Source of the DNA: Alphaproteobacteria bacterium
GTDB lineage: Bacteria; Pseudomonadota; Alphaproteobacteria; Rhizobiales; Xanthobacteraceae
Direction of reading: 5' to 3'
NCBI GenBank assembly: GCA_016869215.1
Contig: VGEP01000011.1
Span: forward strand, 68,629-132,628
Length of the DNA stretch: 64,000 bases
Shown here piece by piece: positions 1 through 64,000 of the stretch (the stretch's first letter is position 1; the number at the start of each line of letters is the position of its first letter). The position numbers were made by a program, and so were the translations under genes. The notes beneath the pieces are model-generated. The model worked only from the letters and a program-made list of their open reading frames with translations. It did not search any database and was not told the origin of the DNA.

Positions 1-8
1 GCAACGCC

Positions 9-923
9 ATGACCCTTCGCATCCGCGCCGCCGGCTACCAGGGAGAGCGATCCGTCCACACCCGGGCGATGCGCGTCCTGCTGCACGGCCTGCAGGAGCG
101 CACGGGCGGGAGCGTCGCGGCCGAATTCGAGCCCAACGTCGCCGCGCGCAGCCGCAAGGCCGCCGATCTGCTGGGCATGGTCGAGCACGGCGAACTCGAC
201 CTCTGCTATTTCTCGTCGAGCTATCTGGCGGCGCGGGTGCCCGCGCTCGTCGCGCTCGACGTTCCGTTCCTGTTCGAGCACCGCAACGACACGCGCGCGC
301 GGCTTACCGGCGCGCTCGGCGCGCTCATCCGCCGCGACGTGGCCGCACATACGGGCTACGAGGTGCTGGCGTTGTGGGACAACGGGCTGCGCCACATCTC
401 CAATGCCAGGCGCCAGATTCGTACGCCAGAGGATTGCGCGGGGCTGCGCATCCGCACGCTGCCGAGCGAGGGCTATCACGCCACGTTCCGCGCGCTCGGC
501 ATGACGCCGGTGACGATCGACGTCGCCGACATGATGCGCGCGATCGAAGCGGGCGAAGTGGATGCGCAGGAGAACCCGCTGACCAACGTGCAGCTGTTCG
601 GTATCCAGAAGCACCATCCGTTCGTGACGCTGACCGGCCATTTCCACGGCATAGCACTGGTGCTGTGCAACGCCGCGGCCTGGGCCGGCTGGCCGGCGGA
701 GTTCCGCGCTGCATTGTCGGAGGCGCTGGAGGAGGCGACCCAGGCGCAGTGGCGCTTTTCCGTGGAGGACGACGTGTCCTGCCGCGCCGCGCTCGAAGGC
801 GAGGGCGTGCGCATCGCCGATCTGGACCCCGGTGCCCGCGCGGCGTTTCGTTCGGCCGTGTCGCGGGTCGCCGGGCGGCTGCGCTCGGCGCTGCCGGCGG
901 ATGTCGCGGCGCAGCTCGACTAG
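9..923 (+). CDS. dctP: TRAP transporter substrate-binding protein, DctP family (start may lie upstream of window)
   Basis: GLRIRTLP (conserved carboxylate-binding Arg) and VDAQENP motifs typical of DctP. The frame is open to the window edge and no signal peptide is visible. Confidence 0.85.
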   Translation: MTLRIRAAGYQGERSVHTRAMRVLLHGLQERTGGSVAAEFEPNVAARSRKAADLLGMVEHGELDLCYFSSSYLAARVPALVALDVPFLFEHRNDTRARLTGALGALIRRDVAAHTGYEVLALWDNGLRHISNARRQIRTPEDCAGLRIRTLPSEGYHATFRALGMTPVTIDVADMMRAIEAGEVDAQENPLTNVQLFGIQKHHPFVTLTGHFHGIALVLCNAAAWAGWPAEFRAALSEALEEATQAQWRFSVEDDVSCRAALEGEGVRIADLDPGARAAFRSAVSRVAGRLRSALPADVAAQLD

Positions 924-957
924 GTCCACCCCGTCCCTAACCGGGGCCGTCCCCCGA

Positions 958-971
958 TTGATTTGCCTCAA
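958..971. promoter_or_regulatory. FNR/FixK-type box (TTGATTTGCCTCAA)
   Basis: Matches TTGA-N6-TCAA (one mismatch to TTGAT-N4-ATCAA). An AT-rich TAATTAT at 994-1000 sits at class II spacing, upstream of a small ORF and uspA. Confidence 0.65.
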
Positions 972-1023
972 GGCGCCGCGTGCGCCCGAGGCCTAATTAT
1001 TTCCACGCTTGAGGAGAATAACC

Positions 1024-1281
1024 ATGGCCGACAGGGCCGCCCGCAAGGGCACCAAGGACACATTGTCCCAGCATTGCCGCATCGCGGAGTTTCTCCGCGT
1101 CGACATTTCGGCGGCCGCGAATGCGGACGCCGTCCATGCGCCGGTCCGGCCGTGCGGTGAAGCGCCGCAGGCCGGTACGTCGGGGCGCTGTTGCGATCCG
1201 GGCGAGTGCCCGAACGCGAAGCTGATGTTCGAACTCATGTTCGACGGCATCGATATGCCGGAGCGCGCCCGGATGCACTGA
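1024..1281 (+). CDS. Small Cys-containing hypothetical protein (85 aa)
   Basis: GAGGAG RBS before ATG 1024; 30 nt gap to uspA; five Cys including RCCDPGECP. Confidence 0.55.
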   Translation: MADRAARKGTKDTLSQHCRIAEFLRVDISAAANADAVHAPVRPCGEAPQAGTSGRCCDPGECPNAKLMFELMFDGIDMPERARMH

Positions 1282-1311
1282 TCCGCGGCATCGGGAAAAG
1301 GAGAAAGCGAC

Positions 1312-1758
1312 ATGTACAAGCACATTCTCATCGCCACCGACGGCTCCGATCTTGCGGAGAAAGCCGTCGTTCATGGCGTGGAGCTCGCCAAGGCGGTCGG
1401 CGCCAAGACCAGCGCCATCGTGGTCGAGCACACGTTCAACGTCTTCGACGTGCCGCAGAATCGCATCCGGGAGATGCCGGACGTGTTCCGCGAACACGCC
1501 GAGCAGATCAAGAAGCATGCGGCCAAGGTTCTCGACCACGTCGCCTCGATCGCGAAGGCGCGCGGCGTGCCGTTCGTCGGCGTCCAGAAGGAAAGCGACC
1601 AGCCCTACGAGCCGATCATCGAGACCGCCAAGGAGAACGGCTGCGACCTGATCGTCATGGCCTCGCACGGCCGCGGCGGACTCTCGGCGGTGTTGATCGG
1701 CAGCGTCACCCACAAGGTGCTGACCCACACCGACATTCCGGTGCTGGTGTATCGCTGA
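1312..1758 (+). CDS. uspA: Universal stress protein, UspA family
   Basis: MYKHILIATDGS N-terminus; CDLIVMASHGRGG and LIGSVTHKVL ATP-binding motifs. Confidence 0.95.
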   Translation: MYKHILIATDGSDLAEKAVVHGVELAKAVGAKTSAIVVEHTFNVFDVPQNRIREMPDVFREHAEQIKKHAAKVLDHVASIAKARGVPFVGVQKESDQPYEPIIETAKENGCDLIVMASHGRGGLSAVLIGSVTHKVLTHTDIPVLVYR

Positions 1759-1785
1759 GCGGGGCGGGGGAAGCCGGCTTCGCCG

Positions 1786-2031
1786 TCAACCGGCGCCGGC
1801 TTCTTTCGAACCGTCGCCCGGCGGCAGTGCGGCGAGCACGGCCTTGAGCGCCCCGCCGCATTCGGGGCATTCGATTCCGGGCACGAATTCCGGCACGCGG
1901 TAATCGGCGCCAGCGTTGGCGATCAGCCGGTCGAGATCGAAGGTTGCGAAAAATCCGCAGTCCTTGCCCTGGCAATGGCCTTCCAGCGTCAGGCCGCGCG
2001 CCTTGATCGAACCGAGCGTCCAACCGGTCAT
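1786..2031 (-). CDS. Small zinc-ribbon-like hypothetical protein (81 aa)
   Basis: C-terminal part of ORF 1786..2274 from MTGWTLG; CxxxxC ... CPEC Cys pairs; co-directional, 32 nt downstream of the Mo-hydroxylase gene. Confidence 0.65.
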   Translation of the reverse strand: MTGWTLGSIKARGLTLEGHCQGKDCGFFATFDLDRLIANAGADYRVPEFVPGIECPECGGALKAVLAALPPGDGSKEAGAG

Positions 2032-2063
2032 CGCGGCACGTGGGTCATCGCTGCGCCTCGGCG

Positions 2064-4385
2064 TTACCCCGCCTTCCCATTCCCCATGGCCCGCCACACC
2101 ACCTCCGGCGTCGCCGGCATCGCGATGTGCTTGACCCCGAAGTCCTTCAGCGCGTCGACGATGGCGTTGGCCAGCGCCGGCATGGCGCCGACGCAGCCGG
2201 CCTCGCCCGCGCCCTTGACGCCCAACGGATTGGTCTTGGTCGGCACCGGGTTGGCCTTGACCTCGAACGCGCACAGGTCGCTCGCCCGCGGCATGGCGTA
2301 GTCCATGAACGAGCCGGTGATGAGCTGGCCTTGCGCGTCGAAGCGGATGTCCTCCATCAGAATCTGCCCCACGCCCTGCGCCGCGCCGCCGACGATCTGG
2401 CCCTTGAGCAGCAGCGGGTTCAGCACCGTGCCGACGTCGTCGACCACGTTGTAGGACACAAGCTCGGTCGTGCCGGTTTCGGGGTCGATCTCGACCTCGC
2501 AGATGTGCACGCCGTTCGGGAAGTTCTCGACATGCGCCGTGTACACGGCGTTGGCCGTGAGCCCGACCTCCATGTCCTTCGGCAGCTTCTTCGGATCGAT
2601 GGCGCTCTGCGCCACGTCCTTGATGGTCATGGTCTGGTTGGTCTTCGAACTTGAGAAGATGCCGTCGGCGAAGTTCACGTCGGCCGCGTCCACCTTGAGG
2701 TTATGAGCGGCGATGGCCCGGGCCTTGGCGACGACCTTCTCGGATGCCAGGTGGAATGCCGAGCCCGACATGGTCGCCGAGCGCGAACCGCCGGTGCCTT
2801 CGCCGAAGAACACCTTGTCGGTGTCGCCCTGGATGTACTCGATGTCGTCGGGATGGATGCCGAGCCGGTCGGCGACGATCTGTTTCAGCACCGTCTCGTG
2901 GCCTTGCCCTTGCGTGATCGAGCCGGAGAGAATCTGCACCGTGCCGCTGCGGTCGAAGCGGATTTCGGCGCCCTCGAAGCTCGGCGCGCCGGCGCGCTCG
3001 ATGGTGTTGGACATGCCCATGCCGCGCAGCTTGCCGCGCTTCTTGGATTCCGCACGGCGCTTGGCGAAGCCTTTGGTGTCGGCGAGCTTCATCGCCAGGT
3101 CCATGCCGCGCTCGAACTCGCCGGAGTCGTAGGTGAAGGTGAGACCGGTCTTGTACGGCATCTGCTCGGGCGCGATGTAATTTCTCCGCCGCAGCTCCGC
3201 CGGGTCCATCTTCAATTCAATCGCGGCGAGATCGACGATGCGCTCGATCACGTATGCCGCTTCGGGACGGCCGTTGCCGCGGAACGGCCTGCATGGGTGC
3301 GTGTGCGTGAACACCGCCGTCGATTCCACGTCCATCGCGGGCGTGCGGTACACCCCGGCAAGCGTGCCGAGATTGCCGGTGTAGGCCTGGAAGCCCGATT
3401 GCAGGTAGGCGCCCGCGTTCACGGTCGAGCGCACGCGCATGCCGAGAAAGATGCCGTCCTTGTCGAGCGCCAGCTCGGTTTCGGTGACGTTGTCGCGCGC
3501 CTGCGCGTCGCCGAGGAACGACTCCGAGCGCGTGCCGATCCACTTCACCGGCCGGTGCGTGAGCTTCGAGCCGAGCAGCACCAGTGCCACCTCGTTGTAG
3601 ATCGCCGACTTCATGCCGAAGCTGCCGCCGATGTCGCCGGCGACTACGCGCACCTTGTTCTCCGCAACCTTCAGCACCTGCCTGGCAAGTTCGGAGCGGT
3701 AGCCGTGCGCGCGCTGCAGCGTGGTGTAGATCGTGTAATGGCCGGTGCTGGGATCGAAATGGCCGATCGAGCCGCGCGGCTCCATCGTGGCGCCGGTGAC
3801 GCGGTTGATGACGAATTTGTGCTTCACGACGTGGGCGGCCTTGGCAAAGGCGGCTTCGGTCGCTGCCTTGTCGCCATGGACCTGCACGAAGCAGATGTTG
3901 TTCGGGCAGTCGTCCCACACCAGCGGCGCGCCGGGCTTGGCGGCGTCGGCGGTTGCGACGATCGCCGGCAGCGGCTCGTAGTCGACCTCGATCAGCTCTG
4001 CGGCGTCGGCGGCCTGATGCCTGGTTTCGGCCACGACGAAGGCGACGTAGTCGCCGACCCAGCGCACCCGGTCCTTCACCAGCGCCGGATAGCGCGGCCG
4101 GTAGTTCGGCGAGCCGTCGCGGCGCTTGTGGCCGCCGGGAACCGGCAGGTCGCCCCAGCTGGACTTGATCCAGTCCTCGCCGGTGAGGACGGCGAGAACG
4201 CCCGGCGCGGCCTTGGCCTTGCTCGTGTCGATGGAGCGGATTTTCGCATGCGCATGCGGCGAGCGCAGCACGTGGCCGAACGCCATTCCAGGCAACGCGA
4301 TGTCGTCCACATAGCGGCCTCCGCCCCGCAACAGCCTCGGGTCTTCGAACCGCGACACGCCTTGACCGATTGCAAACTCGCCCAT
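2064..4385 (-). CDS. Xanthine dehydrogenase/CoxL-family molybdopterin-binding large subunit
   Basis: IGGSFGMK, QGQGHET, GTGGSRS and KGAGEAG molybdopterin-contact motifs; active-site loop reads PFRGNGR. Confidence 0.93.
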   Translation of the reverse strand: MGEFAIGQGVSRFEDPRLLRGGGRYVDDIALPGMAFGHVLRSPHAHAKIRSIDTSKAKAAPGVLAVLTGEDWIKSSWGDLPVPGGHKRRDGSPNYRPRYPALVKDRVRWVGDYVAFVVAETRHQAADAAELIEVDYEPLPAIVATADAAKPGAPLVWDDCPNNICFVQVHGDKAATEAAFAKAAHVVKHKFVINRVTGATMEPRGSIGHFDPSTGHYTIYTTLQRAHGYRSELARQVLKVAENKVRVVAGDIGGSFGMKSAIYNEVALVLLGSKLTHRPVKWIGTRSESFLGDAQARDNVTETELALDKDGIFLGMRVRSTVNAGAYLQSGFQAYTGNLGTLAGVYRTPAMDVESTAVFTHTHPCRPFRGNGRPEAAYVIERIVDLAAIELKMDPAELRRRNYIAPEQMPYKTGLTFTYDSGEFERGMDLAMKLADTKGFAKRRAESKKRGKLRGMGMSNTIERAGAPSFEGAEIRFDRSGTVQILSGSITQGQGHETVLKQIVADRLGIHPDDIEYIQGDTDKVFFGEGTGGSRSATMSGSAFHLASEKVVAKARAIAAHNLKVDAADVNFADGIFSSSKTNQTMTIKDVAQSAIDPKKLPKDMEVGLTANAVYTAHVENFPNGVHICEVEIDPETGTTELVSYNVVDDVGTVLNPLLLKGQIVGGAAQGVGQILMEDIRFDAQGQLITGSFMDYAMPRASDLCAFEVKANPVPTKTNPLGVKGAGEAGCVGAMPALANAIVDALKDFGVKHIAMPATPEVVWRAMGNGKAG

Positions 4386-4634
4386 TTCCGTCCTCGCAAT
4401 TGCATCGACACCGCGGTCAGCGCGCTGGCGCGTGACCGCTCCCGCACACCGCCGCGGACTGCTGACTTATCACAGGCCATCACGTTTGCTTAGCCTTTGG
4501 TCGCATGGGTGTGCGGAGGCTTGACCGTCCCCCGGCGGTCCATTCCAATTGACCGAAAGCCAGCCGCGCAGGCGGCGGGTGAGGGGAATTGTGCAGCGCC
4601 GTGCGGTGGCTTCGCACGGCGCCGGGAGGTTGCC

Positions 4635-6611
4635 GTGGCGAGCCGCGTTTCCGCCGATGCGGATACGTTTCCGAAGCTGCTCGTGCGCAACGCGCGTGCG
4701 TTCGGCGAGCGCCCGGCGATGCGTCACAAGGACTTGGGGATCTGGCAGACCTGGACCTGGGCGCAGGTCCTGGACGAGGCCCGCGCCTATGCGGCAGGCC
4801 TGCATCGCCTGGGCGTCAGGCGCAGCGACACCGTCGCGATCGTCGGCGGCAACCGGCCGCGGCTCTACTGGTCGGTGACGGCGGCGCAAATGCTCGGCGC
4901 GGTGCCGGTGCCGGTCTATGCAGACGCGGTGGCGGACGAACTGGCCTATGTGCTCGCCCATGCCGACGTCCGCTTCGCCGCCGTCGAGGACCAGGAGCAG
5001 GTCGACAAAATCCTGTCGGTGTCCGACCGTCTGCCGAAGCTCGAAAAGTTGGTCTACGACGAGCCCAAGGGACTGCGCGACTACGACCACGCCAATCTGC
5101 GCGCCATCGACGACGTCATCGCGGACGGCCGCAAGGCGCTGGCCGAGGACGGCAAGCTCGCTTCGTGGCTCGACGCCGAGATCGCCGCCGGCAAGGGCTC
5201 CGACGTCTCGATCATCCTCTACACTTCCGGCACCACCGGCCAGTCCAAGGGCGTGGTGCTGTCGGCGGAACGCTGCATCGCCGCCGCGATGGACACGGTG
5301 GCCTTCGACAGGCTGAACGAGCGCGACGAGGCGCTGTCGTACCTGCCGATGGCCTGGGTCGGCGACCACTATCTCAACTACGCGCAGCAATTCGTCGCCG
5401 CCTTCTGCACCGCTTGCACCGAGACCCGCGATACGGCAATGGCCGACCTGCGCGAGATCGGCCCGACGTTCTTCTTCGCGCCGCCGCGCATCTTCGAGCA
5501 GATGCTGACGCGCGTCATGATCCGCATGGAGGACGCGGGCGTGCTCAAGCGCGCGATGTTCCGTTATTTCATCGGGGTGGCGCGGCGATACGGCGAGGCG
5601 ATCCTCAACGGCCAGCCGGTGCCGTTTGCCGGGCGGCTGCTCTACGCGCTCGGCTTGCTCCTGGTTTACGGGCCGCTGAAGAACGTGCTGGGGCTGTCGA
5701 AGGTGCGCGTCGCCTACACCGCAGGCGAGGCGATCGGGCCCGACCTGTTTTCGTTCTATCGTTCGCTCGGCCTCAATCTGAAGCAGCTCTACGGCCAGAC
5801 CGAAGCTTTCCTCTATGTCACCGCGCAGCCGGACGGGCAGATTTATGCCGACACCGTCGGCCCCGCGATGCCGAACGTCGACATCCGCATCGCCGACAAC
5901 GGCGAGGTGCTGTTCAAGTCGCCGGGCATGTTCGTCAGCTATTTCAAGGATGATTTGAAGACCGGCGAAACCATGACGCCTGACGGTTATGTGAAAACCG
6001 GCGACGCCGGCTTCTTCGACGCCAAGACGGGGCACCTCAAGATCATCGACCGCGCCAAGGACGTCGGCAAGCTCAGGGACGGCACGCTGTTCCCGCCGAA
6101 GTACATCGAGAACAAGCTGAAGTTCTATCCCAACATCCGCGAGGCGGTGGCCTATGGCGATGGCCGCGACTTCGTCGCGGTCATGATCAACATCGACCTC
6201 ACCGCGGTCGGAAGCTGGGCCGAGCGCAACAACGTCGTGTACGGCTCCTATCAGGAGCTCGCCGGCCATCCGCTGGTCTACGACATGATCGCCAAGAACA
6301 TCGAGGAGACCAATCGTTCGCTCGCCGAGGACCCGGTGACGGCGGGCGCGCAGGTCAAGCGCTTCCTGATCCTGCACAAGGAGCTCGACGCCGACGACGG
6401 CGAGGTGACGCGCACCCAGAAGGTCCGCCGCGGCTTCGTCGCCGAGCGTTACGCGCCGCTGATCGCCGCGCTTTACGACGGCTCGGCGGAGGCCGACATT
6501 TCGACCGAGGTGACCTTCGAGGACGGCCGCAAGGGCTCGATCTCGGCGCGGGTGAAAGTCCGCGACGTCGCCACCGTGCCGGTCAAGCCCGCGATGGGGA
6601 AGGCGGCATGA
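4635..6611 (+). CDS. Long-chain acyl-CoA synthetase / AMP-binding protein
   Basis: YTSGTTGQSKG AMP-binding signature, YGQTE and TGD motifs; GTG 4635 follows GGGAGG. Confidence 0.9.
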   Translation: MASRVSADADTFPKLLVRNARAFGERPAMRHKDLGIWQTWTWAQVLDEARAYAAGLHRLGVRRSDTVAIVGGNRPRLYWSVTAAQMLGAVPVPVYADAVADELAYVLAHADVRFAAVEDQEQVDKILSVSDRLPKLEKLVYDEPKGLRDYDHANLRAIDDVIADGRKALAEDGKLASWLDAEIAAGKGSDVSIILYTSGTTGQSKGVVLSAERCIAAAMDTVAFDRLNERDEALSYLPMAWVGDHYLNYAQQFVAAFCTACTETRDTAMADLREIGPTFFFAPPRIFEQMLTRVMIRMEDAGVLKRAMFRYFIGVARRYGEAILNGQPVPFAGRLLYALGLLLVYGPLKNVLGLSKVRVAYTAGEAIGPDLFSFYRSLGLNLKQLYGQTEAFLYVTAQPDGQIYADTVGPAMPNVDIRIADNGEVLFKSPGMFVSYFKDDLKTGETMTPDGYVKTGDAGFFDAKTGHLKIIDRAKDVGKLRDGTLFPPKYIENKLKFYPNIREAVAYGDGRDFVAVMINIDLTAVGSWAERNNVVYGSYQELAGHPLVYDMIAKNIEETNRSLAEDPVTAGAQVKRFLILHKELDADDGEVTRTQKVRRGFVAERYAPLIAALYDGSAEADISTEVTFEDGRKGSISARVKVRDVATVPVKPAMGKAA

Positions 6612-7408
6612 GAGCCCCCGCCGCGAGCGACATCGCCGCCGGCGAGGTGCTCCTGTCGGTGGAGGATGTCACCTTGTCGTTCGGCGGCGTCGTCGCGTTG
6701 CGCGACGTGTCGTTCGACATCAAGAAGGGTGAAATCCGCGCCATCATCGGTCCGAACGGCGCGGGCAAGACCTCGATGCTCAACGTCATTAACGGCTTTT
6801 ATCAGCCGCAGAAGGGCAGCATTTCGTTCAAGGGCGAGACGCGCACCAAGATGCGGCCCTACGACGCCGCCGACGGCGGCATCGCGCGCACGTTCCAGAA
6901 CGTCGCGCTGTTCAAGGGCATGAGCGCGCTCGACAACATCCTCGCCGGCCGCACGCTCAAGATGAAGCGTGGCTGGTTCTGGCAGATGCTGCGCATCGGG
7001 CCCGCGCTGACCGAGGAGATCGAGCACCGCAAGCGGGTCGAGGAAATCATCGATTTCCTGGAAATCCAGGCGATCCGGAAGGTGCCGGTGGCGCGGCTGC
7101 CCTACGGCCTGCAGAAGCGCGTCGAACTCGGCCGCGCGCTCGCCATGGAGCCCGATCTTCTGCTGCTCGACGAGCCGATGGCCGGCATGAACCTCGAAGA
7201 GAAGGAGGACATGTCGCGCTTCATCATCGACGTCAACGACCATTACGGCACCACCATCGCGCTGATCGAGCACGACATGGGCGTGGTGATGGACCTGTCC
7301 GACCGCGTCGTGGTGCTCGATCACGGCGTCAAGATCGCGGACGCGACGCCCGACGAGGTCAAAAAGGACCAGGCGGTGATCGACGCGTATCTCGGAGTGG
7401 CGCACTGA
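6608..7408 (+). CDS. livG: Liv-type ABC transporter ATP-binding protein (LivG-like)
   Basis: GPNGAGKT Walker A, RTFQN, LLLLDEPMAG. Confidence 0.92.
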   Translation: MRAPAASDIAAGEVLLSVEDVTLSFGGVVALRDVSFDIKKGEIRAIIGPNGAGKTSMLNVINGFYQPQKGSISFKGETRTKMRPYDAADGGIARTFQNVALFKGMSALDNILAGRTLKMKRGWFWQMLRIGPALTEEIEHRKRVEEIIDFLEIQAIRKVPVARLPYGLQKRVELGRALAMEPDLLLLDEPMAGMNLEEKEDMSRFIIDVNDHYGTTIALIEHDMGVVMDLSDRVVVLDHGVKIADATPDEVKKDQAVIDAYLGVAH

Positions 7409-8328
7409 TGCTCGGCCCGATCATCGAAACCCTGATCGGCGGCCTGCTCACCGGCGTGCTCTATGCGCTGGTCGCGCTCGGCTTCGTGCTGATCTTCAAG
7501 GCCTCGGGCGTGTTCAACTTCGCGCAGGGCGCGATGGTGCTGTTCGCGGCGCTGTCGGTGGCGCGGCTGTCGGAGGTCATGCCGCTGGTGTTCGCTGTCG
7601 CGATCGCGGTCGTCATCATGGTCGTGCTGGCCTACGTCATCGAGCGGCTGGTGCTGCGCCCGCTGGTCAACCAGGAGGGCATCATCCTGTTCATGGCGAC
7701 GCTCGGCGTCGCCTATTTCATCGACGGCTTCGGCCAGACCGTCTGGGGCAGCGACATCTACAAGATCAATCTCGGCATTCCGAAGGACCCGATGTTCTTT
7801 TTCGAGGGCGTCTTTCCCGGCGGCATCCTGATCGACCGCGAGGAGGTCGCTGCGGCCGCGGTCTGCGCCATCCTGGTCGCGGGGCTTGCGATCTTCTTCC
7901 AGGTCACGCGCACCGGCCGCGCGCTGCGCGCGGTCGCGGACGACCATCAGGCGGCGCAGTCGGTCGGTATTCCGCTGAACTACATCTGGCTGATCGTGTG
8001 GGCGGTGGCGGGCATCGTCGCTATCGCAGCCGGCATGGTGTGGGGCTCCAAGCTCGGCGTGCAGTTTTCGATTTCGCTGGTGGCGCTGAAGGCCCTGCCG
8101 GTCTTGATCCTCGGCGGCTTTACCTCGATTCCCGGCGCGATCGTCGGCGGGCTGATCATCGGCGCGGGCGAGAAGCTTGCCGAGGTGCTGCTCGGCCCGA
8201 TCCTGATCAAGACATTCGATCTCGCCGGCGGCGGCATCGAGAACTGGTTCGCCTACATGCTGGCGCTGGTCTTCCTGCTGTTCCGGCCGCAGGGCCTGTT
8301 CGGCGAGCGCATCATCGAACGGATTTAG
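7408..8328 (+). CDS. livH: Liv-type ABC transporter permease (LivH-like)
   Basis: YALVALGFVLIFKASGVFNFAQG and GRALRAVADD motifs; multiple TM segments. Confidence 0.92.
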   Translation: MLGPIIETLIGGLLTGVLYALVALGFVLIFKASGVFNFAQGAMVLFAALSVARLSEVMPLVFAVAIAVVIMVVLAYVIERLVLRPLVNQEGIILFMATLGVAYFIDGFGQTVWGSDIYKINLGIPKDPMFFFEGVFPGGILIDREEVAAAAVCAILVAGLAIFFQVTRTGRALRAVADDHQAAQSVGIPLNYIWLIVWAVAGIVAIAAGMVWGSKLGVQFSISLVALKALPVLILGGFTSIPGAIVGGLIIGAGEKLAEVLLGPILIKTFDLAGGGIENWFAYMLALVFLLFRPQGLFGERIIERI

Positions 8329-8390
8329 TGCACATGATCCCGAAAAGTGAGAACCGGTTTTCGGACAAGATCATGTGCAAAACAAAAGAG
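8326..8390. repeat. Palindromic intergenic repeat, family A copy 1 (resembles RIME/Bru-RS/CIR-type elements)
   Basis: Arms GCACATGATC (8330-8339)/GATCATGTGC (8369-8378), inner CCGAAAA..TTTTCGG; starts at the TAG stop of livH; near-identical copy at 57636. Confidence 0.85.
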
Positions 8391-8396
8391 TGAACC

Positions 8397-9461
8397 GTGC
8401 TCTACCGCGAAGCAGGCCAGTTCAAGACCAGCTATCAGGCCGACCAGGCGATCTTCCCGATCGCGCAGGACCGCTGGTTCGTCTGGGGTCTTGTTGCCTT
8501 TGGCTTCCTGGTGCTGCCGCTGTTCGCCGATCAGTATCTCTACACCGAAGTCTTGATCCCGGTGCTGATCCTGTCGCTCGCCGCGATCGGGCTCAACATT
8601 CTCACCGGCTATTGCGGCCAGCTCTCGCTCGGCACCGGCGGCTTCATGGCGGTGGGCGCCTACGCCGCCTACAACCTCGCGCTCCGCCTGCCGGAAACCA
8701 ACCTGATCGTGGTGTTCCTGTTCGCGGGCCTGATGGCGATGGCGGTCGGCGTACTGTTCGGCATTCCGTCGCTGCGCATCAAGGGCTTCTATCTCGCGGT
8801 CGCGACGCTGGCCTCGCAGTTCTTCCTCGAATGGGCGTTCGCGCGGGTGAAGTGGTTCACCAACTACGCGCCGTCCGGCTCGGTCGCGGTCGGCAAGCTC
8901 GAACTGTTCGGCATGCCGATCCAGACGCCGATGGAGAAGTACCTGTTCGTGCTCGCCATCGTCGTGGTGATGACGCTTGCCGCCAAGAACCTGATCCGCG
9001 GCCGGCTCGGGCGGATGTGGATGGCGACGCGCGACATGGACATCGCCGCCGAGATCATCGGCATCCGGCCGCTCTACGCCAAGCTGTCGGCATTCGCGGT
9101 GTCGTCGTTCTTCATCGGCGTGTCGGGCGCGCTGTGGGCGTTTCTCCGGCTCGGGTCTTGGGAACCGCTCGCCTTCGACATCAACCGTTCGTTCCAGATC
9201 CTGTTCATGGTCATCATCGGAGGCTTAGGCTCGCTGCTCGGGTCGTTCCTCGGCGCGGCGTTCATCGTGCTGATGCCGATCTTCCTGAACCAGTTGCCGG
9301 GCATCCTCGGCATCCCGATGTCGACCGCGCTGATCTCGCATCTCGAATTCATGGTGTTCGGCGCCATGATCGTGTTCTTCCTGATCGTGGAGCCGCACGG
9401 ACTGGCCCGCCTGTGGGCCATTGCGAAGGAAAAGCTCAGGCTTTGGCCGTTCCCCTACTGA
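8397..9461 (+). CDS. livM: Liv-type ABC transporter permease (LivM-like)
   Basis: LNILTGYCGQLSLG and GFYLAVATLA motifs; multi-TM. Confidence 0.92.
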   Translation: MLYREAGQFKTSYQADQAIFPIAQDRWFVWGLVAFGFLVLPLFADQYLYTEVLIPVLILSLAAIGLNILTGYCGQLSLGTGGFMAVGAYAAYNLALRLPETNLIVVFLFAGLMAMAVGVLFGIPSLRIKGFYLAVATLASQFFLEWAFARVKWFTNYAPSGSVAVGKLELFGMPIQTPMEKYLFVLAIVVVMTLAAKNLIRGRLGRMWMATRDMDIAAEIIGIRPLYAKLSAFAVSSFFIGVSGALWAFLRLGSWEPLAFDINRSFQILFMVIIGGLGSLLGSFLGAAFIVLMPIFLNQLPGILGIPMSTALISHLEFMVFGAMIVFFLIVEPHGLARLWAIAKEKLRLWPFPY

Positions 9462-9469
9462 AGGCGAAC

Positions 9470-9498
9470 TTGAGGGGCGGTCGGAAGGTGGGCACTAT
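9470..9498 (+). promoter_or_regulatory. Possible internal sigma70-like promoter for the SBP gene
   Basis: TTGAGG-N17-CACTAT in the 130-nt gap before the SBP gene. Confidence 0.35.
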
Positions 9499-9591
9499 GA
9501 CGGTCAGGGAGCGGGCGGTGCGTCCGCGGCCTTGATAATCCGAACGCCGGTGCCCGCGAGGGCGGATCCGGCGCGACCAAGGGAGGTTGCA

Positions 9592-10908
9592 ATGACGTTG
9601 AAGATTCTTGGGGCTGCCGTCGCGGCCGCGGTCGGCGTCACCGCGCTGGCGGCGCCGGCGCTGGCGCAGAACGAGCAGTTCATCCCGGCGCTGGTGTACC
9701 GCACCGGCGCCTATGCGCCGAACGGCGTGCCGTTCGCCAACGGCATCGCCGACTACTACAAGCTGGTCAACGCGCGCGACAACGGCATCAACGGCGTGCG
9801 CATCACGACCGAAGAGTGCGAGTTCGGCTATGCCACCGACCGCGGCGTGGAGTGCTACGAGCGGCTGAAGAAGAAAGGCCCGACCGGCGCGGCCTATGTC
9901 ATCCCGCTGTCGACCGGCGTGACCTTCGCGCTCACCGAGAAGACCGCGACCGACAAGATTCCGCTGATCACCATGGGCTACGGCCGCTCGGAATCGCGCG
10001 ACGGCACGGTGTTCCACTGGAACTTCCCGCTGCTCGGCACCTATTGGACCGCCTCCGACATCATCCTTCAGCACATCGCCAGGAAGGAAGGCGGCTTCGA
10101 CAAGCTCAAGGGCAAGAAGATCGCGCTGGTCTATCACGACAGCCCCTACGGCAAGGAGCCGATTGCGCTGTTGACCGAGCGCGCCAAGCGCCACGGCTTC
10201 GAGACCATGTTCCTGCCGGTCACGCATCCGGGCGTCGAGCAGAAGGCGACCTGGCTGCAGATCCGCCAGCAGCGCCCCAATTACGTGCTGCTGTGGGGCT
10301 GGGGCGTGATGAACTCGACCTCGATCAAGGAAGCGGTCGCGGTCGGCTATCCGCGCAGCCAGATGTACGGCGTGTGGTGGTCGGGCGCCGAGCCCGACGT
10401 GCGGCCGGCCGAAGGCGGCGCCACCGGCTACAACGCGGTGACGCTCCAGCACACCGCGGGCCAGTTCAAGGTCCACGAGGACCTCAAGCGCCACGTCTAC
10501 GACAAGAACCAGGGCTCGGCGAAGTGGGACGAGACCGGCGAAATCCTGTACGTGCGCGGCCTGATCAACGCCATGCTCGGCGTCGAGGCGATCCGCACCG
10601 CGCAGGAGAAATTCGGCAAGGGCAAGCCGATGACCGGCGAGCAGGTGCGCTGGGGCCTTGAGAACCTCAACATCACCGCCGACCGCATCAAGCAACTCGG
10701 CTTCGACGGCGTTTTGCAGCCGATCCGTGTGACCTGCCAGGATCACGAGGGCGCGCGCACCGGCCGCATCCAGACCTGGGACGGCAAGAACTGGAAAATC
10801 TCGTCCGACTGGTACACCAGCGACGACAAGGTGATCGCGCCCATGGTCAAGGACGCGGCGTCGAAATACGCCTCCGAGAAGAAGATCACGGCCGGCTGCC
10901 TGAACTGA
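9592..10908 (+). CDS. Liv-type ABC transporter substrate-binding protein
   Basis: Sec signal peptide (MTLKILGAAVAAAVG...ALAQ); YRTGAYAPNG; RBS GGGAGG before ATG 9592. Confidence 0.9.
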   Translation: MTLKILGAAVAAAVGVTALAAPALAQNEQFIPALVYRTGAYAPNGVPFANGIADYYKLVNARDNGINGVRITTEECEFGYATDRGVECYERLKKKGPTGAAYVIPLSTGVTFALTEKTATDKIPLITMGYGRSESRDGTVFHWNFPLLGTYWTASDIILQHIARKEGGFDKLKGKKIALVYHDSPYGKEPIALLTERAKRHGFETMFLPVTHPGVEQKATWLQIRQQRPNYVLLWGWGVMNSTSIKEAVAVGYPRSQMYGVWWSGAEPDVRPAEGGATGYNAVTLQHTAGQFKVHEDLKRHVYDKNQGSAKWDETGEILYVRGLINAMLGVEAIRTAQEKFGKGKPMTGEQVRWGLENLNITADRIKQLGFDGVLQPIRVTCQDHEGARTGRIQTWDGKNWKISSDWYTSDDKVIAPMVKDAASKYASEKKITAGCLN

Positions 10909-11780
10909 TGCCGGACGTGACGGAACGCAATGCGGGGGAGGCGGCGGCAGCGCCGCCTTCCTCGGTTGCGCCCGATGCGGCGCGGATTCTCGCGGTCAAC
11001 AACATCGAAGTCGTCTACAACCACGTCATCCTGGTGCTGAAGGGCGTGTCGCTCGAAGTGCCGCGCGGCGGCATCGTCGCGCTGCTCGGCGCCAACGGCG
11101 CGGGCAAGACCACGACCTTGAAGGCGATCTCCAACCTGCTGCACGCCGAGCGCGGCGAGGTCACCAAGGGCTCGATCGTGTTCGAAGGCGAGGCGGTGCA
11201 TTCGCTGTCGCCGAACGAGCTGGTGCGCCGCGGCTGCATCCAGGTGATGGAGGGCCGGCGCTGCTTCGCCCATCTCACCGTCGAGGAGAACCTGCTGACC
11301 GGCGCGTTCACCCGCACCGACGGCAAGGCCGCGATCCAGCGCGACCTCGATCTGGTCTATTCCTATTTCCCGCGCATCAAGGAGCGCCGCTCGGCGATTG
11401 CCGGCTACACGTCCGGCGGCGAGCAGCAGATGACCGCGGTCGGCCGCGCGCTGATGTCGCGGCCCAAGATGATCCTGCTCGACGAGCCGTCGATGGGGCT
11501 CGCACCGCAGATCGTCGAGGAGATTTTCGAGATCGTGAAGAACCTCAACGAGAAGGAGGGCGTGTCCTTCCTGCTCGCCGAGCAGAACACCAACATGGCG
11601 CTGAAATACGCCCGTTACGGCTACATCCTGGAGAACGGCCGGGTGGTGATGGACGGCAAGGCCGCCTCGCTGCGCGAGAACGAGGACGTCAAGGAATTCT
11701 ACCTCGGCGTCGCCGAGGGCAAGCGCAAGTCGTTTCGCGACGTGAAGCACTACAAGCGCAGGAAGCGGTGGCTGGCGTGA
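10908..11780 (+). CDS. livF: Liv-type ABC transporter ATP-binding protein (LivF-like)
   Basis: GANGAGKTT, SGGEQQM, LLDEPSMGLAP; C-terminal YKRRKRWL typical of this operon family. Confidence 0.92.
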   Translation: MPDVTERNAGEAAAAPPSSVAPDAARILAVNNIEVVYNHVILVLKGVSLEVPRGGIVALLGANGAGKTTTLKAISNLLHAERGEVTKGSIVFEGEAVHSLSPNELVRRGCIQVMEGRRCFAHLTVEENLLTGAFTRTDGKAAIQRDLDLVYSYFPRIKERRSAIAGYTSGGEQQMTAVGRALMSRPKMILLDEPSMGLAPQIVEEIFEIVKNLNEKEGVSFLLAEQNTNMALKYARYGYILENGRVVMDGKAASLRENEDVKEFYLGVAEGKRKSFRDVKHYKRRKRWLA

Positions 11781-11813
11781 GCCGCTGCCGTGCCCCGGAC
11801 GCGGCGTTTTTTT
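11781..11813 (+). terminator. Possible intrinsic terminator after livF
   Basis: GCCGC...GCGGC imperfect stem followed by GTTTTTTTG. Confidence 0.45.
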
Positions 11814-11874
11814 GCTGTAATGACGTCACAAGTTGATCGCGCTAGACTTTGCTGTCCGGTCGGGGAGAGCGGGG

Positions 11875-12549
11875 ATGCCGATTTATGCCACTGTAGTTGA
11901 AGGACTCGACGACGGGGCCGGCCGCGATCGTCTTGCTGCGAAGTTGCAACGTGGCACGTCTCTGGAGCTAACGCCGATTGATACGGGCGTAGTCGCGGTA
12001 ATCTATGCGGGTCGTGAGATTGGCCATTTGCCTGCGCGGCTCCGGCCCGTTGCAGAGGCGCTCGCGCGTGGGTGCGACGCGCATTGCCAAGTGATTGCTA
12101 TTGAAACCGCGGGTCTGTTGCGACGCCGTGCAAGGCGCGTCGAGATTGAAATCGAGGTGATCGAAAAGCCTTCCACCATTGTGGAAGCAGCAAAACGCCT
12201 TGCGGAAGCCTCAGGCAAGGCGCTTGGTAGCGCAGGAAATACATCGATCGATGGCGCACGCTGGCTAGGTCAAGCTGCGGCGGATGGAACCGGCGCCGTA
12301 ACGCGGGCGGCATCGAGCGGGGCCGTTGCCTTGGGCCGAACAGCCGCGCAGGTAGCTGACGTGGCCGTGGTAAGACCAGCAACTTATGTTATCCAAAATC
12401 GCCCGCGCCCTATTCGTACTCTCAAACGCATTGTGATTTTCGGAGTTATTTCGACGGTGCTGATACTCACACTTGTCCTGCTGATCTTGATACTTTTGCG
12501 GTGGCAGGTCGGGGGCCTGGGTAGTTTGATTGGCGCTGTGACACGATAG
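11875..12549 (+). CDS. Hypothetical protein: HIRAN-like N-terminal domain, Ala/Gly-rich linker, C-terminal TM helix; low GC
   Basis: VAVIYAGREIGHLP resembles the HIRAN core; hydrophobic IVIFGVISTVLILTLVLLILILL; 58/120 GC counted at 12361-12480 with A/T-ending codons. Confidence 0.65.
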   Translation: MPIYATVVEGLDDGAGRDRLAAKLQRGTSLELTPIDTGVVAVIYAGREIGHLPARLRPVAEALARGCDAHCQVIAIETAGLLRRRARRVEIEIEVIEKPSTIVEAAKRLAEASGKALGSAGNTSIDGARWLGQAAADGTGAVTRAASSGAVALGRTAAQVADVAVVRPATYVIQNRPRPIRTLKRIVIFGVISTVLILTLVLLILILLRWQVGGLGSLIGAVTR

Positions 12550-12662
12550 AGCGTGCATTGATTTCCGAGCACCACTAGGACTGCTGGTGATGTTGATCGG
12601 ATACGCCTTCAGGGAGCCGAAAGCCGAAGACAAGTTTGGCGGTCCGCCTTCGCCGTGAACCT

Positions 12663-13352
12663 ATGCCCATCCTCGCTTCCATCGGCGTCGTTCTCCTGCT
12701 CGCGCTGATCTTCGGCCCGGGCTGGTGGATCAAGCGCGTGCTGGCGAAGCACGGCGCCGAGCGTTCGGACCTGCCCGGCACCGGTGCCGAGTTCGCCCGC
12801 CACTTGCTTGACGACGCCAAACTCGAAAACGTGACGGTCGAGGTCACCGACCGCGGCGACCACTACGATCCCGACGCGCGTGCGGTGCGGCTCTTGCCGC
12901 AGCACCACGACGGCCGATCGGTCGCGGCGGTGGCGGTCGCGGCGCACGAGGTTTCGCACGCCATCCAGCATGCGCGCGAAGAGCCCTCCTTCATGCGGCG
13001 GATCGACCTTGTGGCGCAGCTCGTCTGGGTGGAGCGCATCGCCATGGCCGTGCTGCTGATCCTGCCGGCGACGGCGTTCTGGCTGAAGTCGCCGGCGATG
13101 GCGGTGCTGAACTTCGCCGCGGTGATCGCGCTGCTCGGCATCGGCGTCGTGGTCCACGCCTTGACGCTGCCGGTCGAGTACGATGCCAGCTTCAAGAAGG
13201 CGCTTCCGATCCTGGAGGGCCGCCGTTATCTTTCCGAGCGCGACATGCCCGCGGCGCGCAGCGTGTTGCGCGCTGCGGCCTACACCTATGTCGCGGCGGC
13301 GCTTGCGACTTTGCTGAACATCGCGCGCTGGGCGCGGATTTTCCGCTTCTGA
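12663..13352 (+). CDS. Membrane zinc metallopeptidase (Zn_peptidase_2/YugP-like)
   Basis: DHYDP, AVAAHEVSHAIQH (HExxH), TLPVEYDAS and AAYTYVAA motifs. Confidence 0.9.
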   Translation: MPILASIGVVLLLALIFGPGWWIKRVLAKHGAERSDLPGTGAEFARHLLDDAKLENVTVEVTDRGDHYDPDARAVRLLPQHHDGRSVAAVAVAAHEVSHAIQHAREEPSFMRRIDLVAQLVWVERIAMAVLLILPATAFWLKSPAMAVLNFAAVIALLGIGVVVHALTLPVEYDASFKKALPILEGRRYLSERDMPAARSVLRAAAYTYVAAALATLLNIARWARIFRF

Positions 13353-13366
13353 TCGTGGGAGAACCG

Positions 13367-14599
13367 ATGTCCGACCATTACGACGCCTTCGAAACCCGCG
13401 AGCCTTCATTGCGCGAACGCGAGCGGTTCGCGCGTCTGCCGGACGCCATTGCCCGCGCCATGACCGCGCCCGGCTGGGCCGCGCATCTTGCGGGTGTCGA
13501 TCCGAAATCCGTCACCTCGCGCGCGGCGCTGGCGAAGCTTCCGCTGCTTCGCAAGCCGGACCTGATGGCGCTGCAGAAGGCCACTCCGCCGTTCGGCGGC
13601 TTCAACGTCACGCTGCCCGGCAAGGTCAAGCGCCTGCACATGTCGCCCGGCCCGATCTTCGAGCCGGAAGGCAGCGCCGCCGACTGGTGGGGCTGCGCGC
13701 GCGCCTGTTTTGCAGCGGGCTTCCGCTCAGGCGATGTCGTGCTCAACACCTTCGCCTACCATCTGACGCCGGGCGGGTTCATTCTGGAGTCCGGCGCGCA
13801 CGCGCTCGGCTGCGCGGTGATTGCGGCCGGTCCCGGCAACACCGAGCAGCAGTTGGCCGCGGTCGCGCACTTCAAGCCCGTGGGCTACATGGGCACGCCG
13901 GACTTCCTGAAAATCCTGCTCGACGCCGCGCAGAAGGCGGGTTCCGATGCGTCCTCGATCAAGCGCGCGCTGGTATCGGGCGCGGCGCTGCCCGCGTCGC
14001 TGCGCGCCGAGTTGGAGGGCCGCGGCGTCGCAGTGTTGCAGTGCTATGCGGCGGCCGACGTCGGCATCGTCGCCTACGAGAGCGCCGCCAAGGAGGGCAT
14101 GATCCTCAACGAGCATCTGATCCTCGAAATTGTTCGCCCCGGTACCGGCGATCCGGTGCCGGACGGCGACGTCGGCGAAGTGGTCGTGACGTCGTTCAAT
14201 CCCGATTACCCGATGATCCGGCTTGCGCTCGGCGATCTCTCCGCCGTGCTGCCCGGCGTCTCGCCCTGCGGCCGCACCAACGTGCGCATCAAAGGCTGGA
14301 TGGGCCGCGCCGACCAGACCGCGAAGGTGAAGGGCATGTTCGTGCGGCCGGAGCTGGTCGCCGAAGTGGCCAGGCGCCATCCGTCGCTCGGCCGCGTGCG
14401 CCTGGTCGTGACGCGCGACAACGAGCAGGACGCCATGACGCTGCACGCCGAATGCGCGTCGCCCGAGCCTTCGCTCGCAGACGCGGTCGCGGAGACCCTG
14501 CAATCGGTGACCAAGCTCAAGGGCGCGGTGAAGCTCGTTCCGTTGGGCTCGCTGCCCAACGATGGCAAGGTGATCGCCGACGAGCGGCCGGTGGGGTGA
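13367..14599 (+). CDS. Phenylacetate-CoA ligase-like (PaaK family) AMP-dependent ligase
   Basis: [33 protein letters not shown] motifs. Confidence 0.85.
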
Positions 14600-14711
14600 C
14601 GTTCGGCCGCCGGAATTTGCGGTGGCCACCCGGCGAATGGGGCTGGCCTGGCCTTGCCCCGGCCATGCATCCTTGCCCGATACCGACCTTCTATTTCCGG
14701 GAGCCTCTCCC

Positions 14712-15476
14712 ATGGACACCCTGCTGACGCTCGCCGCCGATCCCGCCGCCTGGGCCGCGCTTGCGACCCTGATCGTCATGGAGGTCGTGCTCGGCATCGA
14801 CAACCTCATCTTCATCGCGATCCTGACCAACCGCCTGCCGGAGGAGCGACGCGACATCGCGCGCAAAGTCGGAATCGGGCTGGCGCTGATCATGCGCCTG
14901 GCGCTGCTCGGCACCATCGCCTTCATCGTCACGCTGACCAGACCGCTGTTCGAACTGTTCGGCCACGGCTTCTCCTGGCGCGACCTGATCCTGATCGGCG
15001 GCGGGCTGTTCCTGGTCTGGAAGGCGACCAAGGAAATCCACCACAAGGTCGATCCCGATCCCGCGCCTACCGTGTTCGGCGGCGGGACGGCGAGCCTCGG
15101 CTTTGCCGCCGCGATGTTTCAGATCGTGCTGCTCGACATGGTGTTCTCCATCGACAGCATCCTCACCGCGGTCGGCATGACGCCGCACGTTCCGATCATG
15201 GTGATCGCGGTCGTGGTCGCAGTGCTGGCGATGCTGTTCGCCGCCACGCCGCTTGCGAACTTCATCAACGCCAACCCGACCATCGTCATGCTGGCGCTCG
15301 GCTTCCTCTTGATGATCGGCATGGTGCTGATCGCCGACGGCTTCGGCGCACCGGTGCCGAAGGGTTACATCTATGCGGCGATGGCGTTCTCCGCGCTGGT
15401 CGAGGGCCTCAACATGATGGCCCGCAGGGCCAGCCGGCGGCGCGCGGCGGAAGCAGCGCAGGCACGGCAAGGGTGA
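14712..15476 (+). CDS. TerC family integral membrane protein
   Basis: [11 protein letters not shown] and [14 protein letters not shown] signature motifs. Confidence 0.93.
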
Positions 15477-15556
15477 GCGGGCGGCGGCCACTGGCGGCGG
15501 TCCGCCGTTCCGTTGCATAACGGACAGGCCGATGCCTGAAGGAGGCCGGCCGCCGC

Positions 15557-16774
15557 ATGAGTGACGTGCTCAAACCGCGCGACGCAAAAGACGTCGAGGA
15601 TGCCGTGCGCTGGGCGCTCGCCGAGGGCAAGGCGCTGGAGCTCGTCGGCCGCGGCACCAAGCGCGCGCTCGGCCGACCGGGCCAGACCGACCTGACGCTC
15701 GATCTGTCCGCATTGTCCGGCGTCACGCTCTACGAGCCGGAGGAGCTGGTGCTGTCGGCGCGCGCCGCGACGCCGCTTGCAGAGATCGAGGCGCTGCTCG
15801 CGTCGAAGAACCAGCAACTCGACTTCGAGCCGATGGACTACGGCCCTGTTCTGGGCGCGCCCGCGAACCAAGGTACGCTCGGCGGCGCGCTGGCGGCGAA
15901 CCTCTCCGGCCCGCGCCGCATCAAGGCCGGCGCCGCACGCGACCACTTTCTCGGCGTCAACGCCGTGTCGGGGCGCGGCGAGGCCTTCAAGTCCGGCGGC
16001 CGCGTGGTCAAGAACGTCACCGGCTACGACCTCTGCAAGCTGCTCGCGGGTTCCTACGGCACGCTTGCCGTCATGACCGACGTGACGGTGAAGACGCTGC
16101 CGCGGCCGGAGACCGAGACCACGGTGCTGGTCCTTGGCCTCGACGCCGCGCGCGCGGGCGAGGCGATGACCCTGACGATGGGATCGTCCTGCGACGTGTC
16201 GGGCGCGGCGCATCTGCCGGTCGGGCTGATCCATCATTTCGACGGTCTGCATGTGACGCGCGCGGCGACCGTGTTCCGGCTCGAAGGCGTGGCGCCGTCG
16301 GTCGCGCATCGTCGCGAGGCGCTGGCGGCGCTGCTCAGATCGTTCGGCGCGGTGGAATTCGTCGAGGCGGACTACTCGCGCGCGCTGTGGCGCGCCGTCC
16401 GCGACGCCATGCCATTCTCGGCCGCCGGCCGCTACGGCGACTGGCCGCTGTGGCGGCTGTCGGTCGCGCCGAACAAAGGAAGTGGTCTCGCACCGCTGGT
16501 GTCGCCCGACGCGCAGGCGTTCCACGACTGGGCCGGCGGGCTGATCTGGCTTGTGCTGCCGCCGTCGGACGACGCGGGAGCGGTTGCCGTGCGCCGCGCA
16601 GCGAAGGACCTCGGCGGCCACGCGACGCTCGTGCGTGCGTCCGCCGCCGTTCGCGCTGCGGTCGGCGTGTTCGAGCCGCAGACGGGCCCGCACGCGGGCG
16701 TGAGCAAGCGCGTGAAGGAGGGCTTCGATCCCAAGGGCGTGCTCAACCCGGGCCGCATGTGGGCGGGGGTGTGA
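15557..16774 (+). CDS. glcE: Glycolate oxidase FAD-binding subunit GlcE
   Basis: YEPEELV, GPRRIKAGAARD, GGRVVKNVTGYDL, FDPKGVLNPGR. Confidence 0.93.
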   Translation: MSDVLKPRDAKDVEDAVRWALAEGKALELVGRGTKRALGRPGQTDLTLDLSALSGVTLYEPEELVLSARAATPLAEIEALLASKNQQLDFEPMDYGPVLGAPANQGTLGGALAANLSGPRRIKAGAARDHFLGVNAVSGRGEAFKSGGRVVKNVTGYDLCKLLAGSYGTLAVMTDVTVKTLPRPETETTVLVLGLDAARAGEAMTLTMGSSCDVSGAAHLPVGLIHHFDGLHVTRAATVFRLEGVAPSVAHRREALAALLRSFGAVEFVEADYSRALWRAVRDAMPFSAAGRYGDWPLWRLSVAPNKGSGLAPLVSPDAQAFHDWAGGLIWLVLPPSDDAGAVAVRRAAKDLGGHATLVRASAAVRAAVGVFEPQTGPHAGVSKRVKEGFDPKGVLNPGRMWAGV

Positions 16775-18072
16775 TGCAAACCTCGTTCTCCCTCGCGCAG
16801 CTCGCCGACCCCGACGTCGCGGAAGCGGACAAAATCCTCCGCGCCTGCGTGCATTGCGGCTTCTGCACCGCGACCTGCCCGACCTACGTGCTGCTCGGCG
16901 ACGAGCGCGACTCGCCGCGCGGGCGCATCTATCTGATCAAGGACATGCTGGAGAACGAGCGGCCCGCGACCGGGGACGTGGTCCGCCACATCGACCGCTG
17001 TCTGTCGTGCCTCGCCTGCATGACGACGTGCCCCTCCGGCGTGCACTACATGCATCTCGTCGATCATGCGCGCTATCATATCGCGCGGACCTACACGCGG
17101 CCGTGGCTCGAGCGCGCGATCCGCGAATTCCTGCTGCGCGTGATGCCGTATCCGCGGCGGCTGCGCGTTGCGTCGGTCATGGCGGCGCTCGGCCGGCCGT
17201 TCGCGCCGCTGCTCGCCGCGTTCGGGCTGAAGCCGCTCGCGGCGGCGATCCGGCTTGCGCCGTCGCGTGCGCCGGGGCCGTACACCGAAACGGGCGTGCA
17301 TCCCGCGCAGGGTCCGCGCCGCGGCCGGGTGGCGCTGATGCGCGGCTGCGCCAACGAGGCGCTCGCGCCTTCGATCACCCAGGCCGCGATCCGGCTGCTC
17401 AACCGCCACGGCGTCGAGGTCGTGATCCCGCCCGGTGAAGGCTGCTGCGGCTCGCTTGCGCACCACATGGGCCGCGAGGCGGAGACGCACGCCTTCGTCA
17501 CGGCCAACGTCGACGCCTGGACGCGCGAGATCGAAGGCGAGGGGCTCGACGCCATTCTGGTGACGCTGTCGGGCTGCGGCACCACCGTGAAGGACTACGG
17601 CTTCATGCTGCGCAACGACGCGGCCTATGCCGACAAGGCCGCGAAAGTTTCGGCGCTGACGCGCGACGCGACCGAGTATCTTGCGACGCTCGGCATTCGC
17701 GGCAGCGGATCCCGCAATCTCGCCGTCGCCTATCACTCGGCCTGCTCGCTGCAGCACGGCCAGAAGGTGACGCGCCAGCCGAAGGAACTTCTGGCGGCCT
17801 GCGGCTTCGACGTGCGCGACGTGCCCGAGGGTCACCTGTGCTGCGGTTCGGCCGGCACCTACAACATCCTGCAGCCCGACATCGCAGTGCGCTTGCGTGC
17901 GCGCAAGATCGCGAATATCGAAAAGGTCGCGCCGGATGCGATCGCGGCCGCCAACGTCGGCTGCATCGCGCAGCTCGCTTCGGGCACCGGCATCCCGGTG
18001 GTGCATCCGGTGGAGCTGATCGACTGGGCGACCGGCGGGCCGGTGCCGGATGGGCTGAAGGGGCGCGCCTAG
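16774..18072 (+). CDS. glcF: Glycolate oxidase iron-sulfur subunit GlcF
   Basis: CVHCGFCTATCP and CLSCLACMTTCP 4Fe-4S motifs, CCG domains; ATG overlaps the glcE TGA. Confidence 0.94.
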   Translation: MQTSFSLAQLADPDVAEADKILRACVHCGFCTATCPTYVLLGDERDSPRGRIYLIKDMLENERPATGDVVRHIDRCLSCLACMTTCPSGVHYMHLVDHARYHIARTYTRPWLERAIREFLLRVMPYPRRLRVASVMAALGRPFAPLLAAFGLKPLAAAIRLAPSRAPGPYTETGVHPAQGPRRGRVALMRGCANEALAPSITQAAIRLLNRHGVEVVIPPGEGCCGSLAHHMGREAETHAFVTANVDAWTREIEGEGLDAILVTLSGCGTTVKDYGFMLRNDAAYADKAAKVSALTRDATEYLATLGIRGSGSRNLAVAYHSACSLQHGQKVTRQPKELLAACGFDVRDVPEGHLCCGSAGTYNILQPDIAVRLRARKIANIEKVAPDAIAAANVGCIAQLASGTGIPVVHPVELIDWATGGPVPDGLKGRA

Positions 18073-18236
18073 TGGTCCGCTTCTAACATTCGCATCCCGT
18101 TTCAGCAGGCGTATTTGCGAATGTTAGAAGCAAAGGACCACTAGCAAATTCAAAGTGCTAGTGGAGCTTTGGATTTGACATTCGCTTTGCGAGTTTGCGG
18201 CAAGGTGGGTAGCGAATGTCAAATCCGCTCCACTAG
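18069..18236. repeat. CTAG-bounded double-hairpin element (REPIN/BIME/MITE-like), family B
   Basis: Two long imperfect palindromes (18069-18144, 18158-18236) in inverted orientation, each with 10+16 bp stems and a 3-nt bulge; starts at the glcF TAG. Confidence 0.85.
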
Positions 18237-18278
18237 CGCGGCTTGGTTTCACAACGAGAGTTGCCGAGAGGAATGACC

Positions 18279-18581
18279 ATGGCGAAGAAGCGCAAGGCGA
18301 AAGCAAGGAGCAAGAAGAAGGTTGCAAAGGCGAAGCGCAAACCCGCGCCCGCGCGCATGAAGAAGGTCAAGGCGGCGGCGAAGAAGCCCGCGCGCAAGGT
18401 GAAGGTGAAAACCAAAATCAACGCAAAGCCGAAGGCAGGGGCAAAGCCTGCAAGGCGCCCCGTGAAGGTCACGCTCAGGCGGGTTTCCGGCCCGGGCCGC
18501 GCCGTTACGCCGATGACCGCCTCCATCCCGGCGGCGGTTCCGATCGCCCCGCGTCCGACGGTGTTTCCGACCGGCGGGTAG
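18279..18581 (+). CDS. Lys/Ala/Pro-rich basic protein (histone H1-like)
   Basis: RBS GAGAGG; MAKKRKAKARSKKKVAKAKRKPAPARMKK...; no acidic residues; alternative start 18273. Confidence 0.7.
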   Translation: MAKKRKAKARSKKKVAKAKRKPAPARMKKVKAAAKKPARKVKVKTKINAKPKAGAKPARRPVKVTLRRVSGPGRAVTPMTASIPAAVPIAPRPTVFPTGG

Positions 18582-18588
18582 GGGCCAG

Positions 18589-18728
18589 CGTGTCCCGGGC
18601 GCAGCGCAGCACGAAGTGATGCGCTGCAGACCCGGGACCCCGATTTTTTGCGCAGCATAGCAACCGGGGTCCCGGATTAGCAGTGCATCGCTTCACTTCG
18701 TTTCGCGCTGCACAGCATCCGGGACACG
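18589..18728. repeat. Nested inverted-repeat element, family C
   Basis: Terminal CGTGTCCCGG/CCGGGACACG; inner CCGGGACCCCG (18632-18642)/CGGGGTCCCGG (18665-18675); lies between convergent genes. Confidence 0.85.
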
Positions 18729-18748
18729 AGTCGTAGCCGGCTTTTCGC

Positions 18749-19681
18749 TTACTGCGCCGCCGTGGCGTGCGCGCGGCGTTGCACGTCCAGGTCCACCAGC
18801 GCGAGCGGCGTTGCGGTTTCCTCCAGCATGCCCCAGCTCTTTAGCCACGCATACGTGCGCTGCATCTCGTCGAGCGGGATCGGCGCGGGATCGACCGCGA
18901 CGATCCGGCTTTCGCGCAGGTCGTCCGGCTTCAGCGCGGCGATCTCGGGGTCCTTCTTGGCGTGATAGTCGATGAAGTAGCGCAGATACGCGCGCTTGTT
19001 GGCGTTGATCCGCCGAACCGCCTCGCGCACCGCGCGGTTGAAGGCGGCGTAGGTCTCGGCGTCGACGCGGTCCGACGCCACCTCGGTGCCGTGATAGAAC
19101 GCCTCGCAGATCAGGCGGCAGCCCTTCTTCTCGGCCAGCGTCACGTAAGGCTCGGTCAAGGTCGTCGCCTCGATCTCGCCCTTCATCATCGAGTCGAAGC
19201 GCGGCCGCGAGCCGTTCGAGGTGCGGCAAAGCTTGATCTGGTCGCGCGGCATGAAGCCTTCGAGCAGATGCAGCGCCAGATAATGCGTGCCGAAATAGAA
19301 CGGCACCCCGACCGTGCGACCTGCCAACTGTTGCGCCGTGTACACGTCCGAATCCAGCCGCACCACGATCGCGGCATAGGTGACGATGCCGCGGCGTCCG
19401 ACCTGCCGGCTGCCGGTGCGCGTCTGCTCGACGCGGCAGTAGTTGCCCCATTCACAAGCGTTGTACATGTCGGCCTTGCCCTGTTCGAGCATCAGGCCGT
19501 GGCTGGAGAACGGATCGAGGCCCTTGGGGCTGGTGACGTCGGTGCGCGTCGACTTGTCGGCGCTGTCGCGCTCGACCCATTCGATGGCGAGGCCTTCCTT
19601 CTCGAACAGCCCTTCCTCGAACGCGACCAGTTCCGGCAGGCCCTGGAACGGCGCGGTGGTTTCCAGCACGAGCTTTTTCAT
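18749..19681 (-). CDS. NMT1/THI5/SsuA-like substrate-binding-fold protein lacking a signal peptide
   Basis: LVAFEEGLFEKEGLAIEWV and LAGRTVGVP..GTHY patterns; in-frame TGA 9 codons upstream excludes a leader. Confidence 0.8.
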   Translation of the reverse strand: MKKLVLETTAPFQGLPELVAFEEGLFEKEGLAIEWVERDSADKSTRTDVTSPKGLDPFSSHGLMLEQGKADMYNACEWGNYCRVEQTRTGSRQVGRRGIVTYAAIVVRLDSDVYTAQQLAGRTVGVPFYFGTHYLALHLLEGFMPRDQIKLCRTSNGSRPRFDSMMKGEIEATTLTEPYVTLAEKKGCRLICEAFYHGTEVASDRVDAETYAAFNRAVREAVRRINANKRAYLRYFIDYHAKKDPEIAALKPDDLRESRIVAVDPAPIPLDEMQRTYAWLKSWGMLEETATPLALVDLDVQRRAHATAAQ

Positions 19682-19827
19682 GGGCGGGCTCCGCGGATTC
19701 TTGATTCAGTCTAGCACGCCGGACCGCTTGGCGCGCCCGCCCGCATTGCATCGCCCGCGCCGCCCGCATACCATTGGCGCCACAGCCAGAAACGACGAAA
19801 GACAATACGCACAAGGAGCGATCCGTC

Positions 19828-20895
19828 ATGGCCTACAACATCCTGCTCATGGGCGCGTCCTACGGGTCGCTGCTTGCATCCAAGCTGCTTTTCGGCGGCC
19901 ATTCCATTCACCTCGTCTGCCTCCCGGCGGAAGCCGACCTGATCAACGCCGAGGGCTTCAAGGTGAAGCTGCCGGTGCGCGGCCGCGCCGAGCCGGTGCT
20001 GCTGGAGTCGCGCAAGCTCCCCGGCAAGGTGACTGCCGGCCCCGCGACCGGCGTCGATCCGTCGAAGTACGACCTCGTCGGCCTTTGCATGCAGGAACCG
20101 CAGTACCGCTCCGACGGCGTGCGGCAGCTGCTCGACGCGGTCGGCAAGTCGCGCGTGCCGTGCATGTCGATCATGAACATGCCGCCGCTGCCCTACATCA
20201 AGCGCATCCCGGGCCTCGATTACGAACCGTTGAAGGCCGCTTACACCGATCCCACCGTATGGGACTCGGTCGACCCGAAGAAGATCACGCTCAACAGCCC
20301 CGATCCGCAGGCGATCCGTCCGCCGGACGGCAAGGCGAACGAATTGCTCGTCACGCTGCCGACCAACTTCAAGTGCGCACGGTTCGACGACGACAAGGAC
20401 ACGCAGATCATCCGCAATCTGGAAAAGGACGTCGAGGCCGCGCGCTTCGACGCGCCGGAGGGCAAGATCGAACTGCCGGTCAAGTTGAAAGCCTACGACT
20501 CGATCTGGGTGCCGCTCGCCAAGTGGTCGATGCTGCTCGCCGGCAACTACCGCTGCGTCACCGAGGACGGCATGCGGACCGCGCAGGAGGCGGTGCACTC
20601 CGATCTCACCACGTCGAAGTCGGTCTACAACTTCGTGTTCGACCTCTGCGTCAAACTCGGCGCCAAGCCCGAAGACCTGGTGCCGTTCGAGAAGTACGCC
20701 GCCGCGGCGCAGTCGCTGGTGCGCCCGGCGTCGGCCGCACGCGCGCTGCAAAACGGCGCACCGAACATCGAGCGCGCCGACAAGCTGGTGCAACTCATCG
20801 CCCGCCAGAAGGGGCTCAGCCATCCGGCGATCGACGCGCAGGTGGCGCTGGTCGACCGGCGCATCGAGGCCAACCGCAAGAAGGCCGCGGCGTAA
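19828..20895 (+). CDS. Hypothetical protein, distant ketopantoate-reductase (PanE/ApbA)-like Rossmann fold
   Basis: RBS AAGGAG; ILLMGASYGSLLA dinucleotide-binding-like start; AKW..L and SAARALQNGAPNIE echo ApbA motifs. Confidence 0.6.
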   Translation: MAYNILLMGASYGSLLASKLLFGGHSIHLVCLPAEADLINAEGFKVKLPVRGRAEPVLLESRKLPGKVTAGPATGVDPSKYDLVGLCMQEPQYRSDGVRQLLDAVGKSRVPCMSIMNMPPLPYIKRIPGLDYEPLKAAYTDPTVWDSVDPKKITLNSPDPQAIRPPDGKANELLVTLPTNFKCARFDDDKDTQIIRNLEKDVEAARFDAPEGKIELPVKLKAYDSIWVPLAKWSMLLAGNYRCVTEDGMRTAQEAVHSDLTTSKSVYNFVFDLCVKLGAKPEDLVPFEKYAAAAQSLVRPASAARALQNGAPNIERADKLVQLIARQKGLSHPAIDAQVALVDRRIEANRKKAAA

Positions 20896-20908
20896 GCTGC
20901 GGCCGGAG

Positions 20909-21250
20909 CTACACCACCGCATCCACCACGATCTCCACCAGCGTGTCGCCTTCGAGTTCGACGGCGAGGCATGCGCGCATCGGCGGGCTCGCGCGGTCCG
21001 CCCATTCGTCCCAGGCGCGGTTCATCTCCGGCTTCCGCTTCATGTCGGCGATGTAGACGATCGCCTTGAGAATGCGGCTCTTGCCGGTGCCCGCCTCCTT
21101 CAACGTCGCATCGATGTGAGCGAGCGCGCTTTTGGTCTGCAGGTACATGTCCGGTTTCTTGTCGGTGACGAACGACACGGCGTGGACGAACCCATCGTGG
21201 ATAACGGCGCGGCTGCGGGTCGGATGCGGGCCGGGCAGGTGCTTGATCAT
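20909..21250 (-). CDS. RidA/YjgF/UK114 family protein (YoaB-like)
   Basis: RSRAVIH, QTKSALAHID, MNRAWDEW, RAC, LVEIVV. Confidence 0.9.
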   Translation of the reverse strand: MIKHLPGPHPTRSRAVIHDGFVHAVSFVTDKKPDMYLQTKSALAHIDATLKEAGTGKSRILKAIVYIADMKRKPEMNRAWDEWADRASPPMRACLAVELEGDTLVEIVVDAVV

Positions 21251-21351
21251 GTGACAATTCCCACATCGGGGTTATGGGGACGGCTATACTAAGGGCGGAA
21301 CTCTGGACGTCGGACTGGGAATTCACGCGACGCGAAGCTCAGGAGACGGAC

Positions 21352-21798
21352 ATGAGCATGGACGCAGCGGCGAAATTCGCCGTGGAGGTTCTCGCCAGCG
21401 AGGCGCTCCAGGCCAAGGTGGCGGCGGCGACGAACGGCAAGCAGGGACGGTCCGTTGCAGAGGCCGTGGCAGCCATCGGCCAGGCCGAGGGCTTCAGCTT
21501 CAGCGCAGACGAGGCGGCCGCGATCGGCCGGCAGGCAAGCCTGCTCCTCAAGCAGCAGTCAGGTGCGGAGTTGAGCGACGCCGAGCTGGCGCAGGTCGCG
21601 GGCGGCGGCCTCCTCGGCGACGTCCAGCAGGGCTTCGTGAGCGCATTTAGCCGGCTCGACAAGCCGGTCGGGGGCATTGCCTCCGCCACACGGGACATCG
21701 GCTTCGCGTTCGTCGGCGCTGCCGGCAATGTTGCCAGCCCCGGACGCGGGATCGTGTCCGCCGCCAACCAGGTCGCGAGCTTCTTCAGCAGCTGGTGA
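21352..21798 (+). CDS. Nif11-like leader peptide RiPP/bacteriocin precursor (85-aa leader + 63-aa core)
   Basis: RBS AGGAG; leader KF...LASEALQAKV...AIGQAEGFSFSADE...ELSDAELAQVAGG double-glycine motif (GG ends at nt 21606). Confidence 0.85.
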   Translation: MSMDAAAKFAVEVLASEALQAKVAAATNGKQGRSVAEAVAAIGQAEGFSFSADEAAAIGRQASLLLKQQSGAELSDAELAQVAGGGLLGDVQQGFVSAFSRLDKPVGGIASATRDIGFAFVGAAGNVASPGRGIVSAANQVASFFSSW

Positions 21799-21931
21799 AC
21801 AGCCGCGCGGCGCAGTGCCGACGCGCAGAAGGCGCCCTTCCAGGTCCGCTGCGCTGCTTTCGTCCCGCGACCCGGCGGATTGCAGACCTGTGCCCGCCGA
21901 TGACATCATGCGCGCAACGGAGGAAGCATCC

Positions 21932-22615
21932 ATGCGCATCGTCGATCTCAGCCGCGAGCTCTATCACCGCACGCCGTCGTATCCCGGCCAGCCGCCGATC
22001 ATCCACGGCGTCTGGAAGACCCACGAGGAGGCGCGGGCGGAGAACAAGGGGGTCCACGGCAACAGCGTGATGTTCTTCTCCATGCCCGACCACGGCGGCA
22101 CACACATCGATGCGCCGCGGCATTTCGGCGAGCGCGGCACGCCGATCGACCAGTATCCGCTGGAGAACTGCATCGTGCCGGGCATCTGTCTCGACCTGCG
22201 CCACATCGCGCCCAAGGCCGAGATTACGCCCGCCGATCTGGAAGAGGCGGTGAAGAAGTGCGGCAGCCCGGTGCCGAAGAAGGGCACGGTGCTTCTTTGC
22301 ACCGGCCATCACGAGCGCACCTTCCCGCGTAAGGAGTACGCGACCGACAATTCCGGCGTGAACGTCGCCGCGACCGAATGGCTCGCCAGGCAGGGCGTCG
22401 TGCACTTCGGCATCGACTCGATGCGGCCCGGCCCCGAGGGCATGGTCAACGTGCTGGTGCACAAGGCGTGCCTCGAGCTCGACATCACGCACATCGAGAG
22501 CCTGTGCAACCTCGAGACGCTGATCGGGCAGGGGCCGTTCGAGTTCATCGGCCTGCCGATGAAGTGGAAGGGTGGCACCGGCTCGCCGATCCGCGCGGTG
22601 GCGGTGTTTCGGTGA
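21932..22615 (+). CDS. Cyclase family / kynurenine formamidase-like metal hydrolase
   Basis: HGGTHIDAPRHF (HxGTHxD), GIDS, ESLCNL, GGTGSPIRAVA. Confidence 0.92.
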   Translation: MRIVDLSRELYHRTPSYPGQPPIIHGVWKTHEEARAENKGVHGNSVMFFSMPDHGGTHIDAPRHFGERGTPIDQYPLENCIVPGICLDLRHIAPKAEITPADLEEAVKKCGSPVPKKGTVLLCTGHHERTFPRKEYATDNSGVNVAATEWLARQGVVHFGIDSMRPGPEGMVNVLVHKACLELDITHIESLCNLETLIGQGPFEFIGLPMKWKGGTGSPIRAVAVFR

Positions 22616-22700
22616 ATGATCGGCGCGAAGCCAGATTCTCCTGCGGTTTCCGTGCGATAAAAAACTTATCCCCGCCCTCCAAAGCGGCCTTATCTTCATT

Positions 22701-23074
22701 GCGTCCCGCTCATCCGAGGGCGTCGTCGCGAGACGTTTCGATGGCGGAGCGGGATGCGGCTCCTGCTGGCGAGGCTCGTAACCTCGTTACCGGGCGGCCC
22801 GGGGCTCCGCCCGGAGGTTAGACTGGAACCTCCTGCCAGGAGCTGGCTGACGGGGCGGCAATGCCCCGCAAAGCGCGGCCCGGGACCGAAAAATGCCGCC
22901 GTGGAGCGCCGGGAGGCGCGCGTGTTCCGATCGCAAGGAACACGCACACGTCTCCCACGAGGCGTGGAACTGAACTTAGGGCGCCGCTCGGCGCTCCACC
23001 CCTCGGGCTTTGCGCCGGGGGAAAGGGAAGACGGGCACCGCGCCGCCCGGTCAAAGTGCGCGGACGAGAGCGCA
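22701..23074. other. Densely structured intergenic element (candidate ncRNA or non-autonomous mobile repeat), family E
   Basis: About ten identifiable stems including two multibranch domains; no credible ORF; no match by eye to tRNA, tmRNA, RNase P, SRP or common riboswitches. Confidence 0.6.
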
Positions 23075-23420
23075 TGGCTGGAAAAAACGCGCGCCGCTCC
23101 CCGACACTTTGTACAGGCGAAATTCGCGAGATTTATCCACACCGGACCGGCCAAAACCCATATCGGGCCTGAAAAATGTGACGTTGATGCAACACCGTGG
23201 GATTCTTCTGCATAAAGGGGTCAAAACGCCTAAAAAGGCAGCAAGTGTCTAGCGTTTCGACTTGTCCCGCGCGCATGCCGCGTGGTCCATTTTGGCCATA
23301 ATAATTCAAGTGGTGTGGGGTCTTTCGGGTGAAGGTTGCAGTCGTGTTCTCGGGTTCGAGGCCGTCCGCGAACGTCAGCCCCAAGTTTCCGCACCGAGCC
23401 ATAACGGGAAGGGGCTGACT

Positions 23421-24380
23421 ATGAAGAAGATCGCTCTCGCGGCGTGCGCCGCGTTTGCCATGACGGTGCCGGCGGTTGCCGCCGACATGCCGACGAAGGC
23501 CAAGCGGATGGCCGCACCGCCGCCGCCGGCCTGGGACATCGCGTTCGGCTCGGCGATCGCCAGCGACTATGTGTTCCGCGGCATCACGCAGTCGAACGGC
23601 CACGCGTCGGCCTCGGCGTATTTCGAGCCGCGCTACAAGATCAATCCGAACCTCGAGCTTTACGCTGGCATCGCGGGCGCGAGCATCAGCTTCCCGAACC
23701 GTCCGTCCGCGGAAGTGGATTTCTACGGCGGCATCCGGCCGACCTTCGGCAAGCTCGCCCTCGACCTCGGCTTTATCTACTACTGGTATCCGGGCGGCGA
23801 GTGCTTCCACGGTACGGCGGCGTTCTGCGCCCGCGGCGTTGCGCTGCCCAACACCAACGTGATCAAGGCGGACACCAGCTTCTGGGAGTTCTACGCCAAG
23901 GCCACCTACGCGATCACCGATGCGTTCTCGGTCGGGGCCGGCGTCGCCTATTCGGATTCGGTGCTGAACTCCGGCGCCGACGGCGTCTACTTCTCCGGCA
24001 ACGCCAAGTACACGTTCCCGGCGTTTGCGAACGGCGTGCAGGCCTACGCCTCGGGTGAAGTCGGCCACTGGTCGATCGGCACCTCCGACTCGTTCTACAG
24101 CATCGCCGGAACGCCCGGTTCGCCCGGCATCAACTACAAGGACTACACCCACTGGAACGTCGGCTTCGGCTGGACCTGGAAGGTGTTCACGGTCGATCTG
24201 CGCTACCACGACACCGACCTGAGCAAGGGCGACTGCAACGCCTTCACCAGCGATCACACAGCGAGCGGCACGACCCACGTTACCGCGATCAACGTGGGCG
24301 GCGTTGGCTCCAACTGGTGCAGCGGCCGTTTCGTCGCCAAGCTCTCGGCCGATCTCACGGTCAACACCAACCTGAAGTAA
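23421..24380 (+). CDS. TorF-family putative outer-membrane porin
   Basis: Signal peptide then ADMPTKA; SDYVFRGITQS, EVDFYGGIRP, LDLGFIYYWYPG, DLRYHDTD. Confidence 0.88.
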   Translation: MKKIALAACAAFAMTVPAVAADMPTKAKRMAAPPPPAWDIAFGSAIASDYVFRGITQSNGHASASAYFEPRYKINPNLELYAGIAGASISFPNRPSAEVDFYGGIRPTFGKLALDLGFIYYWYPGGECFHGTAAFCARGVALPNTNVIKADTSFWEFYAKATYAITDAFSVGAGVAYSDSVLNSGADGVYFSGNAKYTFPAFANGVQAYASGEVGHWSIGTSDSFYSIAGTPGSPGINYKDYTHWNVGFGWTWKVFTVDLRYHDTDLSKGDCNAFTSDHTASGTTHVTAINVGGVGSNWCSGRFVAKLSADLTVNTNLK

Positions 24381-24403
24381 GCGATACGTCAGCTTCTCCT
24401 CAG

Positions 24404-24440
24404 CGGGCGGCGGCAGCGATGCCGCCGCCCGTTTGTCGTT
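24404..24440 (+). terminator. Intrinsic terminator after porin
   Basis: 12-bp stem CGGGCGGCGGCA/TGCCGCCGCCCG, GCGA loop, followed by TTTGTCGTT. Confidence 0.7.
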
Positions 24441-24495
24441 GCGGCCGGCGCGGCGCCGGGGCTGGCTGGCCTGACCGTTGCATGACCCTGCCGTC

Positions 24496-24978
24496 ATGAA
24501 TTCGAATCCATGGTTCATTGCCACCGCGGGTGCGGCCGGAGCCGCGGTCGCAATTGCGGGGATGGAGGCGCTTTCGGCCAGCGCCGGGTTTCCGCTGATG
24601 GCGATCCCGTTCGCCACCTCCATCGTGCTGGTGCTGGGCTCGCCGCAGGTCGAGCCGGCGCAGCCGCGCGCGCTGATCGGCGGGCACCTGGTGTCGACGG
24701 CGGTCGGCCTTGCCGTGGTCGCGCTGCTGGGGCCCGGTCCGTGGGCCGCTGCGATTGCCGTCGGGCTCGCAATGCTGGCGATGAACGTCACCGGAACCTT
24801 TCATCCGCCGGCCGGGATCGATCCGCTGGTGGTGGCCGTCCACGGCATGCCCTGGAGCTTCCTGCTGGTCCCGGTTGCAGCCGGCGCGGTGCTGCTCGCG
24901 CTGTTCGCCTTCGCCTGGCACAACCTGTTCCGGCGCAGGGCCGGGGCCGGCCCGGCTTGGCCGGCGCGCTGGTGGTGA
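24496..24978 (+). CDS. HPP family membrane protein
   Basis: PFATSIVL, SPQVEPAQPRALIGGH, TFHPPAG motif. Confidence 0.9.
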   Translation: MNSNPWFIATAGAAGAAVAIAGMEALSASAGFPLMAIPFATSIVLVLGSPQVEPAQPRALIGGHLVSTAVGLAVVALLGPGPWAAAIAVGLAMLAMNVTGTFHPPAGIDPLVVAVHGMPWSFLLVPVAAGAVLLALFAFAWHNLFRRRAGAGPAWPARWW

Positions 24979-25230
24979 AGGCGGAGCCTTGCCCCACCAA
25001 CAGGGGGCTTTCGCCCACGCGTGCGCCCTGCGGGGCTCCGTCACGTCTGTTTCAAGGCGGTATCGGTCTGAATCGACCTTTGGATAGCCCTTGCAGGCTT
25101 GTGCAACCGGCCTAAGGCGGTAAAACTACCCCCAAGCGCCGGTGGAATACCAGACCATCGGGGGACGTTAGTGCATGCAACGGCAAACGAAATTGCCGTC
25201 TAAATTTCGACCCAGGGAGGACATGGACTC

Positions 25231-26361
25231 ATGACCAAGACAACCGACACTGCCAAGACCACGAGCCGCCGGAAATTCCTGGCCGGCGCTGCAATGGCCG
25301 GCGCCGCCACCGTCGCGATGCCGCAGATTTCGCGCGCGCAGACCACCACGCTGAAGTTGCAGACGTCGTGGCCGGCGAGCGACATCTTCACCGAGATGGC
25401 GCAGCAATACGTCGACCGCGTCAACAACGTGGCCGGCGGGCGTCTGAAGATCGACCTGCTGCACGCGGGTGCGGTCGTTCATCCCTTCCAGGTGCTCGAC
25501 GGCGTGCACGGCGGCCAGATCGACATGGCCCACACCGTGACGGTGTATTGGTACGGCAAGCATCGCGCGGCGTCGCTGTTCGGCACCGGCCCGGTGTTCG
25601 GCTTCAATGCCAACGAAGGCCTCGGCTGGATTCACAACGGCGGCGGCAAGGAGCTGTTCGACGAGCTCCAGACCAAGATCATGAAGCTCAACGTCAAGAG
25701 CTTCTTCTCCATGCCGATGCCGACCCAGCCGCTGGGCTGGTTCAAGAAGCCGGTCGGCAGCGCCAACGACCTCAAGGGTCTCAAGTACCGCACCGTCGGT
25801 CTCGCGGCGAACCTGTTCCAGGCGCTAGGTGCCTCGGTGGCGCAGCTTCCGGGCGGCGAAATCGTGCCGGCCATGCAGCGCGGCGTGATCGACGCGTTCG
25901 AGTTCAACAACCCGACCTCGGACAAGCGCTTCGGCGCGCAGGACGTCGCCAAGAACTACATGATGGGCAGCCACCATCAGGCGACGGAATACTTCGAGAT
26001 CATGGTCAACCGGACCAAGTTCAACGCGATGCCGAAAGAGCAGCAATTGATGCTCGAATACGCCTCGGAAGCGGCGTCGTCCGCCAGCGAGTGGAGGGCC
26101 TACGACCAGTACTCGAAGGACCTCCAGGAGCTGATCTCGAAGGACAAGGTCAACGTGATTCGCACCCCGCAGAGCATCTTCGATGCCCAGATCAAGGCCT
26201 GGGACGGCCTGATCAAGGACCTCGAAAAGGATCCGTTCATGAAGCGGGTCATGGACTCGCAGAAGGCCTGGGTGCGCCGCGTGGTGTACTACAACCTGCT
26301 GAACGCCACCGACTACAAGGGCGCGTTCAACCACCACTTCCCGGGCGTTCTGAAGATGTAG
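25231..26361 (+). CDS. dctP: TRAP substrate-binding protein DctP (TakP-like, Tat signal)
   Basis: SRRKFL Tat motif; LQTSWP, QPLGWFKK, GLKYRT, LPGGEIVPAMQRGVIDAFEF. Confidence 0.92.
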   Translation: MTKTTDTAKTTSRRKFLAGAAMAGAATVAMPQISRAQTTTLKLQTSWPASDIFTEMAQQYVDRVNNVAGGRLKIDLLHAGAVVHPFQVLDGVHGGQIDMAHTVTVYWYGKHRAASLFGTGPVFGFNANEGLGWIHNGGGKELFDELQTKIMKLNVKSFFSMPMPTQPLGWFKKPVGSANDLKGLKYRTVGLAANLFQALGASVAQLPGGEIVPAMQRGVIDAFEFNNPTSDKRFGAQDVAKNYMMGSHHQATEYFEIMVNRTKFNAMPKEQQLMLEYASEAASSASEWRAYDQYSKDLQELISKDKVNVIRTPQSIFDAQIKAWDGLIKDLEKDPFMKRVMDSQKAWVRRVVYYNLLNATDYKGAFNHHFPGVLKM

Positions 26362-26393
26362 TCGCGGGCGGTTTCGACCTGCAATTTCGGGAC

Positions 26394-26416
26394 GGGCGGC
26401 GCCGGTGGCGCCGCCC
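26394..26416. terminator. GC-rich hairpin between dctP and dctQ (mRNA stabiliser/partial terminator)
   Basis: GGGCGGCGCC-GGT-GGCGCCGCCC perfect 10-bp stem; no U tract. Confidence 0.45.
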
Positions 26417-26482
26417 AACCCTTACGGCGAATGGGGAGGGGGCGGTCGTCGCATCGGTATGACGGCGCCGGGTCGGTCTTGA

Positions 26483-27091
26483 ATGAATAGAATACTTTTC
26501 AGCATTGATTTGCTCAGCATGTGGGTCGGCAAGGCATTCGGCTGGCTGATCCTCGTCCTGACTCTCGGCACAAGCTACGAAGTGTTGGTGCGCTACGCGT
26601 TGCGTGCGCCGACCACCTGGGCTTTCGACTTCAGCTACATCACCTACGGCGGCCTGTTCCTGATGGCGGGAGCCTACACCCTGTCGCGCAACGGCCACGT
26701 GCGGGGCGACGTGATCTACCGGCTCTGGCCGCAGCGGATGCAGGCCACGATCGACCTCACGCTGTACATCATCTTCTTTTTCCCCGCGGTGCTGGCCTGG
26801 ATCTACGCCGGCTGGCAGTTCGCGAAAATGTCGATCCAGTTCCAGGAAGTCAGCATCTTCAGCCCAGCCGGCGTGCCGGTGTTTCCGCTCAAGACTTTGA
26901 TCCCGGTCACCGGCGTCATGCTGCTGATCCAGGGCTTTGCCGAAGTGGCGCGTTGCGTCATCTGCATCCGCCAGGGCTACTGGCCGCAGCGGCTGCACGA
27001 CGTCGAAGAGATGGAAACCGCGATCCTGCACGAGAAGGAATTCCAGCGCGAGCACCCCGAGGTCGCTCAATCCGGCGCGAAGGGAGCCTGA
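26483..27091 (+). CDS. dctQ: TRAP small permease DctQ
   Basis: YEVLVRYALRAPTTWAFD, GHVRGDVIY; four TM segments. Confidence 0.9.
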   Translation: MNRILFSIDLLSMWVGKAFGWLILVLTLGTSYEVLVRYALRAPTTWAFDFSYITYGGLFLMAGAYTLSRNGHVRGDVIYRLWPQRMQATIDLTLYIIFFFPAVLAWIYAGWQFAKMSIQFQEVSIFSPAGVPVFPLKTLIPVTGVMLLIQGFAEVARCVICIRQGYWPQRLHDVEEMETAILHEKEFQREHPEVAQSGAKGA

Positions 27092-27093
27092 AC

Positions 27094-28437
27094 ATGACCG
27101 ATCCGCAAATCGGCATGTTGATGCTGGGGCTCTTCATCTTCATCATCATGCTGGGCTTCCCGATCGCGTTCACGCTGATCGCGATGGGCGTCGGCTTCGG
27201 CTACTACGCCTATTTCACGCCCGGCCAGGACATTCTTGCCAACCGCGTGTTCACGCTGCTGGTGCAGAAAACCTTCGAGGTCACCTCCAACGACGTTCTG
27301 ATCGCGGTCCCGTTATTCCTCTTCATGGGATACGTGGTCGAACGATCGAACATCCTCGAACGGCTGTTCCACTCGATTCAGCTTGCCATGCGCAACGTGC
27401 CCGGATCGCTCGCGGTCGCGGCGCTGATTACCTGCGCGCTGTTCGCCACCGCCACCGGCATCGTCGGCGCCGTGGTCACGCTGATGGGCCTGCTTGCCTA
27501 TCCGCAGATGCTCAAGGCCGGCTACGACAAGAAGCTGTCCGCGGGCGTGATCTGCGCCGGCGGCTGTCTCGGTATCCTGATTCCGCCCAGCATTCTACTG
27601 ATCGTCTATTCGGCGACCGCTGCCGTTTCGGTGGTCAAGCTCTATGCGGCGGCGATGCTTCCGGGCTTTCTGCTGGCCGGCCTCTACATCGTCTATGTGA
27701 TCGTCCGTGCGATCCTCAATCCGAGCCTGATGCCGAAGCTGCCCAGGGAAGAGACTGACGTTCCGTTCGCGACGATTTTCGTGGCGCTGCTGACATCGTT
27801 TTTCCCGCTCGCCATTCTGATCCTCTCGGTGCTGGGCGCGATCCTGTTCGGTCTTGCGACGCCTTCCGAGGCCGCTGCCGTCGGTGCGCTCGGCGCGCTG
27901 GTGCTCGCTGCCGCCTATCGGGCGTTGACTTTCGAACGGCTCAAGGAGGCGGTGTTCCTGACCGCGCGTACGACCGCGATGGTCTGCTACCTGTTCATCG
28001 GATCCTGGACCTTCTCCTCGGTGTTCTCCTACCTCGGCGGCCACTCGGTGGTGGAGCACTTCATCCTGTCGCTGGACATGTCGACGGTCCAGTTCCTGGT
28101 GCTGACGCAGATCATCATCTTCCTGCTCGGCTGGCCGCTGGAATGGTCGGAGATCATCATCATCTTCGTTCCGATCTTCTTGCCGCTCCTGCAGAAGTTC
28201 TCGGTCGATCCGATTTTCTTCGGCGTCCTGGTGGCGTTGAACATCCAGACCTCGTTCAACACGCCACCCATGGCAATGGCGGCCTATTACCTCAAGGGTA
28301 TCGCGCCGCCGCACGTGCAACTCACCGACATCTTCTCCGGCTCGCTGCCCTTCGTGTTCATGGTGTTCCTCTGCATGGTGATGGTCTACCTGGTGCCCGG
28401 TATCGTGCTTTGGCTGCCGAACTACCTGTACAATTGA
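27094..28437 (+). CDS. dctM: TRAP large permease DctM
   Basis: LGFPIAFTL, AVPLFLFMG, ATGIVGA, GILIPPSI, TPSEAAAVG, TPPMA. Confidence 0.93.
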   Translation: MTDPQIGMLMLGLFIFIIMLGFPIAFTLIAMGVGFGYYAYFTPGQDILANRVFTLLVQKTFEVTSNDVLIAVPLFLFMGYVVERSNILERLFHSIQLAMRNVPGSLAVAALITCALFATATGIVGAVVTLMGLLAYPQMLKAGYDKKLSAGVICAGGCLGILIPPSILLIVYSATAAVSVVKLYAAAMLPGFLLAGLYIVYVIVRAILNPSLMPKLPREETDVPFATIFVALLTSFFPLAILILSVLGAILFGLATPSEAAAVGALGALVLAAAYRALTFERLKEAVFLTARTTAMVCYLFIGSWTFSSVFSYLGGHSVVEHFILSLDMSTVQFLVLTQIIIFLLGWPLEWSEIIIIFVPIFLPLLQKFSVDPIFFGVLVALNIQTSFNTPPMAMAAYYLKGIAPPHVQLTDIFSGSLPFVFMVFLCMVMVYLVPGIVLWLPNYLYN

Positions 28438-28480
28438 CGCCGCGGCGCGCGGCTGTCCTGTTGGCGCCGGAGGGCGGACG

Positions 28481-29866
28481 ATGAGCCTTTGCGCCTATTC
28501 GCTGACCGAAGCCGCCGAACACATCCGCGAAGGCCGCGTCAGCTCCTCAGAACTGGTCACGGACTGCCTTGCCCGCATCGACGAGGTCGATCCCGGCGTT
28601 CAGGCATGGGCGCATCTCGATCGCGAGCATGTCCTCAACCAGGCCATGACGCTCGACCGCCTGCGCGCGGAGGGCAAGCCGACCGGACCGCTGCACGGCG
28701 TGCCGATCGGGATCAAGGACATCTTCGACACTGCCGACTACCCGACCGAGTTCGGTTCGCCGCTCTGGGCCGGGCGTACGCCGCGCCACGACGCGGCGGC
28801 GGTGGCCAGGCTGCGCGCCGCCGGCGCGGTGATCATGGGCAAAACCGTGACCACGGAATATGCTTATTTCCACCCTGGCAAGACCCGCAATCCGCACGAC
28901 CGCGAGCGCACGCCCGGCGGCTCGTCCAGCGGCTCGGCTGCGGCGGTCGCGGCGCACATGGTGCCGGGCGCGATCGGCAGCCAGACCAACGGATCGGTGA
29001 TCCGGCCCGCGGCCTATTGCGGCGTCGTCGGCTTCAAACCGACCCACGGGACGATCCCGCGCACCGGGGCGCTGCTGCTGTCGCGAACGCTCGATCATGT
29101 CGGCCTGTTCGCGCGAACGGTCGAGGACGTGGCGCTGCTCGCGGAATCGCTCGCCGGCCACGATCCGGAAGATCTCGATACGCGTCCGAAGGCGCGTCCG
29201 CCCTTCGCTTCGACCGCCGCGAGCGAGCCGCCCTTGCCGCCGCGCTTTGCATTCGTGAAATCGCCGGCCTGGGAGCACGCCGAGCCAGTCACGCGCGAGG
29301 CATTCGCCGAGCTTGTCGATGCGCTCGGCGAGCAGGCGTCCGAGGTGGAAATCGGCGAGAGTTACGCGCGCGCGTTCGATTTCCAGCGCACCGTGATGGA
29401 AGTCGAGATGGCCCATAATTTCCATCGCGACTACGAGCAGGGCGGCGACAAGTTGAGCGCGCGGCTGCGCCAGCTGATCGAGCGCGGCCGTGCGATGCGA
29501 GCCGTGGACTACACCGGGGCGGTCGCCGCCATCGGCCCCATGAACGAGGGGCTCGACGCGGTCTTCGACGAGTATGACGCGATCCTGACGCCGGCGGCGC
29601 CCGGCGAGGCGCCGCGCGGGCTGGATTCGACCGGAAATCCGATATTCTGCACGCTCTGGACCTACCTCGGGACGCCGGCCGTCACGCTGCCGCTGCTGCG
29701 CACTGAGGCCGGCCTACCGCTGGGGGTACAACTGGTCGCCCGGCGCGGCAACGACGCGCGCCTCTTGCGTACGGCGCGCTGGCTTGTCAAAACTATCGAG
29801 CGCGCCAGTCGGCGTCGGGGCGGGGCTTCGAAAGCCAAGCGCGGCGGGAAAGGGAGAGCGTCATGA
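28481..29866 (+). CDS. Amidase signature family enzyme
   Basis: IGIKDIFD (Lys), TPGGSSSGSAAAVA, IGSQTNGSVIRPAAYCG (Ser-cisSer-Lys triad). Confidence 0.93.
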   Translation: MSLCAYSLTEAAEHIREGRVSSSELVTDCLARIDEVDPGVQAWAHLDREHVLNQAMTLDRLRAEGKPTGPLHGVPIGIKDIFDTADYPTEFGSPLWAGRTPRHDAAAVARLRAAGAVIMGKTVTTEYAYFHPGKTRNPHDRERTPGGSSSGSAAAVAAHMVPGAIGSQTNGSVIRPAAYCGVVGFKPTHGTIPRTGALLLSRTLDHVGLFARTVEDVALLAESLAGHDPEDLDTRPKARPPFASTAASEPPLPPRFAFVKSPAWEHAEPVTREAFAELVDALGEQASEVEIGESYARAFDFQRTVMEVEMAHNFHRDYEQGGDKLSARLRQLIERGRAMRAVDYTGAVAAIGPMNEGLDAVFDEYDAILTPAAPGEAPRGLDSTGNPIFCTLWTYLGTPAVTLPLLRTEAGLPLGVQLVARRGNDARLLRTARWLVKTIERASRRRGGASKAKRGGKGRAS

Positions 29867-30039
29867 TCAACTTGGTGACCGGGCTGATCGGCCTTGCCAT
29901 GGTCGTGACGTTTCTTGGCTACATGGTCGTGTGGGTCAAGGCGATCCCGCTGATCGTCATCGTCGTGTTCGTGATGGGCCTTGCCGCCATCGACCTGTGG
30001 CAGTCCTTCCGTCAAGGCGAGAACAGCGCCGTCCGTTAG
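29863..30039 (+). CDS. Small two-TM membrane protein (58 aa; not in ORF track)
   Basis: ATGA overlap with the amidase stop, GGGAGAG RBS; MINLVTGLIGLAMVVTFLGYMVVWVKAIPLIVIVVFVMGLAAIDLWQSFRQGENSAVR. Confidence 0.7.
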   Translation: MINLVTGLIGLAMVVTFLGYMVVWVKAIPLIVIVVFVMGLAAIDLWQSFRQGENSAVR

Positions 30040-30135
30040 CGGCGCGCGCGAACCGCCCGCGGGCGGGCTACCGGCGTATCCAAATCTTGCGTCTGTGATC
30101 TTGCGTACCGTTCCATCGTGGAGAGGGCGGTATCG

Positions 30136-31260
30136 ATGCCAGCGGATTCCGCGCGCAAGCCAGGCGGAACGGCACGGCGAAGGTTTCTCGGCGCGGCAGC
30201 GGCCGCAGGCGCCGCAGCGATCGCGGCGCCGCGCGTGGCGCGCGCGCAGGCTGTGCACTGGCGCGTGCAAAGCGCATGGTCGTCGCGCGATATCTTTCAC
30301 GAATTCGCCCAGGGTTATGCCACGGCAGTCGGCACGATGTCCGGCGGCAGGCTCAAGATCGAAATGCTCTCGGGCGGCGCGGTGGTCCCGCCGTTTCAGA
30401 TGGCAGAGGCGGTGCACTCCGGCATTCTCGACGGTGCGCACGGCACGGCGGCGCTGCGCCACAACAAGCACAAGGCCAATTCGCTGTTCGGCACGCCGCC
30501 GTCGTTCGGCTGGGACTCGCACAGCTTCCTGGGCTGGTTCTACTACGGCGGCGGCGAGGCGCTCTATAAGGAGCTGCTCAATGGCATCCTGCGATTGAAC
30601 GTGGTCGGTTGGCTGCATTTCCCGATGCCGAACCAGCCGCTCGGCTGGTTCAAGAAGGAGATCACACGCGTCCAGGATTTCCGCGGCCTGCGCTACCGGA
30701 CTGGCGGGCTGGTCGGCGAACTGTTCCAATCGCTTGGCGCGCAGGTCACGCTATTGCCGGGCGGCGACGTCGCGGCTGCGATCGACCGCGGTGTGCTCGA
30801 CGCCACCGATTCCAACAACCCGACCGCGGACATCCTGCTCGGCCTTCCGGGCGTGGCGAAGGTCTACGTGCTGGGCGGGCACCATCAGCCGGTCGAGGCG
30901 TTCGAAGTCCTGTTCAACAAGTCCAAGTACGACGCGCTGCCGGGCGAGCTCAGGGAAATTCTGCGCCAGGCGTCGTTCGCGGCGTCCAGCGACAATCTTT
31001 GGCGCGCCTACGACCGCTATGCGCGGGATTTCCAGGAGATCGGCCGGCGCGGCGTCAAGGTCTTCAGGGCCGGGCCGCAGTTTCTGGACGACCAGCTCAA
31101 AGCCTGGGACCGGGTGCTGGCCGCGCTGTCCAAGGAAGCATTCTTCGCCAAGGTCGTCGCGTCGCAGAAGGCCTGGGTGCGCCGGACGGGCGCCTATTTC
31201 CAGGCCGCGAGCCTCGACAGCGAGGCGCTGTCGCGGGCCTACAAGCACCACTTCGGTTGA
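30136..31260 (+). CDS. dctP: Orphan TRAP substrate-binding protein DctP (Tat signal)
   Basis: ARRRFL Tat motif; VQSAWS, NQPLGWFKK, GLRYRT; paralogous to 25231..26361. Confidence 0.88.
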   Translation: MPADSARKPGGTARRRFLGAAAAAGAAAIAAPRVARAQAVHWRVQSAWSSRDIFHEFAQGYATAVGTMSGGRLKIEMLSGGAVVPPFQMAEAVHSGILDGAHGTAALRHNKHKANSLFGTPPSFGWDSHSFLGWFYYGGGEALYKELLNGILRLNVVGWLHFPMPNQPLGWFKKEITRVQDFRGLRYRTGGLVGELFQSLGAQVTLLPGGDVAAAIDRGVLDATDSNNPTADILLGLPGVAKVYVLGGHHQPVEAFEVLFNKSKYDALPGELREILRQASFAASSDNLWRAYDRYARDFQEIGRRGVKVFRAGPQFLDDQLKAWDRVLAALSKEAFFAKVVASQKAWVRRTGAYFQAASLDSEALSRAYKHHFG

Positions 31261-31271
31261 GCAGGAAACAA

Positions 31272-31305
31272 ACGCGCCGCCGCCCGGTTCAGGACGGCGG
31301 CGCGT
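31272..31305. terminator. Hairpin between convergent genes
   Basis: ACGCGCCGCCG/CGGCGGCGCGT 11-bp stem. Confidence 0.5.
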
Positions 31306-31325
31306 GACGTGACGTGTCTGCGCGA

Positions 31326-32201
31326 TCAGGCGGCCTTCGGCGGCGCGCCAAGATGCTCGCGGAAGAATTCAAGCGTACGCTGCCAGGCGAGGTCGGCGGC
31401 GGCCTTGTTTTAGCGCGCAGCGCCGAGGTCGTTGTTGAAGGCGTGCTGAGTTCCCGGATAGACGTGCTTGACGTAGCGCTTGTTGTTGGCCTTCAGCGCC
31501 GCCTCGTAGGCCTCGATGCCGGCATTCACGCCGTCGTCCTTGTCGGCGTAGTGCAGCATCAGCGGTGCGCGGATGTTGGGCACCTGCGCCGCGGGGACCT
31601 GGCGGCCGTAGTAGGCGACGCCTGCGTCGAGCTCCTGGCTCGACGCGGCGAGGCGATTGACCATCAGGCCTCCGAAGCAGAAGCCGACCGCGCCGACCTT
31701 GCCGGTCGATTCCGGGTGCTTCTTGAGGAACGACACCGCAGCAACCAGCGCCGCAACCGCGTCGTCCTGGTTCATCTTCGGGTGCAGCGCGCGCGCGTCG
31801 TCCTCGCTCGCCGGCGTTCCGCCCACAAGCGAGAGCAGGTCCACCGCGTAGCCGAGATAGCCTTCGAGCGCGTAGCGCCGCGCGACGTCTTCCAGGTGCG
31901 GATTGAGACCGCGGTTCTCGTGGATCACCAGCACCACCGGGCGCTTGCCCTTGGCCTTGGCGCGGGCGAGGTAGCCGTTGATTTTGCCTTTCGGCGAATC
32001 GTAGGCAATGCGCTCGGTCACGAGGCGGGCGTCGTTGGCCGCGACGATGGCGGCCTGGGCGTAGTTGTTTTCCAGCAGCGGCACCAGGGCCGCGGCGGCC
32101 GCGGCCGAGCCGGCCAGTCCCCTCAGCCGGTCGAGAAAGGTCCGGCGGGACATGTCGCCGTGGGTGAAGTCGTCGTAGAGATCGATGATGCGTTGGTCCA
32201 T
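31326..32201 (-). pseudogene. Dienelactone hydrolase family gene (YghX-like) with premature TAA, or a sequencing error
   Basis: MDQRIIDLYDDFTHG..SRRTF, HENRGLNPH, GFCFGG nucleophile, HAFNND. TAA at 31410-31412 is followed in frame by NKAAADLAWQRTLEFFREHLGAPPKAA-TGA. Confidence 0.8.
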
Positions 32202-32316
32202 CTTGGTCCTCCCAGAAAGCACTCGAGACGATAACACGGCGGCGGGCCCTGTATTCCTTGCGCGGCCCCCCGCAAGGGCGGAGATTCCGGCCACAAACGG
32301 CGATTCGGAGACGGCC

Positions 32317-32505
32317 ATGTGGCAGGAGCGGCTGAACGAGTTCGTCACGCTATTCCTGGTCGTGAACCCGATCGCCGTCCTGCCGGTCTTCCTCACGGTG
32401 ACGAGTGGGCTCGACCGCGCGGTGCAACGCAAGATCGTGCTGACCGGCTGGCTCGGACTGCCGCGACTTTTGCGCGCATGGTCACTTTCCGCGGCGCGTG
32501 AATAA
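32317..32505 (+). pseudogene. Truncated MarC-family membrane protein (N-terminal ~44 aa)
   Basis: RBS GGAG; FVTLFLVVNPIAVLPVFLTVT..LDRAVQRKIV matches MarC TM1, then the sequence degenerates and stops at 62 aa. Confidence 0.72.
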
Positions 32506-32595
32506 TTCTTGACCTTGCTGCCGCACCGCCGTTGATAGGCGGCGCTTCCTCGTGCCGGCCCGCGGCCGGCTCCCAAATAATAACCGGAGTTGAGA

Positions 32596-33000
32596 ATGGT
32601 TCGAAGCCGATCCTGGATTGCTGGACTTGCAGTGTGCGCGGCAGCGGCGCTGCCGTCCGAGAGCGCGGCCCAGGGCGGTTTTCCATTCGAACGCGAATTG
32701 ATCATGGACGTCGCGCCGATGCGCGGCTCCAAGCGCATCCCGAACATGGACATCGCCGCAAACGGCGCGATGGCCATGGAGATGTGGTGCAACCGCGTCG
32801 AAGGCCAGATGGTCGTTGCCGGGGATACGGTCACAGTCCTGACCGGCCCGACCACAAACCGGCAGTGCCCGCCGGAGCGCGCCAAGGGCGACGCCGAATT
32901 GCTGGCGGCGCTCCAGGAGGTGACCGGTTGGCGCCGGCAGGGCAGCACGGTCATGCTGATCGGTCCGCGCACGCTGCGATTCCGCCTGCCGACCAATTAG
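32596..33000 (+). CDS. META (HslJ-like) domain secreted protein
   Basis: Signal peptide; WCNRVEG, GP.T..QCPPER, L...LQEVTGWRRQG..L.LIG pattern. Confidence 0.75.
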   Translation: MVRSRSWIAGLAVCAAAALPSESAAQGGFPFERELIMDVAPMRGSKRIPNMDIAANGAMAMEMWCNRVEGQMVVAGDTVTVLTGPTTNRQCPPERAKGDAELLAALQEVTGWRRQGSTVMLIGPRTLRFRLPTN

Positions 33001-33110
33001 GCGCGATGCCCAGCACCTGATCGGCCGCAGGCAACCCTGCCTATTTTCCCGGCCCGCCTACCTTGAATGCACGCCGTTTCGGGGGACAATACCCCGACCT
33101 GGTCATGCCG

Positions 33111-33146
33111 GCTTGGCCCAATGCTTGGCCAAATGCTTGGCCCATG
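33111..33146. repeat. Three tandem 12-bp units GCTTGGCC(C/A)A(A/T)(T/G)
   Basis: GCTTGGCCCAAT-GCTTGGCCAAAT-GCTTGGCCCATG. Confidence 0.8.
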
Positions 33147-33153
33147 CCTTGCT
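33137..33153 (+). promoter_or_regulatory. Sigma54 (-24/-12) promoter
   Basis: TTGGCCCATGCCTTGCT: GG (33139-40) and GC (33151-52) with exact N10 spacing, 33 nt before the dctP start. Confidence 0.7.
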
Positions 33154-33185
33154 TAAAGGCCGTGCAGCAACAACGGGAGGTGGCC

Positions 33186-34271
33186 ATGCGACGTCGCGAC
33201 TTCACCAAATTGGCGCTGGCAGGCGCCGCAGGCACCATCGCCGCGCCGGCGGTGGTCAAGGCACAAGCGCGCTTCAACTGGAAGATGACCAGCTTCTACG
33301 GCCCGAACGCCGCGTTCTATTCGACCGGGCCGGGCAGCGCGAAGGACTTGGTCAAGCGCATCGACGACATGTCGGGCGGCCGGCTCAAGATTCAGTTCTT
33401 CGGCGCGGGCGAACTGATCCCGGCGGCCGAAGGCTTCGACGCGGTGTCTTCCGGCACGGTCGAAATGAACTATGCCAACTCGTATTTCTGGACCGGCAAG
33501 AGCTTCGCCGCGCAGTACTTCACCGCGGTGCCGTTCGGGCTGAACTTCCAGGGTTTCAACGGGTGGTACTACGACGGCGGCGGCGCGCAGCTGTGGCGCG
33601 AGGTCTACGACCGCTTCAATCTGGTTCCGATCCTGTGCGGCAACACCGGCGTGCAGATGACCGGCTGGTTCCGCAAGGAGATCAAGACCGTCGACGACCT
33701 CAAGGGCATCAAGATGCGCATTCCGGGCCTCGCCGGGCGCGTCTATCGGGAGCTCGGCGTCGACTCACGGTTGATCGCGCCGGGCGAGATTTTCCCGAAC
33801 CTCGAACGCGGCGTCATCGATGCGGCCGAGTTCGTGGGGCCGTTCCTCGACCGCCAGCTCGGCCTGCACAAGGTCGCCAAATACTATTACACGACCGGCT
33901 GGCACGAGATGGCGACCGCGAGCGAACTCGTCGTCAACAAGGCAAGGTGGGCGAGCCTGCCAGCCGACCTCCAGGCGATCGTCGAGAACGCCTGCGCCGC
34001 CTGCAACGTCATCAGCGAAGCGTGGTGCCAGAAGAACAACGCCGAGGCCATGGAAGACCTGATCAAGAACCACGGCACGATCGCACAGCCCTTGCCCGAC
34101 GACGTGGTGAAGGCGCTGCGCGCGGCGACCAACAAGATTCTGGCCGAAGCCGTTGCGAAAGACCCGGTCACCAAAAAGGTCCACGACTCTTACATGGCCT
34201 ACAAGGCCAAGTACGACGATTGGGCCGACCGGAGCGAGACGGTCTATCACAACAAGATCCGCAAGGGCTGA
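33186..34271 (+). CDS. dctP: TRAP substrate-binding protein DctP (Tat signal)
   Basis: MRRRDFTK Tat motif; GNTGVQMTGWFRKEI, GIKMRIPG, LERGVIDAAEFVGP. Confidence 0.92.
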   Translation: MRRRDFTKLALAGAAGTIAAPAVVKAQARFNWKMTSFYGPNAAFYSTGPGSAKDLVKRIDDMSGGRLKIQFFGAGELIPAAEGFDAVSSGTVEMNYANSYFWTGKSFAAQYFTAVPFGLNFQGFNGWYYDGGGAQLWREVYDRFNLVPILCGNTGVQMTGWFRKEIKTVDDLKGIKMRIPGLAGRVYRELGVDSRLIAPGEIFPNLERGVIDAAEFVGPFLDRQLGLHKVAKYYYTTGWHEMATASELVVNKARWASLPADLQAIVENACAACNVISEAWCQKNNAEAMEDLIKNHGTIAQPLPDDVVKALRAATNKILAEAVAKDPVTKKVHDSYMAYKAKYDDWADRSETVYHNKIRKG

Positions 34272-34274
34272 CGG

Positions 34275-34778
34275 GTGACGGCTGCCGAGAAGCTGGCCGG
34301 CGGGATCGATCGGTTCATCGACCTCGTCGGCCGTGCCACGTCCTGGGTCGCGTTGATCCTCGCGCTCGTGATGGGCGCGAACGTGCTGCTGCGTTACGGC
34401 TTCTCGCTCGGCTGGATCTGGGCGCAGGAGCTTGAGTGGCACCTGCTGGTGCCGATCGTGCTGTTCGGCATGTCCTATGCGCTGCGCCACGGCGAGCACG
34501 TGCGCGTGGATATTCTGTACGCCGGTTTCCAGCCGCGGACCAAGCTGGCGATCGAGCTGCTGTCGGCTGCGCTGTCCATGGCGTTCGCGCTGATCGTGGT
34601 CTGGCTTTCCATTCCTTACGTCGGTCAATCCTGGAGCATCGGCGAGGGTACAGCCAATCCTGGCGGCATCGACTACCGCTACGTCATCAAGGCCTTTATT
34701 CCTGCCGGCTTTGCGCTTCTGTTCGTCCAGTCCCTGTCGCAGGCGATCCGCGCCGGGCTTCAGTTGCGGAGCGCCTGA
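34275..34778 (+). CDS. dctQ: TRAP small permease DctQ
   Basis: VLLRYGF, QELEWHL, EHVRVDILY. Confidence 0.9.
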   Translation: MTAAEKLAGGIDRFIDLVGRATSWVALILALVMGANVLLRYGFSLGWIWAQELEWHLLVPIVLFGMSYALRHGEHVRVDILYAGFQPRTKLAIELLSAALSMAFALIVVWLSIPYVGQSWSIGEGTANPGGIDYRYVIKAFIPAGFALLFVQSLSQAIRAGLQLRSA

Positions 34779-36103
34779 TGCCGTACCTGGAAATCCTCGC
34801 CATCCTGATGCTGGCGTCGTTTTTCGTCATGCTCATGGCGGGCATTCCGGTCGGCCTGACGCTGGCGACGGCGGGATTCGTGTTCGGCTTTCTCGGTTTC
34901 GGCACATTGCTGTTCAATCTCCTGCCGCACCGTATTTTTGGCGTCGTCACAAACTCCACGCTGCTTGCCATCCCGCTGTTCGTGTTCATGGGGGTGATGC
35001 TGGAGAAATCCAAGCTCGCCGAAGACCTGATGGACGTGATCGGCTACGCGGCGGGTGGTGTGCGCGGCGGTTTCGGCATCGGTATCATTCTGGTCGGCGT
35101 GCTGATGGGCGCGACCACCGGCATCGTCGGTGCGACGGTGGTGACGCTCGGCCTGCTCACGCTGCCCGGCATGCTGCGCCGCGGCTACGACCGGGGGCTC
35201 GCCTGCGGGGTGATCTGCGCGTCGGGGACGCTAGGCCAGATCATTCCGCCGAGCCTGATCCTGATCCTTCTCGCCGACATCATGAATCTTTCGGTGGGCA
35301 CGCTGTTCGCCGCGGCGATGCTTCCCGGCATGATGCTGGCTGCGATCTACGTGATCTACATCCTGGTGCTCGGGATGCTGAACCCGTCGATGGTGCCGGC
35401 GATCCCGAAGGAGGAGCGCGATCTCATCTCCGGGGCGGAACTGGCGCGCAAGCTCCTGCGCGTCGTGGGGCCGCCGGTCGGCTTGGTCGCGGCCGTGCTC
35501 GGCTCGATCATCGCCGGCATCGCGGCGCCGTCGGAGGCAGCTTCCATGGGCGCGCTCGGTTCGATCGTGGTGGCGGCGATCGGCCGGCGGTTCAGCTGGA
35601 CGGTGCTGCGCGACACGGTGCAGACCTCCACAAAGATCACCGCCATGGTGATGTTCATCCTGGTCTGCGCGCAGGTGTTCGCACTCGCATTTCGCGGCCT
35701 GCAGGGCGAGCGGCTGGTTCACGACCTGTTCGCGTTCCTGCCCGGCGGAGTCTGGGCCGACGTCTGGTTCCTGATGTTCATTATCTTCGTGCTCGGCTTT
35801 TTCATCGAGTGGATCGAGATTTCCTATATCGCAGTACCGCTGTTTCTCCCGGTGTTCGCCACCGCCAACGTGGACATGGTGTGGCTTGCGACGCTGATCT
35901 GCGTGAACCTCCAGACCTCGTTCCTCACGCCGCCGTTCGGCTGGTCGCTGTTCTTCCTGCGAGGCGTGGCGCCGCCCGAGGTCAAGACCGCGGAAATGTA
36001 CAAGGGCGTGCTGCCATTCGTCGCAATGCAGATTGTGGCGCTGCTGCTGGTATTCATTTTTCCCGGCATCGCGACCTGGCTGCCCAAGGCCATCGGCTGG
36101 TAG
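34778..36103 (+). CDS. dctM: TRAP large permease DctM
   Basis: AIPLFVFMG, ATTGIVGA, GTLGQIIPPS, QTSFLTPPFG. Confidence 0.93.
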   Translation: MPYLEILAILMLASFFVMLMAGIPVGLTLATAGFVFGFLGFGTLLFNLLPHRIFGVVTNSTLLAIPLFVFMGVMLEKSKLAEDLMDVIGYAAGGVRGGFGIGIILVGVLMGATTGIVGATVVTLGLLTLPGMLRRGYDRGLACGVICASGTLGQIIPPSLILILLADIMNLSVGTLFAAAMLPGMMLAAIYVIYILVLGMLNPSMVPAIPKEERDLISGAELARKLLRVVGPPVGLVAAVLGSIIAGIAAPSEAASMGALGSIVVAAIGRRFSWTVLRDTVQTSTKITAMVMFILVCAQVFALAFRGLQGERLVHDLFAFLPGGVWADVWFLMFIIFVLGFFIEWIEISYIAVPLFLPVFATANVDMVWLATLICVNLQTSFLTPPFGWSLFFLRGVAPPEVKTAEMYKGVLPFVAMQIVALLLVFIFPGIATWLPKAIGW

Positions 36104-36147
36104 CGGCCACGTCTGCCCATCTGGAAATTGCGTGGTAAGGTCGGCGC

Positions 36148-38034
36148 ATGCCGATCACACGCCGCGATTTTCTCAACGGAGTGGCGCTGACCGTCGCAGC
36201 CGGGCTCACGCCCGCGGCGCAGGCCGAAGCGCAATCGCGGCGGCGCGACGCGTGGCTGTGGGGCCATACGCGCACCGGCTATCCGCCTGCGTTGACGGGT
36301 TTGCGCGGCCATCACCGTGGCTCGTTCGAGGTGATGCATGCGCTGGTGCGGGACCGCGATCTGTTTGCGGTCGACGATACGCCCATCGAAGAGCGCTACG
36401 ACCTGGTCGTGGTCGGCGGCGGCTTGAGCGGCCTCGCGGCGGCATGGTTCTACCGCAGGGTCATGCCGCGCGCCCGCATCCTCATCTTGGACAACCACGA
36501 CGATTTCGGCGGTCACGCCAAGCGCAACGAATTCCGCATCGATGGCCGCCGCATCATCGGCTACGGCGGCAGCCAGTCGTTCCAGTCACCCGGCTCGCTC
36601 TACGGTCCGGCGGCGCGCGATCTGCTCGCCGATCTCGAAGTTGACGTGAAGCGGTTCGAAACCGCGTTCGACCGCACGCTCTACCCTTCGCTCGGTCTGT
36701 CGCGCGGCGTGTTCTTTCCGCGCGAGGTGTTCGGGCGCGATGCGTTGGTGGCGGGCGAGCCTGCGCGCCGCAATGCTGACGAGACCGCACGCAAGCTCAG
36801 CAATGCGCGGCCGCTTCATGAATTCGTCGCTGACTTTCCAATCTCGGATGAGGGCAAGAAGCAGCTGCTGGCGCTCCACGCGGGCGAGCGCGATCCTTTG
36901 CCCGGAAAGTCGGTTGAAGAGAAGCGTGCCGTCCTCAAGCGCACCAGCTATCGCGATTACCTGATCAAGATCTGCGGGTGCGGCGAGGAGGTCGCGAACT
37001 GTTTCCAGGGCCGCACGCTCGGCTTCTTCGGGCTCGGCATCGACGCGGTGCCGGCGTCCGAGGCACGCGATCTCGGCTATCCAGGCTTCGACGGGCTCGG
37101 CCTGCCGCGCGACGGCAACCCGGCCTGGAGCGAGCCGTACATCTATCATTTTCCTGACGGCAACGCCTCGCTGGCGCGACTTCTGGTGCGCGGGCTCGTC
37201 CCGGGCGTGGCGCACGGCGACACAATGGACGATGTGGTGCAGGCGCATTTAGCCTACAGCCGGCTCGACCGCCGCCGCAACGACGTGCGAATCCGCCTGA
37301 ATTCCACCTGCATCGACGTCCGCAACGCGGGCGATGTTGTGCAACTGGCCTATGTCCGCCGCGGCAGGCTTTTCCGCGTGCAGGCAAGGCACGCTGTGCT
37401 GGCCTGCTTTCACATGGCGATCCCGCACATCATGCCGGAACTGCCGGAGCGGCAGCGCGCGGCGCTGTCCAAGAACGTCAAGACGCCGATCGTCTACACC
37501 AACGTGCTGGTGCGGCACTGGTGGCCCTGGATCGCGCAGAAGGTGCATACGATCTCGGCGCCGATGTCTTTCCACCATCACGTGTCGCTGGATTTTCCGG
37601 TTGCCATGGGCGGCTACGAGCACGCACGCGACCCCGCCCAGCCGATCTGCCTGCATCTCGCGCATGTGCCCGGCGCGCCGGGCCAAGGCCTCGACGCGCG
37701 CACCCAGTTCCGAGTCGGACAGCACCAGCTGATGACCATGACGTTCCGCCAATTCGAGGAGCGCATCCGCGACGACCTCGACCGGATGCTGGGGCCGGGC
37801 GGATTCCGCAGCGCCGCCGATATTGCCGGGATCACGGTGAATCGCTGGACCCACGGCTACTCTTACGTCGCCAACACGCTTTACGACCCGGAGGACTACG
37901 AGGAGTCGGTGCTCAAGGTCGCGCGGCAGAAGGCTGGCCGCGTCGCCATCGCCAACACCGACTCGGGCGGCGACGCCTGGGTGCATTTTGCGATCGAGCA
38001 GGCGGACCGGGCGGTGAGGGAATTGGTGGGATAG
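36148..38034 (+). CDS. Spermidine dehydrogenase-like (SpdH) FAD oxidoreductase with Tat signal
   Basis: TRRDFL; YPPALTGLRG; VVGGGLSGLAAA; LDNHDDFGGHAKRNEF; YHFPDGNASLARLLVR; TVNRWTHGY. Confidence 0.8.
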   Translation: MPITRRDFLNGVALTVAAGLTPAAQAEAQSRRRDAWLWGHTRTGYPPALTGLRGHHRGSFEVMHALVRDRDLFAVDDTPIEERYDLVVVGGGLSGLAAAWFYRRVMPRARILILDNHDDFGGHAKRNEFRIDGRRIIGYGGSQSFQSPGSLYGPAARDLLADLEVDVKRFETAFDRTLYPSLGLSRGVFFPREVFGRDALVAGEPARRNADETARKLSNARPLHEFVADFPISDEGKKQLLALHAGERDPLPGKSVEEKRAVLKRTSYRDYLIKICGCGEEVANCFQGRTLGFFGLGIDAVPASEARDLGYPGFDGLGLPRDGNPAWSEPYIYHFPDGNASLARLLVRGLVPGVAHGDTMDDVVQAHLAYSRLDRRRNDVRIRLNSTCIDVRNAGDVVQLAYVRRGRLFRVQARHAVLACFHMAIPHIMPELPERQRAALSKNVKTPIVYTNVLVRHWWPWIAQKVHTISAPMSFHHHVSLDFPVAMGGYEHARDPAQPICLHLAHVPGAPGQGLDARTQFRVGQHQLMTMTFRQFEERIRDDLDRMLGPGGFRSAADIAGITVNRWTHGYSYVANTLYDPEDYEESVLKVARQKAGRVAIANTDSGGDAWVHFAIEQADRAVRELVG

Positions 38035-38043
38035 GCCGCAATG

Positions 38044-38070
38044 AAAAAGGGCCCGGCTTGCGCCGGGCCC
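38044..38070 (-). terminator. Intrinsic terminator of groEL (possibly bidirectional)
   Basis: AAAAA-GGGCCCGGC-TTGC-GCCGGGCCC; gives a U5 tail on the minus strand. Confidence 0.8.
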
Positions 38071-38104
38071 GTTGTGTTCCAGATAGGCGTGATGCTGTCG
38101 GACT

Positions 38105-39778
<1,674 letters not shown>

Positions 39779-40075
39779 CTAGGCGACCACGCCCATGATG
39801 TCGGACTCCTTCATGATCAGGAGATCCTCGCCGTCGAGCTTGACCTCGGTGCCCGACCATTTGCCGAACAGCACGCGGTCGCCGACTTTCAAGTCGATCG
39901 GAATGAGCTTGCCGGCCTCGTCGCGGCCACCGGGGCCGACAGCGACGATCTCGCCCTGCGACGGCTTCTCCTGGGCGGTGTCCGGAATGATGATGCCGCC
40001 GGCGGACTTCGACTCGGCATCGATGCGCTTCACGACCACGCGGTCGTGCAGGGGGCGGAACTTGGTTTTGGCCAT
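39779..40075 (-). CDS. groES: Co-chaperonin GroES
   Basis: [36 protein letters not shown]. Confidence 0.99.
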
Positions 40076-40140
40076 GTGGTGTCTTCCTCGTCGGCGTCAG
40101 GCGCGCGGTTTGATCGAGATTTTCTTTTTGTGACAATCGA

Positions 40141-40167
40141 TTAGCACTCATGGTTAACGAGTGCCAG
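40141..40167. promoter_or_regulatory. CIRCE element (HrcA operator)
   Basis: TTAGCACTC-N9-GAGTGCCAG upstream of groES. Confidence 0.92.
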
Positions 40168-40181
40168 CGATTGCGACGGGG

Positions 40182-40210
40182 ACATAGGGGGTTGCGTTTC
40201 GGGAGTCAAG
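40182..40210 (-). promoter_or_regulatory. RpoH (sigma32)-type promoter of groESL
   Basis: Minus strand CTTGAC-N16-CCTATGT just upstream of CIRCE. Confidence 0.7.
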
Positions 40211-40504
40211 CGAAGCGGGGCCGCCGCGGGCGGTTTCCGGCCGGTGAGTGCCCCGGAATCCGCGCTCCGGACGGCGCAATGGCGCGGCTCCGGGCCGAGT
40301 TGGAAACGGCCGTAACGCCCGCCGTAGACCATCTTTGGCAAATCCGCAGACAGACCGCATTCCGATGAGCTAAAAGGGACAAAGCCGGTGGGCATGGGAC
40401 GGCGCCCTGGGGCTTTTGCAACGATCAAGCCCGGTCCGTTCCCCGGACGGCGTCAGCCGTATCCGCGCGCCCGGCAAAGTCCGGCGGTCGATCGAGGGGT
40501 GTTC

Positions 40505-41017
40505 ATGCGTAGCGATTCGAACCGTCTTCCGATTGCGCCCGTTGTGGCGCTGGCCGCTGGCCTCGCCGTGGCCGGCTGCACGGGCATCAGCCTGCCGAGC
40601 TTCGGGACCAGCTCCGAGCCGCCGCCGCAACCGGCCACGCCCGCCGCACTACCGTCGAAGTACCGGCCGGACGATATTGTGGGCCGGTGGGGCTATGCCG
40701 CCTTTCACCGCGAGGCCGACCGCACCCGCACCGTCAACGCCGCGCGCGGCCAGTGCCGCAATCCCTATGTCATTGCCAAGGGCCCGACCGGCGGCGTGAT
40801 GATGCATCTCGCCGATCAGCGCCAGCCGACCGAACTGAAGCTGAAGGGCGGTCCCGGCGGCAGGGACTATATCGGCCCCGACGGCGACGCCGGCAATCCG
40901 CAGGACCGCGAGATCCTGTCGTTCGACGGCCGGGTGTTGGTCACGCGCTACGTCGATAACGATGCGGGGAACCGATACGGCAATATGGTCCATGTGCGCT
41001 GCGCGCCACGAGCCTAA
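40505..41017 (+). CDS. Hypothetical lipoprotein
   Basis: Lipobox VAGC after a hydrophobic stretch; GRWGYAAF, CRNPYVI, MMHLADQ; GAGGGG RBS. Confidence 0.75.
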   Translation: MRSDSNRLPIAPVVALAAGLAVAGCTGISLPSFGTSSEPPPQPATPAALPSKYRPDDIVGRWGYAAFHREADRTRTVNAARGQCRNPYVIAKGPTGGVMMHLADQRQPTELKLKGGPGGRDYIGPDGDAGNPQDREILSFDGRVLVTRYVDNDAGNRYGNMVHVRCAPRA

Positions 41018-41372
41018 GCCGTCCTCGGCGGCCGCGATCTGGCACAACCCGAGGTGCGCGACTTCGCGCAAGGTGCTGGCCGCGATCCGCGCCGGGGGCG
41101 TCGAGCCGACGATCGTCGAATATCTGAAGACCCCGCCTGGCGCCGGCGAGATCAAGGCCGCGCTTGCCGCCATGGGCATGACGCCGCGCCAGCTGCTGCG
41201 CCGCAAGGGGACGCCCTACGACGAGCTTGGGCTCGACGATCCGAAATGGACGTCCGCCCAGCTCATTGCGCTGATGGCGAAGCATCCGCTGCTGATCGAA
41301 CGGCCGGTGGTGTGCACGCGCAAGGGCACGCGGTTGTGCCGTCCGCCGGAGCGTTTGAAGGAAATCCTGTAG
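40992..41372 (+). CDS. arsC: ArsC/YffB/Spx-family glutaredoxin-type reductase (start uncertain)
   Basis: IWHNPRCATSRK, EYLKTPP, HPLLIERPVV, LCRP. Confidence 0.82.
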   Translation: MCAARHEPKPSSAAAIWHNPRCATSRKVLAAIRAGGVEPTIVEYLKTPPGAGEIKAALAAMGMTPRQLLRRKGTPYDELGLDDPKWTSAQLIALMAKHPLLIERPVVCTRKGTRLCRPPERLKEIL

Positions 41373-41405
41373 GCGCGCCGCAAACCGCTGCGGCTGAAAA
41401 TGCGA

Positions 41406-41429
41406 AGCCCCGGGCCATGGCCCGGGGCT
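41406..41429. terminator. Perfect 24-bp palindrome between convergent genes
   Basis: AGCCCCGGGCCATGGCCCGGGGCT is self-complementary. Confidence 0.6.
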
Positions 41430-41462
41430 CTGCTTTGGCGCTCGTGTGCCGGCGCGCCGGGC

Positions 41463-42131
41463 TCAAAAGCGATAGTTGATGCCGGCGCGGAAGATGCTGA
41501 GCTGCAGGTCGGCATTGGTCGCGGTGCCGCAGGCTGCCGCGCTGCATCCCGTGTCGCCGATGTCGGCGTAGAGATACTCAAGCTTGGCCGTCCAGTTGCC
41601 GACGATCACGCCCTCGACGCCGCCGCCGATGGTCCAGCCGACGTTGGTGTCACTCGATCCGGAGAAGCCTGCCCGCCGCGTCTCGACGTCGCCGAACGCG
41701 ATGCCGCCGGTGACGTAGGGCAGGAACCGGTTCCACGAGTAGCCCACGCGGCCGCGGGTCGTGCCGAACCAGTTGTTGCGGGTTTCGCAGTTCGTGGCGG
41801 CCGGGCAGGCCGTGCCGCCGTCGATGCCGGTCCAGGCCACGTCACCTTCAAGACCGAACACCCACGGGCTGCCCATGCCCTGCCAGTTATAGCCGGCGGT
41901 GACGCCGAACATGCCGCCGGACGGGCTGTTGCTGACGCCGAAGCCGTTCCAGTGCGAGTCGCCCCAGGCGCCGCCGCCGTTCAGTCCGAGATAGAAGCCG
42001 GACCAGTTGTAGACCGCCGGAACATAGGCCGGAGCCTTGTAGGGCATCGACTGGCGCGGCAAGTCCGCCGCCGAAGCCGGCGCCGCCGCAAGGGCCAAAA
42101 AGGCGAAGCCCGCAATCGCAGAACGCATCAT
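41463..42131 (-). CDS. Omp25/RopB-family outer-membrane beta-barrel protein
   Basis: AADLP..KAP, NWSGFYLGLNGG, TTRGRVGY, C-terminal GINYRF. Confidence 0.9.
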   Translation of the reverse strand: MMRSAIAGFAFLALAAAPASAADLPRQSMPYKAPAYVPAVYNWSGFYLGLNGGGAWGDSHWNGFGVSNSPSGGMFGVTAGYNWQGMGSPWVFGLEGDVAWTGIDGGTACPAATNCETRNNWFGTTRGRVGYSWNRFLPYVTGGIAFGDVETRRAGFSGSSDTNVGWTIGGGVEGVIVGNWTAKLEYLYADIGDTGCSAAACGTATNADLQLSIFRAGINYRF

Positions 42132-42473
42132 CACATCACCTCCAAAAAAACTTGGTGAGCGCAAAGTATTCGCGGGCGAGGAATAGTCTAGTGCGAAATA
42201 GACACACTGGTATCGTTAACAAATACTTTGTGCGCGAACCCGCATATTTTCTGGATTCCTGAAAGAGCTGTGGGAGATTTACTGTAATTTTACCATGATG
42301 ATGGTCAACGAACACTAAATGAATACTTCCAGCGCTTGTGCCGCCGGTTCCGCGGCCATGGGCGTGCGAGCGCACCGGCGGCGTTCGCCGCCTGCGGTGT
42401 CGGAGGACATCGGATCGATGCCAGGGCCGTTGCGGGAGTCGACGTGTGGCGCCGTCTTACGAAGCGCGCGCGA

Positions 42474-43088
42474 TCAGAACCGGTAGTTGACGCCCATGCG
42501 CAACAGGCTCGATTGCAGGCCGTGGCTGCTGCCGGTGGTCAGGTAGGTTCGATCGGTCAAGTCGACGTAAAGATATTCGGCGCGCGCCGACCAGTTGCCG
42601 GTCAATGCGACTTCGAGACCGGCGCCGGCGGCCCATCCGGTGTGGGATTTTGACTCGCGCGTTCCGGTCGTCGAGTTGTGCGCTTCCAGCGTGCCATAGG
42701 CGAGGCCGAGCGTGCCGTAGAGCAGGATGTTGCTTGTCGCCCAACCGGCGCGGCCGCGCAGCGTGCCGAACCAGGGGTTGGAAAACTTCCATGGTGCGAA
42801 GGTGTCGTCGGCGCCCGACAGTTGAAGGTCGGTCTCGCCTCCGAAGACGAACTGTCCGAACTGCCAATTGTAGCCCGCCTGCAATCCGCCCGCGGGGCCC
42901 CAGGGATCGGTCGGATTGTTGGTGGTCGCGCCCCACTGATAGCCGAGGTTGGCGCCGGCATAGAACCCACGCCAGGAGGTGCCCCCCGGAACCTGCGACC
43001 TGGAATGCGGTGCGTATTGCGCCAGTGCCGGAACGAAGGTTCCGACCGATAGCGCGAGGAGTGCGGCGCAGAACGGCAGCTTCCTCAT
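42474..43088 (-). CDS. Omp25/RopB-family outer-membrane beta-barrel protein
   Basis: Signal peptide; WRGFYAGANLG, FGTLRGRAG, C-terminal GVNYRF. Confidence 0.9.
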   Translation of the reverse strand: MRKLPFCAALLALSVGTFVPALAQYAPHSRSQVPGGTSWRGFYAGANLGYQWGATTNNPTDPWGPAGGLQAGYNWQFGQFVFGGETDLQLSGADDTFAPWKFSNPWFGTLRGRAGWATSNILLYGTLGLAYGTLEAHNSTTGTRESKSHTGWAAGAGLEVALTGNWSARAEYLYVDLTDRTYLTTGSSHGLQSSLLRMGVNYRF

Positions 43089-43412
43089 TGGCGTCACCAC
43101 GTCTTCGTTCCGTGTTCCGCGGCGAATGCCGCAGCTCGATATGCGGGTCTGACGCTTGCCGTTCGGGCTTCGAGTCGCACGCGATCCCATTTGCGATCGT
43201 GGAGCGGCAAGGCGCGCCGGATGGCGAAAGATCGGCAGTATCGTGAACGATTTATCGCGACTTGCCGCTTAAGCGTTTGTGAATCGGTAACGCTGGCGCA
43301 GCGTTAATCCTAAGGAACGGTGTATTTTCTACGGCGGGAAGAAGGCCTATCTACCTGGACACGGCGCACGCCTCGGCCGGCGCGGCCACGCGACTGCAAA
43401 CAAGGGACCGGC

Positions 43413-45458
43413 ATGGCCGGACGCAAGGACATCGACCCGGCAAGCGAGCTCGTCGAGGAGGACGACGAACAGTCGTTGCCCGAGCGAGACGAACTCGTGC
43501 CCGAGAAGGGGCAGGGTGCGGCGCCGCTCGCCGCCGGCCGCGGCGTGCTGTTGAAGCACGCCAAGCTCGCGCCATCCGGGCCCGGCGTCTATCGCATGCT
43601 CGATGCGGCCGGTGAGGTGCTCTATGTCGGCAAGGCCAAGAGCATCCGAAAGCGAATCGTGTCCTATACGCGGCCGACCGGTCACGACACCCGCATCGAA
43701 CGGGTGATCGCCGCGACCGCTGCGGTGGAATTCGTGACCACCGCGACCGAGACCGAGGCGCTGCTGCTCGAAGCCAACCTGATCAAGCGCTTGCGGCCGC
43801 GCTTCAATGTGCTGCTGCGCGACGACAAATCGTTCCCCTACATCCTCATCACCGGCGATCATTGGGCGCCGCAGATTCTCAAACACCGCGGTGCGCGCAC
43901 CCGGCCGGGCGAGTACTACGGGCCGTTCGCCTCGGTGTGGGCGGTCAACCGCACCATCACGGCGCTGCAGCGCGCGTTCCTGCTGCGCAACTGCTCGGAC
44001 GGCTTCTTCGAGAGCCGCTCGCGGCCGTGTCTGCTGCACCAGATCAAGCGCTGCTCTGCGCCCTGCACCGACGAGATCGATTTCGCGGGCTATGCCGAAC
44101 TGGTGCGCGAGGCCAACGCGTTTCTCTCCGGCAAGAGCCAGGCGGTGCGCGGCGAACTGGCCGCCGAAATGGAGAAGGCCTCGGCCGAGCTGGATTTCGA
44201 GCGCGCGGCCGTCTACCGCGACCGCCTCGCGGCGCTTTCGGCGGTGCAGGGCACGCAGGGCATCAATCCGCGCACGGTCGAGGAGGCCGACGTGTTCGCC
44301 ATCCATCAGGAGGGCGGCTACAACGGCATCGAGGTGTTCTTTTTCCGCACCGGGCAGAACTGGGGCAACCGCGCCTATTTCCCGCGCGCCGATCGCTCGC
44401 TCGACGCCGGAGCGGTGCTCGGCGCGTTCGTGGCGCAGTTCTACGACGACAAACCGTGTCCCTCCGCCATTCTGCTCTCCCACGACATCCCCGAACGCGA
44501 ATTGCTGTCCGAGGCGCTGAGCGCCAAGAGCGGCCGCAAAGTCGACGTCAACATTCCGCGCCGCGGCGAGAAGAAGGAACTGGTGGTTCACGCGCTCGCC
44601 AACGCGCGCGAAGCGCTGGGCCGCAAGCTCGCAGAAACGTCGTCGCAGCAGCGTCTGCTGCGCGCGCTCGCCGAGACAGTCGGTCTGCCGCGCGTGCCGC
44701 GGCGCATTGAGGTCTACGACAACAGCCACATCCAGGGCTCGAACGCGGTCGGCGCGATGGTCGTCGCCGGGCCGGAGGGGTTCCGGAAGAACCAGTACCG
44801 CAAGTTCAACATCCGATCGGACGATCTCGTGCCGGGCGACGACTTCGGCATGATGCGCGAAATGCTGGAGCGCCGCTTCAAGCGGCTGATCGCCGAGGCG
44901 CCCCGTGCGGCCCTGCCGGAAGGTGTTGCCAAGACAATTCAGGTCGCGGCGGTCTCAGGTGACATGCCGTTGCCCGCCGACGCCGACGATGCCCGCGAAT
45001 CCCCCTGGCCCGATCTGCTGTTGATCGACGGCGGCCTGGGCCAGCTCAACGCAGCGCGCGAGACACTCGACGCGCTGGGCGTCGAAGACGTTCCGATGGT
45101 CGCGGTGTCGAAAGGCCCCGACCGCGACGCCGGCAACGAGACGTTCCATGTCCCGGGCCGGCCCGCGATCAAGCTGCCGCCGCGCGATCCGGTGCTCTAC
45201 TTCATCCAGCGGCTGCGCGACGAGGCGCACCGCTTCGCCATTGGGTCACACCGCGCCCGGCGCAAGAAGGACATCCGCGAGTCCGGCCTTCAGGAAATCC
45301 CTGGCATCGGCCCGACGCGCAAGCGCGCGCTGCTGCGCCACTTCGGAACCCTGAAAGCCATCGAGCGGGCATCGGTCGCCGATCTTGCGCAGGTGCCCGG
45401 CATCAACGACGAGACCGCGCGGCGCATCCACGGCTATTTCCACGAATCGGCGACCTAG
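43413..45458 (+). CDS. uvrC: Excinuclease ABC subunit C
   Basis: [14 protein letters not shown] (GIY-YIG), [26 protein letters not shown], HhH GIGPTRK. Confidence 0.98.
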
Positions 45459-45511
45459 ACGAAGCTCTCACAACGCGGTCGAATAGCGGCCGCAAGAATG
45501 GTGAGGGTATC

Positions 45512-46747
45512 ATGCTCGACTACGTGATCCGCAACGCGCGCGTGCCGGGGGCGGCCAATGGCGGCGCCGTCGACATTGGGTTTTCCAAGGGCAAGATCGC
45601 AGCTATCGAGCCGAAGCTTCAAGCCGACTCGCCGTCGTTCGACGCGCAGGGATGCCTTTGCTGCGGCGGGCTGGTCGAGACCCACATCCATCTCGATAAA
45701 TCGCGCATCGTCGATCGCTGCACGCCGGAGCCGAGCCGCAGCGAGCCGAACCACATGAAGCGCGTGCAGGCGGTCAAGCCGACCTTCACCGTCGAGGACA
45801 TCTACAACCGCGCCAAGGCATCGCTGGAGGGCTGCATCAAGCACGGCACGACGCGGATGCGCACGCACGCCGAGATCGACCTGCCGGTCGGGACCAAATG
45901 TATCGAGGCGCTGACGCAGCTTCAGAAAGAATATGCCTGGGCGATTGATCTGGAAATCTGCGCCTTCGCGCAGGAGGGCCTGTCGAACGCCCCCGAAGCC
46001 GACAAGGCGCTGGTGAAGGCGCTGGAGAGCGGTGCCAGGGTGATCGGCGGCGCGCCCAACTACGACGTCGACCATCCTGCGCAGATCAACCGCGTGTTCG
46101 AACTGGCGCGGCACTACGACATCGACATCGACATGCACATCGACTCGGGCCACGACCCGGCGAGCCTCGACCTGCACCTCGTCGCCGAACTGACCACCAG
46201 GTACAAGCTCGGCGGCCGGGTCGCGATGGGCCACGTCACCAAGGTCACGGGTCTGCCGACCGTCAAGCAGAAGGAGATCGCCCGGAAGCTCGCCGACGCC
46301 GGCGTCGCGGTCACCGCGCTGCCCGCGACCGATCTGTTCGTTCTGGCGCGCCACGTCGACTACAATGTGCCGCGCTGCGTCACCGACCTCAACATGTTCG
46401 CCGAATGCGGCTGCAACTGCTCGATTTCGTCCAACAACATCCTCAATCCGTTCACGCCGTTCGGCGACGGCTCGCTGATTCGGATGGCGAATCTGCACGC
46501 CAACATCGTGCAGGTGGCCCAGTCCGAACGGCTGGCGGAACTGTTCAACATGATCTCGGAACGCTCGGCGCGGCTGCTCAATCTCAAGGATTACGGTATC
46601 AAGGTGGGCAGCGAGGCCGAGGTGGCGGTGATCGACGCCCAATCCCCGGCCGATGCGGTCGCTACAAATGCGCCGGTCCTGGCCGTGTTCAAGCGCGGCC
46701 GGCAGACCGTGGCGCGCCCGCGGGCGGAACTCTTGAGGCCGGCGTAG
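45512..46747 (+). CDS. Metal-dependent amidohydrolase, cytosine-deaminase-like
   Basis: ETHIHLDK (HxH), HGTTRMRTHAE, AFAQEG, DMHID, GHVT, NNILNPFTPFGDG. Confidence 0.85.
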   Translation: MLDYVIRNARVPGAANGGAVDIGFSKGKIAAIEPKLQADSPSFDAQGCLCCGGLVETHIHLDKSRIVDRCTPEPSRSEPNHMKRVQAVKPTFTVEDIYNRAKASLEGCIKHGTTRMRTHAEIDLPVGTKCIEALTQLQKEYAWAIDLEICAFAQEGLSNAPEADKALVKALESGARVIGGAPNYDVDHPAQINRVFELARHYDIDIDMHIDSGHDPASLDLHLVAELTTRYKLGGRVAMGHVTKVTGLPTVKQKEIARKLADAGVAVTALPATDLFVLARHVDYNVPRCVTDLNMFAECGCNCSISSNNILNPFTPFGDGSLIRMANLHANIVQVAQSERLAELFNMISERSARLLNLKDYGIKVGSEAEVAVIDAQSPADAVATNAPVLAVFKRGRQTVARPRAELLRPA

Positions 46748-46893
46748 CGGGCCCAATGTCACGCGGTTGCGGCCGCTCTCTTGGACTTGAGCCGCGAAAT
46801 TCGACGCCCGGACTGTGCAAAGCGCACAATTGGGTGTGACCCGCTACTTTCGGCGTCTGTTCAGGGTATGCGCGGAGGCGTATCTTGCGGCCG

Positions 46894-47499
46894 ATGAACA
46901 GCATTTCCAGCGCGCCCACAGCGACCCGGCTGCTGTCGCTGCCCAACATCCTGACTTACGCCCGCATTGCCGCGGTGCCGGTCGTGGTCGCGCTGATGTA
47001 TTGGCAGAGCATCATCGGCGCCGAACTGTGGCTGCGCTGGGTGGCGCTCACGGTGTTCATCGCCGCCGGCCTGACCGACCTGCTCGACGGATATTTCGCG
47101 CGCATGTACGGCCAGCAGTCGACGCTCGGCCGCATGCTCGACCCCATCGCCGACAAGCTCTTGGTCGCTTCGTGCCTGCTCATGCTGGCCGCCGAGGAGA
47201 CCATCCGCGGCTGGTCACTGCTCGCCGCCGTGATCATCCTGTGCCGCGAGATTCTGGTGTCCGGCCTGCGCGAGTTTCTTGCAGAACTGCGCGTCAGCGT
47301 GCCGGTGTCGCGGCTGGCCAAGTGGAAGACCGTGGGACAATTGATCGCGGTGGGCTTCCTGATCGCGGGCGAGGCCGGCGACCGCGTCCTGCCGGTGGTG
47401 ACGCCGATCGGGCTGACGCTGCTGTGGCTCTCGGCGCTCCTTACGCTTTACACCGGCTGGGACTATATGCGTGCCGGGCTAAGGCATGTGATCGACTGA
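46894..47499 (+). CDS. pgsA: CDP-diacylglycerol--glycerol-3-phosphate 3-phosphatidyltransferase
   Basis: LPNILTYARI, TDLLDGYFAR...LGRMLDPIADK, REILVSGLRE. Confidence 0.96.
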   Translation: MNSISSAPTATRLLSLPNILTYARIAAVPVVVALMYWQSIIGAELWLRWVALTVFIAAGLTDLLDGYFARMYGQQSTLGRMLDPIADKLLVASCLLMLAAEETIRGWSLLAAVIILCREILVSGLREFLAELRVSVPVSRLAKWKTVGQLIAVGFLIAGEAGDRVLPVVTPIGLTLLWLSALLTLYTGWDYMRAGLRHVID

Positions 47500-47759
47500 T
47501 GAGCCAACTGAAGCTGGTCTATTTCGCCTGGGTGCGTGAGCGAGTCGGCAAGGCCGAGGAAGAGGTCGTACCGCCGGCCTCGGTCGCGACCGTCGCCGAC
47601 CTGGTGCGCTGGCTCGGCGCGCGCGGCGAGGAATACGCCCATGCATTCGAGAACCCGAAGGTGATCCGCGCCGCTATAGACAAGCGCCACGTCCGCCCTG
47701 AAGCGGCCATATCCGGCGCGCGCGAGATCGCTTTCTTCCCGCCGATGACGGGGGGCTGA
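47499..47759 (+). CDS. moaD: Molybdopterin synthase sulfur carrier subunit
   Basis: YFAWVRERVG...AFFPPMTGG C-terminal diglycine; ATG overlaps the pgsA TGA. Confidence 0.96.
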   Translation: MSQLKLVYFAWVRERVGKAEEEVVPPASVATVADLVRWLGARGEEYAHAFENPKVIRAAIDKRHVRPEAAISGAREIAFFPPMTGG

Positions 47760-48242
47760 ATGCCTGCCACGATCCGGCTGCAACGCGAGAACTTCGACCC
47801 CGGAGCGGAGGCCGCCGCGCTGTCGCGCGGCCGCACCGACGTCGGCGCAGTCGTTACCTTCACCGGCATCTGCCGCGGCGCCGAGGACGGCGCGCCGATC
47901 GCCGCGCTGACGCTGGAGCACTATCCCGGCATGGCCGAGGCCGAGATCGTGCGGCACGTCGAGGAGGCCGGGAAGCGCTGGCCGCTGCTTGGCGTCACCG
48001 TCATCCACCGCTATGGGCGGATCGAGCCGGGCGAGAACATCGTGCTGGTCGTTACCGCGTCCTCGCACCGCGACGCGGCCTTTGCCGCCGCCGAGTTCCT
48101 GATGGACTACCTCAAGACCCGTGCGCCGTTCTGGAAGCAGGTCGAGAGCGCATCCGGCCGCACCTGGGTCGAGGCCAAGGCAGCCGACGACGTGGCGGCT
48201 GACCGCTGGGCCAAGCCGCCGGGCCGTGAGGCGGCTGAATAA
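47760..48242 (+). CDS. moaE: Molybdopterin synthase catalytic subunit
   Basis: GAVVTFTG, LEHYPGMA, VIHRYG, HR..AF, MDYLKTRAPFWK. Confidence 0.97.
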   Translation: MPATIRLQRENFDPGAEAAALSRGRTDVGAVVTFTGICRGAEDGAPIAALTLEHYPGMAEAEIVRHVEEAGKRWPLLGVTVIHRYGRIEPGENIVLVVTASSHRDAAFAAAEFLMDYLKTRAPFWKQVESASGRTWVEAKAADDVAADRWAKPPGREAAE

Positions 48243-48315
48243 TCCCGCGATCTGCGCGTTAAGGCTGCGGAGGCGCGCCCGGCTGTCCGGCCCGGACCTG
48301 TGGTAAATTGCATTC

Positions 48316-49095
48316 ATGCCGCACGCCACCACCCGCCGCCACGCCCTGCGCCTCCTGGCGGCCATTCCGCTGATCGCCGCCGGCGGGCCGGCGCTGGCGC
48401 GCAAGGACGCACTGATCGGGCGCTTGATTGACGAGGCGCGGGCGCTGCCGCGCGTCTCGCAGCGGATCGATTTCATCTCCGGCAAGCTGATCGGCATCCG
48501 CTATCAGGCGCACACTTTGATTGGCGGTCCTAAACATCCCGAGCGTTTCGTGGTCCGCGACGATGCCTTCGATTGCGTCACCTTCTGCGAGGTCGTGCTG
48601 TCGGCGGCGCTCGCGCGCGATCTCGCCGAGTTCGAGGCAGCGCTGTTGCGCATCCGCTACGAGCACGGCCGGGTGAAATGGGACGAGCGCAACCACTATT
48701 TCGCCGAGTGGAGCCGGCGCATCGTCGAGCAGAACATCTGCCGGCCGGTCGCGATGGAGCCTTCCATCGTGATCGACAAGACGGTGAACTGGAGCAACCA
48801 GGGCAGGCGCCGGATCAAGATGGTCGCGATTCCGCGCGATACATTCTGGTCCAACAAGCATCTGCTGACGCCCGGCGACGTGATCGGTTTCGTTTCCCTG
48901 CGCAAGAACCTGGATTTCTATCACACCGGGTTGGTGACGATTGGCAAGAACGACTCGGTGATCCTGCGCCACGCCTCGCAGAGCCGGCGCCGCGTGCTGG
49001 ACGAACCGATGGATGCGTTCTTTGCCAACAACGGCGTGCGGCTCGTTACTCTCCTGCGCGCTGTCGACGGCGCGCCGGTCGCCGCCCGGCCCTGA
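48316..49095 (+). CDS. DUF1460 / AmiA-like NlpC/P60-superfamily N-acetylmuramoyl-L-alanine amidase, Tat-like signal
   Basis: TRRHALR signal; FDCVTFCE (catalytic Cys), RNHYF, HTG, LRHAS. Confidence 0.82.
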   Translation: MPHATTRRHALRLLAAIPLIAAGGPALARKDALIGRLIDEARALPRVSQRIDFISGKLIGIRYQAHTLIGGPKHPERFVVRDDAFDCVTFCEVVLSAALARDLAEFEAALLRIRYEHGRVKWDERNHYFAEWSRRIVEQNICRPVAMEPSIVIDKTVNWSNQGRRRIKMVAIPRDTFWSNKHLLTPGDVIGFVSLRKNLDFYHTGLVTIGKNDSVILRHASQSRRRVLDEPMDAFFANNGVRLVTLLRAVDGAPVAARP

Positions 49096-49101
49096 CCATC
49101 C

Positions 49102-50034
49102 GTGGCGCGCAAGTCCCGCACGTTGCGACGCAAGCCCGCGCGGCCGCGCCGGGACACGGTGGCCGATATGATCCGGATGGCTGTGCGGCGCTTCAAGGCG
49201 GCGAAGCTTGCGTTCGCCCACGGCACGACCGATCCGGTGGCGGAAGCCGCGTTCATCGTCGGCGAGGTCATGCGCCTGCCGATCGAGCGTGTCGCATCCA
49301 GCGAAGGACGAATCGTTCCGGCTGCGGCGCGCAAGCGCATTCTCGACCTGATCGAGCGGCGTGTCGGAACGCGCAAGCCTGCGGCCTATCTGCTGCGCCG
49401 CATGTACATGCGTGGTGTGCCGTTCTACGTCGACGAGCGCGTCATCGTGCCGCGGAGCTACATCGGCGAGATCCTCGACAGCGAGGAATTCGCGGGCGCG
49501 CCGTTTTCGCTCGTGCCCGAGCCCGGCAAGGTGCGGCGCATCCTCGACCTGTGCACCGGGTCTGGCTGCCTCGCGATCCTCGCAGCACGGCGCTTTCCGA
49601 AGGCGCAGGTGGACGCGGTCGACATTTCAAGCGATGCGTTGCAGGTCGCGCGGCGCAACGTGTCGATGCACCGCCTCGGACGGCGCGTGCGGCTCTTCCA
49701 GGGCGACCTGTTCGCCCCGGTGGAGCGCGAGCGTTACGATCTCATCGTTTCCAATCCGCCCTATGTCGACGCCAGGGGCATGGCGTGTCTGCCGCCCGAA
49801 TGCCGGCACGAGCCGCGATTGGCATTCGACGGCGGCCCCGACGGGCTCGACCTTGTCCGCCGTATCGTCGCCGAGGCCGGCCGCCATTTGACGGCGGATG
49901 GCGGCCTGTTGTGCGAGATCGGGCGCGGCCGCAAGTCGCTGCAACGCGCCTATCCCGGCTTGCGGTTTCTTTGGCTCGACACCGAGGAAAGCACCGGCGA
50001 GGTGTTCTGGCTCGACGCGCGGCAGCTGCGCTGA
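49102..50034 (+). CDS. prmB: 50S ribosomal protein L3 N5-glutamine methyltransferase
   Basis: AHGT, FYVDERVIVPRSYIGE, LDLCTGSGCLA, VSNPPY, HEP..A..GG.DGLD. Confidence 0.93.
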   Translation: MARKSRTLRRKPARPRRDTVADMIRMAVRRFKAAKLAFAHGTTDPVAEAAFIVGEVMRLPIERVASSEGRIVPAAARKRILDLIERRVGTRKPAAYLLRRMYMRGVPFYVDERVIVPRSYIGEILDSEEFAGAPFSLVPEPGKVRRILDLCTGSGCLAILAARRFPKAQVDAVDISSDALQVARRNVSMHRLGRRVRLFQGDLFAPVERERYDLIVSNPPYVDARGMACLPPECRHEPRLAFDGGPDGLDLVRRIVAEAGRHLTADGGLLCEIGRGRKSLQRAYPGLRFLWLDTEESTGEVFWLDARQLR

Positions 50035-50138
50035 TCCGCCGTCGTCTATCGAAAGCGGCGAAAGTGGACTACTTTGCAATCTACTGATTCGGGGCTGCCA
50101 TGTGAGCGCGTTCGGCCTCCTATGGTCTCGGCAAGGAC

Positions 50139-51488
50139 ATGGGCCCCCAGCATAAGCTCAAGCCGCAAACCGACGCCGCACGCTGGTCCAATCCGGCCTC
50201 GCTCGAAACGGCTTGGGACGCACGCGCCGAGTTTGCCGCGCAGTTCGTTCCGGCGGGCTCCCGGGTGCTCGACCTCGGTTGCGGGCGAATGGCGTTGCAG
50301 CGGTTCCTGCCGTTGGGATGTGACTACCAGCCCTGCGATCTCGTCCGGCGCGACGACCGTACGATCGAATGCGATTTCAACGCGGGCGAGTTTCCGGCCG
50401 ATGCGGCGGCCGATGCCGACTTGATCGTGTTGCTCGGCGTCCTCGAATACATCTCCGACCTGGATCGTTTCTTCGCCCAGATTCAACGCAGCGGGCGGCC
50501 TGTGATTCTGAGCTACTGCCCGACCGATCTCAGCGGCGACCGCGACCGCACGGCGCTCGGGTGGATCAATCACTTGAGCCTGTACGATCTCGCCATACTT
50601 TTCGATCGCTTCGGCTTTGTCATCGAATGCTCCGCGCCGGTCGACGAGCTTCAAATCGTGATGAAGCTCCAGCCGCCCGACAGGCAGATGGCGGCGCCTC
50701 CGTGCACGGTTGCAGTGATCTCCTTCAACGACGCCGGAAACTTCGGCGATCGCCTCGGCTATCACATGATCAACGCAGCGCTGCCGAGTCAGGCCGTCGT
50801 GCATCACCTGACATTCACCACCCTCGAAAGGGCACGCGACAAGTACGATCTTGTGGTGCTCGGAATCGGGAACAGCGTGTTTCAGCCGCTCCTGAACGAC
50901 AAGGTGTTCGAGGTTGTCGGTCGCGGCAAGGCGGCCGTCGGAATTTTCGGCACGCAATATCGCGAGCTGATCTCGCGCCCGTCGCTGGACCGGCTGATCG
51001 ACAGGATGGACACGTGGTTCGCGCGCTATGAGGACGACCTGCTGTTATACGGCCGCGGGCGAAGCAACGCGGTGCATCTGGGCGACTGGCTCATCGACCA
51101 GTTTCCGATGACGGAAGCAACCGATGAAAAGCCGCTGCTGATCGGAGACGAAATCTGGGATGACCTGCCGCTCGACCGCACGATTCAAAGAATCCAGCGG
51201 CACAAGAACGTCTTCTCGCCGCGCTTGCACCCGCTGCTGTGCGCGCTGACGTCCGCCGAACTGGTCGCCTATTCCGAGCAGCCGCACGAACGCTCGCCGG
51301 ACGTCATGTCCGGCAAGTTCCGGAGCATGCTCCTCGACGTCTTCGGGCGGACCTATCCGGAGAAGAAGTTCTTCGCCGTCGATCGCAATGCCGTGGCGCG
51401 TTACAAGTCGCGGGTTCACCGGAACGTGGCCAGGCTCGGCGAGGACATATCGAAGATCCTGCGCAACGTGGCCGTGGCGCCGGCCTGA
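50139..51488 (+). CDS. Fusion: class I SAM methyltransferase + polysaccharide pyruvyltransferase-like GT-B domain
   Basis: VLDLGCG, CDFN, LGVLEY in the N-half; GNFGD, LGIGNS, RLHPLL, KF in the C-half. Confidence 0.7.
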   Translation: MGPQHKLKPQTDAARWSNPASLETAWDARAEFAAQFVPAGSRVLDLGCGRMALQRFLPLGCDYQPCDLVRRDDRTIECDFNAGEFPADAAADADLIVLLGVLEYISDLDRFFAQIQRSGRPVILSYCPTDLSGDRDRTALGWINHLSLYDLAILFDRFGFVIECSAPVDELQIVMKLQPPDRQMAAPPCTVAVISFNDAGNFGDRLGYHMINAALPSQAVVHHLTFTTLERARDKYDLVVLGIGNSVFQPLLNDKVFEVVGRGKAAVGIFGTQYRELISRPSLDRLIDRMDTWFARYEDDLLLYGRGRSNAVHLGDWLIDQFPMTEATDEKPLLIGDEIWDDLPLDRTIQRIQRHKNVFSPRLHPLLCALTSAELVAYSEQPHERSPDVMSGKFRSMLLDVFGRTYPEKKFFAVDRNAVARYKSRVHRNVARLGEDISKILRNVAVAPA

Positions 51489-51511
51489 AGCGCCGACGGC
51501 CGTTGGAAGCG

Positions 51512-53224
51512 ATGAGCCGCCCCGGACTTTCACAGGCGAACGCGAAGGCGCTGGAACGCCAGCTCCACAAGGCCGTGCAATTGCACCAGCAGGGCCGGAT
51601 CGAGCAGGCGGACGCGATCTATGGGTCGATCCTTCAGGTCTGCCCAACGCATTTCGATGCGCTTCATCTTCGCGGCGTGGCGCGGCAGCAGCTCAAGAAG
51701 TCGCGCGATGCGCTGGACCTGATCGGCAGGGCGCTAAAGCTGCAGACCACGGCGCCCGCCCTGTCGAATTACGGCAACGTCCTCGAAAGTCTCAATCGGC
51801 TGCACGACGCTTTGGCGTGCTTTGAGAAGGCGATTTCGATATCGCCCTCCTTTGCCGCCGCGCACGCCAGCAGAAGCCGCGTCCTGCATGGCCTGCAGCG
51901 CTACGACGATGCCCTGGCCGGCGCCGAAGCGGCCCTTGCGATTCATCCCGACAACGTCGATGGGCTGTTGAACCAGGCCAACGCTTTGCTCGCGTTGAAG
52001 AGGCCGGCAGAGGCCCTGGCCAGTTCGGAAAAGCTGTTGGCGCTGGCGCCGGGAAATATCCAGGCGCTGAACAATCGCGGCTGCGCCTTGATGGATCTCG
52101 GACGTCACGAGGAGGCTGCCGACAGTCTTGAGCGCGTCGTCGCCTCCGACCGCGGGTCGATTGTTGCGATGAACAATCTGGCCAATCTTTATCAGCAGTC
52201 CGGACAAACGGCGCAGGCGCTCGCCCTGTATGAGCAGGCGTGCAAGCTCGATCCCGACCATCCCAATCTGAATTTCAACGCGGCGATTGCCAGCCTGACC
52301 CTGGGAGACTTCCAGGCGGGTTGGAAGCGGTACGAGTGGAGATGGAAAAATCGGCTGTTCCGCTCCCGCAAGCGCGACTTCGCACAGCCCGTGTGGCTGG
52401 GAAATTTTTCGCTGCAGGGAAAGACGATTTTGCTGCATGCCGAGCAGGGCCTGGGAGATACGCTGCAGTTCGTTCGCTATGTGCCGCTGGTGGCCGAGCT
52501 TGGCGCCTCGGTGGTGCTTGAGGTTCAAGCGTCACTGAAGCCGTTGCTGGGGGACCTGCCGGGCACTTCGGTCGTTTTGAGCGATGCTGAGGCTCTTCCG
52601 CCGTTCGATTGCCATTGTCCGCTGATGAGCTTGCCACTGGCGTTTGGCACGCGGCTGGAGACGATTCCGAACCGCATCCCGTACCTCGCTCCGCCCGGCG
52701 ATCGGATCGCCGGATGGGCCGGCCTCCTGGGCGGCAATCGCCCCCGGGTCGGAATTGCGTGGTCGGGAAGCGAGAACCACCGGCACGACCGGCTGCGCTC
52801 GATCGAATTCGCGCTACTTGGCGATCTGGTGAACGAGCCGGGTGTCGATTTCTTCAGTCTCCAACGGGACGTTCGCAACAGCGACGCGGTTGCGCTGGCA
52901 GCCTCCGGCGTCGTTCATCTCGGAGACCGTTTCGACGATTTTGCAGATACGGCGGCGGCGGTCTCCCTGCTCGATCTTGTCATTACCGTCGACACCGCAA
53001 TTGCGCACTTGGCCGGTGCGATGGGACAGCCGACGTGGATTCTTTTGCCGTTCTGGCCCGACTTCCGCTGGCTGCAGGAGCGGGAGGACAGCCCGTGGTA
53101 TCCGGCCGTCAGGCTGTTCCGGCAGGGCAAAGTGGGAGACTGGCGAACGCCCATCGGCCGGATCGGAACGGAGCTGCGCCGCTGGGCCGAAGCGCGCGCG
53201 GCCACGGGATCCACGACGGCCTGA
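51512..53224 (+). CDS. TPR-repeat protein with C-terminal GT9-like glycosyltransferase domain
   Basis: Multiple TPRs (ALSNYG, ALNNRG, AMNNLA); EQGLGDTLQFVRY, PLMSLP, DLVITVDTAIAHLAGAMG, DFRW...SPWYP..RLFRQ. Confidence 0.88.
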   Translation: MSRPGLSQANAKALERQLHKAVQLHQQGRIEQADAIYGSILQVCPTHFDALHLRGVARQQLKKSRDALDLIGRALKLQTTAPALSNYGNVLESLNRLHDALACFEKAISISPSFAAAHASRSRVLHGLQRYDDALAGAEAALAIHPDNVDGLLNQANALLALKRPAEALASSEKLLALAPGNIQALNNRGCALMDLGRHEEAADSLERVVASDRGSIVAMNNLANLYQQSGQTAQALALYEQACKLDPDHPNLNFNAAIASLTLGDFQAGWKRYEWRWKNRLFRSRKRDFAQPVWLGNFSLQGKTILLHAEQGLGDTLQFVRYVPLVAELGASVVLEVQASLKPLLGDLPGTSVVLSDAEALPPFDCHCPLMSLPLAFGTRLETIPNRIPYLAPPGDRIAGWAGLLGGNRPRVGIAWSGSENHRHDRLRSIEFALLGDLVNEPGVDFFSLQRDVRNSDAVALAASGVVHLGDRFDDFADTAAAVSLLDLVITVDTAIAHLAGAMGQPTWILLPFWPDFRWLQEREDSPWYPAVRLFRQGKVGDWRTPIGRIGTELRRWAEARAATGSTTA

Positions 53225-53305
53225 TTCGCCGGCGGTACCGCCAATTCTCAGTACACGTCTGGAGTAGCGCCGCGTGCGGCAGCCGCAACTCAAACCGGCA
53301 GCGCG

Positions 53306-54196
53306 CTACGCTGCAGCCGCCTTGCCCTTGGGCTGCACCTCGGCGGTGTAGTCGTCCATCAGTTGCTTGGTGATGGCGGCCGGGGCGAACTTCCACTGCG
53401 CGATTTCGGCGACTGCCGTCACCTCGGCCGCAGTGCCGGTGATGAAGCACTCCGAGAACGACGACAGCTCGTCGGGCATGATCCGGCGCTCAATCACCTC
53501 GATGCCGCGCTTCTTGGCCAGCATGATCGCGGTCGCGCGCGTGATGCCGGCGAGGAAGCAGTCGGCGATCGGCGTGTAGATCTTGCCGTCCTTGATGAAG
53601 AAGATGTTTGCGCCGGTGCATTCGGCGACGCGGCCCTCCCAATCCAGCATCATCGCGTCGGCGTAGCCTTTGCGCTCGGCGTGATGTTTGGAGATGGTGC
53701 AGATCATGTAGAGGCCGGCGGCCTTGGCCATGCACGGAGCGGTCTTGGGATCGGGCCGGCGGTAATCGGCGAGGTCGAGCCGAATGCCTTTCAGCCGCTG
53801 GGCTGGATCGAAGTAGCTCGGCCATTCCCAGTTGGCGATGGCGAGGTGAATCTTGTTGTTCATGGCGGTGACGCCGAGCTGCTCGGAGCCGCGCCAGGCG
53901 ACGGCGCGCACATAGCAGTTCGCCATGCCGTTTTTCTCGACGATCAGGCGCTTGGCGGCGTCGATCTCGGCCACGGAATAGGGGATGTCGAAGTCCAGGA
54001 TACGGCCGGAGTTCTTCAGCCGCTCGGAGTGCTCGGTGCACTTGAAGATCTGGCCGCTGTAGGCGCGCTCGCCCTCGAACACGCAACTGGCATAGTGCAG
54101 GCCATGGGTCAGGACGCTGATCTTGCTGTCGGAGGTGGGCACAAGATTGCCGTCGAACCAGATCAGGTCGGGGCGCTGGTCGAATGGCACCGTCAT
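53306..54196 (-). CDS. ilvE: Branched-chain amino acid aminotransferase (class IV PLP)
   Basis: HGLHYASCVFEGERAY, AKAAGLY (PLP Lys), ECTGANIF, LAGITR, TGTAAEV. Confidence 0.95.
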   Translation of the reverse strand: MTVPFDQRPDLIWFDGNLVPTSDSKISVLTHGLHYASCVFEGERAYSGQIFKCTEHSERLKNSGRILDFDIPYSVAEIDAAKRLIVEKNGMANCYVRAVAWRGSEQLGVTAMNNKIHLAIANWEWPSYFDPAQRLKGIRLDLADYRRPDPKTAPCMAKAAGLYMICTISKHHAERKGYADAMMLDWEGRVAECTGANIFFIKDGKIYTPIADCFLAGITRATAIMLAKKRGIEVIERRIMPDELSSFSECFITGTAAEVTAVAEIAQWKFAPAAITKQLMDDYTAEVQPKGKAAAA

Positions 54197-54398
54197 GGCA
54201 TTCCCTCCTCGGGTGAGGCTTACAAGCCTCAATTCTTACGGCCAAACGCTGCTTTTGCGTCGTGGCCGAAGTCCCGATATGTTGCGTCCGACCATCAGAG
54301 CGCGCATCCGGGACGGGTTCAATCTTGACCGGCCATTACAGAGCAGCCGGTACGATCCTTTCGCGTAGGTGCAGCTTTGGGTAACAATAAATCCGAAA

Positions 54399-54419
54399 TA
54401 TGTCAACATGGCTGACATA
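54399..54419. promoter_or_regulatory. Inverted repeat over the MarR start codon (candidate auto-operator)
   Basis: TATGTCA-N7-TGACATA, perfect 7-bp arms, enclosing ATG 54408. Confidence 0.6.
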
Positions 54420-54956
54420 AATATTTCCAGCCTTGCGGACCGGACGGCGGCGTCGCATGCGGACCCGCGGACCGATTCGGCCGAGCCGATGTGGGATATC
54501 ATCGAACTCCTGTTCTTTGCCTATCGGGATTTCGTGAGCGATCCGGACGACGTGCTGGCCAAGTTCGGTTTCGGCCGCGCCCACCATCGGGTGCTGCACT
54601 TCGTCAACCGCCATCCGGGCATGATGGTCGCGGATCTGCTGGATGTCCTGAAGATCACCAAACAGTCGCTCGGCCGCGTTCTCAAGCAGCTGATCGACCA
54701 GGGCTATGTCGAGCAGAAGGAAGGCGAGAACGACCGGCGGCAGCGCCTGCTTTTCGTGACGCCGAAGGGCGAGCAATTGGCGATGAAGCTTGCGGGTCTG
54801 CAGACCGAACGAATCGCGCGCGCCTTCGCCGATCTCGGACCGCAGGCGCACGATGCCGCGCGCCGCTTCCTGGTCGCGATGATCGACGCCGAGGGCCGCG
54901 ACGGCGTGCAGAAGTTCATCGCCCGCGCCGACCGCGCGCGGCGGCCCCGGACCTGA
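54408..54956 (+). CDS. MarR-family regulator (PetP-like)
   Basis: ELLFFAYRDF, GRAHHRVLHFV, LKITKQSLGRVLKQL, DRRQRLL..T.KG. Confidence 0.92.
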   Translation: MADINISSLADRTAASHADPRTDSAEPMWDIIELLFFAYRDFVSDPDDVLAKFGFGRAHHRVLHFVNRHPGMMVADLLDVLKITKQSLGRVLKQLIDQGYVEQKEGENDRRQRLLFVTPKGEQLAMKLAGLQTERIARAFADLGPQAHDAARRFLVAMIDAEGRDGVQKFIARADRARRPRT

Positions 54957-54972
54957 CGCTCGCGGGGATCCC

Positions 54973-55686
54973 ATGACCCCGGCCGCCTTGCCCATTGCAC
55001 CCGCCGACGATGCTCCGCATCTGCTGCTGGTCGACGACGACCGGCGCATCCGCGATCTGCTGTCGCGCTATCTCAGCAGCGAAGGCTATCGCATCACCAC
55101 GGCGGAGACTGCGGCGGTGGCGCGCGCCAAGCTTGCCAGCCTCAGCTTCGACCTCCTGATTCTCGACGTCATGATGCCGGGCGAGACCGGGTTCGAATTC
55201 GCCCGCTCGATCCGCCAGACCTCTACGGTCCCGATCCTGATGCTGACCGCGCGCGACGCCGCCGAAAGCCGGATCGTCGGGCTCGAAATCGGCGCGGATG
55301 ACTATGTCGCAAAGCCGTTCGAGCCGCGCGAGTTGTCGCTGCGGATCGCCAGCATTCTCCGGCGTGCCAAGCCGGCCGCCGCGCCGCTGCCCGAAACGCT
55401 TCGCTTCGGCGAATTCGTGTTTCACGTCGGCCGGGCGGAGCTGCGGCGCGGCGACGAGGTGGTGCGTTTGACCGACCGCGAGCGCGAGATGCTCGGCGTG
55501 CTGGCGTCGCAGCCGGGCGAGACCGTGCCGCGCGCAGCGCTTGCCGGCAACGGCGGCACAGTCAACGAGCGCGCCGTCGATGTGCAGATCAACCGGCTCC
55601 GCCGGAAAATCGAACGCGACCCGACCAATCCCTTGATCGTGCAAACTGTGCGCGGCATCGGCTACCGGCTCGTGGTGTCGCCATGA
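54973..55686 (+). CDS. OmpR-family response regulator (PetR-like)
   Basis: LLVDDD, LDVMMPG, GADDYVAKPF, RAVDVQINRLRRKIE, TVRGIGY. Confidence 0.95.
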   Translation: MTPAALPIAPADDAPHLLLVDDDRRIRDLLSRYLSSEGYRITTAETAAVARAKLASLSFDLLILDVMMPGETGFEFARSIRQTSTVPILMLTARDAAESRIVGLEIGADDYVAKPFEPRELSLRIASILRRAKPAAAPLPETLRFGEFVFHVGRAELRRGDEVVRLTDREREMLGVLASQPGETVPRAALAGNGGTVNERAVDVQINRLRRKIERDPTNPLIVQTVRGIGYRLVVSP

Positions 55687-57071
55687 CCAGCCTGGATGTC
55701 GGCATCGCCCGGCTTCGTTCGGCGGCGGTCCGCGTGACCGGCGGCGTGAACCGCTTCAGCCTGTGGTTCAAGTCGATCATGCCCAAGGGCCTCTATGCCC
55801 GTGCGCTGCTGATCATCATAGCGCCGATGGTGATCCTGCAGTCGGTGGTCGGCTTCGTGTTCCTGGAACGGCACTGGAACACCGTGACCAAGCACCTGTC
55901 GGCCGCGGTGGTGCAGGACATCGCGGCATTGGTCGAAATCCAGCGCGTCTACGCGCAGGAGCCGGATCAGGCGCGGCTGAAAAAAATCGCGCTCGACCGG
56001 CTCGGGCTGACGGTGGATTTCCTGCCGCTCTCCGACATGCCGCCGCCCGGCCCGAAGCCGTTCTTCTCGTTGCTGGATCAGGCGCTGTCGGTGGAACTGC
56101 GCCGCCAGATTGCCCGGCCGTTCTGGATCGACACTGTCGGCCGCTCGAATCTCGTCGAAATCCGCATTCGGCTCGACAACGCGGTGATGCGCGTGTTCGC
56201 CCGGCGCAGCGCCGCCTATGCGTCGAATTCCGAGATTTTCCTGCTCTGGATGGTCGGAACGTCGCTGGTCCTGCTCGCGGTGGCGATCGCTTTCCTGCGC
56301 AACCAGATCAGGCCGATCCTGCGACTCGCGGACGCCGCCGAAAGCTTCGGCAAGGGCCGCGAGGCGCCGAACTTCAGGCCGCGCGGCGCACGCGAGGTGC
56401 GGCGTGCGGCGCAGGCCTTCATCGAGATGAAGCAGCGCATCGAACGCACCATCGAGCAGCGCACGGCCATGCTCGCGGGCGTTTCGCACGACCTGCGCAC
56501 GATCCTGACGCGGTTCAAGCTGGAGCTGGCGCTGCTCGGCGACAGCCCCGAAGTCGAGGCCATGAAGAAGGACGTCGACGAGATGGGCCGCATGCTCGAG
56601 GCCTATCTCGCCTTTGCGCGCGGCGACGCCGGCGAGCAGTCGGCGCCGACCGATATGGCCGCGTTCCTCGAAGAGCTGCGGGCCGACGCCGAACGCAACG
56701 GCCATAAGACCACGGTGACGTTCCACGGTTATCCGATCGTCATCGTGCGGCCGGCCGCGTTCAGGCGTTGCCTCGCCAACCTGGTTTCGAACGCCGCGCG
56801 CTTTGCCTCCTCAATCTCGATCACCGGCCATCGCGACCATCGCTATCTGACGATCACCGTCGACGATGACGGTCCCGGCATTCCGCTTTCGATGCGCGAA
56901 GAGGTGTTCAAGCCGTTTCTCAGGCTCGACGATGCGCGCAACCAGGACGAGGGCGGCACTGGCCTGGGCCTTGCCATCGCCCGCGATATCGCGCGCTCGC
57001 ACGGCGGCGACATCACGCTCGGCGACAGCCCGCTCGGCGGATTGCGCGCGAGCGTCCGCGTGCCGGTGTAG
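55683..57071 (+). CDS. EnvZ-like sensor histidine kinase (HAMP, HisKA, HATPase)
   Basis: GVSHDLRT H-box, NLVSNA N-box, DDDGPGI, GTGLGLAI. Confidence 0.95.
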   Translation: MTSLDVGIARLRSAAVRVTGGVNRFSLWFKSIMPKGLYARALLIIIAPMVILQSVVGFVFLERHWNTVTKHLSAAVVQDIAALVEIQRVYAQEPDQARLKKIALDRLGLTVDFLPLSDMPPPGPKPFFSLLDQALSVELRRQIARPFWIDTVGRSNLVEIRIRLDNAVMRVFARRSAAYASNSEIFLLWMVGTSLVLLAVAIAFLRNQIRPILRLADAAESFGKGREAPNFRPRGAREVRRAAQAFIEMKQRIERTIEQRTAMLAGVSHDLRTILTRFKLELALLGDSPEVEAMKKDVDEMGRMLEAYLAFARGDAGEQSAPTDMAAFLEELRADAERNGHKTTVTFHGYPIVIVRPAAFRRCLANLVSNAARFASSISITGHRDHRYLTITVDDDGPGIPLSMREEVFKPFLRLDDARNQDEGGTGLGLAIARDIARSHGGDITLGDSPLGGLRASVRVPV

Positions 57072-57104
57072 TCTGCCGTCCGGACTGCGCCCGATTCGGG
57101 CACT

Positions 57105-57638
57105 ATGGAGTTCCGCATGCCCAAGCCGATTCTCAACATCGCCGACGTCGAGTTCAGCCAGTTCGGGCACGGCGTGAACCATCCGGGCGCGAGCGACGCG
57201 CCGGAGAAGTTCTCCGCCCGACTCGGCGACATCGGGCGGCGGCTCGGCGCGCAGAAGCTCGGCTACAACGTGACTGTGGTGCCGCCGGGCAAGCGCGCCT
57301 GGCCGTTCCACAACCACCGCATCAACGAGGAAATGTTCCTGGTGCTGGACGGCGAGGGCGAGGTCCGGATCGGCGCCGAGACGTTTCCGATCAAAAAGGG
57401 CGACGTGATCGCCAACCCGCCCGGCGGACCGGAAACCGCGCACCAGATCGTCAACACGTCGAGCGCGGACCTGACCTATCTCGCGGTGTCGACCCGCATC
57501 TCGCCGGAGATCGTCGACTATCCGGACTCCGGCAAGTTCGGCGTGCTGGCGGAACTCGCGGGCCCCGAGGGCAAGCCGCAGATCTGGCGTTTCGTCAATC
57601 GCGGCGAGGCGAGCCTCAACTACTGGGACGGCGAATAG
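57105..57638 (+). CDS. Cupin domain protein
   Basis: PFHNHRINEEMFLVLDGEG and AHQIVN cupin motifs; alternative start 57117. Confidence 0.9.
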   Translation: MEFRMPKPILNIADVEFSQFGHGVNHPGASDAPEKFSARLGDIGRRLGAQKLGYNVTVVPPGKRAWPFHNHRINEEMFLVLDGEGEVRIGAETFPIKKGDVIANPPGGPETAHQIVNTSSADLTYLAVSTRISPEIVDYPDSGKFGVLAELAGPEGKPQIWRFVNRGEASLNYWDGE

Positions 57639-57695
57639 AGCATGATCCCGAAAAGTGGGAACCGGTTTTCGGACAAGATCATGCTCAAATAAGAG
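57636..57695. repeat. Palindromic intergenic repeat, family A copy 2
   Basis: Arms GAGCATGATC (57638-57647)/GATCATGCTC (57677-57686); starts at the cupin TAG. Confidence 0.88.
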
Positions 57696-57740
57696 ATGGT
57701 GGACGGGCTTGATTCAACGCAGTTGAATCGGACCCCAACC

Positions 57741-58448
57741 CTACATCGCCACGCGATCCTCGCGGTTGCGCCGCGGCCTGCGCATGCCCTGCCGAACCCG
57801 GCAGGCGTCTTCCGGAATCCGGCTCAGGTCGTCGAGCAGCCCGGAATAGCGCTGGCCGCTCGCGAGCGCACGGTCGAGCGCGGCCAGCGTGCGCGGCTGG
57901 CCTTCCTCGTTGTCGTCGGCCCAGGTGCGCAGGACGCCTGCGAACAACACTGCAAGCCCTTGCGCGCGGATCATGCCCTTGGGTCCGGACGCGCCGATCC
58001 CGGCGGCGGTCAGCATCCATTGCTGCGAACGCACCGCCATGGCGTTCAGCGCCAGCGCAAGGCCCGGATTGCAGCGCGCCGAGCGCCCCAGCGAGCGCAC
58101 CGCCTGCTTGTGATCGTCGAGCAGTTCGAGCCGCCGCATCAGCACGTCGAACAGCCGCTCGCGCGGCGATTCTTCGGCCATGTCGGGATCGATCTCCGAA
58201 AGCACCTTGCGGTCAAGTTCTTTCACATGCGCCGCAAGGATCGACAGCGTCGATCCGAATTCGCCGCGCAGTTCGGCCAGCGACAGCCCAGCGCGTGTAG
58301 CGACGTCGCCGAGCCCGACGCGCTCGAACGATTGCTCGGCCAGAAGCGCCATCAAGGCCGCGATCGCGCGTTCGCGCGGAGTTCCCGACGGGGCCGCGCT
58401 CCGTGCGGCGGGCCTTCGCGCTCTCGAACGGGTCGCTTTGCGGGCCAT
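57741..58448 (-). CDS. TetR/AcrR-like regulator
   Basis: HTH-like ALMALLAEQSF..VGLGDVATRAGLSL; RERLFDVLMRR. Confidence 0.8.
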   Translation of the reverse strand: MARKATRSRARRPAARSAAPSGTPRERAIAALMALLAEQSFERVGLGDVATRAGLSLAELRGEFGSTLSILAAHVKELDRKVLSEIDPDMAEESPRERLFDVLMRRLELLDDHKQAVRSLGRSARCNPGLALALNAMAVRSQQWMLTAAGIGASGPKGMIRAQGLAVLFAGVLRTWADDNEEGQPRTLAALDRALASGQRYSGLLDDLSRIPEDACRVRQGMRRPRRNREDRVAM

Positions 58449-58541
58449 GACGCGCCTCCTGACGTTCGATTGTATTCTATCAAGTTAGGAGCCTATGGGG
58501 GCGGTTCCAAGGCATCCGCAACGATACGGCCGCAAGGGCTG

Positions 58542-59378
58542 CTACCCCGCCAATTTCTTGCCGCGGCGGGTCGCCGCGGCGACCGCGCGGGTCATCAGCG
58601 GTTCGACCCCGTCCTTGCCCATGAGCACCTCCAGCGCCGCCGCGGTGGTGCCGCCGGGCGACGTCACGTTCTGGCGCAGCGTGGCGGCGGGCAGGGCCGA
58701 ACGATGCAGCAGCTCGCCCGCGCCCGCGACCGTCTGGCGCGCCAGCGTATCCGCGAGCGCGGCCGGCAGGCCGGCCGCGACGCCGGCCCTGGCCATGGCT
58801 TCCGCGAGCAGGAACACATAGGCGGGACCCGAGCCGGAGACGGCCGTCACCGCGTCCATCAGCGCCTCGTCGTTCACCCATTCAACCGAGCCGGTCGAAG
58901 CAAGCAGCGCATGTGCGAGCTTGCGCGCGGAGGCCGTCACGCGCCGGTTGCCGACCGCGACGGTGATGCCGCGGCCGATGGCGGCCGGCGTGTTCGGCAT
59001 GGCGCGCACAATGGCCGCGCTGGGCAGTGCGGCTTCGAGGAAGCCGATGGTGCGCCCGGCCATGATCGACACCGCCAAGGTTTTCCTGCCAATCAGCAGG
59101 GCGAGCGGGGGCAGCGCCTCGGGCGCGGTCTGCGGCTTGACCGCGATCACCAGCGCCGCGACGTCGCCGATCTTGCCCTTGGGGTTGATGCGCACGCCGC
59201 GTTTGGCCAGCGCCTTGATCTCCCTCGACGGCTGCGGCTCCAGCACGACCACCTTGCGCGGCGGCAGCCTGCGCGCGAGCCAGCCGTCCAGCATGGCGCC
59301 GCCCATCTTGCCGGCGCCGACCAGCACCAGCGTGCCGGGGAGCGAGGCGAGGGAGTGCTGCTTCGATGCCTTGGCCAT
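58542..59378 (-). CDS. proC: Pyrroline-5-carboxylate reductase
   Basis: GAGKMG, AVKPQ, RAMPNTP, TAVSGSGPAY, VTSPGGTT. Confidence 0.97.
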   Translation of the reverse strand: MAKASKQHSLASLPGTLVLVGAGKMGGAMLDGWLARRLPPRKVVVLEPQPSREIKALAKRGVRINPKGKIGDVAALVIAVKPQTAPEALPPLALLIGRKTLAVSIMAGRTIGFLEAALPSAAIVRAMPNTPAAIGRGITVAVGNRRVTASARKLAHALLASTGSVEWVNDEALMDAVTAVSGSGPAYVFLLAEAMARAGVAAGLPAALADTLARQTVAGAGELLHRSALPAATLRQNVTSPGGTTAAALEVLMGKDGVEPLMTRAVAAATRRGKKLAG

Positions 59379-59390
59379 GACGCCCTCGGG

Positions 59391-59489
59391 TGTCATCGTC
59401 CGCGAAGGCGGACGATCCAGTAGCCGCGATCGTTTCGACCCGGCTACAAATCGAGAATACTGGATGCCCCGCTTTCGCGGGGCATGACA
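59391..59489. repeat. REP doublet (REPIN-like), family D
   Basis: TGTCATCGTCCGCGAAGGCGGACGATCCAGTA and an inverted copy reading TGTCATGCCCCGCGAAAGCGGGGCATCCAGTA, 35-nt spacer. Confidence 0.88.
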
Positions 59490-59513
59490 AGCTGAATTGT
59501 CGGGCTTCGCCGC

Positions 59514-60014
59514 TTACGCCTCGCCGGATGTCTCGAACATGGCGGCGTCGAGCGCCTCACGAGATGGCTTGCCGGCCCAGACCACAAACTGGAACGCCGG
59601 GTAATAGCCCTCGCAGGTCTCCAGCGCGGTCGACAGCAGCGCCTGGCATTGCGGGCTCGAAGCCTCGACGCCTCCCGCCAGCACCAGGGCATGGCGGAAC
59701 ATGACCATGCCGTCCTTGAGCCACAGGTCGAAGTGCCCGATCCACAGCTGCTCGTTGATCGAGGAAATGAGCTGCTGCACCTCGGGGCGGCGGCGCTCCG
59801 GCACCTTGAGATCGAAGGCGCAGGCGAGATGCAGCGCTTCGATGTTGTGCATCCAGGTGAAGGAAATCTGGTAGTCGCTCCAGCGGCCGGCCACGATCAT
59901 TGTGATCTCGTCGTCGCCGGCGCGCTCGAACGACCAGTCGTTGAGCGAGGCGACGCGTTCGACCACGTCGAGTGGATTCGTCCGTGGATGCTCAGAGAGC
60001 TGCGTCAAGGACAT
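59514..60014 (-). CDS. YbjN-domain (T3SS-chaperone-fold) protein
   Basis: NPLDVVE, W.F.R..DDEI, INEQLWIGHFDLW, AFQFVVWAGK. Confidence 0.88.
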   Translation of the reverse strand: MSLTQLSEHPRTNPLDVVERVASLNDWSFERAGDDEITMIVAGRWSDYQISFTWMHNIEALHLACAFDLKVPERRRPEVQQLISSINEQLWIGHFDLWLKDGMVMFRHALVLAGGVEASSPQCQALLSTALETCEGYYPAFQFVVWAGKPSREALDAAMFETSGEA

Positions 60015-60402
60015 GCCGTCTCCGCTTTGTCGCTTGTAGGTGCGTTGGACCGAACGCCAAACGCACAGGCACGCGACTCCCAAGGCACGCCTAACGAGCT
60101 TCGATTGCGAGCGACCCCCCGGCTGCATCCCAATTGACTCGGCAGCAGCGAATCGCTTGCAGAGCCGAATATATCGAGCCCGAATCGGCCCGCAACAGGC
60201 GGCGTGTATAGCGAAGTCATTGAAGAGTCGCCCGGATTCCGGCGACCCCGCGAGAATCGAGATACACTGCCGACTTTGCCGCTGTGCCGCTTATGGGACA
60301 TTGTGTGGAAAAGTGGCAGCGCGGAATCGCGCCGACGGCACCTTCAAGCGAAATGAATTCGGGTTCGCTTGAGGAAACTGCGTCGAAAGCCGGAAGCAGC
60401 CT

Positions 60403-61356
60403 TCAGTCGAACAGGCTCGACACCGATTCTTCCGCAGCCGTCCGCCCGATCGCTTCGCCGATCAGGCTCGCCACCGACAGCACGCGGATGTTGCGTGCGA
60501 CCCGAACCGCTTCGGTCGGCTGGATCGAATCGGTGATGACGAGTTCCTTGAGCTTGGAGGCGGTAATGCGCGCCACCGCGCCGCCCGAAAGCACGCCGTG
60601 GGTAATGTAGGCGTGGACCGAAATCGCCCCCTGGGCCAGCAGGGCGTCGCCGGCGTTGATCAGCGTGCCGCCGGAGTCGACAATATCGTCGACCAGGATG
60701 CAGACGCGATCCTGAACGTCGCCGATCACGTTCATCACCTCGGATTCGCCCGCCCGCTCGCGGCGCTTGTCGACGATGGCGAGCGGGGCGTTGATCCGCT
60801 TGGCGAGCCCGCGGGCGCGCGCCACGCCGCCGACGTCCGGCGACACGATGGTGACCTTGCCGACGTCGAAGCGCTCCTTGATGTCGCGCGTCATCATCGG
60901 CGAGGCGTAGAGGTTGTCGGTCGGGATGTCGAAGAAGCCTTGAATCTGCCCGGCGTGCAGGTCGAGCGTCAGCACGCGGTCGGCGCCGGCGGTGGTGATG
61001 AGGTTGGCCACGAGCTTGGCTGAGATTGGCGTGCGCGGTCCGGGTTTGCGGTCCTGCCGGGCGTAGCCGAAGTAGGGGATCACCGCCGTGATGCGGTGCG
61101 CCGACGACCGGCGCAGCGCATCGGTGATGATCAGCAGTTCCATCAGGTGGTCGTTGGCCGGGAACGACGTCGACTGCACGACGAACACGTCGGCGCCGCG
61201 GACGTTCTCCTGGATCTCGACGAAAATCTCCATGTCCGCAAATCGCCGCACCACGGCCTGCGCCAGCGGAGTGGCGAGGTATGAGGCGATCGCTTCGGCG
61301 AGCTTGGGGTTGGAGTTGCCGGCGACGAGCTTGATCGCTCCATTCTTAGCCGCCAT
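60403..61356 (-). CDS. prs: Ribose-phosphate pyrophosphokinase
   Basis: [46 protein letters not shown]. Confidence 0.98.
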
Positions 61357-61477
61357 GGCCGCCTCCTGAAGTCCGCACGCTTTCACGGACGGCAGGGTGA
61401 TAACAAGGAGGCTCGCGGCCTGGCAATACGGACGATTTTGTTGTCCCGCTGGATTTTCCGTGGGCTTCGGGCCGGCC

Positions 61478-62020
61478 CTAGGGCCGCGCTGCCAGCGTAG
61501 CGGTGCGGGGCGTCTCGCCTGCAGCGGAGGCGACCGCGGTCCGGGCCGGCTCCGACGGTGCCGGGCGGGGCGGGGTCCGCAGGAACGCGTCGAGCCGCTC
61601 CATGCCGGCACGGGCGATCCGGCGCAATACCGCATGATCGGCCGCCGACCAGCCGTCGCGATGGTTGCCGCCGACGGCTTCCTCGCCGCCGAAGCGCTGC
61701 ACCCGGCGGCGGTTGGCATCGTAGACGTCCCAAACCCACGCCAGGGACACTTGGCCGCGCGAAACCGCCGCCGTCAGGTAACCCCTTACGCGATAGTCGG
61801 CCCGCGCGTTGCGGGACACCACGGCGACTTGGCGAGTCCCGGCTTCGTCGGCCATGGCCGAAACCAGCCGGTCGAACACCTCGGCCGGCGGTCCGTCGAT
61901 GGATTCGAATGTGACCGTTGGTCCAGAGGAGACGCCCGCGGCCGCAGCAATCTGGCCGTCGAGCTGTGCATTCGACGAACAGCCGCCGACCGCAGCCGAC
62001 AGAACGGCCGCGGTCAACAT
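61478..62020 (-). CDS. Hypothetical lipoprotein
   Basis: Lipobox VGGC; [22 protein letters not shown]; start uncertain (ORF extends to 62089). Confidence 0.7.
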
Positions 62021-62196
62021 CGCGAACAAGCGATTGGATCGCCCCCACCGCCGCGCGCAACTCGCGCGACGTACGCCACCCGGCCGCATTCGACACCCCC
62101 GCGGCCCGTTGTCGTCCTTCTGATCGAGACAACGCGGGCCGCCCGCCGAATTGGTAGCGGCAATTCCGGCGGCGGTCCATCCGCTGGAAGCTGCGG

Positions 62197-62964
62197 TCAG
62201 TCCACCAGCGCAATCGCGTTGATATGGCGGCCGTAATCGGGCTCGGAGCGGTGGGTGGCGCGCCGGTACGAGTAGAATTGCACCGGGTCGGCGTAGGTGC
62301 AGTGGCCGAGGTCCTCGATCTGCGCGATGCCGGCGCGCTCGAGGCGTTGGATGACATAGCCCGCCAGATCGAACATGGCGTGGCCTTCGCGCTCGCCGGG
62401 CGCAAAGAAGCGCTTGTTGCCAGGATCGGCCGCCACGAAGCGCTCGATCAGGTCGGCGCCGACCTCGTAGCTCGGTTGCCGGATCATCGGGCCCGCGGCG
62501 GCGACGATCCGGCCGCGGCTTGCGCCGAGGCTCTCCATCGCAGCGACCGTCGCCTCGATCACGCCGGTCAACGCACCGCGCCAGCCCGCATGCGCTGCTC
62601 CGACCACCCGCGCCTCGCTATCGGCGAACAGCACCGGGCCGCAATCGGCGGTCGACACGGCGACCGCCAGGCCCGGTGTGCGGGTCACAATGGCGTCGGC
62701 GCGCGGACGGTCGCTCGCGGGCCAAGGCGTTTCGGCGACCGCCACTTCGGGCGAATGGATCTGGAAGCAGGTGAGGAACCGGTCGGACTTGACCGACAGC
62801 GCCGCGGCCATCCGTGCGCGGTTCTCCGCGACCCTGGCCGGCGCGTCCTCGGAGCCGACGCCGCCGTTGAGGCTCGCATAGACGCCGTCCGACACGCCAC
62901 CTGCGCGTGTGAAGAACGCATGCCGGACGCCCGGAACTTCGGACAGCTTGCGGGATTGCAGCAT
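62197..62964 (-). CDS. pgeF: PgeF/YfiH/RL5 family (peptidoglycan editing factor, purine nucleoside phosphorylase-like)
   Basis: HAFFTRAGGVS, QIHS, ADAIVT, TADCGPVL, AAHAGWRG, FYSYRR. Confidence 0.95.
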   Translation of the reverse strand: MLQSRKLSEVPGVRHAFFTRAGGVSDGVYASLNGGVGSEDAPARVAENRARMAAALSVKSDRFLTCFQIHSPEVAVAETPWPASDRPRADAIVTRTPGLAVAVSTADCGPVLFADSEARVVGAAHAGWRGALTGVIEATVAAMESLGASRGRIVAAAGPMIRQPSYEVGADLIERFVAADPGNKRFFAPGEREGHAMFDLAGYVIQRLERAGIAQIEDLGHCTYADPVQFYSYRRATHRSEPDYGRHINAIALVD

Positions 62965-63008
62965 CGAAGACCTCGGACCTGTCGCCGCAACATCGGCGAT
63001 TCCGGCGT

Positions 63009-64000
63009 TCAAGGCACCGGCTCGAAGCCAGGAAGGTCGCCGAGCTTCGGATCGGCGAAAGCGATGGCCTTGAACAGCCGGCCCATCTCGCCGCGGCCTT
63101 CGCCAAGCAGGCGCTGCACGCCGGCGTCGACCTCGTCGCCCTTCTCGCGCGGCACATAGGCCTTGAGCGCCAGCGCGCGTTTCTCGACGCCAAGATTGCG
63201 CAGGAACTGGGCCTGCTCGACCGGACCGAAAGTGCGGGCGCCCATCCGCTCGGCGGCGAGCGCCAGTGCCTGGAAGTCGACATGGGCGGTGAGGTCGACC
63301 TCGCCCGGCGACACCAGCGGATTGGCGAAGGCGTGGCCTCCCACTGCCTGCAGCGTCTCGCCGACCGCGCTTTGGGCGTGGCCGTAATCGACGATCAGCG
63401 CCGCGCCGTGCTGGCTCACGACGCGCTGGCCGATGGCAAGACCGAGATGCTCGGACCGCCACTCGTAGATCGAGCCGATCGGTGCGTCGCGCACCTGCGG
63501 CGGCAGCATCTGCTCAAACAGTGGAATTTGTTCGTCGCTGATTCCGAAGGCGAGGCTGCCGGCATTGTCGATCTCGACTGTGCGCTCGTACCAGCCGTTG
63601 AACTGCTTGATCGCCTGGTTGACCGGGAGGGCGTCGACGAATTCGTTGGCGAGGACGATCACCTGACCCTCGGGCACGTCTTCAAACGATTCGTGCCACA
63701 TCACCGGCACGTCGAGCGCGCCGAAAGACACCTCCTGCCGCTTGCGCAGCACGGGGCTCGCCTCGACCAGATGCACGACGATGGCCTGGCGGAACTTCGG
63801 CACCACCTGCGCCGCGCGCAGCGCGTCCAGCAGCATGGTGCCGCGGCCGGGGCCGAGCTCCACCAGCCGCACGTTCTCGGGCTGGCCCATCAGGTGCCAC
63901 GCCGATGCAGCCCACAGCCCGATCAGTTCACCGAACACCTGGCTGATCTCCGGCGAGGTGGTGAAATCGCCGGTGCGCCCCAGCGGGTCGCGCGTCATGT
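63009..64000 (-). CDS. MidA/NDUFAF7-family SAM-dependent methyltransferase (5' end outside window)
   Basis: GDFTTSPEISQVFGE, LVELGPGRG, ANEFVDALP, DYG, DLTAHVDF. Confidence 0.92.
   Translation of the reverse strand, partial: MTRDPLGRTGDFTTSPEISQVFGELIGLWAASAWHLMGQPENVRLVELGPGRGTMLLDALRAAQVVPKFRQAIVVHLVEASPVLRKRQEVSFGALDVPVMWHESFEDVPEGQVIVLANEFVDALPVNQAIKQFNGWYERTVEIDNAGSLAFGISDEQIPLFEQMLPPQVRDAPIGSIYEWRSEHLGLAIGQRVVSQHGAALIVDYGHAQSAVGETLQAVGGHAFANPLVSPGEVDLTAHVDFQALALAAERMGARTFGPVEQAQFLRNLGVEKRALALKAYVPREKGDEVDAGVQRLLGEGRGEMGRLFKAIAFADPKLGDLPGFEPVP

What the first reader, a model, noticed from the sequence alone, without database searches (positions are those of the whole stretch)
22701..23074. 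~370-nt element composed almost entirely of nested hairpins: candidate large structured RNA or non-autonomous element
Stems read directly: 22701-11/22747-57 (one G-U); a multibranch domain closed by GCTCCTG..CAGGAGC (22759-22843) holding CGAGG/CCTCG, CCGGGCGG/CCGCCCGG and GGAGGTT/AACCTCC; CGGGGC/GCCCCG (22851-68); a second domain closed by TGGAGCGCCG/CGGCGCTCCA (22902-11/22989-98) holding GCGTGTTCC/GGAACACGC and CACGTCTC/GAGGCGTG; then three more hairpins (22999-23021, 23032-49, 23057-74). There is no credible ORF and no match by eye to known housekeeping RNAs. Multibranch architecture with G-U pairs favours an RNA-level fold over a simple DNA palindrome. Similar-looking starts (..GAGGGCG..GCGGGATGCGG) recur in Bradyrhizobium-like genomes as I recall, which I cannot verify here.
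Basis: partly seen in the sequence, partly recalled or inferred. Interest (0 to 1): 0.65.

Follow-up and report, generated by a model that had tools for sequence, protein, structure and literature searches.

The report
Multicopy large structured RNA gene family
The hairpin-rich stretch is one of about 16 copies in this soil bacterium of an uncatalogued, roughly 420-nucleotide, intricately folded non-coding RNA gene with its own promoter, a family spread through Xanthobacteraceae whose function is still unknown.

Summary
The hairpins are in the sequence as described. They fold better than shuffled controls (z = -4.3), and there is no Rfam 15 match. The stretch belongs to a family. This 5.15-Mb genome holds 11 long copies and 5 short ones. 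A covariance model finds the family in 109 of 201 Xanthobacteraceae genomes (39 of 62 genera), usually in 5 to at least 11 copies. It also finds it in a few other Rhizobiales families, and in almost no other Alphaproteobacteria.

Covariation is strong. In P1 plus domain A, 94.9% of cells are paired, and 32 of 51 pairs show compensatory changes. Pairing is strand-specific: 205 G.U cells against 30 A.C.

Every copy has a promoter-like motif just upstream. The unit is longer than reported, about 22657-23120. It runs promoter, P1, multibranch domain A, domain B, a hairpin, a purine-rich linker and an H-type pseudoknot. Two stems read by eye are not the conserved ones; long-range pairs replace them.

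No neighbouring gene is shared. TnpB/IscB, IS110 transposase and reverse transcriptase are absent from this genome. I found no inverted ends. Copies are present or absent at orthologous sites, and they resemble their genome-mates.

Best reading: an independently transcribed structured RNA gene family that spreads within genomes.

The parts
22657..22696 (+). Class II promoter-like region. It holds an A-tract, a -35-like CTTATC (22665-70), a small GC hairpin CCGC/GCGG (22672-75/22684-87) and a -10-like CTTATCT (22689-95). The inferred transcription start is near 22700.
   Evidence: The same motif stands in front of about 10 family copies in this genome. A sigma-70-like variant (CTTGAC...TATAAT) sits at the same distance from P1 in other copies. 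The simple sigma-70 scan finds nothing here. No transcript data were available.
22701..22757 (+). P1, a bipartite 5' hairpin. The outer stem is 22703-11/22746-55 and the inner stem 22722-25/22742-45. It carries the conserved motifs GAGGGCG and GAGRCGU.
   Evidence: In helix 1, 8 of 9 pairs have changes on both sides. In helix 2, 4 of 4 do.
22756..22899 (+). Domain A, a multibranch domain closed by GCGGC/GCCGC (22756-60/22895-99). Its helices:
- 22762-72/22784-94
- long-range 22796-22810/22875-22887
- 22813-18/22828-33
- the GCCAG-GAG-CUGGC hairpin 22835-47
- a variable hairpin 22851-68
   Evidence: RNAalifold and pair counts on 47 copies. Pair 22809-22876 reads G-C in 30 copies and A-U in 17, with none broken. 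The five short copies replace this domain with a small hairpin on the same closing stem.
22901..22999 (+). Domain B. A 12-bp closing stem (22901-12/22988-99) encloses hairpins 22920-28/22937-45 and 22947-54/22959-66.
   Evidence: The closing stem is paired in 97.5% of cells. It has 76 cells with changes on both sides against 30 +/- 4 in shuffles. The inner hairpins come from the constrained fold and vary in sequence between copies.
22999..23032 (+). Hairpin CCCCUCGG/CCGGGGG (22999-23021), followed by a purine-rich linker GGGGAAAGGGAAGAC.
   Evidence: The hairpin and the GA-rich tail recur in nearly all copies with different stem sequences.
23032..23063 (+). H-type pseudoknot. Stem 1 is CGGGC/GCCCG (23032-36/23045-49). 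Loop bases CCGCGC (23038-43) pair with GCGCGG (23058-63) across the A-rich linker 23050-57.
   Evidence: The same geometry appears in 44 of 83 copies against 2.05 +/- 1.4 in shuffled sequence. At least six different covarying sequence versions exist.
23064..23122 (+). 3' tail holding GAGCGCAUGGCUGG, the counterpart of the family motif GAGCGUUGGCU(GUUUGA). The 3' end is not defined.
   Evidence: The motif is seen in the listing of copies. No intrinsic terminator is found on the + strand. Homology to the element-free sites of G003 and G004 resumes near 23130.

Best explanation
The stretch is one copy of a gene family for a large structured non-coding RNA, about 420 nt in this copy.

Shown:
- The + strand carries a conserved fold of several domains: P1, an optional multibranch domain A, domain B, a hairpin, a purine-rich linker and an H-type pseudoknot.
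- The fold is kept by compensatory changes between species and between the paralogues of this one genome.

Inferred:
- Each copy is transcribed on its own from a promoter directly upstream. Here that is a CTTATC...CTTATCT type; in other copies it is a sigma-70-like CTTGAC...TATAAT.
- The RNA itself is the product. It most likely works as a scaffold or ligand for a conserved cellular partner that is not encoded next to it.
- The conserved loops and junctions are the likely contact sites: GAGGGCG and GAGRCGU in P1, the GCCAG-GAG-CUGGC hairpin, the UGA...AAAGCG junction and the GA-rich linker.
- The core function lies in P1, domain B and the pseudoknot, because domain A can be missing.

The family behaves like a mobile or duplicating gene. 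Copies appear at new intergenic sites, sit there in either orientation, and are homogenised or freshly amplified within each genome. The mechanism of spread is unknown.
For: Family and spread:
- 11 long and 5 short copies in this genome.
- 13 genomes of other Rhizobiales families in a sample of 201.
- 1 of 300 other Alphaproteobacteria.

Fold:
- 94.9% of cells paired. 32 of 51 pairs have changes on both sides. 314 such cells stand against 90 +/- 11 in shuffles and 33-46 when partners are slid.
- Domain B stem paired in 97.5% of cells.
- Pseudoknot in 44 of 83 copies against about 2 in shuffles.

Strand: 205 G.U cells against 30 A.C, p = 3e-33.

Each paralogue is constrained: among the 11 long copies of this genome 96% of cells are paired and 23 of 51 pairs show compensatory change.

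Promoter: two different promoter-like sequences stand at the same distance from P1.

Stand-alone unit:
- No enriched neighbouring ORF in 119 loci.
- Downstream genes are unrelated to one another.
- No orientation bias: 54 same against 41 opposite.

Gain and loss:
- The orthologous cyclase-porin spacer in G003 and G004 lacks the element.
- One relative has the element, with a REP-like repeat beside it, between two genes that overlap in this genome.
- Copies cluster by genome in a tree.
Against:
- The window's promoter is not a sigma-70 consensus.
- No + strand terminator was found, so the 3' end is undefined.
- No partner protein was identified.
- Sixteen copies per genome, patchy distribution and insertion between formerly overlapping genes are more typical of selfish repeats than of regulatory RNA genes.
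- Invariance of CAGGAGCTGGCTGA and AAAGCGYGGCC in loci L059-L177 is partly forced by the pattern used to collect them.
- The count among paralogues was made on an alignment fitted to the model.
Confidence: 0.55

Rival explanations
1. It is a selfish non-autonomous mobile element. The conserved fold serves the element's own propagation, for example as an RNA or single-strand intermediate recognised by an enzyme encoded elsewhere or supplied by the host. It brings no benefit to the cell.
For: - Many copies per genome and a patchy spread across genera.
- Recent bursts: copies in G014 are 88-96% identical to one another.
- Presence or absence at orthologous sites, and insertion between two genes that overlap in this genome.
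- Copies cluster by genome.
- Short direct repeats (GCGA, TTATCC) stand on both sides of the window copy.
Against: - No TnpB/IscB domain, IS110 transposase or reverse transcriptase in this genome.
- TnpB/IscB passes the cut-off in only 4 of 201 family genomes, against 109 with the RNA.
- No inverted ends or consistent target duplication were seen by eye in the G014 copies.
- No partner ORF next to any of 119 loci.
- Diverged paralogues within one genome keep the fold through compensatory changes. That means long-term selection on each copy, unlike decaying MITEs.
- The flanking TTATCC is also part of the promoter motif and of a DnaA-box-like site, so it may not be a target duplication.
- Caveat: this genome is a 123-contig assembly, and repeated IS copies may be missing from it.
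Confidence: 0.25
2. It is a DNA-level structured intergenic repeat of the REP/BIME/RIME/ERIC type. On this reading the palindromes act in DNA or passively in read-through mRNA (stability, termination, nucleoid binding), and the promoter likeness is accidental.
For: - Strictly intergenic location.
- Modular makeup, with domain A present or absent.
- Frequent company of other REP-like repeats.
- The - strand also folds better than shuffles, z = -3.59.
Against: - Strong strand asymmetry: 205 G.U against 30 A.C.
- Long-range pairs, multibranch junctions and a pseudoknot are not features of palindromic DNA repeats.
- Two distinct promoter-like sequences are kept at a fixed distance.
- No orientation bias relative to neighbouring genes, which a read-through mRNA element would be expected to show.
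Confidence: 0.1
3. It is a mobile promoter with a structured leader that drives or regulates whatever gene lies downstream, that is, a cis-acting element.
For: - The four most similar copies of this genome all lie between co-directional genes and point at the downstream gene.
- No + strand terminator is found.
- In one relative the element sits in front of a gene that was formerly translationally coupled to its upstream neighbour.
Against: - Across 95 loci the downstream gene is co-oriented in only 54 (p = 0.22). Many copies face a convergent gene.
- Downstream genes are functionally unrelated.
- A 420-nt multi-domain fold with a pseudoknot is more than a promoter needs.
Confidence: 0.07
4. 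It is the mRNA of a very small protein or a type I toxin-antitoxin locus, with a structured hok-like mRNA.
For: - Size, own promoter and multicopy nature recall hok/sok-type loci (from my own knowledge).
- A purine-rich Shine-Dalgarno-like tract lies at 23019-23032.
- A recurrent AUG/UUG-GCU...GCU-GUU-UGA mini-frame appears in several copies (read by eye).
Against: - No ORF is conserved. Copies differ by indels that are not multiples of three, including a 1-nt indel between copies 90% identical.
- The changes kept are base-pair compensations, not synonymous codon changes.
- The mini-frame is absent or out of frame in many copies, including this one.
Confidence: 0.03

Closest known systems
Large 'ornate' bacterial ncRNAs (OLE, ROOL, GOLLD, raiA)
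   Same: Several hundred nucleotides long, with multi-domain folds, junctions and pseudoknots. They are supported mainly by covariation, and no neighbouring protein explains them.
   Different: No sequence or structure match to any of them in Rfam 15. From my own knowledge, those RNAs are usually single or few per genome and often lie in prophages. This family has about 16 copies per genome, each with its own promoter. It is chromosomal, with no plasmid or phage hit, and is confined to Rhizobiales.
HEARO / IscB and TnpB omega RNAs (IS200/IS605 guide RNAs)
   Same: Structured RNAs of 150-350 nt that occur in many copies, sometimes without the adjacent protein gene. Their elements lack inverted ends and target duplications.
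   Different: No Rfam HEARO or IS605-orfB hit. No TnpB/IscB domain in this genome, and only 4 of 201 family genomes pass the cut-off. The 5' end is a covarying hairpin rather than a variable guide.
Mosaic intergenic repeats (REP/BIME of E. coli, RIME of Rhizobium, ERIC, Correia/NEMIS)
   Same: Dispersed, strictly intergenic, modular and hairpin-rich. Some carry promoters (Correia elements, from my own knowledge).
   Different: Much longer. The fold is strand-specific, with long-range pairs and a pseudoknot. I saw no inverted ends.
Multicopy 'sibling' sRNAs and protein-sequestering sRNAs (Qrr, alpha-r14/NfeR, RsmX/Y/Z, CsrB, CrcZ)
   Same: Several paralogous, independently transcribed RNA genes per genome. 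They carry conserved motifs repeated along the RNA (here RAGGCG, four times).
   Different: From my own knowledge, those families have 2-8 copies, are mostly 100-400 nt, are built of simple hairpins and end in a terminator. Here there is a multi-domain fold, no terminator was found, and the copy number is far higher.

Membership tests
Any Rfam 15 family | Covariance-model score at or above the family's gathering score | tested here: not met
   0 hits in the whole window at gathering scores. At E <= 10 in 22500-23500 only chance-level hits appear, the best 22.5 bits against a cut-off of 100. Nothing relevant on loci from other families.
IscB/TnpB omega RNA (HEARO, IS605-orfB) | Association with an IscB or TnpB nuclease gene, adjacent or at least in the same genome | tested here: not met
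   PF07282 is absent from this genome. It passes the cut-off in 4 of 201 family genomes, against 109 with the RNA. No such ORF lies beside any of 119 loci.
IS110 bridge RNA | Encoded at the end of an element that carries a DEDD (IS110) recombinase | tested here: not met
   PF01548 is absent from this genome. No adjacent ORF family. Caveat: draft assembly of 123 contigs.
Retron or group II intron-type retroelement RNA | A reverse transcriptase gene; for group II introns also a domain V/VI match | tested here: not met
   PF00078 is absent from this genome. No Rfam intron hit.
MITE (DDE-transposon derivative) | Terminal inverted repeats and a target-site duplication of fixed length | tested here: inconclusive
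   Reading the ends of near-identical G014 copies (CCGCTTGAC... and ...TGAATCTGAA) by eye, I saw no inverted ends and no shared flank duplication. The window copy is flanked by short direct GCGA/TTATCC repeats, but these are also promoter or DnaA-box-like motifs.
REP/BIME-type palindromic repeats | Short (20-40 nt) imperfect palindromes whose pairing works equally on both strands | tested here: not met
   The unit is about 420 nt with long-range pairs and a pseudoknot. G.U 205 against A.C 30.
Riboswitch or other cis-regulatory leader | Constant position upstream of, and co-oriented with, functionally related genes | tested here: not met
   Downstream genes are unrelated: a porin, serS, oxidoreductases and a hypothetical protein. 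The downstream gene is co-oriented in 54 of 95 loci.
Independently transcribed ncRNA gene | A discrete transcript with its own start and end | not testable with these tools
Only promoter-like motifs at a fixed distance from P1 support this.

The most novel reading that the evidence does not exclude
The family is a new class of large functional RNA specific to Rhizobiales: a ribonucleoprotein core, a self-assembling RNA or a ribozyme. On this reading the gene also propagates through the genome as a unit of promoter plus RNA, without any transposase of a known kind. The uniformity of the domain B stem within each genome would then reflect co-evolution with a trans-acting partner, or pairing between copies.
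Probability: 0.2. Interest if true: 0.9.

Novelty: new variant of a known kind. Interest (0 to 1): 0.72.

Why it matters
Xanthobacteraceae include abundant soil bacteria (Pseudolabrys appears in the record titles) and, from my own knowledge, nitrogen-fixing and nitrifying genera such as Bradyrhizobium and Nitrobacter. A 420-nt RNA with a multi-domain, pseudoknotted fold is kept in 5 to more than 11 copies in over half of the sampled genomes of the family, and it is absent from Rfam. That points to an unstudied piece of RNA biology.

Two outcomes are possible, and both are testable. It may be a new abundant ribonucleoprotein or regulatory RNA. It may be a new way for an RNA gene to spread without a recognisable transposase.

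The covariance model and alignments built here (R1, A1-A4) make the family testable in cultured strains.

Tried and rejected
- Rfam, at gathering scores and at E-value thresholds: nothing.
- Plasmid and phage collections by blastn: no match.
- Enrichment of neighbouring ORFs in 119 loci: none.
- Orientation bias relative to neighbours: none.
- Partner tests: TnpB/IscB, IS110 and RT are absent from this genome. TnpB/IscB is rare across the family.
- A small Bac_DnaA_C protein shares the class II promoter. Its presence is not correlated with the RNA: odds ratio 1.06, p = 0.89.
- Alternative pairing of the 3' tail (GGAGCGUUG) with the 3' strand of the domain B stem: permutation p = 0.066, and tail extraction was imperfect, so it is not claimed.
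- A 3' closing helix CAAACAA/UUGUUUG: many copies have CAAAGAA with no compensation, so I dropped it. The window-specific CAAAGUG/CACUUUG (23052-58/23105-11) may be chance.
- A target-site duplication at the window copy: the flanking TTATCC and GCGA are also promoter or DnaA-box-like motifs, so this stays unresolved.
- A column-based count of the pseudoknot on the MAFFT alignment A4 failed, because subgroups were aligned out of register. I used an alignment-free detection with a shuffle control instead.
- Literature searches found no description of such a family.

Full report
**Observation**

The region lies in an 800-nt gap. Upstream is a cyclase-like gene that ends at 22615. Downstream is a porin-like gene that starts at 23422.

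The + strand of 22690-23100 folds at -226.5 kcal/mol, against -197.3 +/- 6.9 for dinucleotide shuffles. That is z = -4.26, and no shuffle does as well. The - strand gives z = -3.59.

Rfam 15 has no match at gathering scores in the whole window. With permissive filters only chance-level hits appear.

**It is a family**

BLAST, nhmmer and a covariance model find the following in this 5.15-Mb genome:
- 11 full-length copies;
- 5 short copies, in which the multibranch domain A is replaced by a small hairpin on the same closing stem;
- at least one more divergent member.

All copies are intergenic, and their neighbouring genes are unrelated to one another.

A pattern scan of named genomes returned at least 119 loci. 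The record titles read Pseudolabrys, Pseudorhodoplanes, Undibacter and unnamed Xanthobacteraceae or Hyphomicrobiales soil MAGs.

Model R1 covers P1 plus domain A. Its hits:

| Sample | Genomes with a hit |
|---|---|
| Order Rhizobiales, 201 genomes | 13 from other families; one family strongly, with at least 11 copies |
| Other Alphaproteobacteria | 1 of 300 |

Plasmid and phage collections hold no match.

**The fold is conserved at the RNA level**

- On 47 non-redundant copies aligned by MAFFT, the RNAalifold structure of P1 plus domain A is paired in 94.9% of cells.
- 32 of its 51 pairs show changes on both sides. There are 314 such cells, against 90 +/- 11 when partners are shuffled and 33-46 when partners are slid.
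- The long-range pair 22809-22876 reads G-C in 30 copies and A-U in 17, with none broken.
- The 12-bp stem closing domain B is paired in 97.5% of cells, with 76 double-change cells against 30 +/- 4.
- Within the paired cells G.U outnumbers A.C 205 to 30 (p = 3e-33). So the + strand is the one that folds.
- Among the 11 long paralogues of this genome alone, 96% of cells are paired and 23 of 51 pairs show compensatory change. That alignment was fitted to the model, so it leans towards the structure.

One caution applies. The invariance of CAGGAGCTGGCTGA and AAAGCGYGGCC in loci L059-L177 is partly forced by the pattern used to collect them. In copies found by BLAST, that hairpin covaries instead: GCCAG/CUGGC against GCGAG/UUCGC.

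**Corrections to the stems read by eye**

- GCTCCTG/CAGGAGC is paired in only 80.8% of cells. Two of its positions are mismatched in 25 to 34 of 47 copies, and nothing compensates.
- The local hairpin CCGGGCGG/CCGCCCGG has C.A in 17 of 47 copies at 22795-22809.
- The conserved architecture closes domain A with GCGGC/GCCGC (22756-60/22895-99). It pairs 22796-22810 with 22875-22887.
Stem 1 is 23032-36/23045-49, and loop bases 23038-43 pair with 23058-63.
- That pseudoknot geometry is found in 44 of 83 copies, against 2.05 +/- 1.4 in shuffled sequence. It occurs in at least six covarying sequence versions.

**Promoter and extent**

Directly upstream of P1, nearly all copies carry one of two promoter-like sequences at the same distance.
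- Class I is sigma-70-like: CTTGAC...TATAAT.
- Class II is (A)nCTTATCCCCGC, a small hairpin, then CTTATCNTT.

The window copy has class II at 22657-22696. The simple sigma-70 scan does not call it, and no + strand terminator is found. Comparison with other copies carries the unit through the motif GAGCGCAUGGCUGG to about 23120.

**Behaviour in genomes**

- The cyclase-porin synteny is kept in two relatives, G003 and G004, with a 125-nt spacer and no element. None of 15 relatives has the element at this locus.
- In one relative the element, with a REP-like repeat beside it, lies between two genes that overlap in this genome.
- Copies within G014 are 88-96% identical to each other but about 70% identical to this genome's copies.
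- In a tree, copies cluster by genome. The copies at the tatC-serS locus of three genomes group with their genome-mates rather than with each other. That fits either gene conversion or repeated insertion.
- Reading the ends of near-identical G014 copies by eye, I saw no inverted ends and no shared flank duplication.
- The short direct GCGA and TTATCC on both sides of the window copy are ambiguous. The same motif is part of the class II promoter. It is also part of a perfect DnaA box, TTATCCACA at 23133-41, that is kept at the empty sites.

**Partners sought, none found**

- No ORF family is enriched beside the element in 119 loci.
- There is no orientation bias towards neighbouring genes.
- This genome has no TnpB/IscB domain, no IS110 transposase and no reverse transcriptase. 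The caveat is that it is a 123-contig draft.
- TnpB/IscB passes the cut-off in 4 of 201 family genomes.
- A 148-aa Bac_DnaA_C protein beside a MucR/Ros-like gene shares the class II promoter. Its presence is unrelated to that of the RNA: odds ratio 1.06.

**Interpretation**

I give 0.55 to an independently transcribed, trans-acting structured RNA gene family that spreads and is homogenised within genomes.

The main rival, at 0.25, is a selfish non-autonomous element whose fold serves its own propagation. The remaining rivals:
- A DNA-level repeat is disfavoured by the strand asymmetry, the long-range pairs and the pseudoknot.
- A cis-leader is disfavoured by the lack of orientation bias and by the unrelated downstream genes.
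- A small-protein or toxin mRNA is disfavoured by frame-breaking indels.

Literature searches found no description of this family.

Earlier notes of this scan describe multicopy RNAs of about 420-430 nt, with their own promoters, in soil bacteria. These may be the same family, but I could not check that, and I do not count them as evidence.

Noticed in passing
window 23133-23141: A perfect DnaA-box sequence, TTATCCACA, lies about 280 nt upstream of the porin gene. The same box is kept at the orthologous, element-free spacers of two relatives (L179, L193).
   Followed up: partly
G000 contig C74:1150-1676 (outside the window; locus L217): The class II promoter motif (AAAAACTTATCCCCGC...GATTAT) also stands in front of a 148-aa protein with a Bac_DnaA_C domain (PF08299, E = 1e-15). 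That gene lies just downstream of a MucR/Ros-like gene. Its presence across 201 genomes is not correlated with the RNA family.
   Followed up: yes
G000 C1:116376-116474, C16:37225-37563, C42:2566-2904, C10:71229-71503, C39:32660-32976: A short subfamily of about 340 nt. It has the same promoter, P1, domain B and pseudoknot, but domain A is replaced by a small hairpin on the same GCGGC/GCCGC stem.
   Followed up: partly
L039-L046 (G014), L036, L095: Other REP-like repeat families often sit directly beside copies of the RNA element in relatives. Examples are GTCATCGCCGGGC..., GTCATTCCGGGGCGC...CCCGGAATC and CCCGCTTAGGCGGGC.
   Followed up: no
L081:122-244 (-): The 3' motif GGCTGTTTGAAA of the family is repeated three times in tandem in this copy.
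   Followed up: no
window 23163-23246 (-): A weak, sub-threshold Rfam match to mmgR/suhB (20 bits against a gathering score of 41, E = 0.18) in the spacer before the porin gene. It is probably chance.
   Followed up: no
window 21677-22615: The mechanical ORF of 312 aa probably starts later, at MRIVDL (21932). Relatives match only that 227-aa cyclase-like part.
   Followed up: partly
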